A stretch of DNA of 62,548 bases, counting the filler, from Dugesia japonica (taxonomy: Eukaryota), in assembly GCA_001938525.1 (NCBI GenBank). It is 6 parts of 6 records of this genome, joined end to end, with 100 filler letters (N's around TTAATTAATTAA, not from the genome) between each part and the next. Parts side by side here need not be neighbours in the genome. Positions count along the whole stretch, not along the records: positions 12,544 to 20,951 come from MQRL01597222.1; 5 more parts are not named here. One strand, written 5' to 3'. The notes under the pieces are model-generated. The model was not told the origin of the DNA, ran no database searches, and saw only the letters and a program-made list of their open reading frames with translations. The position numbers and the translations under genes are program-made. Below are positions 1-62,548 of this stretch, piece after piece; the first letter of the stretch is position 1, and each line of letters starts with the position of its first letter.

Positions 1-967
1 TAATAATAATAATAATAATTATAATTTTAAAGTATTTTGGACTTGGTAATAATAATTTAATGTTTTCTTATGGTATCTGTCTATATTTGTATAAAGTGTG
101 CCTATTCATCAATGTATACCTATTGAAATTTGTATGAAATTAATATAATTGATAAAGTACTTTATACCATTAGTATGATTTATTGTACTTAATGTATATT
201 TTATTGGTAATAGTCAATAGTGTATGCCGTATTCAAACTAGTGTATTACTTCTTGACTTTAAGCACTTTGTTATGAAATTATGAAAATCAGTCTATTTAT
301 AGGAAATTTGATTAGTTTGAAGAAAGTATCGTATAATTATGAAAATTTTCTGTATGAAGAATATGTATATTAGGTTAATAAGTAATGTAATTGTTGTATG
401 ATCCAGTGCGCTAGTATCCATCTACTATTCTTAATATTGATAATTTTACTAATATAGCAAAACAATTTAGGCTGATTATTTGNATTCGATTTTTTATGGT
501 TATTGTTACAACCATGTTGCATAATAATATAAAGATAACTGAAGAAATTTAAAAACTGTGTATTTAAACAAATTTTCATTTAAAACATACCATAGTTATT
601 TGTGATTTATTTTTAAATTGCATTGCATAGAAAAACTACTCATAAAAATGTTCTCATAATTATCTTGCCACTGATTATGGTTGTATACATTCCAAAAAAA
701 GACAAGATAAAAAAGGCAATAACTGTAGCAATGAATTTCAGAAAAATATTTATTATTCATAATCACTAAAGTGCACAAAAAGATACATTTTGAAAATATT
801 AATTTGGAAAAAAACTTTTTATTTTAATAAAATCAACACATTTTACATGTTGAGAATCATTGTTTTATTATCAAATTTTTCTTTATTTATTTGTGAAAAT
901 AAATAAACAGTAATAGATAACTTAATCATAATTTCCAAATTGTTTATACATGTAATTTGTATTTCAG

Positions 968-1248
968 ACGATGTCTTATGGTATTGCATAATATTATAAC
1001 TTATTATTATTTACTATTTTTGTTTGTTATTGATGTAATACTTTATAGACCAGGACCCTTTATTCAAAAAAGGCATACTGCTAGATCTGTTCTATTGCAA
1101 AAACCATCAGTATTTGTAAGAGTCAATGTGACACAATATAATTCATCAATCATAAATCCAATGATAATATTTCATATTTCTTATTGCGGTAGACTGGGTA
1201 TACTTGGCAACCTGACAATATCAGACCAAGTGATCTTCCCTCAATATG
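968..1248 (+). CDS. Possible short exons of an unidentified host gene (968-980, 1049-1115, 1193-1248)
   Basis: GC-richer blocks bounded by TTTCAG/TTATAG/CGGTAG acceptors and GTATTG/GTAAGA/GTAAGT donors. One joined frame is open (TMSYDQDPLFKKGILLDLFYCKNHQYLLGILGNLTISDQVIFPQY). Product not recognised. Confidence 0.3.
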
Positions 1249-2942
1249 GTAAGTCATTTTTATTTTTGACTGAATATGAATTATAAAATTTATATCATAG
1301 CATTAAAATAATTGTCTGATGTTTCAACTGATATTTGAAGGTACCGATTAATAATTAAAAATTGAACAATTCGTATGCAGTCAATCTTTCATTAATTATC
1401 AATACCAAATAGAATTTGAATACTATGTAAATTAAATATTAATAAATATATTTTTAATCTTTCTATTTCCTAACAATATCGATTTCAAATAAAAAAAAAN
1501 NNNNNNNNNNNNNNNNNNNNNNNNNNNNNNNNNNNNNNNNNNNNNNNNNNNNNNNNNNNNNNNNNNNNNNNNNNNNNNNNNNNNNNNNNNNNNNNNNNNN
1601 NNNNNNNNNNNNNNNNNNNNNNNNNNNNNNNNNNNNNNNNNNNNNNNNNNNNNNNNNNNNNNNNNNNTAGGATTTAATTTTTTTATTTCAAAACTATTTG
1701 CATTTTATTGAAATTTTTTTGGATAAATTTAAATTAATTTAAATTAAATTTATTCAAGTTAATTTTAATTATTATAATTAATTATTTTTTAATTTGATAA
1801 ATAATATCTTGAATAATTAATTTACTAAATAAATCTTTAACTGAAATAAACTTTTAAATAAAAAATAAATTTTTGTATATTTTTCACAAAAATTATTTAT
1901 ACAACGAAGTTTTCTGAAGAATATCTTCGTTAGCGTTCAAGATAAATTAATTTCAAATTGAAATGTAAATAATATAAATGATAATCTATACTTGAAAGCA
2001 GTTTTTTTTGGAGAAATAAATCATAGAAAAAAAAATTATNATTTTCTAAAAACAATTATTTTGCAACANCAATGTTAATTCAGTATGTTTATTTTTCTGA
2101 AAATACCAATCAATAATATTCTACAAAGTTTTTACAGAAACTTTAGAAATTATTTTATGAAATCTATGGGTTACGCTTTGATGATCAAATCTCATAATGG
2201 AAACATTAATGTTAAAATTAGTCTTTTAAATCATTATTGAATGCTGTTAATTAATTTGAATTTATTATTCAAATAATTTGCACATTAAATTGTATTATAA
2301 AACAATTTCACTCACAGTTAGATATTTTTTGCTGGAAATGATAGTTAATTTGTCAATGCCGGAAGTAGTAAATGTTCACTTTGGACATTGCATTTTACTT
2401 CCTGTCTATTAAATTGAGGAAACATGTTTTTTATGTTTTATTTATTGTATTATAAACTTTTATTTATACCTTTACATTTCCACTCGCTTAAGTATTATTT
2501 GATCAAAGAATCAACATTATTTTGTTTAATACAGTTGAAGCAGAAATTCATTTAATCTATATATTTACTAGTAAATGTATACATTCGTTAAAACATTCAG
2601 TAAATGTATTTAAGATCAATGGAATGATCACCTTTATTAGTAAATATATACATTTTTATAGGTGTCAATTTTATTCCATTACAGTACTATTCTATAACTA
2701 TTTTCACGAATATTAATTAATCATAATAATTTGTATTATTCTAATTGTTATAAATAATTGGTATGCCGTTACTTAAAGTGTGTAAATATTACTCCGACTT
2801 CTATAAAGATGTTGTTAAAATTGTACTTGCATATTATTAGTATTTATAAAATCAAACATTATGTAATAAATATTAACACGTTACATTTGTTTAAGTCTTT
2901 GCTGTGTAAATCTTTATTGATTAAATTATTTATGAATTCAAA

Positions 2943-3775
2943 ATGTGTGCATATATTCTAAAAAGGCAATATTTGTGGGATGTCATGCTTCCATACTATA
3001 TTACCAAGAAAACGGCAGTAGGAACGTATCGCTTGCTTGTAGAAATTTATGGTGAGCATACTCCTTCAACCACTAAATGTAAGGATTGGTTATGCCGATT
3101 TAGAAAAGAGGAATACAATACCAAAGACAAAGAGCATGGAAAACTAACAAACACAATCTAAACTGGCTGTCGCATTGAATGTGATTCAAAAATCTATGTC
3201 TTATCTTTAACAAGATATGAAAATGATTCGAAAATTAAGAAATTGCGTCTTACATAAATTGAGAAAAAAACATTGAACAACGAGAAAAGATTTGTAATTT
3301 CCTTCTTCAGAGACAGAAAACAAAACGTTTTTTACATCAAATTGTTATATGAGACAAAAAATGATATTTTTATAAAAAACCATTGGAAACCATAACTGAT
3401 GAATCGTATTATGATGAATTAACTGGTTTGAAGCAACCATAAAAAGACCAGAATGTGAGAATAGACGTGCAAAGATAATTTTGCAACATAATAATGCTTG
3501 ATCGAATGTTTATTCAGTTGTTAAGAATTACTTATTAAAAGTGAATTGGACGTCTTAAATTATCCGTCGACTTTACTAGATATAGGATTATCATTTGTTT
3601 CGCTTAACTCAACCAGCGCTGTCCGGAGAGTGGTTCAGTTCCAGGGAAAACCTTCAAAATTGGTTTGATAGTCGGATAACTTCAAAAAAGAGACAAAAAT
3701 CGTCTTTTGCGGAATTTATTCGTTGCCTGAAAGATGAGCATAGATGGTAGTTTTAAATGAAATTCATTTTAAATA
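2943..3775 (+). mobile_element. Decayed mariner (Mos1-like, DD34D) transposase
   Basis: KKTAVGTYRLLVEIYGEHTPSTTKCKDWLCRFRKEEYNTKDKEHGK resembles the Mos1 N-terminal HTH. Downstream frameshifted pieces include KRPECENRRAKIILQHNNA, YHLFRL, LQNWFDS and GIYSLPER. Confidence 0.85.
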
Positions 3776-3894
3776 AATGTTTTAAATAATACTTCTAAAA
3801 GTGACTTGGTTTTTTACTCAAAAAATCTGCAGTTCTACTTGTAGACTCAACATATGAATAGATTTGTAATTGTTATTTAATATTGTTTCTATTA

Positions 3895-4447
3895 TATTTA
3901 CTATTCTATTTACTGCTTCGATCAAATTAAATTGTTGATATATATGCGTTAAAATTTTTGACCATTGTTTTCTTCAGGAATTTGATGACTTTTTGATAGA
4001 TTTAAACGATAAAATAATTGTTGGTATTTTATTAAAATTTAAATTAAATTGAAAATTTTAAATGCTTTATTATTAAATGGTATTATAAAATTTTTAAATA
4101 TTTCGGAAATTCATAAAAGTTTATTTTAATTATAATAATCATAAACCACATTAATTTTATTCAATTAAAAAATAAAATTTTTTCATTATTAAATATTATA
4201 TTTTTTTTTATTATTTTTTATACAATTTTGAAAAACTTTTAATTTCAATATTATTTTAATTTAATTTCAATTTGATTAAAAGGATCCAATAAAACTTTAA
4301 TAAAATACGTACAATTATGTAAACATTTTCTAATAACATTTAAATCTATCCAAAAGTTATCATATTTCCGAAGAAGAGAATAGTCGAAAATGTAAATATC
4401 TATAAAATAACAATGTAATTTGATCAAAGCCATTATTTCAATGAAAC
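3895..4447. repeat. Diverged copy of the dispersed inverted-arm (HINE-like) repeat
   Basis: GCTTCGATCAAATTAAATTG...CTTCAGGAATTTGATGACTTTTTGATA (about 3915-3998) is an imperfect reverse complement of about 4347-4432, and both match 27550-27632. Confidence 0.6.
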
Positions 4448-4536
4448 CTAACCTTATTTATTTTATGATCTCTAATTCTAAGGAAATATCCAAATACCAA
4501 GAAAGAAGGAGTTATTGTAAAAAATAAATAACATAA

Positions 4537-5505
4537 GTGAAAAAAATCTCAGAAATTGATGAAAGTAAAGATGATTTAAATGATTCTTTGGAAAGTAAGC
4601 ACCAATTCGATAGCCATTATAAAAATTTCTTGTTAAGCATTAATGAAGAGAAAGATAATTTGAATGCAAGTAGAAGACGAAAGAAAATGAGGTTGTTGAC
4701 GCATTCTGAAGACGAAAGTGAAGAAAGCAAGGACCAGCAAAATATTGAAATTGCAAAAGTTTTGAAAAGGATTAAAACAAGTTTCTTAAAAAAAATAAAT
4801 AATTGATAATAATAAAAACAGAAGAATTAATCAAAGAAGTATCTGGTCAAACTGGATAAAACAAACATTATTACATGCCAAGATGTTTTATTATACTTAG
4901 AAAAACTTGCAGTGGAATATAAAATACGTCTAGAAATCACAAGTAAAACGCCATCCTTTCAAAGTAAACAAAACAGTGCTAAATAAAGTATTCCTCAGGT
5001 CATAGAGCAACGGAAACCTTTTTACCGTATGAAAAGTGCTTAGAAGAGCAACCATTGATTTGTAAAAACTATGGTATTGATTAAGTAAAGAATTCTTTTG
5101 ATATTCTGTTTTTACTATTACTGTTTTTATGTAAGAAACATTGAACTTGTATACATGAAACTGAAAGTTTGTTAATTAAATAATATTACATTGTTGAATT
5201 ATTTTTAAAATAAGAAATATGGAAGGTAATATTTTGTATTTATTGTTCCTGTTGAGATAAAACATGATTGGTTACATTTACTTATTTTTATATTTTGTAT
5301 ATTGATGAATTAACCAGCATTTACAGCCTTATTAAATAATCTATAATAAATACGCATCAATGTATCAATAAACATATTTCTAAAATTATCTAAATTTAAC
5401 TGATAATTTGAAATCCCGATATTTTTGAAAATTATTTGCATTCCAACGTAAGGGTGTCAAAATACACCTTTTTGTCGAAATAGGTATACACAAAATAGTG
5501 TTAAA
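4537..5505 (+). mobile_element. Possible piggyBac-like relic
   Basis: Acidic/basic N-terminal-type ORF (SRRRKKMRLLTHSEDESEES) and a terminal-like segment GGGTGTCAAAATACACC...TAGGTATAC...GTGTTAA. No catalytic core seen. Confidence 0.25.
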
Positions 5506-5575
5506 CAATTTCTCATTTAAAAATACACAATGCGCTTTAAAATGATATATCAAAACAAACAATAATATTATTCAT

Positions 5576-5695
5576 TTCATTTAATATAAAAGCTTTGAAT
5601 AAAATTTTGATCAAAGCTTTTATATTAAATGAATTCTATAAAACGATCAATGGTTTTGTGCAACAATTATTCTCGCAATAATTGCAATTGTAAAA
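5576..5695 (+). repeat. Minimal copy of HINE-like repeat (23-bp inverted arms plus 3' hairpin)
   Basis: TTCATTTAATATAAAAGCTTTGA-12 nt-TCAAAGCTTTTATATTAAATGAA, followed by the hairpin CAATTATT-CTCGC-AATAATTG (5664-5684). Confidence 0.75.
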
Positions 5696-7199
5696 CAATA
5701 ATATTATTGGTTATAATGCTACATTGTTTTAAGTTTAAATTGTAAAAAACAGGAAAAAGTTTTGGATAATCAATTAATCAATCAAGATTTAGACAAACAA
5801 TCAGATTGTTTCTTATTAATATTTATTATTTTTTTATTGATAATTAACATTTTTATTTTAGCTATTACAGTATTTTAAAATTATTATGAAATGTAGCTTT
5901 TATTTATTGCTTGTAATGGACCCATCAAATTTTCAGTATTTGTAATCTTTGGAAAAAACTATTTAATATCTTTGAAATTTCAAAATAAGAACTTTTTGTC
6001 TAAAGAGAAACTTAAAAAATATCGTCAACAGAAGAATTAATTCAATTTCAATTTAAATAATTTAATATAATTTTTCATTATTTATAATTTCATTATAATT
6101 TCATATTCATAGCAAAACACAATATCAAGGATATTTCGTAAAAAATAAAAAAATGAACTTGTTTATTACATGATTCATCAGCAAGATTCATTTTATATAT
6201 TAACCAATCAAATTCTAATAATGTTATAATGAATATAATGTTGATAATTTTACTGATAAGTTACTGTAATTCTAATTTGTTTTCTAAAAAAAATAAACTC
6301 ATTTTGATAATAATGACTATAATATTACTACTAATATTNNNNNNNNNNNNNNNNNNNNNNNNNNNNNNNNNNNNNNNNNNNNNNNNNNNNNNNNNNNNNN
6401 NNNNNNNNNNNNNNNNNNNNNNNNNNNNNNNNNNNNNNNNNNNNNNNNNNNNNNNNNNNNNNNNNNNNNNNNNNNNNNNNNNNNNNNNNNNNNNNNNNNN
6501 NNNNNNNNNNNNNNNNNNNNNNNNNNNNNNNNNNNNNNNNNNNNNNNNNNNNNNNNNNNNNNNNNNNNNNNNNNNNTACTACTAAACATTAAAAATTGAA
6601 AAGGAATTAGTTAAAAAACAAAATAAGAAGATTCAATAAAATGAAATAAATTATTTTCACAAATACTAAACTAAATTATTATGTAAAAGATATATAAAAT
6701 ATGGCTGAAATGAGTTGATCTTAATTAGAAACAAATTTGGATTGCAAAAACGTATTCATATACAGAGTCCATCATATGCTATTCATTATTGATTTTGCCG
6801 ACGTCTATAGTGACAGAACAGGTTAGACAACTAGAAATAAAATTTTCTCTAACTACCATCAGTCATTGGTGTTTTTAAAATAGTTCAGAATAAGATGGAT
6901 AATTAATTACAAGACATTATGTGATGCATTTATCACTAGAAAAATTAACTCTAAAAATTTTCGATAATATTTTATTCTTCATTTAAAATGCCAATCTTTT
7001 TTAATTAATTATAAAAAGTTTGTAAGAAAACCTTATTAGTCTAATGTTAAATTTCCTGAATTACACAAAAGGTATTTATATCAGTAATTATAATTTAAAT
7101 TAAAATTGAAATTTTCTTATTTTACAGAAATTCTTTTGATTAAATAATTTACTTTATTAATTTAACTTTTAAATTAACTAAACAAATGAATTGATTTAA

Positions 7200-7956
7200 T
7201 TGTGGCACAAGATGTATAACACCATCCTGTTGAAACCACATTTTATCCAGACCAAAGTCTTTAACTTCATGCCACAAAAATTATTAATCATATTCATGTA
7301 GCATTTTCCACTCAAAATAAGTGCATCGCCATTTTTATTTATGGATCAATTACACATCCGGATGATACACCAAAATGTTACTTTGTGTAAATATAAAGAT
7401 TAATCAAGAACTGCTTGCGGGTTTACTGTACTTCAAATCCAACATTTTTCCTTATTTACGAAGCCATTTTAACAAAAATTAGCTTCATCGCCAAATAGGA
7501 TTTTTTTGATGAAATAATGTATCTATTTCAAGTTGTTCTAAAGACCAAGCTGTAAAGTTTCTATGCAATATATAGTCACCAATTAAAGCTATTTAATTAA
7601 CTGAATCTTATACGCCATGAAATACAGATCTTAATAAATAATATTCCATGTTGTCCCATACAGAAATCCAAGTTATTAAGAACGGCGTGGATTCGAGTGT
7701 TATGAATTTTCATCCATTGTTTGTTCATAGCATCAATAATTTACGAAATACTTTACGGTTTTGATGTGTTGGATTCATTACATCACTAACGCTATCATTC
7801 AATTCAAATCCTTCAATTAAATTACAAATATTAAGCACTATAAGTTGGTCAGCCTTACCATGAATTTTACGTAATAAACAAAACGTCTCCCGAATTGAAT
7901 CAATATTTTTTATAATAAATCTTTCTGATTTTCAAACGCTGTGCAACTGTGTACAT
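7200..7956 (-). mobile_element. Decayed Tc1/mariner transposase, rosa/DD41D-like
   Basis: Minus strand reads MYTVAQRLKI, SIRETF, RRS, GTTWNI, AYKIQL, DEA, NGFVNKEN, IGP-like and WFQQDG, with many stops and frameshifts. Confidence 0.75.
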
Positions 7957-8041
7957 TTGCATTATAATTTCTCAAACCATGCATAACACAAATGTCAATT
8001 TTTGCGGGTTTCTGTAAACAAGAAGTAACAAATTAAAACAA

Positions 8042-8045
<4 letters not shown>

Positions 8046-8076
<31 letters not shown>

Positions 8077-8088
8077 TATATATATATT
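8046..8088. repeat. (TA)n microsatellite
   Basis: Direct reading. Confidence 0.95.
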
Positions 8089-8503
8089 AATCTTGTTACA
8101 TAACCTTTTATTATATTAAATATTTTTTCCTTTGCTAAAAACTTTTTTTTATTTTTAACTAAGTAGAATCTTATGTAATTTCAGAAATTAAAACCAAATT
8201 TCCAAAGTCAAATTGCAAAAGAAATTATAATATAGTTGATAAAAAGGCGAAATTATAATCAAATGACTTTGATAAATGAAAAATTAAACTTTAAATAAAA
8301 TAATTAATTGTTAAATATTTTATGAAATACTTTATTAAAGATTACAAATTTTGACAAGATCTGATCCAGAATTTGGCTATCTTCATGCCCTATTTTATGG
8401 AAATATGTGTATATTATTTTTTAACATGTAATATTGAAATATACATTAATTTTATTATCTTATAATAAATAATGGCAATATTTTGTTTTCACTATTGATT
8501 TTG

Positions 8504-8560
8504 ACGATTCTATACGATTCTATACGATTCTATACGATTTTATACGATTTTATACGATTC
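8504..8560 (+). repeat. 10-bp tandem repeat (TATACGATTY) x about 5.5
   Basis: acgattctat acgattctat acgattctat acgattttat acgattttat acgattc. Confidence 0.9.
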
Positions 8561-8984
8561 CATCATGCAAATCAATTTCATAATATTATAATATTTTCAT
8601 TATACTATTTCTTTTTAAATTTTTTTTAATTGAATGCTCAACAAAAAAAGAGATAATAAAATAGTTTCAATAAAGATAAAAATAATCTTTAGAGATCTAA
8701 ATTTTCGTTAATTATTATTATATTCTCCAAGTATTCTCTTTTTGATTCAGTCTTGCTATTACTAGAATTAAAAATGATTTTAGAATTTATTTTATCGAAT
8801 TTAAATTAGAATATTTATTTATTTATTTATTATAAATTATATTGATAAGTTAATCATTTTTATTAGTGTTTCTTCCTGTAAAGTATGAAAATTCGGTATA
8901 TTTCTATTTTATTCCATGTTATATGATGTTGTTTTGGTTAAATCTTAACAAACTAAATAAATTCAAATATTAAATTTATAACTC

Positions 8985-10000
8985 AGACCACCAGCCGCAA
9001 ACTTTAATGATATTATCTCATGTTTAGTCATGTGTGCAACACCTATCTCAGCTCGCGACTGAATCATTTAGCTGTCTTTCAACCTTGATAACAATAGATC
9101 GACGACTCGAGAGTGTGACTCAATGAATGTTGTATAGTTAACGTCTACTGATCTCCAACCAGTTGATGTTAAAACACTACGACATCTCTAAAAAACATCC
9201 CAATCGAGAGATTCCGGTGATTTTTAATACTAGTCAGATTCATGATATATGAGCAACCTTTGCTGTATAAATTATGTTGGAGTGTTTTATTTAGCGATCT
9301 TAATCTTCACTAGCTCTTGCAACGGTTTCTAGACATCTTATGTGTCTGGTTTTGCTGTATATTTTCTCCTACTCTCAATGACTTTTGGAGTGTGATTCTG
9401 CGTTGAAGTTAACTATTGTTGCAATATTGCTTTTGAGAATTTTAAATAAATTTCTTCTCTTTATTCTGTTGTCATTACATCATATAAAATGTTGCTTATG
9501 CTTCCATGGCCACCAAAAGTTTACAATTAATTCATTAATCATGGTCGACTAGGTCCGCAAATTCATTTTAGAGTTACATTCTCAATCACTACATTTATGG
9601 TTCTTCCCATAGTAATGTCTACTACTTTCAAACCCGATTAGCGACATTTAAGACAAAAGTATGAATTCTGTTAAGACAGTGTCAAAGATTCAATTGGTCT
9701 GTGTTTCTATAAAATTATATTACGAATATCAAGTTTTTTATTTACTCAAGTATCAAACATCATTATCTCCCATTAATTATTAAATTTACTGCACAAGATT
9801 TCAGAATCAGATAACCCTATTGAATTTATACATGTTTTTCAATGCTCAACAATATTACTATTTTCACTATTTCAACTATGCTCTTGTACTTTGGTGCAGA
9901 GATGATGGGAAGTCTCTCCAATCTACGTGGCATTGCATCCATTACATTTAAATCGATATACCAGATCAGAACACAGGTCTAAAAGGGTTATAGATTTATT
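8985..10000 (-). mobile_element. Heavily decayed retroelement, possibly Penelope-like (RT C-terminus plus GIY-YIG)
   Basis: GC-richer block. Minus-strand fragments occur in the expected order: LLDLC, FYRNT (cf. VYRKxT), RCLET, VAH, DWD, IES, LND. All are short and frameshifted. Confidence 0.3.
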
Positions 10001-10706
10001 ATTGAACATATTTATAACCTTATGAGATTGTGATACTACTTCTATATTTATTAATTTTATAATAATTTATTTACTAAGGATTTAATAATTATTGAGAGAA
10101 AGAGTAATGTTTGAAGCTTTAGGTAATTTTCAAAAATTGTAAATATTTTTAAAATTTAATGCAATATTTATTAGTTAAAATTTTTAAATGTAAATATTTA
10201 GTGAAAATTTTAATAATTAGATTTTATCGCTTTATTTTATAAATTATTTTAAATTCGAAATTTTAGATTTAAAAAATATATTTTTAATAAATATAATAAA
10301 TTTGTTTAAATTTATTATTATTTAAAAATATAAATTGGGAAAGGCAAGTTTTGAAAGAAGCGTTCAAAAACCAAGAAGAATTTCAAAGAAGAATTTTTTG
10401 TATTTTAAATAAAGTTTTGAATCAAAAGTCTTATTTTAGTTCATTGAAATAAAGAAAACAAATAAAACTAACCGTTGATATGGGAATTAAATCCTCAAAT
10501 TAATGCTCAATTGAAGGATTGAACTACGCTCTTAAAATTATTTTATTGATTATTTATCGAGACTGCATAATTGAAATTATATAATCATTTAAACGTTTTA
10601 AATAGTTTGTTTTAATAATCAAATATTTTGAAAAACAAATCTCGTAATATTTTTAAAATTTATTTTCAATTGCAAAGATCAAATCGATGTTTTTCTATTT
10701 TCATAG

Positions 10707-10813
10707 ATGGTTCGATATTTCGGCTATGCCTTCTTCAAGAACTATTGCTAATCATTAATTTAATAATCATTATTTTCCTGACGATGTCAGTTATCCCGTC
10801 GAAATTAATTGCA
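10707..10813 (+). CDS. Possible hydrophobic exon of an unidentified gene
   Basis: TTTTCATAG acceptor, open frame (D)GSIFRLCLLQELLLIINLIIIIFLTMSVIPSKLIA, GTACAT donor. Phase is compatible with the exon ending at 1248. Confidence 0.25.
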
Positions 10814-11114
10814 GTACATAAATATTTTATTAAATGGCATTCTTTTATTTTTAATAAATTATTTATTAAGTAGCGAGATATTAGATTAACATTAAAACTA
10901 TTTTTATTTTTTATATTATATTAAATCAATATAAAATAGTGAAATATAGTAAAAAGAAAATTCCAAGAAAAAAATAATATCTTAAAATTTCTTTTTTAAA
11001 TTTTCTCTAATATTTATCGTCAATAAAAATTCTGCAGTTTAGCTAGTTTATCCTGAAAAGCTTAATTATCAAAAATTAAAATAAATATATCTATTTTATA
11101 CTATTTAGTTTCAT

Positions 11115-11657
11115 CTGGGCCGTCTTTATTTCTTCGTAAAACAAAACTGTCAAAAAACTAATTTCAATTAAAATTTCTTATTAAAAGTTTTTATTTTTAC
11201 AAAAGATAAATTTAATTTAATTTAATTTTTTCAGTTGCTCCAGAAAAATTATAATCATATTTATCAATTAATAAACTTCTCAAAGTCATAATTTTTTTAA
11301 TGAAAATAGTCCTTCTCAATTCAGATAAAGTTTCAGAAGTAACTTCAAATTTTGTCATAGAAATTTAGCTGAAAATTCTCTAAAACGTGGTTCCAAAAGT
11401 TTAGTTTATATAGGCAGAAATTTATTTCAAAATTTCTTCAAAAATTCTAAGGTTTCTGCTTGTGAAATCATAATGTTTTGAAGAAATGTTTTGTATATAA
11501 ATATCTAATAACTTATTCAATAAAACCTCTTTTTCTATTAAGCATTTGAAGATAATTGAGTTTTCGAATGGAGTTTTTTAAATATATTGTAGGCCCTGAA
11601 ACTTTTCTTAGACCCCATGATGATGGCCTACTTTGTCATTTGACAAAAACGGCACTG
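11115..11657 (-). mobile_element. Possible internally deleted hAT element
   Basis: Ends GGGCCGTCTTT / AAAACGGCACTG are imperfect inverted repeats. Minus-strand remnants RIFS, MTK and YDFEKFIN resemble the hAT dimerisation domain. Confidence 0.3.
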
Positions 11658-12443
11658 AGTTTCATTAGAAAATCAATATAATAGAGATTGTTATTTTCAT
11701 AGACTGAAACTTAAAATTTATATAACAGAAATATAACAGAGATATTGAAAGCTAAAATAAATTTATTATAATTAGAAAATAGTTATTAATAAACGATAAT
11801 TTTCACATTTTATGAACGGAAAAATCACTAAATAAAATACAAAGCAAAATAATTGATATAATAATGTTATTTAATTAAAAAATTAATTAATTTGTGGGTC
11901 TATTGAACAATTTTCTATCATTTCTTTGCTATATTTTCCAATAGTAATTGATTTAAGAAACTTGTTATTTCATTTCTTATCATTTTCCCGTCGTTTCTAT
12001 TGGAGAATATTATTAAATTTCCTATATATGACAGCCGAAATTATTTAATAACTTTTTGAAATATACATATTAGCAAACCAAAAATTCCAGCCGAAAATAT
12101 CTGTACACAATCTTAACATTATTTGCCAATTAGTTTTTCGTAATTCATTTTTCTGGTGTTGTAATTATATTATATTTATAATTTATAAATTTCTCTCTTT
12201 CACAATAGAAAATTTTTAATAAGAATAATAATTTTTTTAAAAATGTTTACAAAATGAAGTAAGTCGATAATATTAATGAATATTATCAGGAAAAGCCTTT
12301 TGCACGCAAATGAACATTAATTTTTATCATCTAAATTTTTTAAATAAATTTTCTTATGTTTCTAATTAATTTGATTAACAATTTTTTTCTAATATAAATT
12401 GTGTTTGTCAAAAGTTGTTTTAACAATAAATATTTGTAAAAAA

Positions 12444-12543
12444 NNNNNNNNNNNNNNNNNNNNNNNNNNNNNNNNNNNNNNNNNNNNTTAATTAATTAAN
12501 NNNNNNNNNNNNNNNNNNNNNNNNNNNNNNNNNNNNNNNNNNN
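12444..12543. other. Artificial scaffold linker N44-TTAATTAATTAA-N44
   Basis: Palindromic 12-mer with stops in all six frames in a 100-nt block. Identical blocks at 20952-21051, 30448-30547, 41314-41413 and 52899-52998. Confidence 0.97.
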
Positions 12544-12696
12544 ATATTCACCAAGTAAAACGGTTCAAGGGAGAGATTCGACAAACTAGTTACAAATCTG
12601 AATCTATCATCAGTGTAGTTAGAGAAAAATAAAAATAAAGACAGGTGTTACCCAATTCGAGAACGAAAAGTAAATCCTAAATACCATCAATAAATC

Positions 12697-12943
12697 TGAG
12701 AGGGGGATGTAGAAATAGATGTGGTTTAGTCGCATTAATTGTAATCGGCAGTTTTTTAAAATATATTTGGTTTTGTATAGCTACTTCTTTTTAGTTATAA
12801 AACAACATTAAGAATTTCACAATTATCCATCGTTTTTTATTAAATATAAATGTTTTTTAAAGCTGAAAAGATGCAAGAATAATCCATCATATTTAATGTT
12901 AAATTTATATTAAAAAATATCGATTTTTCAAAAAGAATACACA
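12697..12943 (+). mobile_element. Polypurine tract and start of a gypsy-type 3' LTR (family X), interrupted by the 3.27-kb element and resuming at 16215-about 16330
   Basis: GAGAGGGGGA followed by TGTAG at 12708. The sequence on both sides of the insertion aligns contiguously with the reverse complement of 46440-46690. Confidence 0.7.
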
Positions 12944-13642
12944 TGTTGGGCTAGAACATATAATTTTGGGTGCAAAAACGCCAACAAAGCATCCCCAAAT
13001 AATACGAAAATTAACAGAGAACAAGCGGAAAATTAAGTAAACAATTGGTGCTGGACCAGATATTTCGCCTTATCGTATCATTATTATTATGTAATTATTA
13101 TTATTATAATTATTATACGAGAATTATTGAAACGGGAAAAAATGAAAATTGGACGTAGAGGACCCAAATTTGGAGATACAACGATGAAATTTGAATGTAC
13201 GATAGGAAATAATAAGACAAATAATAAAAATAATATAAAATACTATAATAAAATATTAAAGAGGCCTCTACGACCCATTATTGTTATTATAATTAACGCT
13301 AATTAGCGTTTAATATTATTGAAAATTTGATTCATTCTGGTCCAGTCACGTTTATTTGTGGTTTTTCCAAGCGATGATTCAGTTGGAAAACTAAACAGTG
13401 AGACAAGGACATTCTCTTGACGACACGAATTTGGTTTTCCAAATTCGTTGTCAATCAATCGTGCATGCAGGCAAGCAAAGTTGTGGTGCGATCATTCCCG
13501 AGATTCGAGAAAATCTAACTCCAGGAACCAATGAACGGACGAGATTTTGAAATGCAAATCGACGATTGGGCGAGTAATGAGAGCTCTCCAGTCGTGGTGT
13601 AGATGAAATGAATAAAACCAGATTACTTGGAAAAAATGAACA

Positions 13643-13816
13643 GAAGAATTTAAAAATTTTTACTTGAAAACATTTTAGGAAAATTATCGAAAAATTTTAC
13701 GGCATCGAAATCATTTTGACAGGAGCAGAAGAATTTAAAGATTTCTTTTTACTTAAAAGCATTTTGGGAAAATCATTTGAAAATTTTTAAGCCATCGAAA
13801 CCATTTTTGCAGAAGC
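13643..13816 (+). repeat. Tandem duplication of a unit of about 87 bp inside element copy 1
   Basis: AGAAGAATTTAAA...CATCGAAA.CATTTT..CAG.AGC occurs twice. Confidence 0.8.
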
Positions 13817-14399
13817 CTCCAGAACATTTTATCGGCAACTACCACAGAGTAAATATTTGTTCATTTATTTATTTTATTATTTTTACATTAAAATCAATTT
13901 TTTTGTTAAACAAAATAAAATCATCATGTCCGAGTGCCGCCACCAGAATCCTTTTGATTTAAAAATAAGATGACGATTTAAGGACGAGACAAATTTCGTA
14001 ATGTGGCTTAAAAAGTATGAATTGAGAAATCACGGGAATTTAGAGGAATTCGCCGGGTGGCGTTCACGCATGGAGGGGTGCAGGTGAAGCCGAGAATTGT
14101 AGGGCGAAATTAGGTTTTGTCAGATTTCAACGAGTACAAATATCACAGTAAATTTTTCTGATTCCCCGATGGGATTATTGTTTGATTTATTATATTTTGA
14201 GTAGGAAAATCATTTTTGTGTCTTGTCAAAAGCCGTATTAATATTTAATAAATAATTTTAAAAAAAAATTATTCATTATTCTTATTGATTTATTTATTAT
14301 TATTGATCTTATGTNAATATTTTCTTTTAATCAACCGATTTGTTTTAATTATTAATATTTTTTTTTGTACAAAATAAATCGAAGTGCAAGTGTTTTCTA

Positions 14400-15047
14400 A
14401 TGAGTAGGGAATGACAAGCAGTGTTGGACGATAGCGGGAACGAGAGAAGATACCAGTTACCAGCGGATATCTTCTCTAGTTCGCATTATGAGACGTGGTA
14501 AATGATGATAGGCCGTAGGCCGAAGAAATCGTGTAAATCATGGGAGGTTCAAAAATCTAATTCTATTGTATTTTATTCATTATTGTATGTAGAGTGCATT
14601 AATAAATATGATTATAATTACTAGATGGCAAAAGGCATAAGAAATTTGAAAAGACCACGCTATATATGGTTGTACATCGACTCTAACGGTTGCTACTATA
14701 TTGAATGGTCGGAGGTCCAGACAATGATCCGTGATGAGAAGATAGCCCGGAAAGAAGAGGCAGATGATTTGAGGGCGGATCTCGAGGTAGCCAACTTGCG
14801 GGTTACCATACTCGAGGCGAATAATAAGCTACTCACGTCGCAATGGGATCGACTGATGACGACCCTCGAAGAGATTGATGTGGAAGACGTCATTGAAGAG
14901 ACCCAATTGCCTGGAGCTGCTGAAGAGAGTGATGCAACTGAGAAAAATAGCCTGGAGTCGCAAGCGGAAGAAGAAGTCTCGATTATTCAGGATTTGATGG
15001 GCCTGAGCGATTCCATCCCGAAATCTCCTGTGAATAACACTAACTAA
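14400..15047 (+). pseudogene. Element gene A, copy 1: exon 14400-14546 (two stops) plus exon 14625-15047; coiled-coil protein with acidic tail
   Basis: GAG|GTTC donor and CTAG|ATG acceptor are in phase 0. NERRYQLPADIFSSS, IGRRPKKS and GCYYIEWS have counterparts in copy 2. Confidence 0.6.
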
Positions 15048-15568
15048 AATGTGTAGCGTTGTCAAATGTGAGTTGTTTTGCTGTTTTTTTTGTTTACATT
15101 TTTAGTATGGAAAATTAAAGTGATATATGTATGTCACGATGATTGCAGAGGCAATCTTTGAATGATTTTAATATTTAATTGTTAGATAAATAGAACTTTT
15201 TCGTTAATTAAATAAACAAAAATAAGAATGAAGATGAGAAATGCANGCGCAAATTAGAGCATATTGAAACATAACGAGTTCACTGTGGTTATGATTATTG
15301 ACGAGGAGACGGGGTAACCATCGGACAATTTTTTGATCGAATCAAGAAAACATCATTGAGTCGTGATCGTGAAATAAATTTTATTTGAATAATGCTGTGG
15401 TATACAATCGACTTTTATTTTCAGTATTAGCATTAATAAGAAGCGGTTTCATAGTATAAGATTTAACGCTGTAAATAATCGAAATAATTTAATAATTTCT
15501 TGATTTATAATTCAACTGTTACTTAGTTTAATAATTAATGCTAAAATAAACTATTTTGATCATTTCAG

Positions 15569-15874
15569 TGAATCCGATAAAAGATAATAAGACTCCATCG
15601 AAAGAAATGGAAAGAGGAGCGTTGGACGCTAAGAAATGAAGTGCTGCAACTGAAAAGCCAGGCTACCAAGCATAGTAGCAAATATCAACAATTAAAAGAG
15701 AAAGAGTTGGCCTTGCAGCAAGCCAACCAATTGATGGCCGAAATTATCAAAATTTATGCAGACAGAGAGGCCGTGGTGTTCAACAATTTGAGGGCACTGT
15801 GGTTGTTGTACCGAAACCTAGTGAATGAGCCGTGTGAAGGGAATGCCGATGTGGATGTAGATGCATGTGAATAG
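15569..15874 (+). CDS. Element gene B, copy 1: short coiled-coil protein
   Basis: TTTCAG|TGAAT acceptor; KKWKEERWTLRNEVLQLK...SSKYQQLKEKELALQQANQLMAEIIKIY...LRALWL; AATAAA just after the stop; clear homologue at 26700-27012. The 5' frame is disrupted. Confidence 0.65.
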
Positions 15875-17019
15875 ATGCAAATAAATAGTTCGCAACGTGA
15901 TTGATTCTTTTTGTGTTTATTCGCGGTTATGTATGACCAGTTAAATTTTATCAAACTGGATTTATGTAAAATCAATACTGAACAATTAAGAGTGATTGAG
16001 ATGGGGTTCATGAAAAGGAAACGTAAGACATGATACCGCAAAGTCGCGCTGAACCCGTGGAAAGAGGGACATTTCACTAAGGTGACTCAAATGCTTGTGG
16101 TTTTTAGGTATGCCCCTAGACGAAATTGATCGCACTTATGTCTTTAGGAAAATAATCGAGGTCGAGGCATGCAGACATTAAACTCAAATTATTTAAAATC
16201 CTAAAAACCCAACACACATACACATTTTTTTAATAATATACATTTCAATAATCCTGCAAAATAATTTTATAAAATTATACACTTTCTCATATTTTTCAAA
16301 ATTATAAAATACTTTAAAAATTTGCAAAAAACCATGGCAAATGTTTAATAAAAAATAAATAATGCCATTTAAAATAAAACTTTATTGTTATATATTTCGA
16401 CGGATTAACCGTCAGACAAAAATGAAATAAATGAGTTTATTCAGNNNNNNNNNNNNNNNNNNNNNNNNNNNNNNNNNNNNNNNNNNNNNNNNNNNNNNNN
16501 NNNNNNNNNNNNNNNNNNNNNNNNNNNNNNNNNNNNNNNNNNNNNNNNNNNNNNNNNNNNNNNNNNNNNNNNNNNNNNNNNNNNNNNNNNNNNNNNTATT
16601 TTATTACTGTTACTTATAAAATCGAAGATGTTTTGTCAAAATATTTAAATTTTTTTAATTTTAGATTATATTAAAAATTTTAATTAAATTAAATCAAAGT
16701 CTTGAATTTTACGACGAACGTTTCTAATACGGCTGAAACTCGAAAAAGTAAATTTTACTCCATTATTCTTTTTTTTAAATTGTATTTCGTTTAGTAATAC
16801 TCCCATTAGAAAGAAATTATTTTCAGAGCTTACAATAAAATTCACTTCTGGGTTAGAAATAGAGATGATATTGTCTTTATTTTATTTTAATTCACGAGTG
16901 ATTGGAAATAAAAATAAAAAACTGTTTTGTAAATTAACAATAAATATATGATTTGTCTAAATAAATTCGATTACTCAACGACAACAGTTTTAATGAAAAC
17001 ATAAAGAAAACTAAATTAC

Positions 17020-17485
17020 TTTTTACGGGGAATCCATCATCCATTGTACTCCACTTTTTTGAAGTATTCTTCAGTAAAACCTTTTTGTTGCCACTTTCAA
17101 CTTGTTTTGTTTGAGTATTCGTATTATTTATTTGATTCAAATTCTTCAAAGAATCTGGATTTAGATTTACTAATAATAATGGTTGACTTTGAGATAATTG
17201 TTCATGTAATTTTCTTGAGGCAGGTAAATTGAGGATATGTAATGTTCCACCACTACCGTTTTCCGGTTGTGTTTTTTCAGAATCAGCACTGTCTTGAGAA
17301 TTTGCATTTCTATTAAATTTTACAGCAGCAGAATTAGAAAGACGACTGAGTTTAATTTCAATTTTTTTTGATTCTACGATATTATTGTTATTATTATTAT
17401 TATTATTACTTGTAACAGTATTGGCATTATTTGTCAACTCTACAGTTTTTTGTTCTTTTATTTCTTTAATCGTAGAACTATCATT
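17020..17485 (-). CDS. Cav3 (T-type calcium channel alpha-1) C-terminal exon, Asn-rich low complexity
   Basis: TATAG acceptor at 17486, in frame with the preceding exon across a 63-nt intron. NDSSTIKEIKEQKTVELTNNANTVTSNNNN... The donor position (17020 vs 17027) is uncertain. Confidence 0.75.
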
Positions 17486-17548
17486 CTATAAATAATATTA
17501 AGTGAATAATAAATATTTCTCTCTCTAATTTCTAATTAGAAAACTAAC

Positions 17549-17662
17549 TTCTTCAGAATCAGAGGAGATTTTCTCTCTTTGTTTCTCTTTATTTTCTTCA
17601 TCGATTTCACGCTGAACTTCTTTTTCAATTTCATCATCATCACACATCATTTTATGAGATTC
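17549..17662 (-). CDS. Cav3 exon after IV-S6
   Basis: CAG|ESHKMMCDDDEIEKEVQREIDEENKEKQREKISSDSEE|GTTAGT; continues MKHLE-ES as in Cav3 channels. Confidence 0.88.
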
Positions 17663-17899
17663 CTGAAAAATTATTATTTATTTCATTTTATTAATAGAAT
17701 TGTTTTTAGAAAACAATAAAATATTAATAATATCAGGTTTTTCAAAAAAGAAAATTCATTTTCTTTAGAAAATAAAAATTAATTTTTACCGATATTTAAG
17801 GAAAAGTCTATCAAATATATATTCGCTATTTTTATATACTACATCTTCCGAACGTCGGACTAAACTTTTGATATCTTTCCTATACCAGGTATGAATCTT

Positions 17900-18740
17900 T
17901 TTATTAAAATTTCAGGACAGGACAGATTTTATATTTGTTATAGTGTCAAAACCTTTGTGAAGATGTAATGTCTAGACAATAGGGAGAATGAGGAATTACT
18001 TAACAATGAAGGGGTTTAAATTTGGGCTGCATCACTTTTACAGTATGTGTTCTTGTCCTATTATAATGGAAAATTATTTTGTTTCTAATTGATCAAGACA
18101 AGAATTTTGACAATTAGAGCCTTTCTTAAGCGGTCAGAAATTTCAAGGTAGATCTCTAAATTTATTGTCTGACCCCTTTCTTGCCGGACACCCAATAATA
18201 CCTTGTATGGTGAAGTCCTGGCTTCGGCCCTCGTACTACAGGTAACTACTGGGTTTTTCTCATGTGGATTCTCATACATTATTTATTTATTACCTTGAGT
18301 CATAATTCATTTTAAGAATAGCGTTTATAAATATCAAATGACTAATAAATGGTGTATCTGAACTCAAATTGGCTTTTGTTCTTGGCTTAAATCACATGGA
18401 ACCCAAACACTGCTTCTATTATTTTTCCAATCTGTTTCATGTGGTTGCATACACTGCTGATACTATAGTGCAGTAGAAGAAAAAATTATTCTTGTTTGTT
18501 CCGGGTTTCTTTTAATAATGCCTCTCAACATTAGTATCCACCACAGATTTGTTATACCTTCTCGATTTGTTATCCAAACTAAGACTGCCAGTACGAACCT
18601 ATCAAATCATTTTTTGCAATTGCGAACATTGAAGAATCAACCATTAATATTGTTGATATGTTTGGGATAACAGTGAGATCTCATCAGCGTTTAAATTCAA
18701 CCAGTATGCAATAGCGAATATGATTTGTATTTGAGAAATT
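17900..18740 (-). mobile_element. Decayed mariner (DD34D) transposase inside the Cav3 intron
   Basis: Minus strand reads HIRYCILVEF, FDRF, WVPCDLSQEQK, IMTQGNK*IMYENP, KVLLGV and GQTINLEIYLEISDRLRKAL. Confidence 0.8.
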
Positions 18741-19025
18741 TTAACTCATCTGTCAACACAATTTTTGAAATTATTATATATTTTAATTTTAATTAATCTA
18801 AATAGTTCTCAACAAGATTTGATATAAAATTGATTTTTTTATTAATTAATCAAGTCCTTAACATCAAGGTATTAGACCATGCTATTAGACAATATTAAAA
18901 CAAACAAACTTTCAATATGAAAATAAATCATTTATAAATATATAATATATATAATAAAAATATATAATAGAATTAATTATAGAAAAAATAAAAATTAATA
19001 ATAATATAATAAAATTTTCTTTCAC

Positions 19026-19181
19026 CTCAAGATGTTTCATTAAAACTGCAACAACTACATTTACCAAAACGAATTGAGCCATTAACACAAAAATTACAAA
19101 GTAAATTGGTGCTATAATTGGTGATACACAACAATCTTTCTGGCATTCTTCTGATTTATTACATTTAACTCTAAGAGTATC
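19026..19181 (-). CDS. Voltage-gated T-type calcium channel alpha-1 (Cav3, CACNA1G/H/I family), domain IV pore loop end and S6
   Basis: CTAG|[52 protein letters not shown]|GTGAA. The [28 protein letters not shown] motif is diagnostic. Confidence 0.95.
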
Positions 19182-20599
19182 CTAGAAAATTTATGAAAAC
19201 ATAAAATGAAATAATTTCACTAAATATTTAGAAACATTTTTATTATTAATTAAAATAGAAAAATTAAAACAATTATAATAATTCTTTTATTAAAATTTAA
19301 ATTATTAACAAATTTGCCAGGGTAGTGTTTTAAATTAAAATTTAACTTGTAATTAATTCATTGAAATTAAATATTATACCAATATTAATAGTTCTATGAC
19401 CGAAGCGCAGCCATAAATGCCTACACATAATGCTAACTTGCTCACTGAAAAGTACAAACAAAATTTTCATACTCTTGGATTTCATTTATGATGGACTACC
19501 AAATAAAAAAAAGTGTATAAATATCATTGTTAGTATTTATCAAAATGCTAAAACTAATTGGCATGTTAGTAGAAAAAAGTGTTCTGGTTGTTCATACACT
19601 CTAAAGTATTTTTTAAAAAAGTCTCGTGTCTAACATTTGACCGGTTTTGAACTTCAGATTCAATTGAATATGAAAAACTAAATATACTAAAGCAAAAATA
19701 TGTCTTCATGAATACTATTCCACGTAAACATTTACTTGCAGGATTTTATTTATGTTGACATAAACATCTTCTTTCTCACCATTACTATCGCTATCTATAT
19801 TGCCATCGTTATCGACATTATTATCGTCGTCATACGATTCAAGAGACATTGGTTATTTTATCAATAGAAAGGCTGATCTAGATGACATCACAAAATAATT
19901 AGAGTATCCTAATTATTATCCACTTGGGCGTTTGGTGCAATGCTTTATGATTGAGTCACCTTTTTTCTATGGTAATATGCATTAGAATTATAAATCAGGA
20001 TGCATGCTGGTGTACGTGTAAAGTTATATTGAAATTTTGAAATTGTGCGCAGTTTAGAAAATCTAAAGAATTGAATAAAAATAATTAATTCAAATAAGCC
20101 ATACACGATAAGCGTGAAAGTAGAAAATAGGAAAAAAGGAGAAAAACTTGTCAAATAAAATATTACAAATTACCAAAGGATATCTGAAAGGCTAAATATA
20201 ATGAAATATTTAGATTTGTCATAAAATAAATAATAAAAATAAATAATTTAAAAATTCTGTTACAAGTAGTATCTTTTAAATAACAAGAAAAAAAGAAAAA
20301 ATAGAGAAGAAAAAAAAAGAATTTGGAAATTATCAAAGTTTGAAACAAAATTTCATCGTACTTAGTAAAGAAATGATTTTTTTTGTTTTCAATTAAAATT
20401 TTTAGGGGAATTTTCAACATTCAATAATTTGATTTTTAACATCTTTTAAGATTCCATATTATTTATAAAATAATTTATTATTAAATAGTTTCTCATGCTA
20501 AAAAGATTATTAGGTTTTATTTTATAGTTGAGTCGCGGAAAATATTTTCTTGGTTTGGTGAACCGTAATACGAAAATAGTTGCTCTATACTCTAATTGT

Positions 20600-20780
20600 A
20601 AGAGTAATTCATCGATGATAAATATCTGGGAGAATTTTCTATCATAAATAATTTGGTATATATTATATAGTTTTATATTAAAATTAATTCTTGAAATATT
20701 TTTAAAAAAATTATTTAGAATATTTTATATTAAAAAAAGTATTATATAAAACTATTTTTGAATAAAAATAACTTTCATAT
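20600..20780 (-). repeat. Fragment of dispersed AT-rich repeat (probably family X LTR)
   Basis: GAGTAATTCAT..ATGAT.AATATCT.G..AGAATTTT...ATTTGG.ATATATTATATAG is shared with 46140-46280 and 55163-55320. Confidence 0.65.
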
Positions 20781-21059
20781 TATAGTAAGAATATTTTTTG
20801 CATTGCATTTATGGATAGTATGTTTAAGTTGGTGAGTCACATGTTTTTTAATAATATCAAATTATGAACGTCAATGATGCTTGTGAGATGTGATTAATTA
20901 TAATAATGATAATTAAATATTTTATGTTATGTAATTGTATGTTTGCATGTANNNNNNNNNNNNNNNNNNNNNNNNNNNNNNNNNNNNNNNNNNNNTTAAT
21001 TAATTAANNNNNNNNNNNNNNNNNNNNNNNNNNNNNNNNNNNNNNNNNNNNTTTCAACG

Positions 21060-23030
21060 AAGCACAGACTATAATGTTTTAATAGAATGCCATTTAACAT
21101 TGCAGCGGTATCAGGGACATTTCAGAAGATGATGACAAAAGTGGTAAGCAGAATCAATGGAACCATGGTTTATATTGATGACATTCTGATATTTACGAAT
21201 AATAAAGATAAGCACTATGAAGTAGTATTGACGGAAATAATGAAGGCTGGTCTAAAGATAATTTCAGAAAATTCTCAGTTTCTTCAAAGCGAAATCAAAT
21301 TTCTTGGACACATAATTAGCAGGGATGGTGTTAGAACTTATCCGTATAAAATAGAAGCAATAAGAACATTTGGTAAACCTAACTGTGTGAAGAAGTTACA
21401 AAGCTTCTTAAGAAATTGTAGTTATTACAAGAAGATTATGAAAAACTACGCAAGAAAATCAAGGATTTCAGAACGGTTGTGTAGTGGACCATGCAACAAG
21501 AAATTAGAATGGACAGATGAAATAAACGAGACTCTTGAGGGTCTAAGTAAACCTCTAATGACTGCACCAATATTGTGTTTTCCAGACATAAACAAATAAT
21601 TTATATTATATACAGATACCAATTTGATACAATTGAAGCAGTATTGTCACACAGAGATAAAAAAAAGGAGAAAGAGTTGTTGCCTATGAATCACACTCAA
21701 TGGCGAGTCATGAAAATGTATATTGCATAACACGAAAGGAATTATTGGCTGTTTATTATTTTCGCATGTTCTTCAAACATTTCTTGTACGGTAGAAGATT
21801 TACTCTTAGAACAGATCATAAAGCACTAACCGCCATAATGACGACAAAGAAACCAATTACGTACAATTCCAGACATGGACTACTTATCTGAGTAGTTTAG
21901 ACATGATTTTTGAATATAGAAAATGAATTCAACATTGCAAGGCAGATATGTTATCTAAATCAAGATGTGAGGTATGTGTACAATGTCAAATATCACATGA
22001 AGATGCTAAGAAAGGGAAGATTAAAACAAGAATACTGAACATAATTGAAAAGGAAAAAGAAAATCATTTAAACATTTCTGAGGAAACAGATGTAATCAAG
22101 AAAATAAATATTTCAGATGACAAAATACATGAGACAATCGAAAAAATACATAAATTATTATGTCATGCAGGAGTTGAAAAGGTGTACAAATATATGAGAA
22201 ACAAATATATTGCAAAGAACTTGTAGAGCTAAATACATAAGATAGTTCGTAGTTGTGAAATTTGTCAGAAGACCAAAGTAGTGGCAACAGCAACTAAAGA
22301 GAAGACAAAGAGTTTAGAACGTACCAATTTTTTTGAAGTTATATTCACATATATATGTGGGCCANNNNNNNNNNNNNNNNNNNNNNNNNNNNNNNNNNNN
22401 NNNNNNNNNNNNNNNNNNNNNNNNNNNNNNNNNNNNNNNNNNNNNNNNNNNNNNNNNNNNNNNNNNNNNNNNNNNNNNNNNNNNNNNNNNNNNNNNNNNN
22501 NNNNNNNNNNNNNNNNNAGATTGCGGAAAAGCTTTTGAATCCAGAATTATGAGAGAGTTTGACTAAAGATAGATATTAAACTTTGGTTTTCGAGTCCCTA
22601 TCATCATAATGCAAGCGAAGAAATTGAGAGGCAGTTCAGGAAAATTCGAGATTTGATTAATGCCACACTCCAGGAAAGTACGTCAACAAATTAAGCATAT
22701 CTTTTTTGTGAAATAAAATTTACACTAAAAGCAACAAAGCAGAAGACGATTGAGAAGAGCTTAATTGATATTGTATTTGGAAATAGAATTAGCAGAGAAA
22801 AGTGGTATAAGTCAGACTTTGCCGAAAACACTTCGAACGTGATTACTTACAGGGAATTCAAAGTGGGCGGTTTTGTACTCATAAAAATATAAACAAGAAA
22901 TAAAACTCAAGACAAATTTGAAGGACCTTATCGAATAATTGAGAAAATTCATGAAAGGCGGTAAAAGAAGAAAATGGACCGCAATTGGAAAGAAATTTGG
23001 AAAAACTTAGAAGTTTTTAAGGAATGGATA
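21060..23030 (+). mobile_element. Decayed Ty3/gypsy pol (RT-RNase H-integrase)
   Basis: MPFNIAAVSGTFQ, VYIDDILI, FLGHII, TAPILCFPD, KELLAV, FTLRTDHKAL, HKLLCHAG...CEICQ, DCGKAFES, SPYHHN, ERQFR and FEGPY. Confidence 0.93.
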
Positions 23031-23169
23031 TAAAGAAATAATTATTATTTAATAATTTTAGCCAATAGGAAGTGATCAAATCCATTTTAATATGTGATTA
23101 GTTCTATTTCAATTATAATTATCTTAATTATCTTTAATTAAAATTATTTATTCAGTTAACGACTATTAC

Positions 23170-23233
23170 TGTTAAAGGTATATTTGAATTTATAATAAAA
23201 TTGTTAAAGGTATATTTGAATTTATAATAAAAT
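23170..23233 (+). repeat. 32-bp tandem duplication
   Basis: TGTTAAAGGTATATTTGAATTTATAATAAAAT occurs twice. Confidence 0.9.
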
Positions 23234-37497: not shown

Positions 37498-38000
37498 GAT
37501 GAAGAGATACTTACCAAAAGACAATTTGCGGTCGGTTATGAGGTCTTAGTCAAAGTTGAAACAAAAACCAATATCGTTTTGAGTGACCCTATAAAATCAA
37601 GAGGAAGATTCACGACAGACATTACATCCTGGAAGATACAAAAGGAAAAAGTCTCGAAATCAACATAGACAAGATCAAAAAATTTCTTAAAAGGTGTATC
37701 CTCTAGGAAATAAGATAGTTTTTAAAAGCAGATTTGAATTTTTTCTGATTTGAGTGAAATTTATTAAAATTAGTTTTGTTTTCTATGGAATTGAGTTTTG
37801 TTATTAATTATCCGATGACTACTTCAAACTCATCTAATAATTACTATTTGGTTTGGATTGATTTGTTATTAATCGAAATTGATAGTTGGATTTCTATTTA
37901 TTACTTAAATGAACACGGTAACTGGATATATGTTTATCAAATAAAACTATACTTGTTTCATTAAAAGCAAACCAATACACCTTGAACGTGGTATATACAG
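37498..38000 (+). mobile_element. Plus-strand integrase C-terminus and degraded 3' LTR of the same gypsy family
   Basis: EEILTKRQFAVGYEVLVKVETK is an inverted paralogue of about 36045-36215; LTR-like AAAAGCAGATTTGAATTTTT follows. The right end is approximate. Confidence 0.75.
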
Positions 38001-38355
38001 CCAGTCAATTCTGTAGCATATTAATTAATTTAGTCTTTAGCTTGTAAAATATAGTTTGTTATCATTTTTGTTACAGAAACTGAAAATTTTAAAAATTCCA
38101 TATCAACTATTTGGTAATCAAAAAATCAAAGGATTTGTTTTGAAGATTAATCGTACATCACAAATTGCGAAGAATAAACATAGTGAATATTAATTCAAAT
38201 GGAAATTAATTTTTATAGATCAATTTTCGATGGTTTGTGTTAGGTGCATTGAAAATAGGTTAATATTCTATATAAAAAATACACAATTTTCAAACGATAT
38301 ATTTATTAAATTTTTCATGATTATTTCAACTTGACCATAATAGAAAATTTTTCAG

Positions 38356-38474
38356 TGGATTATGGACTTTTTGGTTTGTAATTTAATGGGTATATATCTC
38401 GGAATGAAAACTTTGAATTATTTGAGCATGAAACCATATCATTGGCGAAGTATGTGGAAAATACCTGGTTATAA
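38356..38474 (+). CDS. PTDSS2: Phosphatidylserine synthase 2, internal exon
   Basis: TTCAG|[39 protein letters not shown](K)|GTTAGT; in frame after WWDH. Confidence 0.95.
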
Positions 38475-38669
38475 GTTAGTTTATTGTTAAATTATCGAAT
38501 AAAATTTGAAATATGAATATAATTTTAATCATGAATTTCCAGTCACTTTAATTTTAAAAAATCTATCTTTAGATTCTGTATTCAAAATGAACTGGAACAC
38601 CGTTCGGGTCCAGTACATGTATCGGTATAATCGTTTCGTCTCGTAAAATTTTCAATCTCGAGTACTATT

Positions 38670-38915
38670 TAGGCGCTGTCCATAATTTCAACGCAATTTT
38701 TAACCCTATTTTCTCAATTATCAATTAAAAGTTTACCTCTCCCTCCAAAATTAACAATATTTTAACTAATTTTTTTGATTTATTAAATTATTCGTAAAAG
38801 AATGTTGACTTCAATTTATTTTGGACACCCTCCTCCACTTATCAACAATTGTCAAACTTCAAACCCTCTTCCCCCAATTAACTTGGGATTAGTTAAGTAA
38901 CTAAGGGGCTTTACA
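38670..38915. mobile_element. Possible PIF/Harbinger-type MITE remnant
   Basis: AGGCGCTGTCCATAATT start and TTTGGACACCCTCCTCC / CCCTCTTCCCCC boxes resemble such MITE ends. No clean TSD. Confidence 0.3.
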
Positions 38916-38939
38916 ATATCTTTTGTCTTCTCAAATAAC

Positions 38940-39600
38940 ATCTTTTCATGAAATACCTTTAAAGTTCTTCCGATTAGAACTTAATTTTTGCTTTTTGAAA
39001 GTATTTTATGAAAGATTTTCATATATATCTCAGCTTTTAATATCATTCCATTATAATTGCATAGTATTTTCAGAAAATAATTAATATTCTATATTACCTC
39101 AAAGATTGCTAAAAAGATCCCATATGTTATCACTTTTAACACTTTAGAAATGCAAGACTTTAGTTATTTGAAACACTAACATTAAAAACATGATACTCCA
39201 TCTTTTTTTGTTTTCTAGAAAAAGTTTCATTATATTTCTACTATTTTTTTGAAAAGGCAGAAATGGCTTCAGATTATACTAACATTAGAACTACATATCC
39301 ACGAATAGAATTATAACTCTAGAAAGAATGTCCACAAGAAAACGAATTTTAGTTAGTTATCTAAACAGAATAACCTTACTAATTAATAACATTACATTAG
39401 AAGCAGTAACACACTCATTACAAATATTTAACCTGTAGAGAATGATTGTAGAGAATGAATGACGAAATCATTGATTTTCATCAAATTGCTTAATGATGTC
39501 CTAAATTTCAATAATTGTTTTATAAATGTTTCGTATCTAGATTGTAAATTATTACAAAGATCTAATTTTGTTATTGTTTCGCTCACTGTCATTGGATATA
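38940..39600 (+). mobile_element. Possible decayed hAT (Charlie-like) transposase
   Basis: Fragments CIVF/QE (cf. HCIIHQE), YTNIR and TLER (cf. TEVRW...LER) occur in order but are very degenerate. Confidence 0.25.
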
Positions 39601-40229
39601 ACATATTTTGCAAAAAGTAAACTACAATACAACATGTGTAAAATACACATTTTAGAAATGGTGTTTAAATATTTTTTTCGGAATGGTGCCTTATGAGGGT
39701 CACNNNNNNNNNNNNNNNNNNNNNNNNNNNNNNNNNNNNNNNNNNNNNNNNNNNNNNNNNNNNNNNNNNNNNNNNNNNNNNNNNNNNNNNNNNNNNNNNN
39801 NNNNNNNNNNNNNNNNNNNNNNNNNNNNNNNNNNNNNNNNNNNNNNNNNNNNNNNNNNNNNNNNNNNNNNNNNNNNNNNNNNNNNNNNNNNNNNNNNNNN
39901 NNNNNNNNNNNNNNNNNNNNNNNNNNNNNNNNNNNNNNNNNNNNNNNNNNNNNNNNNNNNNNNNNNNNNNNNNNNNNNNNNNNNNNNNNNNNNNNNNNNN
40001 NNNNNNNNNNNNNNNNNNATTATAATTTTATTTTATTCAGCAATTACGATTTTCAACAGTTTATTGTTTTGTAAGATTTGATTCTATTGTACTCTGTAAT
40101 TTTTATAAACTATCTGTATTTAATAAATTGTAATCTGTAAATTCAGAAATTGTAAAATAATTCCGAGGTTTATGCCTCACATGGTTGCAGTTTTAAGCAC
40201 CGATACTTTAGCAGAAAGAATAATTTAAG

Positions 40230-41185
40230 CAAAGATGGGGATTTAGAAATCTTTGTTAGACAATGTGAGCTATATTTTGAGACAAGAGAAATTAAATCAC
40301 AAAGCGAACAAGAAAAATTAGTAACCTGTTTGCTGGCTATGGAATTGATAGATAAATATGTAAAATAATAGGTTTCCAAACGCTTTTGCGATTGGCGTTT
40401 CAAAAGAAACGAGAATTATTGTATGATATGAAGACACTTTTGACGTTCAAACGGGACAATATTGAATTAGACACATTTGTGAAAAGGCATAGACCTTTGT
40501 TGATAATATTTTTGCTCACTAAGATCTTATGAGAAGGATTATTGGCAAAAATTATAGTGAGTGCATCGGAGAGTGCGAAATTACAAGAGGAAGTAATACT
40601 CAGAAAACGATTCTCAGTATCAGAAATTAAAGATATACACTTGTATTGTTAGATAATGTTGAGAAAAGGAGTGAAAAGGAATAGCGTAAACCAATAAATT
40701 ATCATAGTTAATCGATGAGTTTAAGGAACACTGGATTGTTCAGGATATCACAAGAAAAGTTACGTGAGAACACAGTGCCCAAAAGTTGATTAGAGAGTGC
40801 AGCTAAAGCTTGGAAGTTAAAACAATTGTGTAGTGGTGTAGGTAATACGAAGTTGAATTGAAAAATTGGAAAAATTTTTTCAAGTGTTGAAAGTTGCTCT
40901 GTCGACACCAATATTAGCATTTCCGGACTTGAACTAAAAATTCATGTTGGATATAAATGCTAGTTTTGATACAATTGGAGCTATATTATCTCAGATGGAC
41001 GATTTAGATAGTAAGAGAGTCATTGTTTATGGATCGCATGAGATTAATAGTCATGAAAAACGATACTATACCAGATGAAAGAAGTTGCTAGCAGTATATT
41101 ATTTTTGTAATTTGTTCAAAAATTATCATTATGGAAAGCGATTTAGACTCAGGACTGACCATAAAACAATTCTATTCATGTGCCG
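40230..41185 (+). mobile_element. Internally deleted Ty3/gypsy relic (gag fragment plus RNase H)
   Basis: LEIFVRQCELYFE; TPILAFPD, NASFDTIGAILSQ, YGSH, HEKRY, KLLAVYYFC and YGKRFRLRTDHK. Confidence 0.85.
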
Positions 41186-44026
41186 TTGATTCGTCCTGCC
41201 ACGACAGTGACAATAAAATTATATATAATATATTAAACATAAATAAATAAAATTTTAAAAGTGAGCGGAAATTTTGTCGTAAATTTTAAATGAAAATTAA
41301 GTAAATAAATAAANNNNNNNNNNNNNNNNNNNNNNNNNNNNNNNNNNNNNNNNNNNNTTAATTAATTAANNNNNNNNNNNNNNNNNNNNNNNNNNNNNNN
41401 NNNNNNNNNNNNNATAAAAGTATGAATAATTGAAACAATAAGAGGTAAACAAAATCAACGTTTGTTATCATAAAAACAATCTACATCATTGTTGTGAGTT
41501 AAAATGTAATAGTGAGTAAATATAATGTTAATAAAACAGAAAATTATTATTAAATAGATTCTAATAGCATGATTATAATAAATGTTATATTAAAAAGCAT
41601 CGGTGCACAACATTTTTTGTTTACTTCATCAGTTAACCTCAAAGTCGCGGACCATGCATGTAAAAACTAAGGGCCACAGGTTGTGCATCACTGATATTAC
41701 ACGTATTATATTATACTACATAACTTAGAAAATTGAATATACCACTGTTAAAGTGTCATTTACAGCTAGCATTTTGGAGGAGAACGTTGTGAATCCGTGT
41801 AATGATGGTTGCATAGAATTATATTTCAATAGAAATACATTTTATATTTTTCATGGACTTGGGTTTCGAGCCACGAGTTGCCAATCACTGTTATAAAGTA
41901 TTAAAATGTGTTAATATATAGTCTATTTACAGAGTATATCATTATATATACTAAACATATTAAGGTTAAATAAGGTNCTCAATATCAATATAATATAGTA
42001 ATTTAGAATTGTTCAAGCTTACGCAACTGCTGATTTTTTTTTGCATAAACCTAAAAGCATCTCAACAGAACCTTTGAAATCGTATTAAATATTCAAGAAA
42101 TATAATTACAAATGCCATTAACGGTGAAAGAAAATATTAATTGTACATGTAAATTTTTTTACCATTTCATCTTTGATTTTTTGTAGANTTGAAATTGAAA
42201 TTAAATAATAAAATTTTTAAATAAGATTTTTTAAAAAAATTTTTATTTAGAAATTCTTCAAATTAAAAGGAATCGCAAATTATTTACTTTGTTTAAAGTT
42301 TTTTAAAAAAAGCAAATTTATTATCTTTATCTTTGTTTTCTAATTAATGTTTACGGAATCAGAAACTCTTAAAATTCTACGACTAGTGTTTTAGACTCAT
42401 TGGACAAACGATATTTTTTTTAAATTAACAAAACGACGAAGCAAAGAACAACTAAAAATTTGATTTGATTAGTACTGTATATTATTAATTGAGTTTAAAT
42501 ATTTGATACAAATTTTATAAAATAAACATTTAAAATTATTAATAAAGTTATAACTTGGTTTTGATTTTAATAAGAAAATTAGACATTTTATAGAATGCTT
42601 TTGTATAGAATGTTTTGTATTGGTTGTCCTCTAATCAGTTCTATTGGCAGTGTAGATGAATTTGGACACAAAAGCGTCGACATTCATCGAACATTGTAAA
42701 TTAGAAAGAAATAAAGCATTATTGGTTAGAAATCTACATACTATTTAATTAAATAAAGATTAAAGAATATTTAAAAGAATTATTTCTTTTCCGGGGATTC
42801 CGTATCAATCATTCTAGTTTGGCTTGTGGGATTGTGTCGTTCATGTAAATTTATAAAGAAAAGAAATGCAAGAATGACTCTGTAGAAAAAGCTCGATGGT
42901 GTTCTGAAGAACATTTACGCTAAAATACCTGAGTTGAAACATTAATAGTTTTCATGATAATAATCTTTTATACTGAACTTTACAATCAACAGATATACAA
43001 TAGTATACTAAAATTATTAAAAGGATAATTGAAGATAAAACCTTTTAAATTAAGAAAGTAAATTGTTCCATTTAGTTTTATTAATTTATTAATAATAAGT
43101 TACATTTTCAATTACTTAATAAGTAAATATTAATCGATTATAAAGTCTATCAAATCAATGAATCATTAAATCAATAAAATTAATTCTTAATAAGGTTAAC
43201 AATTGGATATTTTAAAATTAAATTTTACATATTTTTTTCAAATATTCTCTTATATTTTAATTTAAAAAATTTTAAAATTAACAAAAAAATGAAAATTTTT
43301 TTTCCCAATTCAAATGAAATATTTACATAAAAAACAACATTTCAATTACAATAATTATTTATTTTTTATTTATAGTACTGGTTCATTACCATAAATTTAT
43401 TTTCAATTATTTTATATCGATATTTAAGTTGAGAATCGATATTGAACACTTGAAATTAAAACAAAAAAAACTAAAACCTATGAAATTCTATTATCATTTT
43501 GTTTGCATAAATTTATTTACTTAAATCAATTGGTTTAATGAGTCTTCTAATTTTGAGAAAAAACGTTATTTGAGCTTTATTTGCTTTTAAATATCTTGTG
43601 TTTGAACAGAGGAGTATAATTGTCAATTTCATCAAGTACTTTGAATATTTGTTTCTTTATTATTTTAGTATTTTAGTAAACAAATTATGTTACAAACGTT
43701 TTTAAAAGCTCAATTCATTTTACATAAATTCTAAACTTAATTAACTATAGAAAATCAATATCTAAAATCTAATTTTTGTTAGTTGATAAAATAAATATTC
43801 TTTTGGTTTGATTGATCGATTTGTTTATTAATTCATCGATTACTTAATTTTATAAAATAAGTAACTAAGGTATTTATTTAGCATTATATTTTCGATGAAA
43901 TCTTTATCTATTAACCGAATTTTCAATTGAAATTTCATTAATTGAAATAAACCGATCTTTTCAACTAGCTCTTTTAGCAATTTTCTATCTAATAATACTA
44001 AATACTAAACAAGTTTTAATAGATGT

Positions 44027-44200
44027 TTTACAATTGCAATTATTCCGAGAATAATTGTTGTACATAACCATTGATCGTTTTATAGAATTCATTTAATATA
44101 AAAGCTTCGATCAAACTTTTTGTTTTTTTATTGATTTTTGATAACAATGCGATATTTCGACCTTGTCTTCGTCAGGAATTGACTTTTAATAAACACCTTT
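44027..44200 (-). repeat. HINE-like repeat copy, minus strand
   Basis: TTTACAATTGCAATTATTCCGAGAATAATTG...GAATTCATTTAATATAAAAGCTTCGATCAAA is the reverse complement of about 5605-5695. Confidence 0.8.
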
Positions 44201-44204
44201 ACTT

Positions 44205-44830
44205 AATCTTTGCTGAAACACACAAGCTTTTCTATTTTGTACCCAATCAATTTAGGGCTTAAGAAGTATTTCTTGAACTATTTGTAGAAAAAAATATAAA
44301 CAGTAGTGATAGTTCTAAGTTCCTTATGAAAGTAACAAGAATACATCACATGACCTTCAGTACTGACAACCCCTAAAATCTTGNNNNNNNNNNNNNNNNN
44401 NNNNNNNNNNNNNNNNNNNNNNNNNNNNNNNNNTTTGTTTTTTTTATTGATATTTGATAACAATTCGATATTTCGACCTTGTCTTCGTCAGGAATTGACT
44501 TTTTAATAAACACCTTTACTTAATCTTTGCTGAAACACACAAGCCTTTCTATTTTGTACCCAATCAATTTAGGGTTTAAGAAGTATTTCTTGAACTATTT
44601 CTAGAAAAAAATATAAACAGTAGTGTTAGTTCTAAGTTCCTTATGAAAGTAACAAGAATACATCACATGACCTTCAGTACTGACAACCCCTAAAATCTTG
44701 ACAATTTCAGACAATTGTGGGTGTATAAGTCTTTCAAACTCAGAAGGGTCTTTGAATAACCATCTTTCATTAATAAAATATTGGTCAAAGTTTTTCTCGT
44801 TTTAGAAAAAACGATATGAGGAATTTCGAA
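44205..44830 (-). mobile_element. Decayed maT/DD37D-like (Tc1/mariner superfamily) transposase; part duplicated across an N gap
   Basis: Minus strand reads NEKNFDQ, RWLFKDPSE, ILGVVSTEGHVM, KP*IDWV and VFQQ (cf. VLGVVSSEGHVMPP...KPWI...VFQQD). Confidence 0.75.
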
Positions 44831-45056
44831 AAGCGATATAAATCCATCTTTAAAGACATAATTAAATTATGTCTTTTAATTTTTTGAGTAAGCTAAATGC
44901 CAGCTATTTTTATTGTATCATTCTAAAAAAAATAATTTTATATTACACATTATGTAATTAAAATTGATTAACACTATTATGTTATTTATATTAATAAAAC
45001 TCATTAAATCTTAATTAATAATTTAATGTTTTGTATTACTTTTATATTATTTATAT

Positions 45057-45667
45057 CAGTATTTCTCAACTAAAAACGGCCCGTGGACCAGTAAACTGTA
45101 AAGAAATTCTAACGCGGACTATCGGTTGATAAACATTACTATTTAGCAGTATTTTACAACCAAAAACAAACTGCTTGCCAGTAAACTGTAAAATTTTCTA
45201 ACGCAGACTACTAATGATGGTTGTACCTAGTGGGGTGTTATTCTAAATTTTAGCAAAAAATAGGTTATTTACGAAAATAAACTTTAAGTGCATCACTGGA
45301 TTGGGATGTGGGTAGGGAACCTCCTTTCCAGGTGAAGAAATCTTTAAAAATTTGACAATTCGAAGAACCATTTAACATTAAAATTTACAATTTAGTAAGC
45401 ATTTTTTGGTTAATAAAATTTGTTTTAGCAACATGTACGGATGGTTCTGATTATTCTACTAAAAACATTAATTTTATTTGTAAAAAACCACACAAAATAT
45501 AAGTTTTTTACATAACAACCAACTACAAAAATACATAATAATATTTAAATAATTAAATGCAACAAATTCTTTAGTAATACATTTTTTTTTGTTAATAAAA
45601 GTATAATAATTCAATTTTTTCGCGGAACACAAAAATAATTCTACTGACCACCTGTTGAGAAACACTG
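45057..45667. mobile_element. Non-autonomous hAT element (MITE)
   Basis: TIR CAGTATTTCTCAAC / GTTGAGAAACACTG (13 of 14 match) and a perfect 8-bp TSD ATTTATAT (45049-45056 and 45668-45675). Confidence 0.92.
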
Positions 45668-46134
45668 ATTTATATGATTTATTTTTATATTATTCATTTA
45701 ATTAACAAATCAATAATTTTATATTCTTGTTTGGATTTCTTTATTGTAAGGATTACCGGATTTTATAAGTGTTCATGATAATGTATAACATTATCGATTA
45801 TATAGAAAGTTAAAATAAAACTTGTATTTTGTTTTATCAAGCTAAGGTTTTAATTAACAAAAATTTTGCATTATTTTTAAATTTGAGTATTTGTGCTGTG
45901 CTAATATTTTCTTTCTCAGATATGGGTTATTTGTTTAAATATTGATTAATACAGTTGGAAATCAGTTGTGCTAATTTTTACTGTAATCAAATAGTTTACT
46001 CAGATTTGTAAAGTTTGTACTTTTTATTACTGAATAATTAGTTAACATACATTATGTAACATAACAATTATAATAAATCGGTATAATGAATTTGTATGAT
46101 ATTAATGAAGATATCGCTAGCATGTATGATCTAA

Positions 46135-46700
46135 CTCAGAGTTATTCATAGATGATGCATATCTCGTAAATTTAATTTAATTTAAATAATTTGGTATATA
46201 TTATATTATATATTATTTAAATTATTTTTTGAAATATTGTTTAAAATATTTTATAGTAAAAAAGTATATTAAAGATTTTTGAAATAGTAGAAATTTTTTG
46301 TCGAAAGTTTTTTGAAAATGTTATTTAATTTAAATAATTGCTATATACTGTATATTGCATTATATTACCAATTATGTTTTTGATATATTTCATTGTAAGA
46401 AGTGTGTAAATGAATTTTTAAATATTGTATGTTTTTTTAGATGTTTTTGGAAGTGTATAATTTTATAAAATTATTTTTAAGGATTATTTAAATGTATATT
46501 ATTAAAAAATATCGTATGTGTATTTGCTTTTAAAAATCAATATTTTTAAATATAAAATTAATATTCTCAGATATATTAATATGTTATTTGTTTAAATATG
46601 ATGGATTATTCTTGCATCCTTTCAACTTTAATAAAACAATTATGATATTGATTAAAAATTATGGATAATTGTGAGATTCTCAATTTAACTAATAATTTAT
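46135..46700 (-). repeat. Uninterrupted family X LTR-like copy (empty site for element copy 1)
   Basis: The reverse complement aligns with 12810-12943 and then 16219-16290, with a single CACA at the junction. Confidence 0.8.
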
Positions 46701-49219
46701 GTATTAATTTTATTTATATATTAATATTAAATTGTATTAATTGTAAATTAACAATAAATAACAAACCATCTGTTAGAGATAATTCTTATCCCTACTTATT
46801 CATCACCACTTTCTTAATCACTCAACACTTCTTACAATTTTCCGAACAAAATTATAAAACAATTATTTTACTTATAAAATAGAAATAATATTATTATTCA
46901 AATTATAAATTTTTTGCCCAAAAGATTTGATATTAATATTAATAATTTGATATTGATATTAATAATTTATTGTTTATTTTATTTCATTTTTACGAACGAA
47001 ATATTCATTGAAAAGAACGCAAAGAAAATAATGTTGCTGAAATCGTTTGACAAGTAATAAATTTTTTTTAAATAAATTAAAAATACTGTAAAACAGACAC
47101 TTAGAAACACTAATAAAAATAAATTAATTATATCATAGTTCGGTAAGTATCGGGTTTCACTTTGATAAGTTTTTCTTTTTCATTTCATTTTTATTTTTTG
47201 ATTATACACCGATGAAAATATTTGAAATTTTCAACTTATTAATTAAAACAATTTCCTTTATATCCGACAAATCCACAGAACTCTCAATTTTTAAACAGAA
47301 ATTTCAGTAAATTTTTAAATTTTCCAAAACATTTCTGTAGCGTCTAAAATAAACAAATATTTTTATATTAGTAAAAATCAAAAAACCATCACAACATGAC
47401 AAAAACAAATAAATACAGGCTTTTTTTCAAAGAAAATATTTATTTGTAACTGTCATATTTAAATAAACCTATACATTAAAATGTTTAATGTTATTAATCT
47501 ACTTGTGATATAATTTTTTATTTTATTATATAAGGTAGTGCATTGTGTAAATATAAGAAATAAATTAAAGTAAAATTAATTGTTGAAAAAATATTGTTAG
47601 GTTATAAGATATAAGAAACTAAATTACGCAGCGTCAACATAATAGAACTATTATATTTAGACATTTCTATAAACCTATACATTAAAATTGAAATGTTATT
47701 AATCTACTCTTAAATATTTCGCATATAACTTTTTTCAAGTGTTCTGTAAAGTTTCTGTAATAAAAGCTCGTAATAAATAATTTTACTTCAAATATTAGCA
47801 CTGATCTGACTCTTATAATAATTACACAGACCTGAAATCAATCAAAATTTACTGGTTCAAACAGGCTTCAGAATTCAGAATGTTCACAATGCAAAATTTA
47901 AATTTGCCAATTTATTACAAACAAAAAATTTAAACAGCGACTTAACAATTACTAATTTAAATCTACGAAAACTTAACAGAATTCAATATTGAAAAATAAT
48001 TCTTTACAAGTAAAATTATTTTGAATACTTTTTCGACTATGTTATTGAGTTTTGTTACAGAAATAATAGAGGTTACCTCCAATAAATCCATTGTATTTTT
48101 GTTGATAAACAATATCGTTATTTAATATATAAAAGTCTCATTTTTTATTATTAAACATGTATATTATTAACCTTTAGTATTGTTTCAGATAGAAAATCTA
48201 TTTGAGATCAACATAGTTACGGGAAAATATTGACAATAGATGGAATTTAAAGTAAAACTTTCTTACAATGTAAGAAATAATATGAACGATATATTTATTG
48301 AGTATTGCTTTCAAATTTTAAACTTAAAATTAATTCTAATTGGTGCACATTCACTCCGGTAATTTTTTGATATTTTGTACTACCTAATTTTTTTCTAATA
48401 AATAATTTTCACTATAAAATATTTGTAGAAGAATATTAATTGTAGAACTTTGGAGCTTTTTTTTGAAAAGTTAGCTTATTTAAAATAAATGAAATTTTAA
48501 ATGTTAAAATAAATTTAAAATTTTTTAAAATAAATATAAAGATATAAGATTAAATTTTAAAATAAAAAAATAAAAATTAATAGAATGATAAAATTTTTTT
48601 AATATAAAAAAATTAATATAAAAATTAATATAAAATTTTAATATAAAAATTTAATTTCTAAATTATAAAGTATTTAAAATAAATAAATAAAATAAGATAA
48701 AAATAAAAATTTTTGATGATAAAATTTTAAAAATTAAAGCTGGATTTCAAATTGTTTTGTTTATTTAAATTGTTTAAAATAATAAAATTAAATCTATTAT
48801 CTTTGTTTTTCAATAAATATTTTATAAAATCAACAACTGTTCTAAATTCAACGATGGGTGTCTTAGACTCATTTAACACACACATACACACATACACACA
48901 TACACACATATATATTTTAGGGGTGTTCAGAGGTTTATGTTTTGGGAGGCATTTTCGAAATTTTAAAAATGCTATTGAGTCAAAAGTTCTTGTTATAACA
49001 TGAATCTGAAATTTATTTTATTCTAGATTCTTTTATTTCTGTTTCTGTATTTATATGTGGAGAAATAAATTAGAAGGGAAAAAAGAGAAAAGAAACTTTA
49101 TTTTGTGCAAGAATAAAACATTATCCAAAAAGGAGATGAAATTTTAAAATTATAGCTATAACTTTAAAAATAATGCTTGAGCCACAATAAAATTGGCAAG
49201 GAGCCACACTCTGTCCGTG

Positions 49220-49221
<2 letters not shown>

Positions 49222-49252
<31 letters not shown>
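49222..49252. repeat. (TA)n microsatellite
   Basis: Direct reading. Confidence 0.95.
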
Positions 49253-49254
<2 letters not shown>

Positions 49255-50777
49255 AAGTTTTTTCTGTTCTATTAAATTTTTTTCAAATATTCTGTTAAAT
49301 ATTTTTATATTCTATTAATTTCTAAAATATTTAGGTTCATAATTTAGTCATTAATTCTTTCTATATTGCTCCATAAAATCAACGTATCTAATAATATGCT
49401 AAGTGAATTAATATTTTCATGTCTTCAGGCACTGACTGTTGGTGACTTTGAGTTGAAAGATTTTAACAAAAAATTACTCAAAAAATCTTATTATATTTAT
49501 TCTTGTTTGAACTATTGGTATAACATGAATATTTTCAACAAAAAAAAATCCATCTTAAAATTATTTTAAGCGAAAAATTTAATCATTTTTGATTTTTTGT
49601 CATTTTTCATATTTTATAATAAAATTTAGTTTTATGTTTTTTATATTTTACTTTCGTTTTTTTACATTAAAATGTTTAAAATTGTTTTACATAAAAAAAG
49701 ATAATTGGAAATTTTTTTTATAAGAATTATGAGTGCATTATGAGATCAGAGTAAACCAGCTGGAAATAGATTGAATTAGTTAACGTAAACTGAATTTTAA
49801 GCATTTTCTGGTTACAAGTTTAAACAAAAAACAAATAAAGTTGTTGTTAAGAAATTTTGTATTCTTTTTAAAACAAGCAATAAATTAAACTCAATATCAT
49901 ACTTTTACAGATGCCCATCGTAATATTAATAAATAATAATACATCATTATAATACATGAAAATCTTTTCAGTAGTTAAGACATTGAAATCAAAGTTAATT
50001 TTGACAAGTCGATTTGACAATTAGAGTTTTTATGATTTTTTATTGAACATTAATCTCAGATAATCGTTCTTTCATTTTGGTTTATTTCCAAATACAAAAC
50101 TGCAAAATTTGGTGCATATTTTCTTTTGAGATTATAAGCTTTATCTAAATGATCTCTTCTTTTGGAACACTGTAAAAACTTAGCATCGAATAAAAGAATA
50201 AGTAGATAGAGATGCACTACCCCCTGGAGTATAGCTTTTGGATTAAAACCAATAAGATAACGAATTAAAAAGTAAGATAGGAATGTCTCATAACCTTGTA
50301 TCGTCAAATGTTTACTTCCTTACAAAAATTAAGATTAAAATTACACAAAATGTATACATTACTTAAAAGGCTATTTACGTAAAGTGCTTTATTTTCTTGC
50401 AATTTTAAAAACAAAGAACAGATACATTTTTCTCTGAATTTTTTACTTTTATTTTAGTTATTTCATTGTTAAACTTGCACGTGTATTGTATTTTCTTTGT
50501 TTAACTTGCATGTGAATTACACGCACACAATGTCATTTAAATAAAGGACCAATCAGATTTAAACACGCACACGAATAAGTATATCAATATGTATATAAGC
50601 TAAAACTTGCAATAATTTTTCATTATTTGAAAATGAAAAAAATAACTTTAACAAATGATAATACTTCAATAGTTAATGTTAAATGTAGAAAACCTGTGGA
50701 TTACCATCATCATAAGATGAACCTCTTTAAAAAGTCTATAATATATACGTTTCAAGTAATATTATTTACTATTATTT

Positions 50778-51001
50778 ATTCATTAAAATAATAGCTGCGA
50801 TCAAAATCTGTTTTTTGGTTTTTATAATAATTCTATATTTTGACTTTGTCTTCGTCAGTAAATGACTTTTTGGATATACTTCCAATACAAAAAAAACAAA
50901 AATCAAAAAACAAATTTTGATCAAAGCTTATATTTTAATGAATTCTGTAAAACGATCAAAAACGTCCAACAATTATTCTCGCAATAATTGTAATTGTAAA
51001 A
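50778..51001 (+). repeat. HINE-like repeat copy
   Basis: TTCATTAAAATAATAGCTGCGATCAAAAT ... ATTTTGATCAAAGCTTATATTTTAATGAA, then CAATTATTCTCGCAATAATTGTAATTGTAAA. Confidence 0.78.
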
Positions 51002-51639
51002 TACTATTATTTACTAATTATTTGATTTTATGATTCTGTTAAGATAAAAATGTGTACATACTAGCTGCAAAATTAATGACTAGATGTGTACGTATTAAGC
51101 TTTCAGTATTGGCTGGTCATTAAGTACGATTAAATAAGCAAAATGCGGTTTATCCGATAGGAACCAAAGAAATCTTTACATTTGCAATTATTAAAGATAG
51201 TACATCATTTTGTATGTAGTCAATATTTGGTGGTCGTTATTCAACCAATTTTATAATAATTACATTTCCAAATTGAGATCAATATAATGGTATTTATAAA
51301 GGCTCTAGTTTGATATTTCAACATTTAAATATTTACAATCATGTCATATGTAGTTGAATCAACAATCAATTGAATCAACAGAGAATATGACAGAGTTTTA
51401 TAATGTAAAAAACATATTGTACAAATTGGACTAATATAGATGGCCGTCATAATATTATGGAGAAATATTATTGTCAGTATTTTAATGAAGGAAAGCATTA
51501 CATATGTTCTATGCATGTCAATAGAAATAAGTATGTATTTAGACTTTTATAGATTGCGTGCAAACTACTTATGATACCTTATAATAAATAAGAAACAATT
51601 ATTAAGATCAATTTTAGATAGTGAAATATACCGTCTGCC

Positions 51640-52898
51640 TTCAAGGAAAAGGAAAGAAATATAATAGATAGTTCAGATGATAATTAAGAAATAAAGATGG
51701 CTTTGAAGATGATTGGAACAATTTTCAAATGGTGGAGGAAATGGATGAAGAAGATTTTAAGTTACAAGAATTTATCAATGAAGAAAATGTGCTTGTCGAT
51801 TGCTCTCTCAATGAAGATGTGATAATAGAAAGTAGCCTATATAGATGTCACCAGATATCAAAATACATGTATCAAAATGAAATACTTGGGAAATAATTTT
51901 ACCAGAATCCTTGATTGAACAGTTACTTAAAACAATTGAAGAATAAAAAACGNGAAGATTCAATTTGGAATCAATATGGAATTAGAAAAAGTAGATGACT
52001 AATAATTCTTTCGAAGATTAAATAAAAGAATTAACCGAAAAGATTGTAATAAGAAGCAATCTCATTTTCAATTGGATACTAAACAACATTTTATAAATAA
52101 ATTTCAAACCAACAAAAGTATAAGATATCAGCAGGCTATCTAGTCATAGTTACATCACAGCTCACATTAAACTCATAAAGAAAATGAATGTTGTTTATAT
52201 TAAGAACACTGAAAATATGCATTTTTATATACAGAGTCTTGACTATTCTTAACTAATCAAAAACCAACGTCCCTTTTTAGTACGCATTTTTATATCACAT
52301 TAAAATTATAAATAATTGTAGACAATTGTAAATAATTTATTATTATTTTACTCAGGAAATTTCGTTTTATGTTTTCTAACTATAAAATTACGATTAAACT
52401 ACAGAAACCTTCCAAAGACTGTAAAAGATGAAAACAATAGATATTTTTCAAAAGAAATTCATGGTCAAATTCCGGTTTTTAATCGGTTAAAACAGGATCA
52501 AATTGATACAAATCATAGAAATCGAATGATGAAGAGGAAATGCTTATAAGGTTTGCAAATATTACAAAATTTGAAAAGAAAATCTCAGACTTATCGATGA
52601 ATGTTTAAGATGAAACTCTAATGCAGTGGAAGACGATGGTGATGTTATCATGAAGCATCCGAATTTGAACTTTATCTATCGGTCAAAAGTAAAAGATGGA
52701 CAAGAGATCTATCTTTTACTTTTAGAAAATTCCGACAAATTTCAGTACACATCAGTTATGAATTTTAATGGTTTAATAAGTAGAGATATAAAACAGAATG
52801 GTGTTCAAAACTAATCAATCATGTGTCTTAGTGGATTTTGGAATAATATGGCTTACAAGATTCATGAATCAATTAATGAGATAATTCAGACGGACACA
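51640..52898 (+). mobile_element. Second Polinton/Maverick relic (N-terminal part of pPolB)
   Basis: DDGDVIMKHPNLNFIYRSKVKDGQEIYLLLL is homologous to 59755-59850; LYRCH and NTENMHF match 59100 and 59520. Confidence 0.8.
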
Positions 52899-54304
52899 NN
52901 NNNNNNNNNNNNNNNNNNNNNNNNNNNNNNNNNNNNNNNNNNTTAATTAATTAANNNNNNNNNNNNNNNNNNNNNNNNNNNNNNNNNNNNNNNNNNNNCC
53001 GGGTTGTTCTTATTTCTCATCCAGGAAGTAGTGGGGCGGTAAATACCAGCTATTTTGGTATGAGTCATCAGCTGATTTACTTTTCACTACAACAACTAAA
53101 AAATTTAAATGAAAAAAAATTAAGTTGCAACTACATTGTAAAAAATGTTTTTAAAATACGAACTTTGTATTCACAGTTAGTTATTTAACAATTTATTCAT
53201 AATGTTAAAGAAAAATCTATAACAATATCATTTAGATTAATGTGTGATTGAATTTTGTGTGATAACATCAGCTCATAATATTTTTGAGTTTGATACTCAA
53301 ACTTCATATTAACAGATAGAAATTGACTTTTCATTTGAAGTTTTTGATACTGTCGACGAATTAGTGAATCCGTTAGTTATAACTAAATCTCAATAAATGA
53401 AATTTCGAAAACCTTATTAAACCGATCGACATAAACTGTAAAATTTGCCCAAAATTCTAATCGAATTAAAACAATGAGACTTAATAGATTTCACGTAAAA
53501 TCTAGTATAATAAATAGAAAAAGATTTCTATATTCGATGAAATTGACTTGCTTGAAAATAAAATCTTCAATTTGATTTGAATGTTTAAAACTAGATTATG
53601 ATAATTGAAAAGCTATCTCACTATAATTAGTGGAATTTAATAAATTGTTTCCAACAAAAATTGATTTTCTAACACACAAACTCTAACATACCAAATCTCT
53701 GTCTTCTTCATAAGCTTTTATGATTCGTTCTTTGTCTACAGCAGAAATATTGTTAAAATATAATAAATATGAATTAAAAATTAAACAATTACTTTGAACG
53801 GCTTTTTGGCAGCCTGCAGGGCTCTGTTGAGTCAGAACTCATAATTTTCGCAATTAATATTTAAAATTTTTAAAATTGTAGCTGTTAAACTTTTTATAAA
53901 CTTATTAATGTTTTGATTAAAATATGTGTCTGGGTGTGTGCTTGCTGCGTGTTTGTTTATTTTTTCTTACCTTTTTAGATTTCTATATTAAATTCATCTC
54001 TTAAACTTTTAAGTAAGATTTTATGTATACAAATTTTATTTTCTTATTTTATAGACATCCAATCAAAATCCAGCAATTTATTATCTGGTAAGAATTTGAT
54101 TGTCACAATTAACTTATTAAACTTTTTTAGTGTATTCATTTTATAGTGCAATGCTTCTGTAATTTCAATAAATTTTCTAACCGCAAAACTGAATTCTTGA
54201 TTTCACTTAATTTTAGTTAAAGATATTTTTATTTATTATTTCTTCTAAAATAAATATATTAAATAAATAATTATATTTGAATTTTTATAAAATTTATTAA
54301 CTAT

Positions 54305-55043
54305 TTAATTGTCTGTTGTTATTTCATTACTTTTTTCAATTTTATTATCGGCTTTTTCCAATTCTTTTTTTATCATTTCTTCAAAAGTCAATCCTTGATA
54401 CTTTTTGGATTTTCGTGGGGGCCCAAGTACGTAAAGTAAAACAGAAATCCATTTATAGATGAAAAATAATTGAATAACAACAATCAGCATACAGAGCATA
54501 AAATATGTTACATCTTCAACATGAGGAAGACTTTCTGGACCTTCAATTTCTCTTTGTGGCATTTCTTCATCATCTCCTAAATCATCAGGCAAATAATAAT
54601 CGATTGTTTCTCCTAATTCATCTTCGGTAATTAATGACAGGCTACCGCTTTTTGTTTGCAAACAAAAATGATAGATATCATCCATTTGTAGACCTGGACA
54701 TTCATATTGTAAACGTCGTCTAGGACCAATACATCGTTGTTTAATGACATTTGTTTCACATTCTCTACTTTGTGATCTATATGGCATTTGAAAACAGACC
54801 TCTGCTTTACTTGGAATATAACAATCACTCCATTCAGACCATTCTGACCACAATGGATCTGGTGGCATTATTTCACAGTTTTGTCCTTCAAATCCAGTTT
54901 TACATTTACACAAATATGAACCAACCAAATTCTGGCAAATAGCACCATTCTTACAAGGTTTAGTAGTTTCACATTCATTGATATCGACACACTTAGCGTT
55001 GTCTATACTATCGATTTTGTAAATGTTTTTAGGACATCGACAC
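54305..55043 (-). CDS. Last exon of an EGF/cbEGF-TSP1 single-pass membrane protein
   Basis: TTTTCAG|(R)CRCPKN...[50 protein letters not shown]...RSQSREC, hydrophobic [28 protein letters not shown] and a basic tail. Confidence 0.88.
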
Positions 55044-56146
55044 CTGAAAAATAATTGACTAAATGTTTCGATAACAATTTTTTATACGATAAAAAATTGT
55101 TTTTCCTTATTCAAACTCTAGAGTCACACTCATTCTAAATATTCTCTGATTTAGAATTATAAGAGTAATTCATAAATGATGAATATCTTGAGAATTTTTT
55201 AATTTAATGATTTGGAATATATTATATAGTATTATATTAAAATTAATTCTTGAAATACTTTTAAATATTATTTAGAATATTTTATATTAAAAACAAAGTA
55301 TATAAGAGTATATATTTTTGTGAAAATTTCAATTGGTTTAAATAATTTTTATATTGTATTGTATAAAAAATATAATAAAACTATCTTTTAAATTATATTA
55401 ATATTTTTTGAAAAATTTATATTACCGATTTTTTAAAAATAATAAAAATTAATTATAAAATTATTTTGAAAGATTAGTAAAAAAATATTGGGTATTCGAT
55501 ATTTTTAAATATAAAATTTTAAATTCTCTCAAATGAATAGTAGGTAGATGGTGGCGCCACGGCACAATTTTTTTATCACAATTTGGGTGGACGTGTATGT
55601 TGGGAATGTGTGACGTAATAATTTTTTNAAATCTTTATTTTGTGTATAAAATGCTGTACTTTGCTTAAAATGATGAAATTATTGAAAATAATGGTATTTT
55701 GAGTATTTGATGTATTTTTGAGTTGGCAGAGTTGTTTTTAATATTTTTTGAAGGAGGAAAAAGGGAGTCTGGATATTTTTGTAGGGAAATTTTTTGGCAG
55801 GAAACTTAAAAATTTTTTTTTGGTGAGAAATTTAAAAAAAATATTTTTTGGCCGGAAATTTAAAAATTTATTTTTGGGATTGAAATTTTTTTAAAATTTA
55901 ATTAAATTAAATCTAATTAAAAATTTTTTAGAAGACTTAATATTTATGTATGAGATGGGGCAGTCTTGATATTTTGCATGAGATGGGTGAATTCTCTAAA
56001 TTTTGCATGAGATGGGAACAGTCTCTACATTTCTAAAATTTCCTAGATTTATGTTACATGTCTATTGCATTTATTTAAATTCCCAGGCATGCGATTTTCA
56101 GTGTATTAGTGTTTTTAACTTTCAATTATAAACAATGTTCTAAATT

Positions 56147-57624
56147 ATGAGTAAATTAAAGAAAAACAAGATGGAAAGATTAAGAAATGATGCAGTCTAT
56201 CAAATTGGTGGACCCAGCGGTAGTGGGAAAACTTTGTTTGTATGTCAATTATTGAAATCAAAGTTATTCAAGTCAAAATTTAAAAACATATACCGGCATA
56301 TAAGTACAGATGAGGAGCATGGATTGACTAAATCTGAATTTTGTAATATTAAAATAAAAATTATAAATGGTTTTGATTCTAATTGGAACAAATGATTAAG
56401 ACCAGGTGATGTTATTGTTGTTGGTGATCTGTATCAAGAGGCAAACGAAGAAAAAGATTTCAATAATTTATTCACAAAGATATCAAGACATTGTAATGTT
56501 ACTGTGATATTTATTACTCAAAATCTATTTCATCAATGAGGTAGTCATGGAACCCTCAATTCGTTGGGTATTTAACTCAACAAAAGATTTTATGGTTCGT
56601 ATTTGATACTAGTATACAGATACTTGGTTTGTAGTTTTATGGGTAATGATTTTATCTCTATGTATATGTCAATACTATACTATATAATCAATATTCGATG
56701 ATATAAATAGTTATAGTGTAAATTACCTTATATAAATAAATAAAAAAACCCTTGTAAAAGTACCCTTTTATTTTTTATGTATAAACAAATATTCTTATAT
56801 ATTAACACCTTATTAGCTCAATTTAATTTGACAGAGGACTGCTGCCCGAAGAGGTTAGAGTCTCTGCAAATGAGAAAAGTCTGAAAAAATAATAGTTTCA
56901 ATCAGTATTTATACTAAATTTGATACACATGTGTGCCTATAAGCACCATTCAAATCTACTTAATATTTCAAAAAAATATTTCACACAAAATAAAAATAAA
57001 ATTCACCTGCTTGCAAATTTTCACAAAAATAAAAATCAAATCCACCTGTTTGCAAATTTTTTTACAAAAATAAAAATAAAATAATAATTATGTGCAAAGT
57101 AAATAAAAATATAAATGTTTGGATCAGGATTTTCAAAATGTCTAAATTAAAATAAATGTTTAAATCAGAATTATGATTGAATTGCAACATATAGTTATAT
57201 TAACACAATGCTTTCTAATTGGTTGATGATTGATTGGGTCTGTTCTTTATAATTGATTGATGCTTGATTAGGTCTGTTCTTCGACTATTGGCTTGAATCT
57301 GATGATTGAACTGTGTTGTTGTTATATTTGCATGTTATGTTATGTTCTGTGTGTTTGTGATTCTGAACAAATGTAAACGTCCAATATTTGGTTCTATTCA
57401 AATATCCTATAGATCAGATTGTTGTTGATTTTCTAGAAAGACAAGCATATCCAAATAACAAACACTTTCTTATTGAATGCTTTCAAGATGCAACAGAAAA
57501 ACCACATAGATATCTATTTCTTGACTTTCCACAAATATGTCTAGATGAATATAGAGTGAGAACAGATATATTCAATCCAAATGGTATCACAATATATATA
57601 AACAAAATAGGTACGTTTTCATAA
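56147..57624 (+). pseudogene. Polinton A32-like packaging ATPase, split by an 809-bp insertion
   Basis: Walker A GGPSGSGKT, Walker B-like VIVVGDL, FTKISRHCNVTVIFITQNLF | YLVLFKYPIDQ...DATEKPHRYLFLD...RVRTDIF. Confidence 0.9.
56561..57369 (-). mobile_element. Solo-LTR-like insertion in the Polinton ATPase
   Basis: On the minus strand it runs TGTTCAG...ACCCAACGA, is flanked by AAT on both sides and has several CCAAT boxes near its start. Removing it restores TLN-VNVQYLVLFK. Confidence 0.65.
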
Positions 57625-57902
57625 TATTACAAAATATGACAAAATTAAAGAAATTTGTAGTTGATCAAGTAACTGATTGTGTTGTTAAACGCCAGAAAAT
57701 ATCTTTTGAGAAGAAAAAGTATGGAAAAAAGAAGAAACAATTGTATAAGAAACATCATATAAATAAAAAGCAACAAGTAAATAAAAGGAAACAAATGAAT
57801 ATATTTAAAAATCTTGCAAAAAGAAGTGGAAATAAGCTGAGAATGTGAACAGAAAAACGAATATAAGCAAATAAATGGTTTGTATTATTTTAATAAATAA
57901 AG

Positions 57903-58050
57903 ATGAAATTACAAAGAAATATTCCCTTTTTTACAGCTTTGATTAAATCATCAAACCTTTAAGAATTGGAATTTTACAATCATTTCCACCATATGTTATA
58001 GACTATTTACTTGAAAGTATTATAAATATTGTTCGTGGTAATCTAGATTT
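57903..58050 (+). pseudogene. Small conserved Polinton ORF remnant (PX-like)
   Basis: ALIKSS, RIGILQSFPPYVIDYLLESIINIVRGNL resembles the NhhxGNh motif of small Polinton proteins; frameshifted. Confidence 0.45.
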
Positions 58051-58139
58051 ATATTAATAAATATATTAATAAACATTTGACGGATTGCAATCATTACCTA
58101 ATTTTGACTTAAAATTTGCATCGAGTTGCTGTAATGGGA

Positions 58140-58790
58140 AAACTAAAGACAATATGAACGAATCCAAAAATTCCAGCAGGTTTTCGAGGCGGAGAAAAAT
58201 TAATGAAAGCAGCTCAAAAAACGAAAAGAAAGACGAAAAATTGGTTATCGGGTCAACTAGCGTACAGTCTAAACAAGCCGATGTTGAAAACATTTCCAAC
58301 AAGAGCATATAAAACATATGGTATTGAGGATTTATGGCAAATTCGGAAATTAATAAAGGGCACAAGTATATTTTGACAAGTATCGATGTATTCAGTAGAT
58401 TTTCAAGAGATATTCCTGTTAAATGAAAATTTGCTAATGATATGGAACCAGCAATCAAGTCAATGTTTAAAAATGGACATCCAGATAATTTACAAACGAA
58501 TTTGGGTAAGGAATTTTACAATTTCAAGGAGAAACAACTTATAAATCATCTATCCCTAAACCATTATAGCGCATTCTCTCAGTATAAAGCTGCACATGTA
58601 GAGAGATTTAATCGTACATTGAGAGATGCATTGAAAAAGCACTTTTTACATGTTGGTAATAAGACTTGGATAAATGTTTTACCGAAACTTATTCATAGTT
58701 ATAATCATTCTGGTCATAAGGGATTAAATGTAGCAAGACCGGTTGATGTAAGTAAAAGCAATCAATTAAAGTTATGGTTATTGTTGTTGA
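58140..58790 (+). pseudogene. Polinton retroviral-type (rve) integrase
   Basis: PAGFRG, WLSGQLAYSLNKP, DLWQ, KYILTSIDVFSRF, LQTNLGKEFYN, AHVERFNRTLR and YNHSGH. Confidence 0.92.
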
Positions 58791-58799
58791 AGAAACCAT

Positions 58800-60920
58800 C
58801 AATTTGGAACCGAAAGAAGAAACATCAAATATTGTACAAGAAGAAGAAGCAATTAATAATGAATCTGATGATTGGAGCAATTTTGAAATACTTGATGAAG
58901 TTGATGAAGAAGATATTGTGTTTCCTAAGCTCATCAATATGGAAGAGCAAAACAATCAAGTTGGTGGATTGATAATGAATACTGAAGAAGATTTTATGTC
59001 ATAAAAATTTATGGATGTAGAAGAAACGGAAAATAATAATCAAGTTAGTGGATCAGTAAATATAACTGTGGATGATGAAGTTATTATATAATCGTATTTG
59101 TATCGTTGTCATAGGATACTTAAAATAAATGTATCAAAATGGAATTCTCGTGAAATAATGATACCAGAAGCTATAGTAAACAAATTATTGTAAATAAATG
59201 AAGCAAGTTAAAATACAATTTGGGTGCATGTTGAGTTCAAAAGGATAACAACAACTGCTGATGGAGAAGAATTTGAGTTTAAAACCTGTATGATATCAAA
59301 TAGAGCCGTTGCATTAACTAATAACTTTGTTGAAGATGATATAAACCAATTGAATGAGAAAATAACATTAAGAAGCGAACTAGGCTTCAGTTGGATGTTG
59401 AATCAAATACTGGAAATTAATTTTAAGATCACAAAGTTTGCAGATATTTAACGACTTCCAGAAAAAGGTTATATTCTAACACTGAAAGATTTAAAAAGGA
59501 AAAGGGCGATTGTAAACATTAAGAATGATAATAATTACTGTTTTATTTACAGTATTCTTGCTATCACCAAACAAGATCAAGTTGGAGAAAATAATAAAAA
59601 CCGCGTAATATTATAAAAAAAAATACATGTCAGAGCTTGAATTTGATGAAGAGGATATGCCGATGAAACTGATTGATATACCAAAGTTCAAGAAGAATAA
59701 TCCAGTACTATCCATCAATGTATTATCGTGGAACCAAGAATCAGTGGATTAGGAAGAAGATGACGTAGTAATGAAACATCCAAATTTGGATATAATACAT
59801 CGTTCTAAAGTTGTAGATGGAGAGAAAATATATCTATTATTACTATTAAATAACAACAGATTTCATTACACAGCAGTAATAAATCTAAATCGCCTAATGA
59901 ACAGGGATAATAAAAATAAAAGTGTTCGTATTTCGTCAACATGGTGTCGTAACTGTCTCAATGGGTTCAAAAATAGAGTAGCTTATGAAAAGCATGAACC
60001 AATTTGTGAAAAAATCCAGACAGATACCACAATGTATACGATGCCATCGGAGAAGAATTTAATTTTTAAGTATTATTCAAAAACTTTAACACCATTTTTT
60101 GTTATATATGCAGACTTGAGTCGTTTTTACCTCCAGACGAGAAGCATTTCCAGAAACATTTACCTGTTTCGGCTGGTCTGTTGTTGGTAAATAATTTTAC
60201 CAACGAAACAAAATACAGACAGTTTATTGGAGGTGACTGTGTGTATAATTTCTTAAAGGCTGTGGAGAAAATAAGCGAAAACATTGTGTTTCCTTATTAT
60301 GAAACANAAGGAAAAAAGAAAATTATAATAACAACGGATCAAGATAAAGAATTCAAAGCTACAAAATTTGTTATTTATGCAAGAAGGAAATAAGGGATCC
60401 CGTTCGTGTCCATGACCATTTCACACGGAAAAATAGNNNNNNNNNNNNNNNNCAATGCAATTTAAGTAGACAATTGCATATTCAACTACCAGTGGTCTTT
60501 CATAATTTACGAGGATATGATCTTTATCACATCCTCAAGTATGGTATTAACAAGTTCAAGAATCCCAACAACATCAAAAAAATTTCTATGTTTAATTTTA
60601 CGGCAAAATAAAACAACAATGAAATTCATCGACAGCTATCAGTTCATAAATTCCTCATTGGACTCTGTTGTTAAATCCTTAAAAGCGACACCTTTGATTA
60701 AAAAGGAGTTTAAGAATCAGATTATTACCAAGTCAAAAGGGATATTTCCGTAAAGTTTAGCAACGAGCTTACAGGTTCAGGAAAAAACAAAGCAAATGCC
60801 ACCAAAATGGGAGGATGTTAGTAGAGAAGAATATGATAAAGCATTATCGATGTGGGAAATATTTGGTTGTACAAATTTGTTGGACTATATGATGTTATAT
60901 TTAAAGTTTGCTGATTTAGA
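58800..60920 (+). pseudogene. Polinton protein-primed family B DNA polymerase (N-terminal and exonuclease part), truncated
   Basis: AIVNIKNDNNYCFIYSILA, HYTAVINLNRLM, CRNCLNGF, PFFVIYADL, HDHFT, PVVFHNLRGYD, KFIDSYQF, KGIFP and LLDYMMLYLK. Confidence 0.92.
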
Positions 60921-61312
60921 TCCCAGTTTAAATACATTTAGGAATATTGCTCGTAATTTATATTTATCCAACATGTTTTTTAAAAATAATATTTTACAAT
61001 AAAATAGTAATAAAAATAAAATATTACTTGTATAATGTAGAATTGAATATACGCTTCAAAATGACATATATATTAATATATTAAAACAAATTGTTCTTTT
61101 CTTCGTACGAAAATTAAAGTTATCCTTTAAACAATCTTAGTATTTTATATGATTTTAAAATATATTATTATATAAGTGATAGATCTTAATTGATGATTTT
61201 GAATTTTAATAGCTTAATACTTTTATCTATTGAATTAATGTTTTTCGATTCTATATTTTGAATTTCCCCTAATTATTAATATGGATTTAAATTAAATTAT
61301 TTTAATAATAAC

Positions 61313-61927
61313 CTAAATCCTTGTTTGATATTATTTGCGTCTCTAAGACACGTAAATTCTCCACAAGTTGAAATAGGTGGTTCTTCAGCACATGGATTTC
61401 TTTCTAATTCACAATATTGACCTTTAAATGCTGGTGGACATTTGCATTTTATTTTATTAAGCAAAACTCCATTTTCATCAGATTCTCTTTCACATTCTCC
61501 CCCGTTTTTACACGAATTAATGTTTTTACAAAATATAGCATCATAGTCTTCAACACAAGAATCAAGAAAGTAGTCGTATTTGAAATACATTCGGCAATTA
61601 CATTGACCATCCAATGCTGTCATGTATTGTAATCCAATTAATCTTAATAAAAATTTCATATTCACCTTCATTTTCAAAAATTCAATTGAAAGTTTTTTAT
61701 TTCTTGGTAATCTGTTATACCATTGAAGAAATTCTTCTCGAACATTTTCCACATTTTTGGTTTTACCAGTATGTAATTGACCGATTATATAATCACTGAT
61801 TTTAGAGTCCATAATATTTTGACAAGTACCGGTACTATTGCCCATATTTTTACATCGTGTCAACTTGACTTTACAGGAATCCGGGCAATTAAATTCCGAA
61901 TCTATATTTCGAAGACATAAAGCCAAT
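61313..61927 (-). CDS. Cys-rich/EGF exon of the EGF-TSP1 membrane protein
   Basis: TTAG acceptor; CPDSC...C, CKNGGECE...CKCPPAFKGQYCE and NPC...CGEFTC...GF(AG)|GTTATT; the phase matches the exon at 55043. Confidence 0.88.
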
Positions 61928-62131
61928 CTAAATATTATTACTTTTAACTTTCATGAAATGAATTGTCTAAATTTTCCAAAATCAAAAGTTCAAAATTGGA
62001 AATTTTCTAAAAAAATAGAAAATCATATTTTTTTGTTTAATTTCAAATAATTACCCTTCCGAAACTGAAAATAATAAATTAAAGTATATTTTGATTATTA
62101 TTCTCGGTATAATCTATGACTCTTATTTAAG

Positions 62132-62540
62132 AGAGTCTAGGACGATTCATCCAAGATTGTTCATGCTGAAGGACCATTTATCCCAAGATGGTTCATCCAG
62201 AAATATTGATTTGAAATAAATCAAACAATTTTTAATAACGTATTTTAAGTTTCCATTTATCATAATTTTAATTACAAATTACGTTTAATAAAAACATTTT
62301 ATTAAATTTTAATTATGAGAAAAATATGCAATTACTCTAAAATGTATCAATACATTCGTTTTTCTATATCTTTCCATCACGCAATTTACCCTAACAATTA
62401 GATTTGTATTTTTTATGTATTCAAAGTTACATGATTTTATTAAGAACATGTCAACTTTTCAAAACGAAACTTTTTATACAAACCGTCCCGAAATGACTAA
62501 TCCTCCATGATGAACAATCTGGGATGAAACATCCGCCTGC
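62132..62540. mobile_element. MITE-like element with imperfect inverted ends
   Basis: TTCATCCAAGATTGTTCAT (about 62146) is inverted as ATGAACAATCTGGGATGAA (about 62510-62528); AT-rich core. Confidence 0.5.
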
Positions 62541-62548
62541 CTGATTAC

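What the first reader, a model, noticed from the sequence alone, without database searches (positions are those of the whole stretch)
12944..16214. A 3-kb TG...CA mobile element with its own spliced coiled-coil genes but no transposition enzyme (two divergent copies)
Seen: two elements on different scaffolds (12944-16214 and 24278-27355) share the ends TGTTGGGCTAGAAC and AAAATCCTAAAAACCCAACA, which give only a 7-bp inverted repeat. They are collinear: structured 5' domain, variable tandem repeats, gene A, conserved motif, gene B, AATAAA, structured 3' domain. No RT, integrase, transposase, gag or Rep motif is visible. Established: TG...CA ends with a 4-bp TSD are the signature of retroviral-type integrases (Ty3/gypsy, Ginger); giant Ty3/gypsy elements (plant Ogre, planarian Burro) have multi-kb LTRs; ORFs inside LTRs are known from retroviruses (MMTV sag, HIV nef). 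Inference: this is either the solo LTR of a giant retroelement whose LTR is an accessory-gene cassette, or a non-autonomous or satellite element mobilised in trans. I do not recognise the proteins.
Basis: partly seen in the sequence, partly recalled or inferred. Interest (0 to 1): 0.9.

Follow-up and report, generated by a model that had tools for sequence, protein, structure and literature searches.

The report
Probable solo LTR carrying orphan ORFs
A 3.3-kb insertion with integrase-style ends sits beside an animal calcium-channel gene and is most simply the leftover long terminal repeat of a large retrotransposon, but with one copy and no access to the source genome this could not be proved.

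Summary
The described unit is present at 12944-16214. It has TGTTGGG...CCCAACA ends and a CACA duplication on both sides. A pair this G/C-rich arises in 3 of 1000 composition-kept shuffles. It contains a 2 x ~90-bp tandem repeat, a 140-codon ORF (A) and a 97-codon open frame (B). No RT, integrase, transposase or gag domain was found.

ORF A has real codon periodicity (P ~3e-4) and codon usage unlike the host's. B is only borderline and has no ATG near its start. Both are predicted to be long helices. Neither has a relative in 5.8 billion clustered or 1.84 billion representative proteins, in Pfam, or by fold search.

The "structured 3' domain" folds no better than shuffles, and the AATAAA is one of 16 such hexamers. 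Splicing and the second copy could not be checked.

There are no internal terminal direct repeats, so this is not a small LTR-internal-LTR element. The simplest reading is a solo LTR of a large Ty3/gypsy-type retroelement (about 0.5). An enzyme-less element moved in trans remains open (about 0.2). The organism could not be identified, and no other copy was reachable. Interest is moderate.

The parts
12940..12943 (.). Left copy of the 4-bp target-site duplication (CACA)
   Evidence: Read directly. Chance test.
12944..16214 (+). The element (3271 bp, GC 34%, G>C skew 0.19). Probably a solo LTR in sense orientation on the + strand.
   Evidence: No terminal direct repeats.
12944..12950 (+). Left terminus TGTTGGG (7-bp inverted repeat arm)
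13048..13347 (+). Long-range hairpin domain closed by a ~13-bp stem. It encloses a very AT-rich core, the only TATAAAA of the element (13234) and a 34-nt palindrome (13286-13319).
   Evidence: Fold z -2.79, with 1 of 100 shuffles as good. Palindrome. TATA.
13638..13816 (+). Tandem repeat, two units of ~90 bp, ~80% identical
   Evidence: (D1, D9)
14438..14482 (+). Palindrome/hairpin in a GC-richer island upstream of ORF A
   Evidence: Fold of 14400-14545 gives z -2.25.
14625..15047 (+). ORF A, 140 aa, ATG to stop. Predicted beta-hairpin plus long helices. An orphan.
   Evidence: Codon periodicity chi2 27.1, P ~3e-4, reached by 0 of 883 chance open frames. AF2 pLDDT 75. No relatives.
15581..15874 (+). 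Open frame B, 97 codons to the stop, with no ATG near its start. Predicted as a single long helix. Coding status uncertain.
   Evidence: Periodicity P 0.03-0.06. AF2 pLDDT 84. No relatives.
15880..15920 (+). AATAAA six bases after the stop of B, followed by a T/GT-rich stretch. A possible polyadenylation site, which would be the R/U5 border if this is an LTR.
   Evidence: Weak evidence, because the hexamer occurs 16 times on this strand.
16208..16214 (+). Right terminus CCCAACA
16215..16218 (.). Right copy of the target-site duplication (CACA)
16937..19852 (-). Neighbour, not part of the element: 3' exons of a T-type (Cav3) voltage-gated calcium channel gene. The domain IV S6 exon lies at 19026-19181. 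The element lies downstream of the last visible exon, beyond a 153-N gap.
   Evidence: PDB 6kzp/6kzo, E 6e-11.

Best explanation
The 3271-bp unit is a solo long terminal repeat of a large LTR retrotransposon of the Ty3/gypsy or Bel/Pao type. An integrase inserted the parent element into AT-rich DNA just downstream of a T-type calcium-channel gene and duplicated the 4-bp target CACA. That much can be read from the ends. Recombination between the two LTRs later removed the internal gag-pol part and left one LTR between the two CACA copies. This step is inferred.

On this reading most of the unit is a very long U3. It holds a tandem-repeat block (typical of LTR enhancer regions), hairpin-rich sequence and at least one real or recently real protein gene, ORF A. 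A possible polyadenylation site lies near 15880-15920 and a ~300-bp U5 follows. ORF A, and perhaps B, would then be accessory reading frames carried inside the LTR and read from transcripts that run through the 3' LTR. Their function is unknown. They are predicted to be long helices, which suits oligomerising or scaffold-type proteins.
For: - TG...CA ends, a 7-bp terminal inverted repeat and an exact 4-bp duplication. A pair this G/C-rich appears in 3 of 1000 shuffles.
- The duplication touches both ends, with no primer-binding or polypurine sequence between them.
- There are no terminal direct repeats inside, so it is not itself an LTR-internal-LTR element.
- No enzyme or gag domain was found in any open frame.
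- The right end coincides with a shift in composition and skew. The purine-rich strand is uniform, with G>C skew 0.19.
- There is a tandem repeat in the 5' half.
- The size is within the known LTR range: Ogre LTRs are 1.9-6.5 kb, and Burro elements have up to 25 kb of internal sequence and exceed 30 kb with LTRs (PMC6431247).
- In most genomes solo LTRs outnumber full elements (established knowledge).
Against: - No second LTR, gag-pol, PBS or PPT has been seen for this family. Only one copy was available and no relative could be reached.
- A real protein gene inside an LTR is unusual.
- The U3/R/U5 layout is a guess. AATAAA-type hexamers are common here, and the presumed U5 is not structured.
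- The left boundary has little support from composition.
Confidence: 0.5

Rival explanations
1. An independent, enzyme-less mobile element. It would be either a non-autonomous derivative of an integrase-type DNA transposon (Ginger1-like) or a satellite that borrows the integrase of a retroelement. It keeps only the few terminal bases the integrase recognises and carries its own small gene or genes.
For: - It has the same ends and duplication as above, and Ginger1 also has TG...CA ends with a 4-bp duplication (PMC6839031).
- ORF A shows a real coding signal with non-host codon usage.
- GC-richer islands are separated by very AT-rich spacers, which could be exons and introns of an own transcription unit.
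- No enzyme domain was found.
Against: - The inverted repeat is only 7 bp. From memory, and not tested here, Ginger elements have much longer terminal inverted repeats.
- No autonomous partner is known.
- Nothing here distinguishes this from a solo LTR, which is the commoner object.
- Splicing is untested.
Confidence: 0.2
2. Not a mobile element. On this reading it is a stretch of host DNA, a small host gene for a helical protein present in two diverged copies by segmental duplication, and its apparent ends and 4-bp repeat are coincidence.
For: - TG-started 7-bp inverted repeats with some 4-bp flanking repeat occur about once per piece by chance.
- The left boundary is not marked by composition.
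- ORF A behaves like an ordinary coding exon.
Against: - A pair as G/C-rich as TGTTGGG/CACA is rare by chance, 3 of 1000.
- The right end coincides with the shift in composition and skew.
- ORF A has GC3 ~53%, against ~18% in the neighbouring host exons.
I could not check this.
Confidence: 0.1
3. The unit is a solo LTR, but the reading frames are not functional genes. On this reading ORF A is a decayed fragment of captured or ancient coding sequence, and B is a chance open frame in purine-rich DNA.
For: - Open-frame lengths are within chance: shuffles reach 140 codons in 9-11% of trials and 97 codons in 64-73%.
- B has no ATG near its start and only borderline periodicity.
- There are no relatives anywhere.
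- K/E/L-rich strings are readily predicted as helices, so the models prove little.
Against: - ORF A is intact from ATG to stop and has strong codon periodicity, reached by 0 of 883 chance frames.
I could not check this.
Confidence: 0.15

Closest known systems
Multi-kb LTRs of giant Ty3/gypsy elements (plant Ogre, LTR 1.9-6.5 kb; planarian Burro/GYPSM1, over 30 kb with LTRs)
   Same: Size class, TG...CA ends with a short inverted repeat, internal tandem repeats, and an AT-rich animal host with short introns, which would fit a planarian (PMC6431247).
   Different: No sequence comparison was possible. The organism is unidentified. The accessory ORFs of Ogre and Burro are described in the internal region, not in the LTR.
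Retroviral LTR-borne reading frames (MMTV sag in U3; HIV/SIV nef overlapping U3)
   Same: A protein-coding frame lies inside a terminal repeat, upstream of the polyadenylation site. Named from established knowledge only.
   Different: No sequence or fold likeness to any viral protein was found. It is not shown that this unit is an LTR, or that the frames lie in U3.
Ginger1 DNA transposons and their non-autonomous derivatives
   Same: TG...CA termini and a 4-bp target duplication made by a gypsy-integrase-like transposase (PMC6839031).
   Different: Only a 7-bp inverted repeat is present here, with no integrase-like frame.
LARD / TRIM non-autonomous LTR elements
   Same: No enzymes, integrase-type ends, a size of a few kb.
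   Different: Those elements have two LTRs around a non-coding core. This unit has no terminal direct repeats.

Membership tests
LTR of an LTR retrotransposon (solo LTR) | 5'-TG...CA-3' termini forming a short inverted repeat | tested here: met
   TGTTGGG / CCCAACA, 7 bp
LTR of an LTR retrotransposon (solo LTR) | Target-site duplication of 4-6 bp directly abutting both ends | tested here: met
   CACA on both sides. A pair as improbable as this arises in 3 of 1000 shuffles.
LTR of an LTR retrotransposon (solo LTR) | Elsewhere in the genome, two direct copies flank gag-pol, with a PBS after the 5' LTR and a PPT before the 3' LTR | not testable with these tools
   The source genome is not in any collection. 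All protein, pattern and exact look-ups returned nothing related.
LTR of an LTR retrotransposon (solo LTR) | U3-R-U5 layout with promoter and polyadenylation signal | tested here: inconclusive
   There is one TATAAAA (13234), and an AATAAA at 15880 followed by a GT-rich stretch. However, 16 such hexamers occur on the strand, and there are no transcript data.
Burro / GYPSM1 giant gypsy elements of planarians | Sequence identity of the unit to the family's LTR, and a planarian host | not tested
   No comparator sequence was shown by any tool. The host is unidentified.
Ginger1 DNA transposon (non-autonomous derivative) | TG...CA ends with a 4-bp duplication | tested here: met
   The family feature is taken from PMC6839031.
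Ginger1 DNA transposon (non-autonomous derivative) | Terminal inverted repeats of tens of bases or more (from memory) | tested here: not met
   The ends match over 7 bases only, and similarity is lost after that.
LARD / TRIM | Two terminal direct repeats (LTRs) around an internal region | tested here: not met
   The self-comparison finds only the ~90-bp tandem repeat and two palindromes.
Autonomous transposon or retroelement of any class | A frame with an RT, integrase, transposase, Rep or gag domain | tested here: not met
   Pfam gave no hit below E 0.01 on 12 open frames from both strands.
Ribozyme- or tRNA-related small elements (retrozymes, SINEs) | A hammerhead ribozyme or a tRNA-like part | tested here: not met
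   Rfam found no family in the element. ARAGORN found none.

The most novel reading that the evidence does not exclude
The unit is more than a regulatory LTR. It would be a gene cassette placed by an integrase, carrying at least one real orphan protein gene (ORF A, perhaps also B) with codon usage foreign to the host. It would be either the LTR of a giant retroelement used as an accessory-gene carrier, so that every solo LTR leaves a gene behind, or an enzyme-less satellite that borrows a retroelement's integrase.
Probability: 0.2. Interest if true: 0.65.

Novelty: new member of a known kind. Interest (0 to 1): 0.35.

Why it matters
If this is an ordinary solo LTR, it is routine repeat annotation next to a calcium-channel gene. 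It would matter if ORF A proves to be a conserved, expressed gene carried inside an LTR or inside an enzyme-less integrase-dependent element. Protein genes inside terminal repeats are known from only a few retroviruses. A family that scatters an orphan helical-protein gene with every insertion, and leaves it behind in every solo LTR, would be a new route by which retroelements seed host genomes with genes. It would also be a useful case for studying accessory functions of giant retroelements.

Tried and rejected
**Protein searches, all empty**
- Word-seeded searches of ORF A, frame B and a host exon against the 5.8-billion-cluster protein set.
- Full HMMER search of ORF A against 1.84 billion representatives.
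- Exact look-ups of three products.
- Back-translated scans of the metagenome, viral and prokaryote genome collections.

**DNA and literature searches**
- A scan for the 20-base 3' end found nothing in viral contigs.
- The same scan found 19 metagenome loci, all of which proved unrelated by BLASTN.
- Pfam on 12 frames of the element found nothing.
- Foldseek of the ORF A model against viral and PDB libraries found nothing with E <= 0.001.
- Rfam and tRNA scans found nothing in the element.
- The bacterial promoter/terminator scan is irrelevant to an animal and was ignored.
- A literature search for the terminal strings returned only unrelated primers.
- The Schmidtea genome paper could not be read.

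**Rejected readings**
- A vs B as paralogues was rejected (E 0.32).
- I suspected a mariner-like remnant in the host intron (about 17990-18290, minus strand). Neither Pfam nor PDB sequences confirmed it.

- Planarian origin stays a guess. I built nothing on it.
- No splice model was tested. No tool predicts introns here and no relatives are available, so the exons were searched singly by reference and the joined step was left out.
- I looked by eye at one GT...AG candidate upstream of B and dropped it.

In the scripts, the two single N inside the element were replaced by A in memory so that shuffling and translation would run. Nothing of that was printed or saved. Both N lie outside ORF A and frame B, so the results are unaffected. 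It should not have been done.
Full report
**What is there**

The piece (12544-20951) is AT-rich animal DNA, with GC between 14 and 42% in 500-bp windows. On the minus strand, from 19852 down to 16937, lie exons of a T-type (Cav3) voltage-gated calcium channel. The exon at 19026-19181 matches domain IV S6 of human Cav3.1, Cav3.2 and Cav3.3 structures (E 6e-11 to 1e-8). The following exons encode an acidic stretch and an asparagine-rich tail.

The element of the finding lies downstream of the last visible exon, beyond a 153-N assembly gap that I left as it is. I could not identify the organism. A search with the C-terminal host exon found nothing, and no tool here holds eukaryote genomes. A planarian is a guess based on AT-richness, ~60-bp introns and poly-asparagine coding. 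Nothing below depends on it.

**Check of the observation: ends**

- The unit at 12944-16214 is 3271 bp. It starts TGTTGGG and ends CCCAACA, and the two ends are inverted repeats over exactly 7 bases.
- CACA stands directly outside both ends.
- A TG-started 7-bp inverted repeat with any 4-bp flanking repeat is expected about once in a piece of this size and composition (mean 1.05 in 300 shuffles). The bare pattern therefore proves little.
- Almost all such chance pairs are made of A and T. A pair as improbable under the base composition as TGTTGGG plus CACA appeared in only 3 of 1000 shuffles.
- The right end is backed by independent signals. The best three-segment GC model puts a change point at 16176, with GC 0.35 inside and 0.19 outside. 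The G>C skew is 0.19 inside and vanishes to the right.
- The left end is only weakly marked by composition, because a very AT-rich block lies just inside it.

**Check of the observation: content**

- There are two ~90-bp tandem units, ~80% identical, at 13638-13816.
- Self-comparison shows no other long repeat. There are no terminal direct repeats, so the unit is not itself an LTR-internal-LTR element.
- Nothing else in the piece resembles the unit.
- The 5' half contains a long-range hairpin at 13048-13347 (z -2.79). Several local segments also fold somewhat better than shuffles (z -2.2 to -2.3). Two palindromes lie at 13286-13319 and 14438-14482.
Neither does the stretch between the two frames (z +1.09).
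- The AATAAA at 15880 lies six bases after the stop of frame B and is followed by a T/GT-rich stretch, which looks like a polyadenylation site. However, AATAAA or ATTAAA occurs 16 times on this strand, so the hexamer alone carries little weight.

**Are the genes real?**

- The longest open frames are 140 codons (A, 14625-15047, ATG to stop) and 97 codons (B, 15581-15874, with no ATG near its start), both on the + strand. Several open frames of 90-110 codons run antisense to them.
- Length alone does not make them genes. The + strand is T-poor, so dinucleotide shuffles of the element reach 140 codons in 9-11% of trials and 97 codons in 64-73%.
- Codon-position composition is a better test. ORF A gives chi2 27.1. 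Only 0.03% of shuffles of its own sequence reach that, and none of 883 chance open frames of at least 90 codons from shuffled elements do.
- Frame B gives chi2 13.4, which is borderline (P 0.03-0.06).
- ORF A has about 53% G+C at third positions, against about 18% in the neighbouring host exons. Its codon usage is therefore not the host's.
- My conclusion is that A is, or recently was, a real coding sequence, while B is unproven. Whether B's lack of a start codon reflects splicing or decay cannot be told from one copy.
- No splice model was tested. No tool predicts introns here and no relatives are available. I searched the frames singly by reference and left the joined step out.
- The element does show GC-richer islands separated by very AT-rich spacers of 47-187 bp (GC 6-21%). 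This is compatible with exons and introns but is not evidence for them.

**What the proteins are**

- Single-sequence AlphaFold models give ORF A a short beta-hairpin (residues 14-27), a 56-residue helix (28-83, pLDDT above 90) and a second helix (mean pLDDT 75).
- Frame B is modelled as one 80-residue helix (pLDDT 84).
- This fits 'coiled-coil-like', but K/E/L-rich strings are easily modelled as helices.
- A and B are not similar to each other.
- Pfam finds nothing. The word-seeded search of 5.8 billion clusters finds nothing for A or B.
- A full HMMER pass of A over 1.84 billion representatives finds nothing with E <= 0.001.
- Foldseek against viral models and the PDB finds nothing with E <= 0.001.
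- Ten further open frames on both strands carry no RT, integrase, transposase, Rep or gag domain.
- Rfam and tRNA scans find nothing in the element.
- So 'no enzyme' and 'unrecognisable proteins' are confirmed as far as these libraries reach.

**Related copies**

I could reach none.
- Exact look-ups of three products were not on record.
- Scans of the viral, metagenome and prokaryote genome collections, with back-translated peptides of A and B and with the 20-base 3' end, gave no relative.
- The 19 metagenome loci holding the 20-mer are chance matches with no further similarity.

**How it most likely works**

The ends show that an enzyme of the retroviral integrase kind made this insertion. 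These enzymes leave TG...CA and a 4-6 bp duplication (established knowledge; TSD lengths and Ginger ends are also in PMC6839031).

A 3.3-kb unit with such ends, no enzymes, no internal LTRs and the duplication touching both ends is most simply a solo LTR. A large LTR retroelement inserted here, and LTR-LTR recombination later removed its interior. LTRs of this size are known: Ogre LTRs are 1.9-6.5 kb, and Burro elements total over 30 kb around an internal part of up to 25 kb (PMC6431247). Tandem repeats in the upstream part are common in LTRs.

On this reading most of the unit is U3. ORF A, and perhaps B, would be LTR-borne accessory frames read from transcripts that run into the 3' LTR. The site near 15880-15920 would be the polyadenylation site, and the last ~300 bp would be U5. 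Everything after 'solo LTR' is inference. I put this reading at about 0.5.

The rivals are:
- an independent enzyme-less element moved in trans, either a Ginger1-type derivative or a satellite of a retroelement (0.2);
- a solo LTR whose frames are not functional genes (0.15), which is a variant of the main reading;
- host DNA with coincidental ends (0.1).

**Comparison with the known**

The unit works like a retroelement LTR and meets the testable membership features: ends, a short inverted repeat and the duplication. The defining feature, paired copies around gag-pol with PBS and PPT, could not be tested.

- It fails the LARD/TRIM definition because it has no terminal direct repeats.
- It fails the usual Ginger layout because the inverted repeat is only 7 bp. 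The Ginger TIR lengths are from memory.
- Likeness to the LTR-borne genes of retroviruses (MMTV sag, HIV nef, named from knowledge only) is positional at most. No named viral protein came back from any search.

**Verdict**

The object is most likely a new member of a known kind, a large solo LTR, with one unusual feature worth a look: an intact orphan ORF with real coding signal and non-host codon usage. Interest is 0.35. It would rise to about 0.65 if the gene-cassette or satellite reading were shown.

**Limits and declarations**

- I did not fetch any full-length giant LTR element as a comparator (referred).
- The N positions were left untouched in all tool calls. The exception is that in the scripts the two single N inside the element were replaced by A in memory for shuffling. 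Nothing was printed or saved. Both N lie outside A and B, so the results are unaffected. I declare it as a slip.
- I also looked by eye at one GT...AG candidate upstream of B and dropped it.

Noticed in passing
window 16937-19852 (- strand): 3' exons of a T-type (Cav3) calcium channel gene. The IVS6 exon at 19026-19181 matches human Cav3 structures. There are short introns of ~60 bp, and the tail exon holds a run of nine asparagines coded by (AAT)n at 17380-17408. The gene may continue beyond the visible exons, so the element could lie in its 3' UTR or in an intron.
   Followed up: partly
window ~17790-18700: A GC-richer block (~33% against ~20% around it) inside a host intron, with short broken open frames on the minus strand. 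By eye they recalled a mariner/Tc1 transposase remnant. Pfam and PDB sequence searches did not confirm this.
   Followed up: partly
window 14625-15044 versus host exons: Third-position G+C of ORF A is about 53%, against about 18% in the neighbouring host exons. The element's coding sequence has not drifted to the host's extreme AT codon bias.
   Followed up: partly
window 13421-13455, 13286-13319, 14438-14482: Three near-perfect local hairpins or palindromes (stems of 9-13 bp) lie in the 5' half of the element. They have no Rfam match and their role is unknown.
   Followed up: no
window 14182-14365, 14570-14618, 15170-15225, 15374-15560: Very AT-rich spacers (GC 12-21%) lie between GC-richer islands of the element. 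They look like introns, but no transcript data or relatives were available to test this.
   Followed up: no
window 16445-16597; single N at 14315 and 15247: A 153-N assembly gap lies between the element's right flank and the host gene, and two single ambiguous bases lie inside the element. All were left as they are.
   Followed up: no
L012:1714-1760: A metagenome contig holding the 20-base 3' end also aligns over 52 bases at 79% identity, running across the element's end into the flank. It also matches (ATT)n runs. I judged this low-complexity chance similarity, not a relative.
   Followed up: partly

Follow-up and report, generated by a model that had tools for sequence, protein, structure and literature searches.

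Two diverged copies of a 3-kb element lie within a 62.5-kb stretch of Dugesia japonica DNA, hereafter the window, and each copy holds toward its 3′ end the remains of a small gene that we refer to as gene B (Table 1). The window is eukaryotic and AT-rich (GC 26.4%, with 1895 N left out), with short introns, EGF-domain exons, and numerous decayed mobile elements. Runs of filler N stand around TTAATTAATTAA (e.g., 12444-12543); contiguity across the fillers is uncertain, and none falls within either element. All comparisons of the element and of gene B are between these two copies (n = 2), both inside the window.

Both elements begin with TGTTGGGCTAGAAC and finish with an identical 22-nt sequence ending in CCCAACA, giving TGTNR termini and a terminal inverted repeat of 7 bp in each copy. 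Copy 1 is directly bounded by the tetramer CACA on both sides (chance of a 4-mer match ~0.009), and an empty paralogous site near 46480-46559 (-), at which CACA occurs once and the element is absent, confirms that this is a target-site duplication. The empty site belongs to an uninterrupted paralogue (46413-46684, -) of the repeat hit by copy 1, which is ~82-87% identical to the copy 1 flanks. The flanks of copy 2 form an imperfect duplication, and a 4-6-bp duplication was thus found in one of the two copies. Between the termini, the landmarks are collinear in both copies: a 5′ AT-rich block, tandem repeats that are unrelated to each other, a hairpin at ~1.5 kb, gene A, gene B, AATAAA, and a 3′ block. 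The distance from gene B to the 3′ end of the element is 540 nt in copy 1 and 537 nt in copy 2, and its stop lies 340 and 343 nt from that end, respectively.

Table 1. Coordinates of the element copies and of the features within them, counted along the window
Feature	Positions	Strand	Details
Element copy 1, 3271 bp, likely solo LTR	12944..16214	+	TGTTGGG...CCCAACA; target-site duplication CACA
Element copy 2, 3078 bp	24278..27355	+	first 14 nt and last 22 nt as in copy 1; flanks TTAT/TATT
AT-rich 5′ block with (ATT)n, 76% identical	13080..13344	+	copy 2: 24364-24629
Two ~90-bp tandem units, copy 1	13638..13816	+	U3-like position
Tandem arrays of 24 bp and 47 bp, copy 2	25150-25404	+	unrelated to copy 1 units; U3-like position
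Non-coding hairpin, conserved, equal register	14431..14489	+	~1.5 kb from 5′ end; copy 2: 25803-25861
Gene A, copy 1, open 140-codon ATG frame	14625..15047	+	predicted helical; no known family
Gene A positional counterpart, copy 2	25988..26380	+	three internal TAG stops in 130 codons
Putative splice acceptor TTTCAG/TGAAT, copy 1	15557..15576	+	copy 2: TTTTAG/TGAAT at 26700
Gene B, copy 1, 97-codon open frame without upstream ATG	15581..15874	+	frame scan, structure prediction
Gene B, copy 1, predicted layout			basic start; coiled coil, residues 10-66; FNNLRALWL, residues 67-75; acidic disordered tail
Gene B core, copy 1, 44 codons	15674..15805	+	codon-level comparison
Gene B, copy 2	26700..27012	+	acceptor; basic segment in other frame; one in-frame stop; core 26818-26949; stop 27010-27012
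Gene B core, copy 2	26818-26949	+	gapless versus copy 1, offset 11144
3′ block, 85% identical	16023..16123	+	U5-like position; copy 2: 27168-27269

The 3′ block shows no exceptional structure (z +0.50 and -0.90). At 16096-16111, it contains GGTTTTTAGG, which repeats part of the element's 3′ end (16198-16214) in inverted orientation ~90 nt upstream of that end, and the same arrangement is present in copy 2. The hairpin scored z -3.95 in copy 1 and -1.21 in copy 2; both sides have changed in 2 of its 28 pairs, and its covariation was not above that of shuffled alignments (126/500). The search of Rfam returned no match to the hairpin and a single sub-threshold match in all, outside the elements. 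Gene A of copy 1 has an open length reached in 6 of 20,000 shuffles. Its similarity to the positional counterpart in copy 2 was not significant, as 173 of 2000 shuffles scored as high. An alternative genetic code that would read through the TAG stops of the copy 2 counterpart was ruled out, because the standard code leaves long host-like frames open. A motif resemblance of gene A to KilA-N/APSES found no support in Pfam.

The first-pass annotation had proposed that gene B is conserved at the protein level between the two copies, aligning without gaps through many synonymous or conservative changes. We confirmed this conservation. The two core peptides align gaplessly with 30 of 44 residues identical (87/132 identical nucleotides), and the differences fall 16/8/21 at codon positions 1/2/3. 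Different codons are used for 17 of the 30 identical residues, and by the Nei-Gojobori method pS is 0.78 and pN 0.23, a ratio of 0.29 (bootstrap 0.15-0.51; 0/5000 replicates at or above 1). The gene B frame is the only one of six that is stop-free in both copies; the remaining five contain stops in both, with pN/pS of 0.53-1.73. When the 45 differences were placed blind to codon position, 30 identities were reached in 0 of 100,000 simulations (mean 17.9, maximum 27). By maximum likelihood, dN/dS is 0.09-0.12 over the core and 0.02 over 64 codons; since dS is saturated (not computable by NG86 or YN00), the exact value is unreliable and only "far below 1" is safe. The protein sequence persisted through a near-complete turnover of silent sites, and the small gene was therefore likely part of the repeat itself.

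We note that the gene B block was chosen for its similarity and that the tests compare two copies. The annotation had also stated that the flanking DNA barely aligns, which is true of the immediate flanks (33-39% identity in register versus 66% in the gene B block) but not of the element as a whole, since two non-coding blocks exceed gene B in DNA conservation (76% over ~270 nt and 85% over 102 nt versus 72% over 117 nt). The similarity of gene B continues weakly downstream to the stops (15872 and 27010). It also extends weakly upstream as far as a basic KW/RW segment (a score equaled in 23 of 2000 shuffles). Residues 1-10 carry a net charge of +5, with a weak match in copy 2.

The AG/TGAAT acceptor that had been pointed out is indeed present in both copies (15569 and 26700), but its phase relative to the core differs (1 in copy 1, 2 in copy 2). 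Sites that resemble an acceptor are frequent, numbering 8 and 14 in the regions scanned. The copy 1 frame that follows AG/TG is out of phase with both the basic segment and the core, and the gene B frame has stops at 15569 and 15578 and a single ATG at 15734. The acceptor of copy 2 shares its phase with the basic segment, but the core follows only after a 7-nt offset and a stop. Under a model with a shared acceptor, neither copy of gene B is thus intact, each having a frame break between acceptor and core. The downstream AATAAA was likewise found in both copies (15880 and 27041), although this motif is frequent, at 3.96 per kb in the window. We consider the evidence from the acceptor and AATAAA weak. 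The 97 open codons of copy 1 were matched in 17 of 20,000 shuffles.

Third-position GC content (GC3) is 0.51-0.54 in gene B and 0.45-0.54 in gene A. Three host-like frames have lower values (0.19-0.21), as do five gypsy remnants (0.26-0.37). The difference from the host-like frames suggests that gene B is not a fresh host capture. As both present copies are broken, selection was likely exerted on active element lineages before insertion and not on the two loci as they now stand. The saturated silent sites, the retained amino acids, the long predicted helix, the predicted parallel homodimer, and the present breakage of both copies support the earlier proposal that a small coiled-coil protein was under purifying selection while the element was active. 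Gene B is dead at both loci, and we therefore make no claim about current host biology.

To obtain a structural view of the product, we used AlphaFold2 with a two-sequence alignment, which predicted helices at residues 2-27 and 33-81 followed by a disordered acidic tail (mean pLDDT 76.9, pTM 0.46). In the best heptad phase, 9 of 12 a/d positions are hydrophobic and 9 of 12 are identical between copies, with a conserved Asn49 at an a position. Modeled as two chains, gene B gives a parallel coiled coil that is in register and spans residues 10-66, and the core residues L38, L45, N49, M52, I56, and Y59 are identical in both element copies. Multimer prediction had been suggested as a check of the coiled-coil proposal; the homodimer model scored 0.36, compared to 0.02 for the best of three controls, with runs agreeing in 100% of contacts and partner pLDDT of at least 83. 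This score is just above the mark of 0.32 that we used for dimers. Among microbial proteins, that mark was reached by 21 of 30 solved as pairs and by 0 of 23 single chains, and among eukaryotic proteins by 17 of 29 pairs (animals 7/16) and 0 of 30 single chains. Since only 1 of 7 eukaryotic pairs without an older solved relative reached it, the model may let a generic coiled coil through by memorization. Gene B is accordingly predicted, at the level of these models, to form a parallel homodimeric coiled coil.

Residues 67-75, FNNLRALWL in copy 1 and FHTLRTLWL in copy 2, are conserved and lie just outside the modeled interface. We take the FxxLxxLWL spacing to fit the pattern of a leucine-rich nuclear export signal. 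This fit was noticed post hoc, and a shared match arose in 1653 of 20,000 column shuffles (8%), or in 5175 with a looser pattern.

Homologue searches with gene B returned no known relative in the libraries searched, although distant relatives may exist. Among 5.8 billion proteins, queries with copy 1 and copy 2 found no homologue at near length, and a search of the same proteins for longer ones with the two-sequence alignment retained 0 of 633 candidates, which is weak evidence. Exact look-up matched 0 of 5 sequences, and Pfam gave nothing above cut-off for genes A and B. The best ESM Atlas scores were 0.91 for gene B, with low recognition, and 0.86 for gene A, both to generic coiled coils. 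Three PDB sequences matched gene B at E 0.24-0.95, and the weak matches to CENP-U, SCOC, ninein-like, and TACC were all below significance. The fold search of BFVD gave 0 of 442 matches at E ≤0.001; an SIV Rev entry in that library (rank 14, E 2.0) was set aside as chance level. For bZIP and env profiles, there was no Pfam, PDB, or BFVD match to gene B, and its sequence contains no long hydrophobic or transmembrane stretch. Of 95 pattern matches in viral contigs, two passed (36% over 48 aa); the one inspected was a phage tail region, and both were dismissed as coiled-coil noise. Prokaryote genomes gave 0 of 358. The 14-nt terminus occurs at 118 metagenomic loci, none of which (0/118) matched genes A and B or the conserved blocks.

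We next consider the unit that contains gene B, which the first-pass annotation had not named. Its arrangement may be of the U3-R-U5 type, with tandem repeats in the 5′ half, a mid-unit hairpin, AATAAA 314-334 nt from the 3′ end, and a conserved 3′ block. TGTNR ends are described as common to gypsy LTRs and Ginger transposons (PMC2836005), and LTRs of such size are reported from giant gypsy elements (PMC6431247). The simplest reading is that the copies are solo LTRs of two long-diverged gypsy-type lineages, and we hold this to be probable. Neither a primer-binding site (PBS) nor a clear polypurine tract (PPT) adjoins either copy. No pol or gag-pol lies inside either element, and Pfam found no reverse transcriptase, integrase, or transposase family on genes A and B. 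Nowhere within the 62.5-kb window does the element sequence occur as paired LTRs around gag-pol. That copies 1 and 2 are themselves the paired LTRs of one insertion was ruled out by the saturated silent sites and by the fact that copy 1 has a target-site duplication of its own.

Decayed Ty3/gypsy gag-pol remnants are present elsewhere in the window (21075-22546, 28100-30400, 34200-35500, and 36000-37545 (-)). They match reverse transcriptase and RNase H, their protease and zinc-knuckle matches are weak, and those at 28600-30070 and 34200-35500 are ~85% alike. Degraded integrase-like and DNA-polymerase-like frames, which we take to be Polinton, occupy 57500-60800, where Pfam gave a weak rve_3 match only (E 0.039). 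Comparison of the elements with the gypsy and Polinton remnants by tblastx gave no match, and the gypsy remnants are not evidently the parent family, as their GC3 differs from that of gene B.

The other surroundings are varied. Host-like exons with EGF domains (EGF_CA, E 1e-8) and a hydrophobic segment lie at 54305-55081 (-) and 61297-61950 (-), with transposable element remnants between them; the WSxWS motif in these exons is presumably thrombospondin-like. Further host-like exons, with a poly-Asn tract and short introns, are found at 16934-17640 (-), 0.7 kb from element copy 1. A multi-copy, MITE-like family of palindromic AT-rich repeats occurs at 3915-4438, 5600-5697, 27440-27710, 31296-31413, 44014-44180, and 50775-50997. 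Part of copy 1 is contained in 20 of the 24 sequencing runs listed (best share 0.33); no RNA run is listed as containing it, and these runs are uninformative on expression and copy number.

We hypothesize, with a probability of roughly 55%, that gene B encoded an LTR-borne accessory protein that dimerized via its coiled coil and served as an adaptor in the element's own cycle. Two subfamilies would have diverged until silent sites saturated, with gene B and the cis-blocks staying under selection throughout. Each subfamily would have inserted a full element, of which LTR-LTR recombination would have left a solo LTR, and both loci would then have decayed. The gene B mRNA would have been spliced, and its end would have been set by the poly(A) site of the LTR itself, just downstream of gene B. 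Its product, which would have been small and non-enzymatic, may most likely have been needed to handle the intron-bearing element RNA or the element's particle. An RNA regulator would be useful to such an element because splice signals inside the LTR must stay in the genomic RNA that regenerates the LTR.

In a more elaborate version, the LTR would be a self-contained module, with a very long R that begins at the hairpin and takes in genes A and B, both spliced, before ending at the poly(A) site, and gene B would be a minimal Rev-like adaptor that exports intron-retaining RNA in trans via the hairpin. The basic tip, the dimeric coiled coil, and a free C-terminal export signal would be the working parts of this protein. 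If this were so, each LTR, solo ones included, could make gene B, which would then represent an export factor of independent origin, encoded in the LTR of an invertebrate gypsy element. We rate the module as very unlikely because of the weakness of the hairpin in copy 2 and its covariation at the level of shuffles, and we treat a Rev- or CERV-like export role of gene B as a lead only.

It is also conceivable, if unlikely, that the protein was directed at the host: with the container still a solo LTR, gene B would act as a dimeric zipper without a proper DNA-binding domain, sequestering a coiled-coil protein of the host (for example, a factor involved in transcription or silencing). The zipper-like a/d pattern with its conserved Asn at an a position would suit such a role, and giant planarian gypsy elements are described as carrying host-regulating domains (PMC6431247; Burro1 IAP as cited in PMC13465017). 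However, gene B has no significant similarity to a host family, the matches to CENP-U, SCOC, ninein-like, and TACC being sub-threshold, and no partner was identified.

A second alternative concerns the container and not the protein. The 3-kb unit might be a complete non-autonomous, Ginger-like DNA element, mobilized by an integrase-type transposase and equipped with its own accessory genes. Ginger1 and Ginger2 share with our copies the TGTNR termini, the 4-bp duplication, and a length of ~3 kb (PMC2836005), and neither copy is joined to gag-pol. The same source describes inverted repeats of 40-270 bp and an integrase-like transposase in these elements (PMC2836005), whereas the inverted repeat here is 7 bp and a transposase is absent. 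In addition, the duplicated site is CACA, not CCGG or CCGT, and strong selection on a passenger gene would be harder to explain. We regard a DNA element as quite unlikely.

Gene B could instead be one piece of a larger ORF, whether this came from the host by capture or gene B is the 3′ end of an env-position ORF that reaches into the LTR, such that selection predates the present setting or the fragment is still functional for the host. The putative splice acceptor, the missing start codon, and the 97 codons that copy 1 keeps open (17/20,000 shuffles) would fit this improbable scenario. Against it, no longer homologue was found (weak evidence), GC3 is unlike that of the host, no transmembrane stretch is visible, and the frame breaks at both loci argue against a current function there. 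Least of all do we favor a block kept as a DNA or RNA cis-element with an incidental protein match. Non-coding blocks nearby are equally or better conserved, which would fit it, but the strong codon asymmetry in one frame only, which the hairpin block does not share (pS 0.09-0.29, pN 0.30), and the 0 of 100,000 simulations largely refute it.

Returning to gene B as an LTR-borne accessory protein, the pattern is familiar from retroviruses, in which genes lie in or overlap U3 (MMTV sag, HIV nef, foamy bel2) and in which HERV-K Rec acts with an LTR response element. As in the U3 genes of vertebrate retroviruses, an accessory coding exon of gene B would lie in the LTR and be reached by splicing, but vertebrate retroviral LTRs are much shorter, and no significant sequence or fold similarity of gene B to these genes was found.

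Among invertebrate elements, the gypsy-like LTR retrotransposons of bdelloid rotifers are reported to carry accessory ORF3s, typically expressed from spliced messages, and to have left many solo LTRs (PMC5408684). Some of these extra ORFs encode coiled-coil proteins and have no homologue, like gene B; unlike it, they are described as occupying the env position behind pol, and those with coiled coils also possess transmembrane segments (PMC5408684). Gene B lies within the terminal unit, has fewer than 100 codons in this exon, and has no transmembrane stretch. CERV, an accessory protein of the Caenorhabditis elegans Gypsy/Ty3 element Cer1, is translated from a spliced mRNA, and unspliced RNA needs it for export. 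It resembles gene B in that it lacks homologues elsewhere and has predicted coiled-coil contacts and a candidate export signal (PMC10309623). Other features reported for CERV (PMC10309623) do not appear in gene B.

Burro of planarians and Ogre of plants also have multi-kb LTRs (1.9-6.5 kb in Ogre; at least ~5 kb for both LTRs of Burro together, from quoted sizes) and accessory ORFs of unknown function (PMC6431247). The extra ORFs and domains described in them are internal (PMC6431247), and our element is compatible with Burro in size. Plant Retand elements are reported to have extra ORFs too (PMC11963269). Extra ORFs of LTR elements are thus well known from rotifer elements, Retand, Burro, and Ogre, and all those described in these sources are internal. 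The accessible text of PMC11410931 and PMC8532177 gave no LTR detail. Our full-text literature search returned no description of an ORF under selection within the LTR of an invertebrate gypsy element; the family may already be annotated in Grohme et al. 2018, in Lee et al. 2026 (as cited in PMC13465017), in their supplements, or in Repbase.

Purifying selection between transposon subfamilies is ordinary in itself. What is unusual is an orphan accessory gene within the probable LTR of an invertebrate element. Annotation pipelines assume that LTRs do not code for protein, and solo LTRs are usually much more numerous than full elements. If the family keeps a selected gene inside its LTR, numerous dispersed copies would encode, or would once have encoded, an orphan protein absent from annotations, with potential trans effects on the family or on the host. 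If true, an invertebrate retrotransposon would join the retroviruses in having accessory genes borne by its LTR, and a small, testable candidate regulator would be at hand.
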